Of a stretch of 38,848 nucleotides of DNA, positions 1 to 38,848 are shown piece by piece. The notes under the pieces were generated by a model. That model saw only the letters and a program-made list of their open reading frames with translations. It was not told where the DNA came from and did not search any database. Within the stretch, counting starts at the first letter, position 1; each line of letters starts with the position of its first letter. This DNA comes from Pachysolen tannophilus NRRL Y-2460. Lineage: Eukaryota. The DNA is taken from the NCBI GenBank assembly GCA_001661245.1, contig KV454017.1:611061-649908 (forward strand). Direction: 5' to 3'. The translations under genes were made by a program, and so were the position numbers.

Positions 1-51
1 GAGACGGATAATACTAGAAGTCCAGATTGTGGATAATTTGGATTCAAGAAG

Positions 52-954
52 ATGCTCATCAGTGTGGGTTTCAGGCCATCAATTAGACATTCAATATTGA
101 GTTGTTCGGGTGTTAGACCTACATATCCGGCCATACTGTTAAAACCATTATTAAATACTCCATTATTTCCATCAGCTAGTAGCTTTTTTTCAACTTACTA
201 TGGATTGTTAAACAAGAATGATAAGAAAATAGAATCAAAGATCAGTACGAAGACGGTAATAGAAAAATCTATAGAGAAGTCTAAGGAGCTCCGTTCCAAT
301 ATTAAGACACTTATTAAGGATACTACGGTACGTGAAAATATATATACTATTCCAAATTTTTTAACCATGACAAGATTGATTGCGGCACCAATTGTTGGTT
401 ACTTGATAGTGCAACAACAAGTTCTTTGGGCATTGGGTTTATTTACTTATTCTTGTATTACGGATTTTGTTGATGGTTATATAGCGAGAAGATTCAATTT
501 GAAAACTGTGATTGGAACGATTATAGATCCTATGGCTGACAAATCGTTAATGATAATTTGCACTCTTTGCTTAACACAAGCAGGTCAATTGCCATTGTAT
601 TTGGCTGTATTGATATTAGGTAGAGATATATTATTAGGTTTAAGTGCTATATATTATAGGTACATTTCTCTTCCACCACCAAAGACTTTTATGAGATTTT
701 TTGATTTTTCAATTGCAAGTGCAGAAGTCCATCCAACCAATATTAGCAAGGTAAATACTGGTTTACAAATGTTATATATTGGGAGCTGTGTAGTAAAGCT
801 GGTATTGGTGTCATATCTTGGAGATCATTATACATCTATCTTTTTAGAAGCCATGTCATGGTTTGAACTCGTTGTTGCCAGTACTACAATACTAAGTGGT
901 CTCTCTTATGTATTCAGTAAAGATGCTGTCAAGATATTGACCAAGCGTCCATGA
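52..954 (+). CDS. CRD1: Cardiolipin synthase (CDP-alcohol phosphatidyltransferase)
   Basis: ENIYTIPNFLTMTRL and the CDP-alcohol phosphotransferase motif DFVDGYIARRFNLKTVIGTIIDPMADK; basic presequence-like N-terminus; convergent with CCT4 as in S. cerevisiae. Confidence 0.93.
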   Translation: MLISVGFRPSIRHSILSCSGVRPTYPAILLKPLLNTPLFPSASSFFSTYYGLLNKNDKKIESKISTKTVIEKSIEKSKELRSNIKTLIKDTTVRENIYTIPNFLTMTRLIAAPIVGYLIVQQQVLWALGLFTYSCITDFVDGYIARRFNLKTVIGTIIDPMADKSLMIICTLCLTQAGQLPLYLAVLILGRDILLGLSAIYYRYISLPPPKTFMRFFDFSIASAEVHPTNISKVNTGLQMLYIGSCVVKLVLVSYLGDHYTSIFLEAMSWFELVVASTTILSGLSYVFSKDAVKILTKRP

Positions 955-1183
955 TATCATACAATTAGAAAAATTTTTTATATCTTAAATATTGCATGTA
1001 TATAAGTTAAGATAGTGAATTATTAGAATTCTAAGGAGTTGAATGAATAATATATTTTTAAATCTTTATTTAAAAACTATTAAGATTAAATCAAGGAATA
1101 AACGACGAAAAGTAAAAAATAAAAAACATAGGTATTAACAACTAACTAACTTAACAAGAAAATGGTCAAATATATGTACTTCT

Positions 1184-2785
1184 TCATCTACTAAACGCTA
1201 TATCATCAATTCTTAAAATAGACTTGACACACTCACTAGCCAACGTAATAGCACTGGTACTAACCAATACCGGTTGTAAAACATGTTCTTCAAGTGTATT
1301 AATTGTACCACCTCTACGGACACTTATACCGGCATTCTTTTCACCCAGGACATGTTTATTTCTTAATTCTGTAACAATATCAATAGGGTTTAATCCTGCA
1401 TTTTCTGCTAAAGTTGTTGGAATAATTTCTAATGCTTCTGCAAATTCTTTAAAACAAAATTGTTGAACTCCAGATAATTTGGATGATTCTTTCATTAATG
1501 TTTGTGAAACTTCAATTTCTGGAGCACCACCACCAGCAATAAGGGCTTTTTCTTTGACCAAACATCTAATGACACATAAAGCATCATGTAATGATCTTTC
1601 AGTTTCATCCAAGATTAATTCATTTGCTCCTCTACATACAACAGAGACAGTTGGAGATACCACGTTTTTAACACCAGTGATTTGAACAATTTTAGAACCA
1701 GCAGATTCGATTTCCTCAACAACATCAGCTGATCCAAGTCTTTGATCAGTAAAAGAATCAATGTCAGCAATAGGTTTACAACCTAAAGATTTTGATATAA
1801 ATTCAATTTCATCTCTTTCAATATCTTTAACAACTAAAATATTCAATTTACTAAGGAAATGTAATGCTAAATCATTAACAGCATCTCTTAATATAGATTT
1901 TTGAATTAATAATACATTACATTTTGCCTTTTTAATTTTTTTGCAAATATTTAACAAATAAGCTCTTTCTTCTTTTAAAATCTTATCCATTTGTCTATAA
2001 TCATTTACAACCACATTATTTTCCATATCTGGTTTTGGTGGTGATAATTGAAATTGTATCAATCCAATTTTGGCCTTTTCCATTCTAGTTGGACCACCTG
2101 CAGATTTAATAACAGTTTGAGTTAATACAACACCATCAACCAATTCAGTATCATCAATAGTTCCTCCAACTTTTTTAATCAATCTGATATCATTTATATC
2201 AACATTTGTAGCCTCTGGATTTGTTACTCTTAAAACAGATTCTACAGCAATTGGAGCCAATAAATTAGAAAATTGAGAAACAATTTTAGAACTTAAAGAA
2301 GTAGTAGCAGCTCTAATTAATTGTTCTTTATCATCCAATGAAATTTTGTGTGACATATCAAGTAAAATTTCAACAGATCTTCTTGCTGCAGTCTGGAAAC
2401 TTTCAGATATAATCGTTGGATGAATACCTTTATTCAACAACTTCTCAGCAGCACCTAATAAAGCACCAGTAATTACAACAACAGAAGTAGTACCATCTCC
2501 CGCTTCTGTATCTTGAGCAGCAGAAACATCAACCAACATCTTCGCTGCAGGATGTAAAACAGCCATATGCTTCAAAATAGTATGACCATCATTAGAAATA
2601 ATATATTCTCCATTACCAGTCTTAATCATCTTATCCATACCTTTTGGTCCCAATGAAGTTCTAATCGCATCACTAACAGCTCTTGCTGCTAAAATATTTG
2701 ATTTACGAACCTCTTGAGGCTTTTCCTTATTTTTAAAAGTAGCATTAGAAGGTCCAACTGTAGAACTCACCGGAGCAGCTGCCAT
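1184..2785 (-). CDS. CCT4: Chaperonin CCT/TRiC subunit delta
   Basis: [20 protein letters not shown], delta-specific [18 protein letters not shown] and [12 protein letters not shown]. Confidence 0.97.
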
Positions 2786-2954
2786 TTTTTTTTCTTTTCT
2801 TTCGATCTATCTATCTTTATATCTTTCTTTTGCCGATTCGATTCTCTTCAAAATTATAATCACTTCAAATATAAATCAATTTAACAATTATTCCAATTAT
2901 TACTATAATTTATATGGGCCTTTCCATTTTTTAACTCTTCTTCGTTCTTTGAAA

Positions 2955-2960
2955 ACGCGT
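2955..2960. promoter_or_regulatory. MCB-like element ACGCGT in the CCT4/CDC123 divergent promoter
   Basis: Single exact ACGCGT in a very AT-rich 314-bp spacer; function not shown. Confidence 0.3.
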
Positions 2961-3099
2961 TGAAAGAAAAAATTGTTTTGTGTGAAACATGAACGACCTT
3001 TTTTCCTGCCCCAATAGAGCTGGTGAAGATGACCAACGACGACGATGATGATAATAATATAACTATATTCAAAGTTGAAGGTTTTGAAAGGATTAGATA

Positions 3100-4242
3100 A
3101 TGCCGTCAAGTACTATGGAGCACTCTGTGTTTAATGATTTGGAGTCTCCGACGTGTGAGGAGATAATCAACTGTTCGTTTTCGAAGTGGTATGCTTTGTA
3201 TAAGGATTTTACATTGACCAAGGTTAAGATTATTAAGCCTTTACCGCAGAGTTTTATCGATTATTTGACAAGTGATGGGATCAAGCTACCTGGGGACGAT
3301 TCTGGTGGTCATATTTGGCCCAATAGTGATAATGAATATAGTGATTGGGAAGGAGAAGAACAGGCAGAAGAAGAAGAGGAGGTGAATATTTTGAAGAAAA
3401 ATCTGAATTTAAATCCTATAGAATCATTTCAAAAATTACATGATGAATTAAAACAATATGTTAAAAGTTTTAATTATAAGTTTACTCCAAAACTTAACTG
3501 GTCTGCTCCAAAGGATGCTACTTGGATATTGATGAATAATACTTTAAAATGTACAAGTGTTAACGATCTTTATTTGGTTTTAAATGCTTCAAATTATATT
3601 ATGCATGATATTACCAATGCTTTTGACGAAGTTGATGGAGAAGAAAAAGAAAAAGAAATAATTAAAGAAAAATTAGGGTTTGAATATGAATTAATCTTGA
3701 GAGAATGGTTTGATGATTTTAACCCAGCACTAGAATTTAGATGTTTTGTTAAAAATAGGTCATTGATTGCAATTTCACAAAGAGATTTAAATTATTATGA
3801 TTATTTAATAACTTTATATGATAAAATTTATGATTCTATTGTTGATTTTTTTGAAAAAAATATTCAAACAAGTTTCCCTAATGATAACTTTGTATTTGAT
3901 ATTTATTTTCAAAGATCTTTAAATAAAGTGTTTTTAATAGATATAAATCCATTTGTTAGATCCACAGACCCATTATTATTCACATGGCATGAAATAACTT
4001 TATTAAATCCAACTGAAAAAGATTTTAAATTGGATTTTAGAATTGTTGATAAAGTTAATGCAGGAAGATTTGCTTCAAAAGAACATAGTGAGAACCAAGT
4101 ACCTAAAGATGTTGTAGATGCAAGTTTAGGTTCAAGTACAATGTCAGAATTAGCCAGTTCATGGCAAAAATTAATGCAAAACGAAAAATATGACAATACT
4201 TCAAGCGATGATGACAATGACAATGATAATGACGATAAATAA
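3100..4242 (+). CDS. CDC123: eIF2 assembly factor Cdc123 (D123 family, ATP-grasp)
   Basis: NCSFSKWY, PKLNWSAPKDATWI, EFRCFVKNRSLIAISQRD, LIDINPF..TDPLLFTW motifs. Confidence 0.95.
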   Translation: MPSSTMEHSVFNDLESPTCEEIINCSFSKWYALYKDFTLTKVKIIKPLPQSFIDYLTSDGIKLPGDDSGGHIWPNSDNEYSDWEGEEQAEEEEEVNILKKNLNLNPIESFQKLHDELKQYVKSFNYKFTPKLNWSAPKDATWILMNNTLKCTSVNDLYLVLNASNYIMHDITNAFDEVDGEEKEKEIIKEKLGFEYELILREWFDDFNPALEFRCFVKNRSLIAISQRDLNYYDYLITLYDKIYDSIVDFFEKNIQTSFPNDNFVFDIYFQRSLNKVFLIDINPFVRSTDPLLFTWHEITLLNPTEKDFKLDFRIVDKVNAGRFASKEHSENQVPKDVVDASLGSSTMSELASSWQKLMQNEKYDNTSSDDDNDNDNDDK

Positions 4243-4246
4243 TGCC

Positions 4247-4249
<3 letters not shown>

Positions 4250-4277
<28 letters not shown>
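4250..4277. repeat. (AT)14 microsatellite
   Basis: Direct read, just after the CDC123 stop. Similar (TA)n tracts at about 6714-6732 and 25112-25134. Confidence 0.9.
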
Positions 4278-4281
<4 letters not shown>

Positions 4282-4432
4282 ATTTTCAAAAATTGCAAAA
4301 ATGAAAAACAAACAGTAAAATTAAAAATGTTCTCAAAAAAAAAAGAAACTTATCAAAAAGAAAGAGTAAAAACATGAAAAAACGTTAAAATGAAATTCAA
4401 AAAAATATGATATTTTTGCAAATTTATATCAT

Positions 4433-5988
4433 TTACAAATTTGTGAAGGATATGTCATTGGAAAGTCCATGGAGAGGAAAAGGTTGTTCTTGACCAATTA
4501 ATGGTCCAAAACAGTAATATAATTTTGGTCTATAACTTGGATCCTGAATCATAACATTTGAATTTTTAAATTTTTCAATCAACCCTTTTTTACCTTGAAT
4601 ATTGGCATAAGAAGCATCGCATATCTTTTCGCTTTTGAATTTATTCCATTTTTTACCAACTCTTGCTTTTACAAAAGTTATAATAGCTTCCACAGAAATG
4701 AAATTTATAAAGCAATATCCAACACTAAATTTATATAAATAATACTGTTAGTTTAAGTAATATTATTATTGAAAATTTTTATCATATTCATGGTGATACT
4801 AACTTGCAATGATTGGCGAAATCCATTCTTAAATCTAAAATTCTAATCAGTACATGTTCTCTTTATTTCAGTTATTATTATTTTTACCTATTACTTACAC
4901 AAAAAATCATAGGTACCATAATTGGTAAGGTCAATGTATTCTTTCAACATTTGTTGATCAACTTTGTTCGGAATATTTCTGATCATCAAAGTAGTTCTTG
5001 TTTCAAGACCTCTTGCAATTCGACTAATATCAACTACATTGTAATATGGGACATTTGAAATTGTGGTTAAAGGTTCTTTAGCAGTTTCCAGTACCAAATT
5101 GCTGATTCCAATATTTTCATTATTAATTACATTATAAGGTCTTGTTGGTATATGTGACAGATATAATTCTTTATTATAATCTTTTTTCAATATGCCTTTC
5201 CATGTAGATAATTTTTTCAATTCTGGGTTTTCATAAGTGAAATTTTTTGATGATAATGATAGATTTGGCATTTTTAAAGATAATATATCTTCTAATTTTG
5301 CGGAAATATATATCGTATAATTATTTTCTAATTTTATAAATCCATCAATAGAATTTTTCATACATTTTTGAAGTGATCTTAAATCATAAAATTGAAGCAT
5401 AAAAATTTCATTGGAATCTGTAATATTTTCAAGAAATTCGATGTCTCCATATAAAATAGACAAATGATTTATTAATTCCAGCTTATTGAGATTAAAACTC
5501 TTCAAATAAATATTTTCAAACTTGAAAATTTCATGTTTAGAAACATTTGCTTCTTCAAGACTTAAAAATCGTACACTCCCATGTAAATCTTCAAAACATT
5601 TTCTTGAACTCCTGCTATCAAACCAGCCCACAATCGCACCAAACCTAACAACATCGCTATTAGTATATTCTTGAATACCAAACTCCATCATTGCAACTTC
5701 TCCAAATTTTGAACAAAATTCTACATGAAACCAATTTGGGTCAGTCGAAGGTGGGATCTTATTAAATACAAGCACTCTCGATAAAAAAAACTCGCTGCCG
5801 TTTTTCGGAACTTTATCAAAACCAATTGGTGATTCCAATTGTGCCAGTGACTTCAAAGCTACATTACAAGCGGGCTGCTGCTCTACAATCAAACCTGAAT
5901 CGAAATCGTTTCCTACAAATTGTAACTCATTCGCTGGCGGCTGAAGAAATGCGGTACTAAATATACTGTCCATATACTTTCCTCTCAT
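4433..5988 (-). CDS. mei2: Mei2-like meiotic RNA-binding protein, 3 RRMs; exons 5988-4899, 4834-4804, 4724-4433; 470 aa
   Basis: The spliced product reads RTTLMIRNIPNKVDQQMLKEYIDLTNYGTYDFLYLRMDFANHCNVGYCFINFISVEAIITFVKARVGKKWNKFKSEKICDASYANIQGKKGLIEKFKNSNVMIQDPSYRPKLY, the Mei2-family C-terminal RRM3. Degenerate RRM1 (SRVLVFNKIP..SKFGEV..VGWFDSR) and RRM2 (YGDI..LQFYDLR) lie upstream. Exon lengths 1090+31+292 = 1413 nt, in frame. Confidence 0.9.
4725..4803 (-). other. Intron 2 of the Mei2-like gene (79 nt)
   Basis: GTTAGT donor at 4803, AACTAAC branch (4753-4747), TTTAG acceptor; removal restores HC-N-VGYCFINF. Confidence 0.88.
4835..4898 (-). other. Intron 1 of the Mei2-like gene (64 nt)
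   Basis: GTAAGT donor at 4898, TACTGAT branch (4852-4846), TTTTAG acceptor; removal restores YDFL-Y-LRMDF. Confidence 0.88.
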
Positions 5989-6343
5989 TTACCTTTTTTC
6001 TTTCTTTTCTTTTCTTTTTTTGTTTTTTTTTATGTCTTTCCTCCTTTTACCTTAAGTTAGAATGACATTTTCTAGATCCACTTTCATAAGTAAGGAATTT
6101 CAGTTGAATTTATACCAACATTAAGACTTTTCATCAGAAACACAAAAAGCATCTTAGAAAAGCATTCAGACATGCATGTCGATAATGAGGTCGTGTGCAT
6201 AATTTTAAATGTAGTGACTTTATGTCTAATTTGTCTTTTTCGAGACATACAACATTGATGATGTTGTATGTCGAGAAGGTATCAATATTTCTTTCTATTA
6301 TTTATTTTAACTAAATTGAATAAATCTTTATTTAATCAAAAAC

Positions 6344-9035
6344 ATGAGTGTTGAAAGCAGAGGAACTGGTACTAGTGGATTTGATGGAGTTAGTGGCGCT
6401 AGAGTTAGCGCTAGTGATAATGACTTTGAAGAGCCACAATTGGTTGATAATTACAAAAAAATTTTAGCAATTGATTTCAGATTTCATAAACTTGGGGGTT
6501 GTTTTTATAGTCACGAAGATCAAAAACTATTAGTTATAGAAGATACGACAACCAATAGTCCTGATATTTATCTCGAGTCGGTATTGTTTCAGCTAAGTCC
6601 AACAGTTGTTGCTGTTAGTAGCTCAATTGATGATAGAATTGCTGAAGTTTTGAATAAGAATCGTAAGTTTGACATTACTGTTTCAAAACTTTGCAAATTA
6701 TTTTACTGACACAATATATATATATATATATACATGTATATTCTTTGTGAATGTATTAGAAAAGAAATTCAACTATAATATAAATATTAGACCTTCTAGG
6801 GAATTTAGTTCAAAAAATGGTTCCAACTATGTCTTGCCTTTTGCAAATTCAAGTGTTCTGGTTTGTATTACCCTCGCAAGATTTTGTGACCCCCTAAATT
6901 GAAAAAAAAAAATATTAACATATTTCAATTGTAGATGGTCTCTTGTTCTGCGTTGTTGGGGCTTCTTGAAACATCTGTCCTTTTGAAGGATCCAAGTACT
7001 GATGTTGAAACCATTTTATCTTCCTTTGAGCCGTTCATTCTGTAAGTATTAGAAATATCTACTTCCCAATTACGAAAAATGTACATATATCAACTGACAA
7101 TAATACCACACCACATACAAAAGCAATGATTATTTATTTATAGATGAAGATTCCCTTTATGCTCTCAAAATTTTTCCCTGTTCAAAAAATGATTTTAACG
7201 CGGATGGCGGTAAATCATCTGTTTATGACATTTTGAATTTGACTGGATCAGAATCAGGTTCCCTGTTATTGAAAATTTGGTTGTTAAGACCTTTGTCTGA
7301 TTTGGAAAAGATTAACAAAAGACTTGACACAATATCGATTTTAACTAAACAAGAATACTCTGATGAAGTGGAGGATTTGATGAATTTGGTTAAAAGTTTG
7401 AACTCTCTGACTAGATTGGTATTACTGTTGAAATCAGGGAAATCTAACTATAATACATGGTTAAAGTTATATAATTTTATATTAAATTCATATCAGATAT
7501 TTCAAAAAGTTTCATCACTAATAATGAAAGGAGAAAATTGTGAAATTTTTGAAAAAATTTCGACGAGAATTGATCCATCGAAACTTTCTGAATTACTAAA
7601 CACTTTACAAGTAACCGTCGATTTTGATGACTCTAAGTTAGAGAGTAGAGTAACAGTTTTGGACGGTTTCGATTCTCAATTAGACGAATATCGTAAAACA
7701 TACAATGAAATGGAACTGATTTTGCAAATGGTAGCTTCAGAACTTAGTAAAGACATGGCTCCAGATCTAGCTAAGCTATTGAACGTCGTTTATATACCTC
7801 AGCTAGGTTATTTAGTGTCTATCGAAAATCAAAACTCTAAAATTGAAAATATTGCAGTGAAGCTAGGTTGGAATGAGGTTTTCAGAACTTCAACCACTAT
7901 TTATTATAAAAACTATGATATGGAAGAAATGGACGGATACTACGGTGACATTTATACTTTAATGTGTGACTGCGAGATTGAAATATTATATAATGTTCAG
8001 AAGAAAATACTAAAGCATGAAAAGACACTAACTGAGATTACTGCTTTACTTTCTGAGTTAGATTGTTTTTTAGCCTTATCAAAAGCCGCATTAATGCATA
8101 AATATGTAAAACCAGAAATGACAGATGACATTTCACTAGACATAGAAGAGTCGAGGCATCCTGTTTATGAAACCTTGGTTCCTTCATTTGTTCCAAATGA
8201 TGCCAAATTAAATACAGGTGATGATGATTGCAATGATTTTGAACGCATTATGTTGCTTACAGGAGCAAATTTTAGTGGAAAGTCAATTTATCTAACACAG
8301 GTAGCTTTGATTGTATATTTATCACATGTAGGCTGCTTTGTTCCTGCGAAAAAGGCAAAGATTGGAATCTGTGACAAAATATTGACTAGAATAATGTCCC
8401 GAGAATCAGTTTCAAGACAACAGAGCACCTTCATGGCTGATGCTCAGCAAATGTCAAAATGTTTAAAATTAATGAGTAAAAAGTCATTGCTTATTATCGA
8501 TGAGTTTGGAAAAGGTACAGATATTAATGACGGACCTGCATTATTTGGATCTGTCTTGAAATATCTTTCTTCTTTAAATAATAATTGTCCAAGAAGCATT
8601 GCCGCTACACATTTCCATGAATTACTCTCGAATACTTCATTGAAAAAAATTTTAAACTTAAATCATGTTCATTATTACAATATGGAAATTTTAATAACAA
8701 AAGATTACGATACCTCATTGGGAAAGCAGTCAGATCAAATAACCTATCTATACCAGTTGAAAGAAGGTTTAGCGGGAGGTAGTTTTGGAATATTTTGTGC
8801 CAAAAATTCAGGTATTGACAACAATATTATAGAAAGAGCAGAGTTTTTTGTTTCTTTGTTTGAAAAAGGCGATGAAATTGACTTCGATTGTTACATTAAA
8901 ATAGATTCGGATTATCAGAAGAGGTTAAAAAAAGCAGAAGACATAACTAGGAAATTTATCATTTGGGATTTGGATGAAGATGCTCAAGATATAGAGGTAA
9001 ATTTAGGGGAAAAATTAGAAGAAATTTTAGATTAA
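6344..9035 (+). CDS. MSH5: Meiotic MutS-gamma subunit Msh5; exons 6344-6662, 6760-6860, 6935-7041, 7124-9035; about 812 aa
   Basis: TGANFSGKSIYLTQVALIVYLSHVGCFVPA, ESVSRQQSTFMAD, IDEFGKGT, VYIPQLGYL. The upstream exons supply IRPSREFS and FIDEDSLYALKIFP. Exons sum to 2439 nt, in frame. Confidence 0.92.
6663..6759 (+). other. MSH5 intron 1 (97 nt)
   Basis: GTAAGT donor, TACTGAC branch 6704-6710, TAG acceptor; phase 1, frame-restoring. Confidence 0.8.
6861..6934 (+). other. MSH5 intron 2 (74 nt, non-consensus GTTTGT donor)
   Basis: GTTTGT donor, TATTAAC branch 6913-6919, TAG acceptor; phase 0. The donor position is less certain than for the other introns. Confidence 0.65.
7042..7123 (+). other. 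MSH5 intron 3 (82 nt, AAG acceptor)
   Basis: GTAAGT donor, AACTGAC branch 7092-7098, AAG acceptor 7121-7123. The next TAG (7141-7143) gives an immediate stop. Confidence 0.75.
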
Positions 9036-9114
9036 CCATGTTGTTAACCGCATCATATGGATATAATATTGCAAAAAAAGAAATAATATTACTACTATAC
9101 ATGAAATGATATAA

Positions 9115-10836
9115 TTAAACAAGTTTAACACTTCTAGACAAACCTTTCTTAATACCAGTCTTTTCACCAGCATATGGACCCTGTTCTCCAGTGAAAACAG
9201 ATCTAATCGAATTAAGTTTCTTCTTAGCCTTTTCATACTTGAGTCTCTTCTTGACTCTTGAGTTTCTATTCTCCTTCTTTCTATGTGGGGTCAAACCTTT
9301 GTTCTTCAATATTTGGTAATTGATAGCACGTTTACCATCTTCATCAACATTTTCTTGTAACTCCAGTAATTTTCCTTCCTTCGCAGCTTTAACAGCTTGC
9401 TTGTGGTTATCTATTTTAAGTTTCTTTTTGGCCTCTTTTGAACCCTTGATAGCATTATAATAGCTTTCATCATCAACTTCATTTATTTGTTTTGATTCCC
9501 TTTCTTCTTCCGAGTCATAATCGTTGTCATCCAAATCAACACCAGCACCATACTTCTCAGTTCCTCTTTTCTGGGCCTCACTTAGTAACCTCTGTTGTCT
9601 TTCAAAAAGTCTTTCTTTGTAAGGAATATCCATATCACCTGTATATTTTGCATCTTTCTTATTTTGCTGTTGATCAATTTTGGAAGTATAAAATCTCAAA
9701 GTACGCTTACGGGCCTTTTTCTCTTCAGCGTCAACGTCATCAATTTCATCACTACGTTTCTTAGCCAATCTTTTGATGTTACGCTTCTTGTTAATATCAA
9801 TATTGAAATCTTGCTTCTTTTCTTCTTTGGTTTCTTCTTCATTCTCGGAATCTAATTCTGATTCTGATTCTGATTCTAATTTTTGTTCATCAGCTTCTTC
9901 TTCACCTGAAATTATTAATTCATCCTCTTCTTCGTCTTCAACAGTATCAGCCATATTAATTTCATCTGGAATTTCTTCGGCTTGTCTCCAAACTTCTCTG
10001 GTCATAAGTATACTTTCCATCACAGGGTGATCTTTTATAGAGAAATTTAACTCTTTTTTTTCCAAATTAGAGAAAAAAATTGCAAAATAAGAACTAATGG
10101 ATCCCATATAAGCAGAAAGAGCTGTAAATTTGATTTTTAAAATTTCATCCAGAGATTGTTCATTATATTTTGTTTTCAAATTTTGTAATTTCGAATTTAA
10201 CATTGATAATTCTTTTGTCAACGGTATGAATTCAGGGTATGAAGTTTTCAATAAAGTTAATCTAGCATCTTTATCCATTGTAGAAATATCTATCAGATTT
10301 GTTGTATCAGTCAAGATATTTTTCAGTGGTTGATCGGTATGACTTTCTTTAGATTTTGACCATTCCTCCACCATGTCTTCATCCATATAATCATCCATAC
10401 CTAATTCTTCCAAATGCTTTCTTTGCTGGCGCAAAGCTTCCTCCTCCATTAACTTTGCTGTCTCATCGTCATTTTCATCAACAATATCATCCCCACCATA
10501 ATAAGCTTCTTTAGAATGACCCCAACCGTTTTCTCCTTCTTGTAATTCCTTTAACTCATCTTTTCCACCAAAAAACTCAGCATCATCAGAATCTACAGCA
10601 TTAGACTGAAATCCATACCTACTATCCTCTTCTTCATCATCAGAAGAACCTTCTTCACTCAAAGCCATCACCTCTTCTTCGCTATCCTCATCATCTCCAA
10701 AACGTCTCTTTGAGTTAAACCCAGCTTTCGCCTCTAGTTTATCCTCTCTTTCTTTATTAAAAGCATCAACCTCATCTAGATCAATCTCTTCTTCAGCCGC
10801 TTCAGCCCTACCTGAATTCCGAGCTCTTCTAGCCAT
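9115..10836 (-). CDS. SAS10: SSU processome component Sas10/Utp3 (573 aa from the ATG at 10836)
   Basis: C-terminal GKRAINYQILKNKGLTP..NRNSRVKKR..Y.GEKTGIKKGLSRSVK, and LRFYTSKIDQ..GDMDIPYKER. The ORF-track start is a TTG; the first ATG is at 10836. Confidence 0.95.
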   Translation of the reverse strand: MARRARNSGRAEAAEEEIDLDEVDAFNKEREDKLEAKAGFNSKRRFGDDEDSEEEVMALSEEGSSDDEEEDSRYGFQSNAVDSDDAEFFGGKDELKELQEGENGWGHSKEAYYGGDDIVDENDDETAKLMEEEALRQQRKHLEELGMDDYMDEDMVEEWSKSKESHTDQPLKNILTDTTNLIDISTMDKDARLTLLKTSYPEFIPLTKELSMLNSKLQNLKTKYNEQSLDEILKIKFTALSAYMGSISSYFAIFFSNLEKKELNFSIKDHPVMESILMTREVWRQAEEIPDEINMADTVEDEEEDELIISGEEEADEQKLESESESELDSENEEETKEEKKQDFNIDINKKRNIKRLAKKRSDEIDDVDAEEKKARKRTLRFYTSKIDQQQNKKDAKYTGDMDIPYKERLFERQQRLLSEAQKRGTEKYGAGVDLDDNDYDSEEERESKQINEVDDESYYNAIKGSKEAKKKLKIDNHKQAVKAAKEGKLLELQENVDEDGKRAINYQILKNKGLTPHRKKENRNSRVKKRLKYEKAKKKLNSIRSVFTGEQGPYAGEKTGIKKGLSRSVKLV

Positions 10837-10903
10837 TTTATCCTCTAATATACCCAATCTAATCCAATATCAATACCAATATCTTCTTATTCTTTTACTC
10901 GAT

Positions 10904-10983
10904 AAAAATTTTTTTATGCATTTTTTTAAAAACTTTTCAGTTTCAAAAAGCACTACCAATTTTTATCCATATTAAAAATTTTC
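10904..10983. promoter_or_regulatory. Two RRPE-like AAAAATTTT elements in the SAS10/RPC53 divergent promoter
   Basis: AAAAATTTT at 10904-10912 and 10974-10982, between two ribosome-biogenesis-type genes. The AT-rich background lowers significance. Confidence 0.35.
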
Positions 10984-11055
10984 GTTAAAACATAATTTTA
11001 ATATTGTAAAGTTGGAATGAATTGAAAAGAGAAAGTGAAAAGAGAAAGCAATAAT

Positions 11056-12444
11056 ATGTCGACTCCAACACGTAGATTGGATTCTTTGAAGACGAAGAAA
11101 TCTGGTGCTAGTCCATCATCTTCCACTCCACCGGCAGCTTCGTCTTCTTCTTCTTCTTCACAGGTACTGCAATCAGCGGTTCCAAAATCAGGTTCAAATG
11201 CAGGACCTTCATCTAAGCCTAAGACAAGTTTGAAGTTTAAACCGAAAGCTGTGGCTAGAAGATCAAAGGAAGTTAGAGATGCTGAGGCTCCATTAGTTAT
11301 TGAGAAATCTGAACAGGATTTGCCTATTCGTGGAGGTAGGGGTTCAAGTTCAAGAGGTGGAGGTGAAGGCGGCAGTGGTGGCAGAGGCAATGGCGGTGGT
11401 GGCCGTGGCGGCGGCCGCTTAAGAGATCGTGGAGGGTATTTGGGAAATACACATATGGTTACCGCGGGTCCATTAAGTTCTGGTGTTGTTAGCATTGATG
11501 ATAAGAAATTAAACAGGTTTTCAAGTGGTAAAAGTCTGCTGCTATCATCTGCTTTTTCTCCATCGCCTACACCTGCTTCTGCAACTCCTGATTTCTTAAA
11601 AAATTTAAGAACTAAACATGAGTTAGATAGAAAATCAAGGTCTTCTAGTGTAGATGTGGGTTCACGTACAATGTCAGAAGATGAAGAAGAATCAGAATTT
11701 GTTGTTGATGATAATGCAATGACAAAAATCAACATGAATAAAGAGTATATACTTGATGAATCACAAACTGAATTTTTCCCAGTTAGATCACAAAGAGATG
11801 AAAATTTAACAAATGAATACGATTCAGTAATCTTGAATCAGCATGATATACAAGAAGGAAATTCTTTAGTAAAGAATGAAACAACAAATGAAACAAAAAT
11901 ACTTCATGGTAGTAATGGTGAAAAAGACTATATTACTCCTGATTTGAAAAATGATGCAATGGGTTCATATCAGTTGGGAGAAGAAAAATCAAGATTGCTG
12001 AATGATCATAGAAAGATTCTGGAACTTATTAAAAACAATAAAGACCTGGACGGAGATTTAGACATGTCTGGAAATGACGATAATCAAGAATTTTTATTTT
12101 TCCAGTTACCTAAATTATTACCAGATTTTAAAAAAGTTAATGGTGATGATGTTGAAGAAGGAAATGATCAAAATTTGAGTGGAAAAATAGGAAACCTTCG
12201 TTTCCACAAATCAGGTAAACTTACAATCAAGTTGGGAAATATTGTATTTGATGTTACTAGAGGTGGTAGTAGTAATTTTTTACAAGACATAGTACAAATA
12301 GAATATAAGAAGAAAGAACAAGATGATAATAATACCATGGAAAATGATGCTGATCAGGAAGATCATCAGGAAACACAGATTTATCATTTGGGACATTTAT
12401 TTGAAAATCTTGTCGTCACCCCTACTGTTAATCAAAACTATTAG
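11056..12444 (+). CDS. RPC53: RNA polymerase III subunit C53 (RPC4), 462 aa
   Basis: N-terminal RLDSL..LKFKPKAVARRSKE; C-terminal FFQLP..LP and GKIGNLRFHKSGKLTIKLGNIVFDV. First ATG at 11056. Confidence 0.93.
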   Translation: MSTPTRRLDSLKTKKSGASPSSSTPPAASSSSSSSQVLQSAVPKSGSNAGPSSKPKTSLKFKPKAVARRSKEVRDAEAPLVIEKSEQDLPIRGGRGSSSRGGGEGGSGGRGNGGGGRGGGRLRDRGGYLGNTHMVTAGPLSSGVVSIDDKKLNRFSSGKSLLLSSAFSPSPTPASATPDFLKNLRTKHELDRKSRSSSVDVGSRTMSEDEEESEFVVDDNAMTKINMNKEYILDESQTEFFPVRSQRDENLTNEYDSVILNQHDIQEGNSLVKNETTNETKILHGSNGEKDYITPDLKNDAMGSYQLGEEKSRLLNDHRKILELIKNNKDLDGDLDMSGNDDNQEFLFFQLPKLLPDFKKVNGDDVEEGNDQNLSGKIGNLRFHKSGKLTIKLGNIVFDVTRGGSSNFLQDIVQIEYKKKEQDDNNTMENDADQEDHQETQIYHLGHLFENLVVTPTVNQNY

Positions 12445-12516
12445 GTTGCATTTGTTTTTTTTGTTTGTTTGTATATTAGACCTATAAAATGTAATTTATC
12501 CACCATTGTCAAATAA

Positions 12517-13776
12517 CTATACTTTTAATCTTTTTGATTCTTGTTCATCTTCAGTATCTTTTGTAGCTTCAGAGAGATCAATTGCCGTTGAGCTATGTTC
12601 TTTACTAGCAGCAGAGTTAACGCTTAAAGAGTTATCACCTGGAGTTTCCGCATCAGCATCTTCTCTCTTTCTCTTGAAGGTTTTTGCAGGATTTATACAA
12701 AAATGAACTTTTTTACCAATCAATTTTGCTTCGTCAATGGAAGGTTCTCTTGAGTTTTTATCAATAATAGTATTTTCACAATTTTCAATTACTTCTAACA
12801 ATTTTTGATAATTTTTTCGATATTCATCTTCACTATCATTTTCATCGCCATCTTCTGCCTCTTTTTCATCATTTTCATTTTCCTTTTCCTTTTTAACTGT
12901 CACGCTCCCACTATCTGATACAGAAGCAGAATCTTCTTTTTCTTCTTTTATTGATACTAATCCATTCTTTATTTTCGATTTTCTTTCTTTCAAAAATTTT
13001 TTCTTTAAATACCGGTCAATTAACTCTTTATCAGCTTTCCTCCACAGTGCCAATGAAATTTGAGGTGGTGTAAATAAGAAAATTGCATCTGACATTATTG
13101 CTTCATTAACAACTCCTCTTGCCTTATCATAACTCTTACCAATGACATTTTTATCAACACGAGGCATAACATCTTGAAGATCCAAGTAGAACCCATATAA
13201 AGACCTGAAGGGATGACGAACCATTAATGTAAAATGCAAACTTTTTATTATTTGATATTCATATTTCAATATTGACTCTGGAGTTGTATTATTTATTTTT
13301 TTAGAAAAAGTATTAATTGAAATGAAATAATTTTCAACCTTGGCAGCAAGAAAAAGACAAGTAAGCATAATGTTCTTTGGGTGATATTCCATCACTGAAT
13401 TAACTAAATAAAATTTTTTTAAAAAAGATATAGCAGTTCCTCTAACTTGAGAAGGCATTTTAAACATATTAGCTAACCCAACAGCTTTCCTAGCAAAAAA
13501 ATTTATAAGTAACAATTCTTCCTCAATTGTAAGCGTCTCAACATCAACTGACTCAAACATCAAAGTATGCGGATTCTTAACTTTACTGGCTTTTGCCAAA
13601 GTAATCTGACAACCTCTTTTATTTGTCTCTATACGTTTTGCAAGTAATTCATCTTTTGTAAAAGACCATATTCTGTATTGCGATGATGTACGGTATAAAT
13701 CATCAAAAGTTACACCTTTAGATGGTTTTTCATTACCAGTTCCTTCCACAACACCATTCAAAGCTGAAGCAGCCAT
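12517..13776 (-). CDS. CCL1: Cyclin H, TFIIK subunit
   Basis: DDLYRTSSQYRIWSFT, FYLVNSVMEYHPKNIMLTCLFLAAKVEN, FTPPQISLA. Confidence 0.94.
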   Translation of the reverse strand: MAASALNGVVEGTGNEKPSKGVTFDDLYRTSSQYRIWSFTKDELLAKRIETNKRGCQITLAKASKVKNPHTLMFESVDVETLTIEEELLLINFFARKAVGLANMFKMPSQVRGTAISFLKKFYLVNSVMEYHPKNIMLTCLFLAAKVENYFISINTFSKKINNTTPESILKYEYQIIKSLHFTLMVRHPFRSLYGFYLDLQDVMPRVDKNVIGKSYDKARGVVNEAIMSDAIFLFTPPQISLALWRKADKELIDRYLKKKFLKERKSKIKNGLVSIKEEKEDSASVSDSGSVTVKKEKENENDEKEAEDGDENDSEDEYRKNYQKLLEVIENCENTIIDKNSREPSIDEAKLIGKKVHFCINPAKTFKRKREDADAETPGDNSLSVNSAASKEHSSTAIDLSEATKDTEDEQESKRLKV

Positions 13777-14389
13777 TCTTATAATGGTAGCAAATAATTG
13801 TTCAATCTAAACTTCCAATTACTCAGAAATCCATCTAGTGGTTATTATTAAAAGATAGCTAGCTAACTATCTATCTATTCACCTCCTGCACTGAAGGATT
13901 TATAGTTTATAGCTTTTACAACTATACAACAAATCCTAATTCCCACTACACGACCAAACCTCCATTTTCATGGACATCAAAACTACAAGAGACGAGATCT
14001 AATTGACAATGATCTAGATATAGATATAGATATATAGATATATCTATCGGCTATATATCTACAGGGTAGTTTATGATTTTTAAAAAATGCTTTCAAAAAA
14101 CATATGTTCATTCATTAGCGCTTGAAAATAAAACAATAGTTGTAATAAAAAAGAGATAGAAGACAATAAAACGCAAACGTTATTATAGCTCCTTTCTAAA
14201 AATCAAAAATCAAAAATTGTCAAGTGAATATAATAATTATAGTAATAATAATAAAAAAAAAAAAAGTTTAAAAAAATTGCTCTATTTTCTCTTTATGGTC
14301 GTCATTTCAGTTTCATTTTCTTCCATTTTTTTTTATACTTTTTTTAAAGGTGTTTATTTGCAATTTTAATAATTTTTCTGTACTTTTAT

Positions 14390-16726
14390 TTAGAAAGTGG
14401 CAGTAAAAGATTCAGCAGCTGATTTCAATTTAGCCAATAATTCATCAGTAAGTACACCACGTTCTCTAACGGCTTCCAAAACTTCAGGTTGGTTAGATTT
14501 TAAGTATGCTAAGAAAGAACTTTCAAATTCGGCAATTCTTGCTAATGGAACGTTATCCAAGAAACCGTTAACACCTGCGTAAATGATTGGAACTTGTTCT
14601 TCAGCAGCTAAAGGAGAATATTGACTTTGTTTTAACAATTGGGTCAATCTTTCACCTCTAGCTAAAGTTTGCTTTGTTGAAGCATCCAAATCTGAACCGA
14701 ATTGAGCAAAAGCAGCAACTTCTCTATATTGAGCCAAGAAAAGTTTTAAAGAACCAGAAACTTGTTTCATGGCCTTAACTTGAGCAGCAGAACCAACACG
14801 AGAAACTGATAAACCAACGTTAATAGCTGGTCTAATACCTTTGTAGAATAATTCAGATTCCAAGAAAATTTGACCATCAGTGATGGAAATAACATTGGTT
14901 GGAATATAAGCAGAAACATCACCACCTTGAGTTTCAATAATTGGTAAAGCAGTTAAAGAACCACCACCTAATTTATCATTCATCTTAGCAGCTCTTTCTA
15001 ACAAACGTGAATGCAAGTAAAAGACATCACCTGGGTAAGCTTCACGACCTGGTGGACGTCTCAATAACAATGACAATTGACGGTATGCAACAGCTTGTTT
15101 GGATAAATCGTCATAGACAATTAAAGCGTGTCTTCCATTGTCTCTGAACCATTCACCAATAGCACAAGCAGTGAATGGAGCAATATATTGTAATGGAGCA
15201 GCTTCTGAAGCAGTAGCAGCAACAATGATGGAGTATTTAAGAGCATCGTGTTGTTCTAAAGTTTGAACTAATTGAGCAACAGTGGAACGTTTTTGACCAA
15301 CAGCAACGTAAACACAGTATAACTTCTTCTTTTCATCTGAACCATTGTTCCATCTCTTTTGGTTTAAGATGGTATCTAAAGCAACAGCAGTCTTACCGGT
15401 TTGACGATCACCAATAATCAATTCTCTTTGACCTCTACCAACTGGGACCAAAGCATCAACTGATTTCAAACCAGTTTGCATTGGTTCAGAGACAGATTGT
15501 CTTGGTAAAATACCTGGAGCCTTAACTTGAGCTCTTGTATGACCTGAAGCCTTAATTGGACCTTTACCATCAATTGGGTTACCTAAAGCATCAACAACTC
15601 TTCCTAATAAAGCTGGACCAACTGGAACATCAACAATCTTACCAGTACGCTTAACAATTTCACCTTCTTTGACTAATCTATCTGAACCAAACAAGACAAT
15701 ACCAACTTGACCTGGTTCCAAGTTTAAAGCCATACCTTTAACACCTGAAGCAAATTCAACCAATTCTTCAGCTTGACAGTTGTTTAAACCGAAAACACGA
15801 GCAATACCATCACTAGAGAGATAAAAAAAATTCAATTGTTAGTAATTTGCAAGAGAAAAACAGACAACATACAGTAATAATGATTTAATCAGTCAATCAG
15901 TCAATCGCTCTATCAATCAGTACATTATCTCAACTTCTAGTACAATACTATTTTGTACTGAAATCTCCAATTAATCTGGTTATGAGAAATGAACACTTTT
16001 AATTGGACACCCGCGAATTTTTTCATTTTTTTTTTTTCATTTTTTCAAAATTTTTTTTTTTGATATTTTTTTCCACGAACAAATCACTGCCTGAGTTGAA
16101 TGAAAGTGTGCCAGCTAATAATATTGTGTACTAAACGACAAGCTCATTTCCAGATAGGAAACAACCTTACCGTTTGTAAAAGCACAATTGACATTCATTG
16201 GCTGATTGATTGAATCTCAATTGATGATTGAGAAGAAGCATATAAAAAAAAAGAAAAAAGATACATACCCGACGGATAAAACTCTACCTGTTTCGTTTAA
16301 ATTAGCTTCATCAGAGACACCTCTAATTTTTTCTTCCAAGATAGATGAAACTTCAGTTGGCGCTGGTTTAGCAGAAGCGTATGATCTAACTGAAGCAGCC
16401 ATTAATGGACGAGCCTATTTAAAATAATTATAATTATAATTGTAAATTGTTAGTAAATCTTCAAATTATATGAATAATCAACAAAAATATAAGCGCCCAT
16501 GACAATTAACTGTTTAATCAATTGATTGATCAATCAATTGATTAAACATTCAATTGTCATGATGAATTGGCTCATAATAAAATAATATAAAATATTTTAA
16601 TTGATTAATTAAAATCAAATTTAAAAAATTTAAATTAAAACTTACAACTCTTGGAATTAAACGAGCAACATTAACAGCAATAGCTGAACGAGCAGTAGCT
16701 CTAGCAAATGAACGTGCTGAAAGCAT
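14390..16726 (-). CDS. ATP1: Mitochondrial F1 ATP synthase alpha subunit; exons 16726-16646, 16414-16269, 15812-14390; 549 aa
   Basis: [34 protein letters not shown]. Presequence [14 protein letters not shown]; splicing restores [15 protein letters not shown]. Exons sum to 1650 nt. Confidence 0.97.
15813..16268 (-). other. ATP1 intron 2 (456 nt)
   Basis: GTATGT donor at 16268, TACTAAC 15844-15838, CTAG acceptor. Confidence 0.95.
16415..16645 (-). other. ATP1 intron 1 (231 nt)
   Basis: GTAAGT donor at 16645, TACTAAC 16455-16449, TAG acceptor. Confidence 0.93.
16511..16548. repeat. Perfect 38-bp palindrome in ATP1 intron 1
   Basis: TGTTTAATCAATTGATTGA|TCAATCAATTGATTAAACA is its own reverse complement; extended by CATGACAATT (16498-16507) and AATTGTCATG (16552-16561). 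Confidence 0.95.
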
Positions 16727-16974
16727 CTTTATTCTATATTATACTATCACTAAAATTAATACACGAATATTATATATTCAATTTTTCTTTCTTGAATATA
16801 AAATAAAAGGTATAGTATATAATTGATGATGATAATTTTTTTTTTCTATTTAAAATAAATAGTATTAAGAGAAATAAATTCCTTAACCAAAAAAAAAAAA
16901 AAAATTAACAAAGATTTCCTTGACCAAAATTTTTCAGAAATTATCATTGAGGAAAAAAGTTGAATTTTGGTTGG

Positions 16975-16979
16975 CCAAT
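16975..16979. promoter_or_regulatory. CCAAT box (possible Hap2/3/4/5 site) about 250 bp upstream of ATP1
   Basis: TTGGCCAATG in the promoter of a respiratory gene; the motif is short. Confidence 0.35.
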
Positions 16980-18241
16980 GAATACTTAGAGTGTTCAAAA
17001 GGTTAGGCGGCACTTGTGTGGCACTTAATTGTTTATATGCGTGTAGGGGGAAAAAAAAAATCTAAAAGTAACGAAAAGTAATTGTTGTTGTGGCCTGTAA
17101 GACAAAAAAAAAAAAAAAAAAAAAAGAGCCGGCCGGTCCCTCGGATATTTCGCTCGCAATTTGTAAAGACAGGGTAAACCAAAAAGTACAAAACATACCC
17201 AAAAAAAATATTAACAGCGCATCGCGTATTTGACGCAGACTTAACTGTAGCGCATTACGTTTCCTAATACCATATCACTAAACAGTAACCAGCAGTAGAG
17301 TAGACAGACTACTACTCTATACTGCTGTTAATGTTTGTTTTATAGTCGTTTTTGTTTTGATCCTAGCTGAACGACTAACAACTTTCTATATATATCAATT
17401 TTTGACTTGACGGTGGTGAACTTTAGCAAGATTCAAGTCTATAGATTACTGGGTTATTGTTTCGTCGTTATTTTTTTTTTTTTTGTTTTCGGGATCAGAT
17501 TTTAAACCAAGTAGATTGATTATTTAAAAAGTAGTAGATCAAGTAAAACTTTTTAAAAATTCAATTTGTATATATGTATGTATAGAATGGGTTACCCATA
17601 GAAAAACTTTAATTGTAATCAATTGCATCGCAATTAAAGTAAATTTTTTTGGTTACTAAGAGCCTTTCAATCATATAAACTCGGATCTCTGTTCAGTTCA
17701 GTTCTGTTCAATAATCGACCAAATAATATGTAAGTTCTCTAAGTATTAGCTCTTCAAGTATCTACTATACATACATGCATGCATTTTTAGCAAGAATCTT
17801 ATTCTGAAATAGAGTAAGTAGTGCAGCACAAACCATAAAAGTCAGAAAAGGAAAAATTATTTTTTTCATTCTTTGTTTCCTTAAAAAAAAAAAAATTGGC
17901 AGAAACAAAAACAAAGAGAAAAAAAAAAACATTAGAGATTTCACGTGTCGACAAGTGTTTTCAATTTCACAGCGAAAAATAACAACAGGTTAAGTAAAGC
18001 TCAAGGAAAACTTGGTAACAAATATATATATTATATTATATAAATATATATGTGTACTATAAGAACGTTGAAGCTTATTTATTTGGATACAAGAGAATAA
18101 AGAAGTGTGAGACAAGTATCATTGTTCTATCAATTGATAAAATTTATTTGATCCAAGAATATTTAGGATTCTAAAACTATTCTTGATCTTTTGATAGTAT
18201 ATTGTTATTTTCTCTAGTCAATTTTTTATATTGATTCAAAA

Positions 18242-21200
18242 ATGAAATTATTGACAAAAGTATGTTTTGCCAACGGCGCTTATTTTAAAAAAACAAATTA
18301 TTTAAACAATTGATTACTAACATATCTTAAACAGTTTGAATCCAAATCTTCAAAGGCAAAGGGTGTTGCTTTTCATCCGAAAAGGTTAGTATTTTTTAAT
18401 TTTTTTTTTTTTTATATGATCTAGTCACATATATAAACGTTTATCGTTTATATAATTAAGTTGGTTAATTTACGTTTTACTAACAAAAAAAAAAATTTTT
18501 TTTTTCTATTAAGGCCATGGATATTGGTTACTTTGTACTCTTCAACCATTCAGTTATGGGATTACAGGATGGGGACATTGATTGATCGTTTTGAAGAACA
18601 TGATGGACCTGTTAGAGGTATTGATTTCCATCCAACTCAACCAATTTTTGTTTCTGGTGGTGATGATTATACCATTAAAGTTTGGTCGTTACAAACAAGA
18701 AAATGTATGTTCACATTAACTGGACATTTGGATTATATTAGAACTGTTTTCTTTCATCATGATTTACCTTGGATTATATCTTGTTCTGATGATCAAACAA
18801 TAAGAATTTGGAATTGGCAAAATCGTCAAGAAATTGCATGTCTTACTGGTCATAATCATTACGTGTTTTGTGCAAAATTCCATCCAACTGAAGACTTGAT
18901 AGTTTCAGCTTCATTGGATCAAACAGTAAGAGTTTGGGATATCTCAGGTTTGAGAAAGAAACATTCTGCTCCACAAGGTAGAATTAGATCTTTTGAAGAT
19001 CAACTTTCAAGATCAAATATTCCACAACAAGATATTTTTGGTAATACTGATGCTGTTGTAAAATATGTTTTAGAAGGCCATGATAAGGGAGTCAATTGGG
19101 CAAGTTTCCATCCAAGATTACCTTTGATTGTATCAAGTGGTGATGACCGTTTGATCAAATTATGGAGAATGAGTGATACTAAAGCTTGGGAAGTGGATAC
19201 ATGTAGAGGTCACACAAGTAATGTTCTTGCAGTAGAATTTCATCCACATGAAGATTTAATTATCTCGGTTGGTGAAGATAAAACAATTAGAACTTGGGAT
19301 TTGAATAAGCGTACCCTGGTTAAACAATTCAAGCGTGAAAATGATCGTTTTTGGACAATAGCTGCTCACCCAACTATGAATTTGTTTGCTGCATGTCATG
19401 ATTCAGGTGTTATGGTTTTCAAATTAGACAGAGAAAGACCAGCACATGCTGTTTTCCAAAATAAATTAATCTTTGTTAATAATGAAAAACAAGTTCAAAT
19501 GTTTGATTATGATACTGAAAGAGAAACTTTACCAATGTTATCTTTGAAAAAAATTGGAAAACCTTGGACAAGTATTAGAACCTTGTCTTATAATCCAGCA
19601 GAACGTTCCATTTTGGTTTCTGTTGGTGATAATAATGATAATTCAATTTATTGTTTAACTCCATTGCCAAAAGATGTAACAGGTGCTATTGAACCAAGTG
19701 ACTTGCGTCAAGGAGAAGCTAATTTTGCTTGTTTTATTGCTCGTAATAGATTTGTCAGCTACTCTAAGGCAACACAAATGTTAGAAGTTAGAGATTTGAA
19801 CAATTCAACAACAAAATCAATAAAATTAGATTCTTCTGTTAAAGACGTTGTATATGCTAGTCCTGGTACTGTTTTATTGTTAAAAACTTCAAGTGTTGTT
19901 CATTACGATGTTCAACAAAAAAAAGAATTATCAGAAATTCAGGTTAATAACGTTAAATACGTTTCCTGGTCCAGTGATGGTCAACATGTTGCTTTATTAT
20001 CAAAACATACCGTTACCATTGCTTCCAAGAAATTAGAATTGATTACCTCATTGCATGAGACAATTAGAATTAAAAGTGCTGCATGGGATGACACTGGTGT
20101 ATTAATTTATTCAACTTTGAATCACATCAAGTACACATTGTTAAATGGAGATAACGGTATCATAAAGACTTTAGAAAATACTTTATATATCACAAAAGTC
20201 CAAGGTAAGAGTTGTTACTGTTTAAACCGTAATGGTGAAGTTGAAATCATTAGAATAGATCCGACTGAATATCGTTTCAAAAAAGCTCTTGTTAACAAAA
20301 ATTTCACTGAAGTCTTACGTATTATCAAGAACTCCAACTTGGTTGGTCAAAATATTATTGGCTACTTGGAAAAGAAAGGTTATCCTGAAATTGCATTACA
20401 ATTTGTTGAGGATCCAGAAACTAGATTTGAATTGGCCTTAGAGTGCCATAATTTGGAAGTTGCTTTAGATGAAGCCAGAAAATTGGCTACTCCAACAACA
20501 TGGGGAAAATTAGGAAAAGAAGCTTTGACTCAAGGTAATGTCGAAATTGTAGAATTGGTTTACCAACAACAGAGATTATTTGATAAATTGTCCTTTTTAT
20601 ACCTTATTACTGGTAATATTGAAAAATTGACTAAAATGCAAGAAATTGCAGAACATCGTGGTGATTTATCTTCGGTTGTACAAAACTCTATTTATTTAAA
20701 TGATATTGAAAAAAGAATTGAAGTTTTCGTTCAAGCTGGAATGTTCCCATTTGCTTATATGACAGCGAAGACAAATGGTTTAGATGAATTAGCAGAAAAA
20801 ATTTTAGTTAATTCTAGTGTTTCAGCTAGTGATATAAAATTACCAGAGCTAGGAGAAAAGCCAAAATTACCTCAACCAGTATTGACAGCAGGTAATTGGC
20901 CATTAAAGAAGTCTTCATTATCATTCTTTGAACAAGCATTAATTGGCCAAGTTGAGAACTTGACATTAGAAGAACCATCCACGACTGAAGGTAAGGAGTT
21001 TGCTGATTCTGCAGCAGATGCATTTGGCTCTGAAACTTACTTTGAAGATGATGAAGCTTTGGAAGAGGATAACGGTTGGGATCTTGATGATGATGATCTT
21101 GATGTTGGTGATGCTGACAAGGATGAAGCCATAGATATAGCTGAAGAAGCTGGAGTTAATATTGGATCAAGTGAAATTGGGCATTGGATAAGAAATTCAC

Positions 21201-22078
21201 GTAGTGCTGCTGGTTTTGTTGCTGCTGGTTCATTTGAAACTGCAGCGCAATTATTGAACAAACAATTGGGTATTGTAAATTTCGAACCATTACGTTCACG
21301 TTTCTTAGAAGTCTACCAAGCATCCAAGTTGTATGTTCCAGCTACAGAAGGATTAGGACCAATCAAAGCATACATTCGTTCGGATGTAGAGGAAGAATCT
21401 GAAAAGAAATTCTTTCCTTTCATTCCAGGATATGACGGATTGGAAGCTAAATTGCATGAAGGTTTCAAACAGTTTCGTGCAAATAAATTAGAGGAGGCAA
21501 TAGAAAATTTCCGTGAAATTATATATACTGTCGCAATCATAGCTGTTCCATCGAAGGATGAAGAAGAAAAATGCAGAGAGATTTTGAATGTATGTCGTGA
21601 ATATATTCTTGGTCTTTCAATCGAATTGGCTCGTCGTGCTTTACCACAAGATGATATTAAGCGTAATTTAGAATTAGCTGCATATTTCACAAGGGCTAAA
21701 TTACAACCTGCTCACAGGGTGAATGCCTTACAAGTCGCCATGTCTCAATGTTTCAAACACAAAAACTTTAGATCAGCTTCATTTTTCGCTGCTGAATTTT
21801 TGAAAATAGTTTCATCGGGACCAAGACTGGAACAGGCAAATAAGATTAAGACAAGAGCTGATGCAGTTTCAACGGATGCAATTGAATTAGATTTTGATCC
21901 ATTTGCTGATTTTGACATTTGTGCATCAACTTACACCCCAATCTATAAAGGATCAGCTTTCGTAACAGAAGCTTTGTTAGGAACTAAATACCAACCAAGT
22001 GAAAAAGGTAAATTATGTGAAATTACAAAAATCACCAGCATCGGAGCTCCTGCTTCAGGTTTACGTATTATTCAATAG
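18242..22078 (+). CDS. COP1: Coatomer alpha subunit; exons 18242-18259, 18335-18384, 18514-22078; 1210 aa
   Basis: Splicing gives [28 protein letters not shown]; WD40 repeats; C-terminal IGAPASGLRI. Confidence 0.97.
18260..18334 (+). other. COP1 intron 1 (75 nt)
   Basis: GTATGT donor, TACTAAC 18315-18321, CAG acceptor. Confidence 0.95.
18385..18513 (+). other. COP1 intron 2 (129 nt, AAG acceptor)
   Basis: GTTAGT donor, TACTAAC 18478-18484, AAG acceptor; restores HPK-R-PW. Confidence 0.92.
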
Positions 22079-22479
22079 ACAATTTCCCAACCATAAAAGA
22101 AAAAAAAACAAAAAAAAAGAAGAAAAATACATAAAAAAAAAAAAAAAACTAACATCATAATAGTTTGAGTATTAGAAAAAAATGAAATCAGGTTTTTTTT
22201 TTTTTTTTTTAATTTACAAAAATACACGTTTGTCCGCTTTTGAGTTTTGTTAATACCTGGTACCTTAGTATTAGATATTTTTATCTTTATTTTCTATTCC
22301 ATTTTTTATCTTATTTTATTTTTTTTTTTTTTGTAGTCTCTTTTATCAAGTTTATTCATTTTTATTAACAATGTTTTGAAGTTATCGCTATATTCAAATG
22401 TAGAACTCGTCTAATAAAAAAAAAAAAAAAAAAAAGTAACAATACATATTAAGAAATATATCATAAAGATTTTTTTAAA

Positions 22480-24093
22480 CTATTTTACTTTCAGTTTTTT
22501 GACTTTATTGCTTGGAGAAACATCTTCAGTTTTAATTTTCCTTTTAAGATATTCACCATTACTTTTATTCCCATTAGTTAATTCTTTGTTATGATTTATA
22601 CTGTCTATCCATTTTTCCAAATCATTAATAAATTGACTAATAGATCCAATTACCCCTGTTGGAATTGAATTTTTCAAAACTTGTTTAAAATTCTTATTAC
22701 TATTTGTTTTCTTAGTTGTTTCTGAGTTAGAAGATTCAGTTTTTGTTGGATACAATTGGTTATATTGGATTTTATAGAAATTCAATAAAGCTTTTAAAGA
22801 ATCAATTTCATCATTTGATAATTTTCCAGTATCCCCATTTTTCAAATAATTGTAACCTACTAACCACATTATTCTATTAAAATTAGGAAATTTATATTTT
22901 TCAGGAACTTTTGTTATTTTTTCAATTTCAAAAATTTTTAAATGAGTATTAATTGAAGAAACAGTCAAGAAGTTCCCACCAATAACCACACTATCCTGTG
23001 CAGTATATACCGAATGAATCCATCCACTAGGTAAAATTAACAAATCTCCAGCTTCAATATCAATTTTTAAGCCATTATTCAAGTAATAATAATCTTCACC
23101 ATCTTTATCTAAAAATTGTTGTTGTTCAATTGGTTTTATCAAATCACCAAACCAAGTAGAATTTTGATTATCATTAAGACACCAATTTTCATAAGATTTT
23201 AAATTATCCAGAGTTGGAGGATACATTATAAAACTTTTATAACCTTTTAAAACTGTATAATAAACAGATGTTCCACCAAAATCAATATGAAAATCTGTAA
23301 AAGAATTTTTAACTGACATTAAACAATATTTTGAAACTTTTGGTTTAATATCTATAATACCGGCAGAATAAAGTTCATTTACTACATCTATAGATTTGAT
23401 AAAATTTGGTATATCAATCAAATCATTTAATTCAGTATCAGAAAATTCCAAACTAATGACATTTCTAATACGATCTCTATCTTCAAAAGGTTTATTGTAA
23501 TAATCTCTCCAATGTCCCAAATTCCAACTTGTACTATTATTTTGTGTAAGAACATCCATGACTTCAACTGGTCTATCTTCTCCAATAACTTTAGTAATAT
23601 CAGAAACACTCATTTGTGGGAATTTTAAATTTAATTTACTTTTATTTTTGGGGAAAATATTTGGATTAATTCTTTTAATTAAAATTGGTTTTTTCGAATG
23701 ATATTTTTGAATTAAATTTTCAATATAATTATCATCTAGTTTATTAAATTGATCTTCTTCAATAATATGTACTAATTGATCAAAAGGTTTATCATTTTCA
23801 AAATTAATAAAACGTTCAATATGACGATGCATATCTTTAGATCTTAACTCTTCACCATTATTTAAAGCAACATAATCAATTTTCTTTGCATTTCTTGTTG
23901 ATTTCCTCTTAAGCACCGAGGGATTATCAGCATCACAATTAAAACAATGATATTCACTTATCAAGCTCGACTGGAAAGAACTCATTTTCAAACAATCAAT
24001 ATGATACCACTGACCACATATAGAACATTGTATCCAATTAATAACAATAGATTCTTTCTCACTGGTACATAAAGGACATTCATCAAGCAGCAT
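22480..24093 (-). CDS. JHD1: PHD + JmjC histone H3K36 demethylase
   Basis: N-terminal PHD finger (CPLC..WIQCSICGQWYHIDC..YHCFNC); JmjC motifs FTDFHIDFGGTSVYY and PSGWIHSVYT. Confidence 0.93.
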   Translation of the reverse strand: MLLDECPLCTSEKESIVINWIQCSICGQWYHIDCLKMSSFQSSLISEYHCFNCDADNPSVLKRKSTRNAKKIDYVALNNGEELRSKDMHRHIERFINFENDKPFDQLVHIIEEDQFNKLDDNYIENLIQKYHSKKPILIKRINPNIFPKNKSKLNLKFPQMSVSDITKVIGEDRPVEVMDVLTQNNSTSWNLGHWRDYYNKPFEDRDRIRNVISLEFSDTELNDLIDIPNFIKSIDVVNELYSAGIIDIKPKVSKYCLMSVKNSFTDFHIDFGGTSVYYTVLKGYKSFIMYPPTLDNLKSYENWCLNDNQNSTWFGDLIKPIEQQQFLDKDGEDYYYLNNGLKIDIEAGDLLILPSGWIHSVYTAQDSVVIGGNFLTVSSINTHLKIFEIEKITKVPEKYKFPNFNRIMWLVGYNYLKNGDTGKLSNDEIDSLKALLNFYKIQYNQLYPTKTESSNSETTKKTNSNKNFKQVLKNSIPTGVIGSISQFINDLEKWIDSINHNKELTNGNKSNGEYLKRKIKTEDVSPSNKVKKLKVK

Positions 24094-24426
24094 CGTAAAC
24101 CAAAACGTAAAATCTCTAAAATACCATCAACAATAATATCAAACCAATTCTCCTTTTTCTACGATAATACCAATACCAATAATACTAATCATCATCATCA
24201 TCATCATTTATTATTATCAAATCTATCTTCGTCCTCATTTCTATACGACAATTCAATTTTCTTTGGAGAAAAAACGGTCGTGTGAAACTTGACAGAAATT
24301 TTGATGATTTTTTTAAATTTTTGAAAATTAAAAAAAATTTTGTTGAAGATGAAGGGAACCAACCAACCAACAAAGTTGATATTTTTTTAATAAATAATTT
24401 CATCTATAGATATAGCTTGATCAATC

Positions 24427-25074
24427 ATGTTTATGAGAAGAAGGGTTATTAGCGAGAAGAGAAGGTTGTTTGGGACATTTTCTTCTTGCTTGCTTGGGCA
24501 AAAGGGGAAAAATCCGGCAGTTATAGCTGATACTGGAAATGGCACTGGTTCTGGTTCAAGTAGTGGTGCTGGATTAGTAGATAGAGGAACTATTACTTCA
24601 AATGATTGGATTCCAGAAAGAGGATCATCTGGGAAATTGATTAAAGACACATTTAGCGAGTACAGAGAAAGAGAAACAAGAATAAAAAAAGTTAATATAA
24701 GTCCAAAATTCGTGAAGCAATTTGGAAATTTTCAAACTTATGATCCATTTGATTTTTCAATTGCTAAATTAAATTTAGAAAATAGACAAAGACAAGAAAA
24801 ATCACGTTTTGTATCGCAACCAAAAAATATTAAGAAGAAGGATATTTTTACATCAAAAAATCTTAATCCATTAGATTTTTATTGTTCTCCAGTATTTTTG
24901 TCAAATTTCTTGACTTCATCAGGTCAAATCTTACCTCGTGAACAAACCAATTTAACATTGAAAAATCAAAGATTATTAGCAAAGGCTATAAAGAGATGTA
25001 GAGCCATTGGTTTAATTTCAAACGTTTCAAGAGATGTTTCTGTATTACCTTCAGTTATTCAAAAAGGTATATGA
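24427..25074 (+). CDS. RSM18: Mitochondrial ribosomal small-subunit protein bS18m
   Basis: TYDPFDFS, NPLDFY..P.FLSNFLTSSGQILPREQTNLTLKNQRLLAKAIKRCRAIGL; divergent from JHD1 as in S. cerevisiae. Confidence 0.9.
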   Translation: MFMRRRVISEKRRLFGTFSSCLLGQKGKNPAVIADTGNGTGSGSSSGAGLVDRGTITSNDWIPERGSSGKLIKDTFSEYRERETRIKKVNISPKFVKQFGNFQTYDPFDFSIAKLNLENRQRQEKSRFVSQPKNIKKKDIFTSKNLNPLDFYCSPVFLSNFLTSSGQILPREQTNLTLKNQRLLAKAIKRCRAIGLISNVSRDVSVLPSVIQKGI

Positions 25075-25169
25075 ATACTTTGTATATAGTTTACTGCACC
25101 CACCTTGTATTTATATATATATATATATATATATGCAAATCAAAAATAAAAAATAAAATAAATATATAT

Positions 25170-26696
25170 TTAGTGAAAATTAGGTCCTTTCAATGTGATA
25201 TAAACATCTGTACCTATACCTTCGTATGTTTGTAATTTTAAATCACCACCAAACATTTCTGCATAAATTTTACTTAAAGGTAAACCATAACCCATACCGG
25301 CAATTAAATTTGCCCCATCGTCCAGATTAGCTCCATTATTGAAAACACTATAGTTTTCATCTTGCTCGGATTTATCTGCAACAGCATCTTGAACTGTAGT
25401 AAAAGAAAATTTGAAAAGGTTTGATAAAATCTTATTAGGTATTCCTTTCCCTTCATCTCTTATTCTTATTTCTAATATTGATGGTGAACCAGTATTTTTA
25501 CACAAAACTAAAGATATACGAATTGGATCTTTGACTTTATTTTCCAAATGTGCTCTTGTAGAATTTTTCAATAATTCTTGTAATATATATTCTAAATGTG
25601 TAGAAATATAAGGGAAAATCATTACTTCTCTTTCACTAATTTTTGAAAGTGGAAATTCATCATGTTTAAGAACTTCTTTTAAAGAATTTGTAACTGTAGT
25701 ATCTAAAATCACTGGAACTTTTTCATCATATTTCATTGAACTTAAATCTCCCACAAAATCAGAAACCAGCTTTACTAAATTGATAACATTTAAATTTTTT
25801 TCAATCAAACCAATACTTTCAATAGAACCTGATGATTCTTGAACTTGTTGAGATAATAATATATGATGTCTACAAATCATTCTTAATAGAATTCTTTCCC
25901 TTAAATGCGTATTTAAAAATAACTCTTCGCTTTCATAAAATTTAAATTCTGAAATATCTTTAAAACCTTCAGAAAGAATTGGTAAATTATTTGAATGAAG
26001 ATCAATGATTTCACTCAAATTTTGACAAAAAAGCTTATTTGTTTCCATATCCGTAATCTTAAAAGTAGAATAAAAATCTAATGGTCTCAATCCACCAAAG
26101 GAAATATTATCAATTTCTTTCTGTTCATCTATAAAAGTTAACAATTTGGCAAGACTTTCTAAATACATCTTGTAAATACTAGAAATATTTGGATTAAGAA
26201 CAACAATAAATGGAAGCTTTCTAAATTCTTTGATTCTTCTGCAAATTAAAATTAATAAATTTTGTAAAGCTTCATTTGAACTTTCTAATAACATTCTATC
26301 AAGTGCCTTATTACTGTCAATATTTTCCACTCCATTGAATGCCAGTAAATAGTCTAAGGAAATTGGTGGTAAAGTATGATCCGCTAATTCATTGATTAAA
26401 CTAACTAAGGATGATCTGATTAAATGCTGTGTCTCCATAGACATCGAAGATGCTAATTCATGATAAAGATTATTCCCCTGTGAAAATGAAGAAGTCGAAT
26501 AATTATGGATCGAATTCCTTAGTGGGCTTCGAGCCTTTGACTTGTTTTGTTCCTGCTGCAACAACGACAAAGAAGCATTATTCATAAATCTTGTCAAGTG
26601 TATACCACTACCATTAACACCATTATGACCTGACAAAGCTCCTCTACTGCTTGGACATCTCGAAAGAATCTTTATATAAGAAAGATTTTTAGTCAT
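25170..26696 (-). CDS. PKP1: Mitochondrial pyruvate dehydrogenase kinase, Pkp1 type
   Basis: GHKL motifs ELLKNS, IRDEGKGI, AGMGYGLPLSKIY, GTDVYITLKGP; Pkp1-like HELASSMS..IRSSL and FLNTHLRERI. Confidence 0.82.
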   Translation of the reverse strand: MTKNLSYIKILSRCPSSRGALSGHNGVNGSGIHLTRFMNNASLSLLQQEQNKSKARSPLRNSIHNYSTSSFSQGNNLYHELASSMSMETQHLIRSSLVSLINELADHTLPPISLDYLLAFNGVENIDSNKALDRMLLESSNEALQNLLILICRRIKEFRKLPFIVVLNPNISSIYKMYLESLAKLLTFIDEQKEIDNISFGGLRPLDFYSTFKITDMETNKLFCQNLSEIIDLHSNNLPILSEGFKDISEFKFYESEELFLNTHLRERILLRMICRHHILLSQQVQESSGSIESIGLIEKNLNVINLVKLVSDFVGDLSSMKYDEKVPVILDTTVTNSLKEVLKHDEFPLSKISEREVMIFPYISTHLEYILQELLKNSTRAHLENKVKDPIRISLVLCKNTGSPSILEIRIRDEGKGIPNKILSNLFKFSFTTVQDAVADKSEQDENYSVFNNGANLDDGANLIAGMGYGLPLSKIYAEMFGGDLKLQTYEGIGTDVYITLKGPNFH

Positions 26697-26874
26697 TTCT
26701 TAAATATGTAGTACTGATAAGCGATTATTATTAAATATATGCAACAAAGAAAAAAAAAAAAGAAAAAAGATAGTGAAAAATTACATTTATTATATACTTT
26801 AAAAAGTAAGGTGATGACAATTTTCATCACCACGCCATCTCTATACAAGCGATTTGAAAAAACAAAAAACAATG

Positions 26875-28707
26875 CTACGTTTCATATCTATCATCAAACA
26901 CATTCTTTAATGCAATTTCGGAGTTATGGTTCATGTGCTGATACTCTAACTTCTCTAATGGGATTGAGGGTACGCTGGAGGTCCTGTTAAAAGGTGACCT
27001 TTTAGGTGGGACAGGAGGAGAACCAGTTGCTGGTGAAGTACTTACTCTTCGTGGAGGCACCGTTGGTGATCTATTGGGACTATTACGATTATAAATATTG
27101 TTTGGAATGGTTTTGTTGTTTAATTTTCTTGGAGGGATTGGTGGTGGGGGTAATTTCCTGTGAATATGACTAAATTTTTGTCGTAAAGGACTTTCTTTGT
27201 TCAAACTGGCAGAAGTATCCCAGTTATTAGTGTTGTTGTTCAATATATTTGTAGATGTAGTTGTAGGCGTATATGTGGATGTGGATGTCATATTAGATTC
27301 TTCAATTCGAAGCTGCTGTTTTGAGTTTAAGCCATTAATATTTGTCAAGACACTTTTATCTGAAGAAGATATACTGCTATGTCTAGATGAACTTTCTGAA
27401 CTCAGGTCACTTTCTCCAATTTCTTCTCTTTTCAATTTTTTGAAAAAATCGAAAAATCTTAAAATTAATCTTCTTGTAACGTTTATTTCATCATTTTGAA
27501 TATTTTCATTATCATTAACTTCATTTGAAATACTGCTTATCAATTCTATCAAATATTTTTTTTTATAAAAATTACTTGTGTTTAATTGAGAAAATAATAA
27601 CATAGGATACAATACTCTCAAATAAGTATTTATCAATGCAGTTTGATTATCTGATATAGATAAGTTATTTAATTCTCTTAAAAAAATATCAACTAACACT
27701 TTTAAATCATTTAAATAAAACCATTGACAAGTTACCGAAGTTGTGAAAATTAAATAAAGTATTTTTAAAATTAAAATTTGTAAGATATGATTTTCTGAAT
27801 CTCTATTAAAACTTAATATTAAACATTCACAAAAACTATGGAAAATCTCATTTTGCATCATCATCATCTTAAATATTTTATTTTCACATATTTCAATGTC
27901 AGAAGGTTCTTTATTATTATTTTCATAACATCCAACCATATATTGTTCGTTTAATATTAAGATAATTCTAAATTTATAAAAATTTAATCTATCTTCTTCT
28001 CTTGTTACACCTTTTATTGTTTGAAACAAATAATTTATAAAATTCTCATCAAGTGAGTTTAATTCTTCAACAGAAAGTTTTATATTTTCAAGAAATTCAT
28101 ACAACAACTCCATAAGATTTTTATAAATATGATGTTGTGCATTTAATTCATAAACTTTTGACCTTTGATGGTTATGTAATAATATCAGGCATATTATATT
28201 TAACCCTTGAAATTTTTGTAAAATTGAAAGAACTGAGGGATTAAATTTATAATTGATCAATAATAAATAACTGATGACTTTTATAAAATTATTATTCTCT
28301 CTAATGAAAACAACAGACACATCATCAACTGCTGGAGTCTTATTGATATCAATAAGACTAGTAGTATTATCATCTATTTTCAATAGAAGCGTTAACAATT
28401 TTCTAATAACAAACTCCAAGTTCCTCAGATAGCACTTATCGGATATCATCAACTTTGATACTTTATAATAAAATTCAAAATCTTTTAAATCTAGATCTTC
28501 TCCCCCATATTCTTCATCTGCATTTCCCCTATCACAATCGGTATCAGTATCAACCTTGTTCTTTAAAGTATGCTTAGACACTAAAGATAAGCAAGAAACC
28601 AACCTTTTATTAAGCGCTTCTTCTTCCTGGTCATTATCACCTTTTATAAGCTCATTTAAAGAAGCCCAGAAAGTTGCCTCATCATCGACACACGATCCAA
28701 CTTCCAT
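26875..28707 (-). CDS. LDB17: SPIN90/Ldb17-family Arp2/3 activator with a proline-rich tail
   Basis: LILNEQYMV, QILILKILYLIFTT..FYLNDLKVLVDIFLREL, TYLRVLYPML; C-terminal PPPPIPPRK. Confidence 0.88.
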   Translation of the reverse strand: MEVGSCVDDEATFWASLNELIKGDNDQEEEALNKRLVSCLSLVSKHTLKNKVDTDTDCDRGNADEEYGGEDLDLKDFEFYYKVSKLMISDKCYLRNLEFVIRKLLTLLLKIDDNTTSLIDINKTPAVDDVSVVFIRENNNFIKVISYLLLINYKFNPSVLSILQKFQGLNIICLILLHNHQRSKVYELNAQHHIYKNLMELLYEFLENIKLSVEELNSLDENFINYLFQTIKGVTREEDRLNFYKFRIILILNEQYMVGCYENNNKEPSDIEICENKIFKMMMMQNEIFHSFCECLILSFNRDSENHILQILILKILYLIFTTSVTCQWFYLNDLKVLVDIFLRELNNLSISDNQTALINTYLRVLYPMLLFSQLNTSNFYKKKYLIELISSISNEVNDNENIQNDEINVTRRLILRFFDFFKKLKREEIGESDLSSESSSRHSSISSSDKSVLTNINGLNSKQQLRIEESNMTSTSTYTPTTTSTNILNNNTNNWDTSASLNKESPLRQKFSHIHRKLPPPPIPPRKLNNKTIPNNIYNRNSPNRSPTVPPRRVSTSPATGSPPVPPKRSPFNRTSSVPSIPLEKLEYQHMNHNSEIALKNVFDDRYET

Positions 28708-28931
28708 ATCCTCTTCGATTACCGAATATTAATCGGATTTCTTTGTATTTGTATTTTGGCTGCTATATTTTGAAATTTTTAAATATTTTGCTTCTTTCTA
28801 CTTTTTTATATATTTTTCTATTTTCCTTAATTAATCCACAATTTAGTTAAAATTAATATTTCTCTAAGCAATTTTTTAAAATTAACAATACTGTCAAAAA
28901 AGAAAGAAATAAAGAAATAAGAAGAGATAGG

Positions 28932-29688
28932 ATGATCAACCTAATGGAGGTAAGTCTGAATAGTATAGATTGTTAAAACATGGTGAATTTGAATGTGAAT
29001 GTGTGAATGTGATAATGTTTGAAGTTTCTGAATTATGTGCTAACATGTATTAAATATGTAGATATTTGAGATGCAATCGAGTGCAGAAAATTCTATATTA
29101 CAGAATGAGCTTATAAGATCGGTTGAGATATATAATAGACTTTTACAGAAATTTGATATGATTATTGCGGATGGAGAGCTTGATGAAGATATAATAGGAT
29201 CGGTGAAATTGTTGAAGAAACAGGCAGAGATAAGGATTAATGATTTAAATATAGTGATTCAAGAGAAGAAGACTAATGCAGTACCCAAATTGCGCAAAGA
29301 TAGTAAGAATATTAATAGCGATGAGGTATCTGGGGATTTTGGGTTTACAGCAAGGGCTGGAGTTTCAGATGGAATTCGGGATGGCTCTAATTTATCTGTA
29401 TTGAGACAAATTTTATCTAAATTAAAGAAGCAAAATAATGGTATTGAGATAAAAACTGCAAATGAGCAAAAATTGATGGCTGAAATTAATTCATTATACA
29501 AGATTTTGAATGAATATGATTTAAAATTTTCAAGAGATCAAAAGGAAATTGAAAATTTGAAAAAAGAATTAAAAGATGTCAATGCTGTTAATACAAGCTT
29601 AAATAATCAGGTACAAAAATTAAATAATAGATGGAATGAATTAGTTGAAAGTGCTAAAAGAAGAAAAGAAAAAGAAGCACAAAAATAA
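28932..29688 (+). CDS. ATG38: Autophagy PI3K complex I subunit Atg38 (MIT-like N-terminus plus coiled coil); exons 28932-28949, 29062-29688; 214 aa
   Basis: The C-terminus KLNNRWNELVESAKRRKEKE resembles recalled Atg38 RLRERWDSLVESAKQRRDK. An 18-nt first exon (MINLME) is followed by an intron. The locus is near CDC123, as ATG38 is in S. cerevisiae. Confidence 0.78.
28950..29061 (+). other. ATG38 intron (112 nt)
   Basis: GTAAGT donor, TGCTAAC branch 29038-29044, TAG acceptor; phase 0. Confidence 0.88.
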
Positions 29689-29906
29689 AGTTGATTTATA
29701 ATTTAATTATAATATTTTATTCATGTAAATACAAATAAAATCATTTATTAATTTTTGGGAAAGAAAGGAAAACTCAAATGTATCAGCAAAATTCAAAACT
29801 AAATATAAAGTAAAAGATGAAAAATAGAACATAACGAAAAATAAAAAAAATAAAAAAAAAAAGGGGGTAAGGTAGAGATGATGGGGGGAAATGATCATTA
29901 ATCACT

Positions 29907-31226
29907 CTATGCCAAAGATTTCATCATTTCTTCTTTATTGATCAAATGTTCAATGCTTTCCAAATGCTGTAACAACGTATCAATGTTTGAAGACCAGTCA
30001 TTCAACAATTCGTTATTTGATTTTGATTTGATGAAATTAACAACTTTAAAAGGTCTATTAATCTTGGCATATATGATACCATCATTGACTAAATTTGTTA
30101 TATAATCTTCAACTTCCAATTGTTTTAATTGTAATAATTCACATAACCTTTCCAATGTTATTGAACTATAATATTTTGAAATAATTCTTAAATTATGTTC
30201 AATTACTCTTTTTTGTAAATCTTTATAATGTAATTTTCCCTTTTCCTTTGATTGATCAAAAATTTCATAATGGAATAATTCTGAAGATAATGAATTGGAT
30301 ATATTATCCCAATTAATTAATTCCAGTGTTGCAAAAGATTTTATTAATTGATTTTGTAAAGGTATTTTATATAATTCAGAATTTAATAAAATTTTATTTA
30401 TTAAATCTGATTGTAAATTTGAATATGGAGAAAGTATGACAAAAAATACAACATTTGATAAAATTTCCAATTTTTCAGCTTCAATTTGTTTTAAATCATA
30501 AATTGAAAGATAATAACGAACAATATTTATATAATCATTTTCACTTAAAGCAATTTCAATTATTAATTTATAATATTTTAATTTTAATTTATCAAATTTA
30601 TCTAAAGATTTAACTAAAATTTTCCTTGATAATATTTTGGCAAATTGATAATCTCCTTTCATATTACATAATTCTATTTGATTAAGAATAAATTCAATTT
30701 TTTCTTCTAATTCCATTGAACCATAAGTTTCAACTTGTAATTCACATAAAATTTTTGTTGCTTTATCTAAATCATTTTTTTCTTTTAATAATATATCTGA
30801 TAAGATTTTACTTACTCTAGCTCTTTCAATTTCTAAATAAATTTTATTTTCAGTAATTGATCTAATATTTTCAATAGTTTCAATTTTTAAATTTAAATTT
30901 TTATCCAATTCATGTAAATGTTCAATAACTTGTTGAACCATTGCTTGAACTGAATTCTTTAATTGACCATGTTTCTTAGAAAGTAACAAAACTTGTTCAT
31001 TCAATAAATTCCAATCATTTTTCGAAGTTAATAAATCAACAAGATATTTTAAAATCCTCTTTGATGATGCAAGATCTGATGCTTGCCTTGTTTGTTTTTC
31101 CAATAAAAGTAATTTATCTAAAGCAGAATGATAATCCGTTGTAGCCAACTTCTCAATTTGTGGGAACTGCTCGTTAAGAGTATCCGTAAAATCCTTTTCC
31201 GCCTTCAAAGGAGTTTCTCTAGACAT
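29907..31226 (-). CDS. RPN5: 26S proteasome lid subunit Rpn5 (PCI domain)
   Basis: LEKQTRQASD, LSKKHGQLK, ELQVETYGSM, RVIEHNLRIISKYY, HLINKEEM. Confidence 0.96.
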   Translation of the reverse strand: MSRETPLKAEKDFTDTLNEQFPQIEKLATTDYHSALDKLLLLEKQTRQASDLASSKRILKYLVDLLTSKNDWNLLNEQVLLLSKKHGQLKNSVQAMVQQVIEHLHELDKNLNLKIETIENIRSITENKIYLEIERARVSKILSDILLKEKNDLDKATKILCELQVETYGSMELEEKIEFILNQIELCNMKGDYQFAKILSRKILVKSLDKFDKLKLKYYKLIIEIALSENDYINIVRYYLSIYDLKQIEAEKLEILSNVVFFVILSPYSNLQSDLINKILLNSELYKIPLQNQLIKSFATLELINWDNISNSLSSELFHYEIFDQSKEKGKLHYKDLQKRVIEHNLRIISKYYSSITLERLCELLQLKQLEVEDYITNLVNDGIIYAKINRPFKVVNFIKSKSNNELLNDWSSNIDTLLQHLESIEHLINKEEMMKSLA

Positions 31227-31344
31227 GATCGATCACTTCAATTACTTATTTTTCTGCTTTAAATTTGAACCGCTTATTGATTGATTTAAAATAGTTTTAT
31301 CAATACTTTTTTATTTTTTTTTTTTTGCTAATAGATTTTAGAAA

Positions 31345-31353
31345 AGTGGCAAT
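31345..31353 (+). promoter_or_regulatory. Possible Rpn4/PACE-like site AGTGGCAAT upstream of RPN5
   Basis: Near match to PACE (GGTGGCAAA) about 120 bp upstream of a proteasome gene; imperfect. Confidence 0.35.
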
Positions 31354-31547
31354 CAATCTTTCATATAGAAAGACAAAATTCAACTTTTTTTTTTGTTTTT
31401 TGATTTTTTTTGATATTTTTTTGATTTTAAAACACACGACTTTATTTTGGGGGTCTTTGGTATTTCGATACACGTCTTTATATTTGGTCTCCTTCTATTA
31501 TATACTATCTATCTATCTAACTATCTAATCAGTAATGATTGATTTAT

Positions 31548-32798
31548 TTATTTATGTGGTTTAAGGAAATTGGTCAACAACTTCTTTTTTGGTTTTGAAA
31601 CAAATGGGGACTCTTCATTGAGTGATTGTGCCATCATGGCGGAGTATGTATTTTTGCGTATTTCCTTTGTGTAGTAATCGACTTTATATTGACAAACTTC
31701 ACTTGTATATAAAGTTTTACGATTTTTAGTATCAAATTCTATTCCTTGATATTTAGCAATAATTGGTTTTGCAACTTTAAAGATATCTAAATCACCCATA
31801 CCACTGAAAAATGGAGTTTCAAAAGCTCCAATCATTGTATTTACCAAATAAGAATATAATTTTGACCATACTGCAGAAACTTCATTATTGAAAAAATCTT
31901 TACCTAATTTTTTAGTTAATGAAGTTAATAAAGCAAAACCCATTGATTCAAAATGTTCAGGTTCTGCTCCATAACAACGGACATGTCTACGACCTAAATT
32001 TGTTAAAAATGCTTCCAATACAGATAGATCATCTAAATTATTAATTGCCATGTTAAAAACACCTGTAAATGATACTGTTTGAGATTGTGGTGAAGGTAAT
32101 ATAGAAACTAATTTAGGGTTATCTTGTAAAATTTCAAGATAAACATATTCCCAAAAACGAGTTGATCGAAGCATATTAGCAACTGATTTTTCTTTTTCAT
32201 CTTTTATTTCAATTGAACGTTGAAATAACAGTGAACTCAGACGTGAAAGTTCTGGTTTTTGGAATTTCCAATCTTCATTATCATTACTAGCTTTATGTTC
32301 AAGTTTATGAGCTCCACGTTTCAATTTAATCTCATCTCTTCTGAATTCGTTGTTACTGTCATTATCATTGTAATAGCTGTCAATATCAAGGTCACCGTCA
32401 TAATCATCATCGTCATCATCATCATCATCATCATCATCAAAGTTGGAATTTGAATTTGAATTTAAGTTGGTCTTGGTCTTGGATTTGGTCTTGGCCTTGA
32501 TGCTGATGTTTCCGTCTTCATCATCGTTATCGTCCTCACCATCATCATCCATTCCTCTAATAATATTACTCCTTATATTAGAACCAACACTATCCCATGT
32601 TGCACGTAATAACGCTCTTTCCAGTTTAGAAAAAACCCCATTTTCTTCATCTCCTTCACCCATATCATCTTTTTCATCTTCTAAATTTTCACTTGAATTA
32701 AGTGATCTATTTGAATTCGAAACATTACTTCTTAATTTTTTTAAAGAATTTTTATACGAACTATTAGGGTTTCGTGGTACAGGTACTCCACCTCTCAT
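31548..32798 (-). CDS. YNL234W-like fungal globin-domain protein (416 aa from the ATG at 32798)
   Basis: AINNLDDLSVLEAFLTNLGRRH (proximal His F8), EPEHFESMGFALL, WSKLYSYLVNTMI; the A-helix ERALLRATWD is separated from the core by an acidic insert. Confidence 0.82.
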   Translation of the reverse strand: MRGGVPVPRNPNSSYKNSLKKLRSNVSNSNRSLNSSENLEDEKDDMGEGDEENGVFSKLERALLRATWDSVGSNIRSNIIRGMDDDGEDDNDDEDGNISIKAKTKSKTKTNLNSNSNSNFDDDDDDDDDDDDYDGDLDIDSYYNDNDSNNEFRRDEIKLKRGAHKLEHKASNDNEDWKFQKPELSRLSSLLFQRSIEIKDEKEKSVANMLRSTRFWEYVYLEILQDNPKLVSILPSPQSQTVSFTGVFNMAINNLDDLSVLEAFLTNLGRRHVRCYGAEPEHFESMGFALLTSLTKKLGKDFFNNEVSAVWSKLYSYLVNTMIGAFETPFFSGMGDLDIFKVAKPIIAKYQGIEFDTKNRKTLYTSEVCQYKVDYYTKEIRKNTYSAMMAQSLNEESPFVSKPKKKLLTNFLKPHK

Positions 32799-33810
32799 AA
32801 TCAAAAAAAAAAAAATAAAAATAAAAAATAGAGAAAATAGACAAAAATTTAATAATTCTAAAAAAATATACAAAGTTTTTTCCTTTTTTTTTTAACTTTT
32901 TTTATTTGCAAAAGAGAAAAAAGAAAAAAGAATTACAATAAACAAATTTAATTTTTAATTATACAATTTAATTTCAAACGTTTCTAAACAATATTTCAAC
33001 GTTTCAACGTTTCAAACTTGTGGTGTCGGCTTTCTTTATACTTTATTTTATTGATATGCAGTTTATTTTACCAAATCCGGATGCATAATGCATCCCTAAT
33101 CTTTAATACCGGACGCACGAGAAATAAAATAAAGTCAAAATGAAAAAAATTTCCTAATGTGGTAGATTTGGGGCTCAGGAACACGACCGCGGCTACTTCT
33201 AACTCGAAACTTTTTTTTTTTTTTCTTTTTCCTTTCTCAACAATCAAGTCGTGTTTTCAAATTACAATAGTACTAATTGGGTAAAGAAACTAGAACTTCT
33301 TTTTTTGGTTTTTTTTTGGTTCTTTTGCTTTTTTTGGGCTTAAATATTAAGAAAAAAAAGAAGAGTTAAAAATTAAAAAATTACTCCTCGTTAATACAAT
33401 TAAATTAGTACAATATAATTTTTTATTTAAAAATACCGACCCATATTTATTTATCAATAGCGTTTAATTATATTTCTTATGAATGAATTGCTAAAAATAT
33501 AAAAATTATTTATTTTGTATAATAAATTAATTTAAAGATAAAAGATTATTGATATTTAATATTTTTAATAATATTAATAATTGTTTATCGGAGACATCAT
33601 CATTTCACTCTTTTTTTTTTTTCTTTTTTTTTTTTTGTTACTAAATTTTTATTAATGAATTAATAGTACCGCTACAATATTAAGTTGGATCAGTTTTCAA
33701 TAATAATAATAATAAAAAAAAAAAAAGTTAGCTAAGGATATATAAATATATATATATATATAAATATATATATTTGTATATGTATATTCACTTATATATA
33801 TATATAAATC

Positions 33811-36105
33811 ATGAAGACTATAAAGAAAATTAAAAGGTATTTTATGTATGGGAATGAGGATGAAGATTATGGGCGATACCACTCTTCTCATCAAAAATCG
33901 TCATTAATGGCGATCTGGATTGGTTTGTTTTGTGCGTTAGGTGGGTTTTTATACGGTTATGACACTGGTGTTATTAATGGATTATTAGCAATGAAGGTGG
34001 TGAAGAAGAGGTTTGCAGCAAATGGAGAATCATTTACTGCTTTAGAAACAGCGGAGATCACTGCGATCTTATCACTGGGGACATTTTTCGGTGCACTTTT
34101 TGCATCTGTATTATCGGATAGAGTTGGGAGGAGACTTACAATTATATTGACAACATCGTTACTGTTCCCATTAGGAACAGCATTACAAGTAAGTTCATCT
34201 TCAATCCCTTTATTATGTACAGGAAGGTTTGTTAGTGGATTCGCAGTGGGAATAATATCAGCAGTGGTTCCTCTATATCAATCAGAAGCATCTCCAAAAT
34301 GGATTAGAGGTGCTGTTGTTTCCACTTATCAATTTGCAATTACTTGGGGGCTTCTTGTTTCTTCGGCAGTTTGTCAAGGAACTCATGCTATAGGTGATTC
34401 TAGGTCTTATAGAGTACCCATTGGTCTTCAATTAATATGGACATATATTTTGGCAATAGGAATGTATTTTTTACCAGAATCACCAAGATTTTATGTTAAA
34501 AAAGATCGATTAGAAGATGCAATAGAAGCATTATCAAGATTAAGAAAATTACCTCCATCAGATGAATTTTTAATTGAAGAATTAATCGATATTAAAGCAC
34601 AACATGATTATGAGTTGAGTTTTGGAAAAGCAACTTTATTAGATTGTTTTAGAAGTTCTCCAAGTAGGCATAAACAATTTTTACGTATGATGACAGGAAT
34701 TGGATTACAAGCTTTACAACAATCTTCCGGAATAAATTTTATATTTTATTATGGTGTTAATTTTTTTGAAAAAGCAGGTGTTTCTCAATCATACATTATA
34801 TCATTGGTAACATATCTGGTTAATGTCATAGCAACAATTCCAGGTATAGTATTAGTTGAGGTCATTGGTAGAAGAAAACTATTAGTTGGTGCAGCAGGTG
34901 TAATGACAGTGGCAAATCTAACAATAGCTATAGTTGGTGTTACTACAGATTCTTTAGTTGCAGATAATGTAATGATTGTATTATTGTGTATTTTCATTGC
35001 AACATTTGCTTCTTCATGGGGTCCTGTTGTATGGGTCATTTGTAGTGAGATTTATCCCTTGGATATTAGAGGTAAAGCTGTTTCAATCACTGCAGCATCC
35101 AATTGGATAGTTAATTTTGCATTTGCATTTATAACACCCTATTTAATTGATACAGGAAAACATACTGCTTCATTAGGAACAAAAATTTTTTTCATTTGGG
35201 GAGGATGTAATTTTATTGGACTGATGTTTGTTTATTTCTGTGTATATGAAACAAAAGGTTTAATGTTGGAAGAAGTTGATGAAATGTACAATGCATGCAA
35301 CTCTCTGTTGAGTTCGGGTCTGTACAAGTCCAAACTTCATCGCAACTATAGTGACAATAATGATAATGATAATGATAACAATATAAACAATGGAATTGAA
35401 TCAGATTCAACAATAACTACAACAAATAATGGTGAATCAACAAAGGAAGAAAAAACAGAGACAAATACAGTACCAACTAGTCTAACAGTGACAAGTACAA
35501 GTACAAGTGGAAGCAATGCTTTACCTTTATTTTCATCTCAAGATCCTAATTTCCACAATATTGTACCAGGATTAGATATGGTTACTCCAGGAAAGTTTTT
35601 ACCAAATTTGACGACTTCAAAACAACCAAACATTTTACAACAAGCTAGGGTAGAGTCTAATCAGCTTTTCCATGTCAACTTAAGTAGCAGGCCACCTTCA
35701 TCTGTGGAATCTGTATCATCGTTTGACGATGACAATGACAATGACGATGAAAATTGCGACTTGAACAACGTCTGTAGCGACGATGACGAAGACGAATACG
35801 ACGAAGACGAAGACAACGATAATGACAACGACAACGATGGGGGATTATTAGGTGGAGAAAGGAATATTTTTGGTGGTAGTGGCGGCGGATATATCAACGA
35901 AGTAGACTTATCAAATTTTATAAACAGCTTGAAAAGAGAACGATTACAACAGCAGAGCATGCAAGAACAACAACAACAACAGGAACAACAGGAACAACAA
36001 TTAGGACTGCTGGATGGTACTATCGTTGAGAACAGTCACACAGATCACAGTAATACGTGTGATGGTTCCGAAGTCAAGAACCACAAGGGTAAGAACGAAA
36101 CATGA
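33811..36105 (+). CDS. SNF3: Snf3/Rgt2-type hexose transporter-like glucose sensor with a long C-terminal tail
   Basis: Sugar-porter motifs (GFLYGYDTG, SEASPKWIRG, PESPRF, GINFIFYYG, VYETKGLMLEEVDEMY) plus a tail of about 270 aa with a degenerate sensor box (NLSSRPPSS then an acidic run). Directly upstream of NUS1, as SNF3 is in S. cerevisiae. Confidence 0.85.
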   Translation: MKTIKKIKRYFMYGNEDEDYGRYHSSHQKSSLMAIWIGLFCALGGFLYGYDTGVINGLLAMKVVKKRFAANGESFTALETAEITAILSLGTFFGALFASVLSDRVGRRLTIILTTSLLFPLGTALQVSSSSIPLLCTGRFVSGFAVGIISAVVPLYQSEASPKWIRGAVVSTYQFAITWGLLVSSAVCQGTHAIGDSRSYRVPIGLQLIWTYILAIGMYFLPESPRFYVKKDRLEDAIEALSRLRKLPPSDEFLIEELIDIKAQHDYELSFGKATLLDCFRSSPSRHKQFLRMMTGIGLQALQQSSGINFIFYYGVNFFEKAGVSQSYIISLVTYLVNVIATIPGIVLVEVIGRRKLLVGAAGVMTVANLTIAIVGVTTDSLVADNVMIVLLCIFIATFASSWGPVVWVICSEIYPLDIRGKAVSITAASNWIVNFAFAFITPYLIDTGKHTASLGTKIFFIWGGCNFIGLMFVYFCVYETKGLMLEEVDEMYNACNSLLSSGLYKSKLHRNYSDNNDNDNDNNINNGIESDSTITTTNNGESTKEEKTETNTVPTSLTVTSTSTSGSNALPLFSSQDPNFHNIVPGLDMVTPGKFLPNLTTSKQPNILQQARVESNQLFHVNLSSRPPSSVESVSSFDDDNDNDDENCDLNNVCSDDDEDEYDEDEDNDNDNDNDGGLLGGERNIFGGSGGGYINEVDLSNFINSLKRERLQQQSMQEQQQQQEQQEQQLGLLDGTIVENSHTDHSNTCDGSEVKNHKGKNET

Positions 36106-37057
36106 CTGGCACACACAAGGAAATTGGATGTCAATATGTATTTTCGATTACATTACACCTACATATATACTTTAAGCATTTATTTTATTTCGATTGTTTT
36201 TTTATTAAAAATTTTTCAGAGATGGAAACTTTTTTTCTTCTCTACTCTTTATTTCTATTTATAATAATCTTTTTCTCTATTTTTTTATTTTATTTTATTT
36301 TTTTTTTTTTCTTTTTACTAAGCTACATTTACACTAAAACACAAGTGTCTCAGGCTTCATCTTTGACCCAATTAACTCAATCCTGGTTGGATGGTGCCTT
36401 ATATCTTGCTGTTAAAAACAATATTTATAATTTTATACTGGTTAATGTTATTACTGGATTTAAAAAAAAAACCTAAAATTACCTAAAAAGGATATTTCGT
36501 TTGTAGACGCACTACCTGAATTTAAACACTTTTTTTTTTTTTATTTTTTATTTTTTTGATTCATAACAAACAAAGGATGAGGAAGAGAAGAGATTTAAAT
36601 GAATTAGTTTAAATTGTTTAATTGTTTAAATTTGTTAAATTATTTAATTTTTTAAAAAGGTTTTAGAACCGCTGTAATAACATTTGAAAATTTGGATTTT
36701 GCAAAAGAATTTTTTTATTTTTATTTTTTTTTGTTTTTGCTTTCAATTAAATGTATCTTAATTGAAATTGGTAAAGTTAAAAGGAAAGGGGATATTTTTT
36801 TTTTGTCAAGTTTAAAAGTAATAGCTTTTGTTACAAATAGATATTTATTTATTATTATTATTATTATTTTCTTGAAAACAAGGTTATTTTCTTGAAAGGG
36901 ATAACAGATAACAGATAATTACATTTTAATTATAAAATTCGAATAGAATTTTTCACAGACATCGTTTGGTTTATTAAAAGGTTTTTTGGAAATTTTATAA
37001 AATTTCAATTATTTTTTTGTTTTTGTCATATTAAAAAAGAGTGTAAGAATAGAAGCT

Positions 37058-38172
37058 ATGTCAGATATTGGATCATTGAAAAAGAGACATGATACTTCAA
37101 AGAGAATATCAGATTTTAAATTACATGAACATTTATCGAATAATAATAAGCATTCCAATTCTTTGGTTACGAAACCATCTGAAGTTAAGAAATCACCACA
37201 ACCGCCGCTTTATAATTTTGATAGCATCCCTATAACTACTTCAAAATTGATTCAAACAGCATATGAGACGCGAGGTCCAAATTTAGATCAACAAGAAGGT
37301 GAAGATATTGATAATGATAATGATAATGGGAAAAATGGAAATAAAAGTACTTTATTACCATTTTTTTTTATCATAGTTTATTACTTATTTTTTACCTTGT
37401 TTTATCAATTTATAGGCTGTTTGAATTTTCATTTAACAAGATAAAATTAAGATTTTTAAGTTTAGCTTATAATCCATCAAAAACACCATTATTAATTAAT
37501 GAAGATGTGAATAAATTACCCAAGATTCCAAAACGTGTTTCTACAATCTTAAATTATAAACCTGAAGAAGAAGAAAATGGTGGTATAGATGGTTTACTTA
37601 ATGATGGATCTGAAGTTGTTACATGGTGTTTATCAAGTGGTATAAATTGTTTATCAATCTATGAGTATAATGGTATTTTAAAGAAACATATACCTGAATT
37701 ACGCCGTTCAATTTATAAAAAATTAGCAACATATTTTGGTCCAGATAATATTCCCAATTTTTCTGTAAAAATTCCTCATTTAAATTTAATTTATTATGGG
37801 GTTGAAGATTATGATATTGATGAAAATAATCAAAAGAAGATTGATATTGAAATTTCTCTTCTTTCAGTAATTGATGGAAGACAAACAATTGTTGATTTAA
37901 CAAAGATTATGGCAGATATGGCTAAAAATGATGAGATTAAGGTTGAAGACATCAAGATTGGGTTTGTTGATGATGAATTGAGAGAACTTGTTGGAGAAGA
38001 ACCAGATTTATTAATTTTATTCCAACCATATATCGATTTACAAGGTTATCCTCCTTGGCACATTAGATTAACGGAAATCTATTGGGAAGATGATAATGAC
38101 CAGGTTGCTTACAGCGTTTTCTATAGAGCATTAATGAAATACTCGACTTGTAAAGTCAATGTCGGTAAATAA
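37058..38172 (+). CDS. NUS1: cis-prenyltransferase subunit Nus1, interrupted by an apparent frameshift at T9 (37361-37369)
   Basis: The second frame has KLRFLSLAYNPSKTP, IPKRVSTIL, EPDLLILF..LQGYPPWHIRLTEI and C-terminal NVGK. One extra T joins the two frames into 371 aa. Confidence 0.88.
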
Positions 38173-38800
38173 TAATAATAATCAGGGAAGAAGAAAATGA
38201 GTTTAAAAATCATTTCAATTTTTTTCTTTTCTTTTTTTTTTTTTTTTTTTGTTCTTCTCCTTCTTCTTTTCTTCTTCTTCTTTTTTTTCTTTTTTTTTTC
38301 TACTTTTCTTTTTCTTTTATTATTCTCAAGGGGTCAATGGTTATATATAGAGATTATATAACTATTTATTATCGTCAAAATAGATTATTTTTTAGGGGTT
38401 TCTTTGATAAAAAAATGCAATGAATTAAAATATAATAATAAATAATAATATATGGATCATCTCCACATATAGTGCACTTAAATACAAATATTCCATATTA
38501 GGCAATTAATTGAATAAGTACACGACTTTTGTACACTTTTTTTTTGCCTTTCTCCGCCAATAAATATAAAATTAAACCTTTTTCAAATCTACACAGTACA
38601 ATAAAACACAATCAAGAGTATGATGAAAAGTATCATTTTTAAAACTTTTCTATATCTACATAGAAACAATTGAAATATAAATTTTAAGTATAAAAAAAAA
38701 AATTGTGTAAAAATCAAATCTCTACATTAAATTGTATAAAAAACAATTCACATATTAGTTGTATAAGTGTATCGTAACCCTTGAACATTTTTGATTTTTC

Positions 38801-38802
<2 letters not shown>

Positions 38803-38847
<45 letters not shown>
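38803..38847. repeat. T45 homopolymer at the window end
   Basis: Direct read; may mark a contig end. Confidence 0.9.

Positions 38848-38848
<1 letters not shown>

Follow-up and report, generated by a model that had tools for sequence, protein, structure and literature searches.

In Schizosaccharomyces pombe, Mei2 acts post-transcriptionally as a switch during the sexual development that starvation induces, and the locus described here raises the question of whether a budding yeast carries an intact gene of the same family, hidden by its introns, and what such a gene would do. The DNA is a 38,848-nucleotide stretch of Pachysolen tannophilus NRRL Y-2460 (assembly GCA_001661245.1, contig KV454017.1, positions 611,061 to 649,908 of the forward strand), which is called the window below and whose numbering is used throughout. 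A minus-strand gene fills positions 4433–5988 exactly, from stop codon to first ATG. Within it, a 365-codon ORF (5988–4891, minus strand) stops two codons past the peptide YDFL, and a second ORF fragment (4747–4433, minus strand) starts within the conserved RRM core. The two fragments were joined through a 31-nt microexon in the following gene model:

5988–4899, minus strand: exon 1, 1090 nt (363 codons plus 1 base), starting with the ATG at 5988–5986 and containing a disordered N terminus, an RRM1-like domain, an RRM2-like domain, a linker, and the first third of RRM3
5973–5971, minus strand: second in-frame ATG of exon 1, from which the protein would measure 465 aa
4898–4835, minus strand: intron 1, 64 nt, interrupting a Tyr codon in phase 1, with signals GTAAGT...TACTGAT...TAG
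4834–4804, minus strand: microexon, 31 nt, encoding LRMDFANHC together with portions of the Tyr and Asn codons on either side
4803–4725, minus strand: intron 2, 79 nt, interrupting an Asn codon in phase 2, with signals GTTAGT...ACTAAC...TAG
4724–4433, minus strand: exon 3, 292 nt, encoding the last two thirds of RRM3 and a short tail, with the TAA at 4435–4433

The spliced reading frame has a length of 1413 nt (1090 + 31 + 292), corresponding to 470 codons plus the stop. When scored against our own RRM3 HMM (132 positions), built from 73 relatives with the window sequence left out, the three-exon product reached 218.9 bits and covered HMM positions 1–129 in one stretch. The four alternative splice models reached 63.9–89.2 bits, and all of them meet a stop in 2 to 15 codons. 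Skipping of the microexon shifts the frame, with a stop after 6 codons (67.1 bits); retention of intron 1 gives a stop after 2 codons (63.9 bits) and retention of intron 2 a stop after 5 codons (89.2 bits), while the score with no splicing at all was 63.9 bits. The agreement of the spliced domain with its relatives is far beyond chance, and these scores uphold the original prediction that two ORF fragments and a 31-nt microexon splice into an uninterrupted Mei2-type RRM3. Introns of the adjoining MutS-type gene carry the same kind of signals (5′ GTAAGT or GTTTGT, branch-like ACTGAC or ATTAAC), in further support of the three-exon model. A pseudogene reading was considered and rejected, since conservation and reading phase are intact in all exons.

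The domain assembled in this way occupies the following span:

4511–5040, minus strand: Mei2-type RRM3, residues 317–445, broken by both introns

Pfam RRM_2 (PF04059) matched this domain in two halves, one at the end of exon 1 (profile positions 1–34, residues 331–364, 41.5 bits) and one on exon 3 (profile positions 42–97, 73.5 bits), and both exceeded the cut-off (a gathering score of 25 bits). The profile positions missing between the two matches are accounted for by the microexon, which encodes exactly those. Searches of the PDB led to S. pombe Mei2 from either side of the introns: the end of exon 1 (residues 315–363) matched 7dus_A with an E of 8.5e-15, and the PDB matches of exon 3 were the S. 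pombe Mei2 RRM3 chains of 7EIO, 7EIU, 6YYL, and 7DUS (E 2.2e-32 for 7eio_A). In a MAFFT alignment of the spliced domain with 18 relatives, covering 116 residues, there were zero gap columns in 18 of 18 comparisons. Identity to RRM3 of S. pombe Mei2 was 82/116 residues (71%, gap-free), as compared to 76–78% for five Lipomycetaceae rows (Lipomyces japonicus, L. oligophaga, Dipodascopsis, and Myxozyma), 66% for Saccharomycopsis, and 63% for Ogataea philodendri (P0202). Assignment to the Mei2 family, as originally made from the letters of the DNA, is thus confirmed both by PF04059 on the two halves and by the identity to the S. pombe domain. Taken jointly, membership in this family and the three-exon model are, in our judgment, close to certain.

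The N- and C-terminal extensions that are specific to Mei2 RRM3, described in the part of PMC9486875 drawn on here, are present in the window protein and collinear with S. pombe Mei2 residues 580–733. The same part of that paper names N582, Y629, R631, F644, S677, Y678, N680, I681, and K690 as RNA contacts of S. pombe Mei2, and all nine of the contacts named there are identical in the window protein (N317, Y364, R366, F379, S412, Y413, N415, I416, and K425). Two of them, Y364 and R366 (S. pombe Y629 and R631), come from the microexon and the junction upstream of it. Judged from the sequence, the locus is predicted to encode a complete Mei2-type RNA-binding module, one that would be made only through double splicing.

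Two further domains were delineated upstream of RRM3, with secondary structure elements (E, H) taken from an AlphaFold2 model of exon 1:

5578–5778, minus strand: RRM1-like domain, residues 71–137 (E71–78, H84–94, E98–109, E112–122, H125–137)
5299–5511, minus strand: RRM2-like domain, residues 160–230 (E160–163, H169–179, E183–188, E195–200, H203–212, E217–219, E225–230)

Both are modelled as beta-alpha-beta-beta-alpha units, with pLDDT values in 10-residue blocks of 72–90 (RRM1-like) and 73–85 (RRM2-like). Outside these two domains the model is disordered, and its overall values were a mean pLDDT of 56.8 and a pTM of 0.41, with 176 of 363 residues below 50. Foldseek returned 122 PDB matches to the exon 1 model at E ≤ 0.001, headed by tandem-RRM structures (HuR RRM1-2, hnRNP A1 UP1, hnRNPA2B1, and PABP RRM1-2; E from 8e-6, 173–190 aligned columns). 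Pfam RRM_1 had no match in the window protein at E ≤ 1. A 17-sequence alignment contains two conserved blocks upstream of RRM3; the RRM1-like region can be aligned to RRM1 in relatives, and within the RRM2-like domain G181 is invariant and D202 nearly so. Collinearity with annotated proteins extends through the same region, with a 544-aa protein over window residues 70–363 (E 5e-26) and a Kuraishia capsulata protein over residues 91–363 (E 5e-15), where the Kuraishia protein also stops. The modelled folds and the tandem-RRM matches argue for a three-RRM Mei2 architecture in which RRM1 and RRM2 are strongly diverged, so that the two degenerate RRMs of the original prediction are borne out at the level of structure prediction (AlphaFold2 and Foldseek, with Pfam RRM_1 blank). 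Strong divergence of RRM1 and RRM2 is typical of the Mei2 family according to the relevant section of PMC12951761, which cites Jeffares 2004.

The position of intron 1 recurs among relatives. In 24 of 155 relatives, homology is lost right after a YDFL-type motif, with a Cys, at the intron 1 position, and the terminal Cys would fit an exon ending in T followed by the GT of an intron. In two of the 24 (P0005 and P0138) the frame stays open into an LRIDFANKC segment, and their junction residues (D before LRIDF and K after the final C) appear to fit the boundaries of a 31-nt microexon. A further 93 of the 155 are uninterrupted across the region, 22 are without the motif as searched, and 16 are other cases. 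Six of these 16 break after Cys at the intron 2 position, among them records of Aspergillus terreus and Xylographa bjoerkii; the cluster of the A. terreus model also contains a 627-aa “meiosis protein MEI2”. Two public models of budding yeasts, Kuraishia capsulata KUCA_T00000993001 (P0199, 369 aa) and Blastobotrys adeninivorans ARAD1C41360p (P0143, 285 aa), end at the intron 1 position. They share with the window gene the loss of homology after YDFL at this position but are without most of RRM3, whereas the window gene is modelled to the full domain. The recurrence of the intron 1 position in relatives is one small new point.

The exact 365-aa ORF of the window gene was absent from a collection of 15 billion proteins. 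The exon 1 product had no match near 100% identity in that collection, and CCT4 of the window was there at 100%. The description of the gene as hidden by introns is therefore fair, and for more than one genome, since the window product was not found and models of relatives end at intron 1. The microexon structure systematically truncates Mei2 in ORF-based and some curated annotations, and surveys of protein sets will consequently undercount Mei2 in budding yeasts.

The same absence could be taken to mean that the three-exon mRNA is not made at all, the locus being a decaying gene or the source of only a 365-aa exon 1 product without a working RRM3; the non-consensus branch-like TACTGAT of intron 1 and the 5′ GTTAGT of intron 2 would agree with this. 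However, exon 3 and the microexon are open and in phase, and the whole domain has kept its 71% identity to S. pombe Mei2 together with all of its RNA contacts. Such preservation speaks against an unused splice site, as unused downstream sequence would not stay conserved. The same exon structure is, moreover, found in many relatives, and the adjoining gene has similar splice signals. We regard decay or an exon 1-only product as highly improbable and retain the reading of a double-spliced gene.

The original prediction further suggested that this lineage may keep an ancestral RNA-based module for meiotic entry within Saccharomycotina, and relatives of the window protein were collected by several searches. 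A word-indexed protein search with exon 1 gave 11 proteins. An exhaustive search of cluster representatives gave 339 matches at E ≤ 0.001, the best 150 of which were taken further, with names checked for 29. A search with exon 3 against longer proteins matched one of 25 candidates and says too little about distribution. Among the matches listed, annotated relatives occur in at least 13 named Saccharomycotina species besides Ogataea polymorpha: Lipomyces oligophaga, L. arxii, L. tetrasporus, L. japonicus, Dipodascopsis uninucleata, Myxozyma melibiosi, Tortispora caseinolytica, Trichomonascus vanleenenianus, Blastobotrys adeninivorans, Saccharomycopsis crataegensis, Wickerhamiella sorbophila (in a record titled “Meiosis protein mei2”), Ogataea philodendri, and Kuraishia capsulata. 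Taxonomy was checked for six of the 13 and placed them in five orders. Several UniRef records are titled [quoted passage not shown]. In a protein atlas, only RRM_2 clusters were found, commonest in Streptophyta, and they did not help with the distribution in yeasts. S. cerevisiae YGL036W may carry a Mei2-type C-terminal RRM; among the papers listed in a literature search, none mentions both YGL036W and Mei2.

Among the papers listed in literature searches, none was devoted to Mei2 or to its distribution in budding yeasts, and the only relevant one was Hanson et al. 2017 (PMC5720833). As far as the part of that paper used here goes, an O. polymorpha gene is catalogued as OPOL_74879_Spom_MEI2, with the column for the S. 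cerevisiae homolog empty, and IME1 is given as having no ortholog in O. polymorpha. For the lack of Mei2 in S. cerevisiae, as stated in the original prediction, this empty column is the support at hand. Overexpression of RME1 is recorded there as inducing O. polymorpha MEI2 (log2 3.29, adjusted P 3.7e-68) together with RIM4, IME2, and MUM2. The suggested retention of Mei2 in this lineage agrees with this literature and with the relatives found; it is not new, as the presence of Mei2 in Saccharomycotina is already on record through O. polymorpha and the 13 further species. O. polymorpha MEI2 is, like the window gene, a budding-yeast Mei2 homolog; its species belongs to Pichiales, the order in which most of the closest named matches to CCT4 of the window fall. 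A related protein, P0202 of O. philodendri, at the 63% identity given above, sits on a long branch. The locus is accordingly an ordinary, well-modelled member of the known Mei2-like family and not a discovery. The present analysis adds a full gene model, together with a recurrent microexon structure that truncates the models of relatives; the gain is a complete model of a Mei2-family regulator whose product did not turn up in the public protein collection.

For the tree, 156 rows were considered, 74 with a complete domain were kept, and 82 truncated or motif-less rows were dropped; one S. pombe variant was swapped for the reference Mei2, and a quick IQ-TREE search was run on 132 columns. The tree divides into two sides of 37 rows each (SH-aLRT 99). 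One side holds Pseudogymnoascus-type (Pezizomycotina) sequences, and the other holds the window sequence with all 10 named Saccharomycotina rows, two early-diverging fungi, and the Mei2 sequences of S. pombe, Pneumocystis, and Neolecta. On that second side the window sequence sits in a polytomy, and 37 of 71 inner branches are open with these 132 columns and this quick search. The nearest rows by path are Lipomycetaceae (0.68–0.71). The tree is consistent with vertical descent and does not prove orthology; because the window lies in a polytomy, orthology to Mei2 rests on family membership and not on a resolved clade. The “RNA recognition motif 2-domain-containing proteins” of Lipomycetaceae are thus the nearest both in RRM3 sequence (76–78%) and in tree path. 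They differ in that their N-terminal halves are only ~29–34% identical and in that, as annotated, they run through the microexon region without a break.

As a whole, the explanation that we favor, at a probability of roughly 80%, is a functional gene of the fungal Mei2 family, passed on by vertical descent in a Saccharomycotina yeast and double-spliced to a 470-aa protein. To obtain this protein (or one of 465 aa, if translation begins at the second ATG), two short spliceosomal introns on either side of the 31-nt microexon would have to be removed. By analogy with S. pombe Mei2, RRM3 would bind U-rich RNA with UUC-type motifs, and the protein may act as a post-transcriptional regulator that is on during starvation-induced sexual development, that is, in mating, meiosis, and sporulation. 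The role in the sexual cycle, taken by itself, is somewhat favored; it is suggested by S. pombe Mei2 and by the induction of O. polymorpha MEI2 with RIM4, IME2, and MUM2. Given the lack of an IME1 ortholog in O. polymorpha, as stated in PMC5720833, and the fully conserved Mei2 RNA-binding domain of the window protein, Mei2 is plausible as a candidate regulator of meiotic entry in yeasts of this kind.

The likeness to S. pombe Mei2 (P08965; 7EIO, 7EIU, 6YYL, and 7DUS) comprises three RRMs and an RRM3 with 82 of 116 residues identical, the extensions included. The proteins differ in length (750 aa in S. pombe vs 470 aa in the window), in that RRM1 and RRM2 of the window protein are too diverged for Pfam, and in that two introns and a microexon interrupt its RRM3. 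They differ also in the linker. S438 and T527 are the Pat1 sites of S. pombe Mei2 in the account given by the section of PMC12951761 used here, and these positions fall opposite gaps or other residues in the shorter, non-alignable linker of the window protein.

Mei2-like proteins have non-meiotic roles in other lineages. A real Mei2-family gene might then serve something other than the control of meiotic entry, as a regulator of starvation or of translation and P-bodies, or in another developmental step. The non-alignable Pat1 target sites and a linker much shorter than that of S. pombe Mei2 would be expected of such a gene, and RRM3 is the only strongly conserved part, which is typical of the whole Mei2-like family (as stated in the part of PMC12951761 used here, citing Jeffares 2004). 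The same source ascribes cytosolic, P-body, and translation roles to S. pombe Mei2 itself. Set against this, all nine meiRNA contacts of S. pombe Mei2 are retained in the window protein, and the sole budding-yeast expression datum found is the induction of MEI2 with RIM4, IME2, and MUM2 (in the portion of PMC5720833 cited above). A non-meiotic role is a possibility that we take seriously but hold to be the less probable one, and a part in the sexual cycle remains our preferred reading.

The exon structure invites a more specific and decidedly speculative form of this proposal, in which Mei2 of budding yeasts without IME1 would be the switch for entering the sexual programme, with its output gated by splicing. 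Any failure of splicing would lead to a stop in 2 to 15 codons, and the product would then lack a functional RRM3. That the intron 1 position, and in two relatives probably the microexon boundaries too, are kept in otherwise intron-poor genomes would be explained if regulated splicing, specific for instance to meiosis or starvation, were under selection. We consider such gating improbable.

The surroundings of the gene are those of a budding yeast. CCT4 of the window is 83–86% identical to its counterparts in Kuraishia, Ogataea, Ambrosiozyma, Candida boidinii, Komagataella, and Wickerhamomyces and ~80% identical to S. cerevisiae CCT4; these matches to Pichiales genera and Wickerhamomyces bear out the earlier placement of the DNA, from its letters, in a budding yeast. 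The Mei2-family gene contains four CTG codons (residues 48, 170, 277, and 300), all outside RRM3. The one CTG codon of CCT4 lines up with Asn in 103 homologs and with Leu in 4, and is uninformative on the reading of CTG. Rfam at the gathering threshold gave 0 matches over the window, and ARAGORN gave 0 tRNAs. The G+C content of the window is ~30%, and its remaining ORFs are ordinary yeast housekeeping genes.

The public protein models of two Mei2-like relatives, P0199 (Kuraishia capsulata KUCA_T00000993001) and P0143 (Blastobotrys adeninivorans ARAD1C41360p), each terminate a few residues past the YDFL motif, at the position of intron 1 in the Pachysolen Mei2 gene, so that the greater part of RRM_2 is missing from both. 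These short models are likely annotation truncations. The intron content of the Pachysolen genome looks higher than that of S. cerevisiae, and apparently split genes lie elsewhere in the window:

14390-16738, minus strand, ATP synthase alpha-subunit gene, including two apparent upstream exons

The ORF fragments at 16217-16414 and 16550-16738, which carry presequence-like and N-terminal sequence, appear to be these exons. The COPI alpha gene (18569-22078) likewise looks incomplete without an additional exon at its 5' end.

Divergent from the Mei2 gene, at an ATG-to-ATG distance of ∼355 bp, lies a second gene with at least three readable GT-AG introns:

6344-9035, plus strand, multi-exon MutS-family gene with Pfam MutS_IV and MutS_V

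Top PDB matches of this gene were MSH3 at only E 7.6e-48 and MSH2 at only 8.3e-46. Such weak similarity to MSH2, MSH3, and MSH6 would be in line with a meiotic MSH4/MSH5-type protein as a candidate product.

The hexamer GGCGGC, which resembles the URS1/Ume6 core motif of S. cerevisiae, was observed six times in the window versus 0.51 expected from shuffles, with 0 of 100 shuffles reaching six:

5936-5941, plus strand, GGCGGC copy
11368, 11407, 11410, 17006, and 35881, further GGCGGC copies

The first of these (context TGGCGGCTG) falls inside codons 15 to 18 of the Mei2 gene and ∼400 bp upstream of the MutS-type gene ATG.

CTG codons are scarce in 14 long ORFs of the window (38 of 7557 codons). 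The sole CTG of CCT4 (1187-2785, minus strand), codon 480, aligns with Asn in 103 homologs and Leu in only four; this argues neither for nor against a reassigned CUG codon. One further gene encodes an extended transporter:

33811-36105, plus strand, sugar-transporter family protein gene, Sugar_tr at residues 40-493

Its C-terminal extension of ∼270 residues recalls transporters of the glucose-sensor type.
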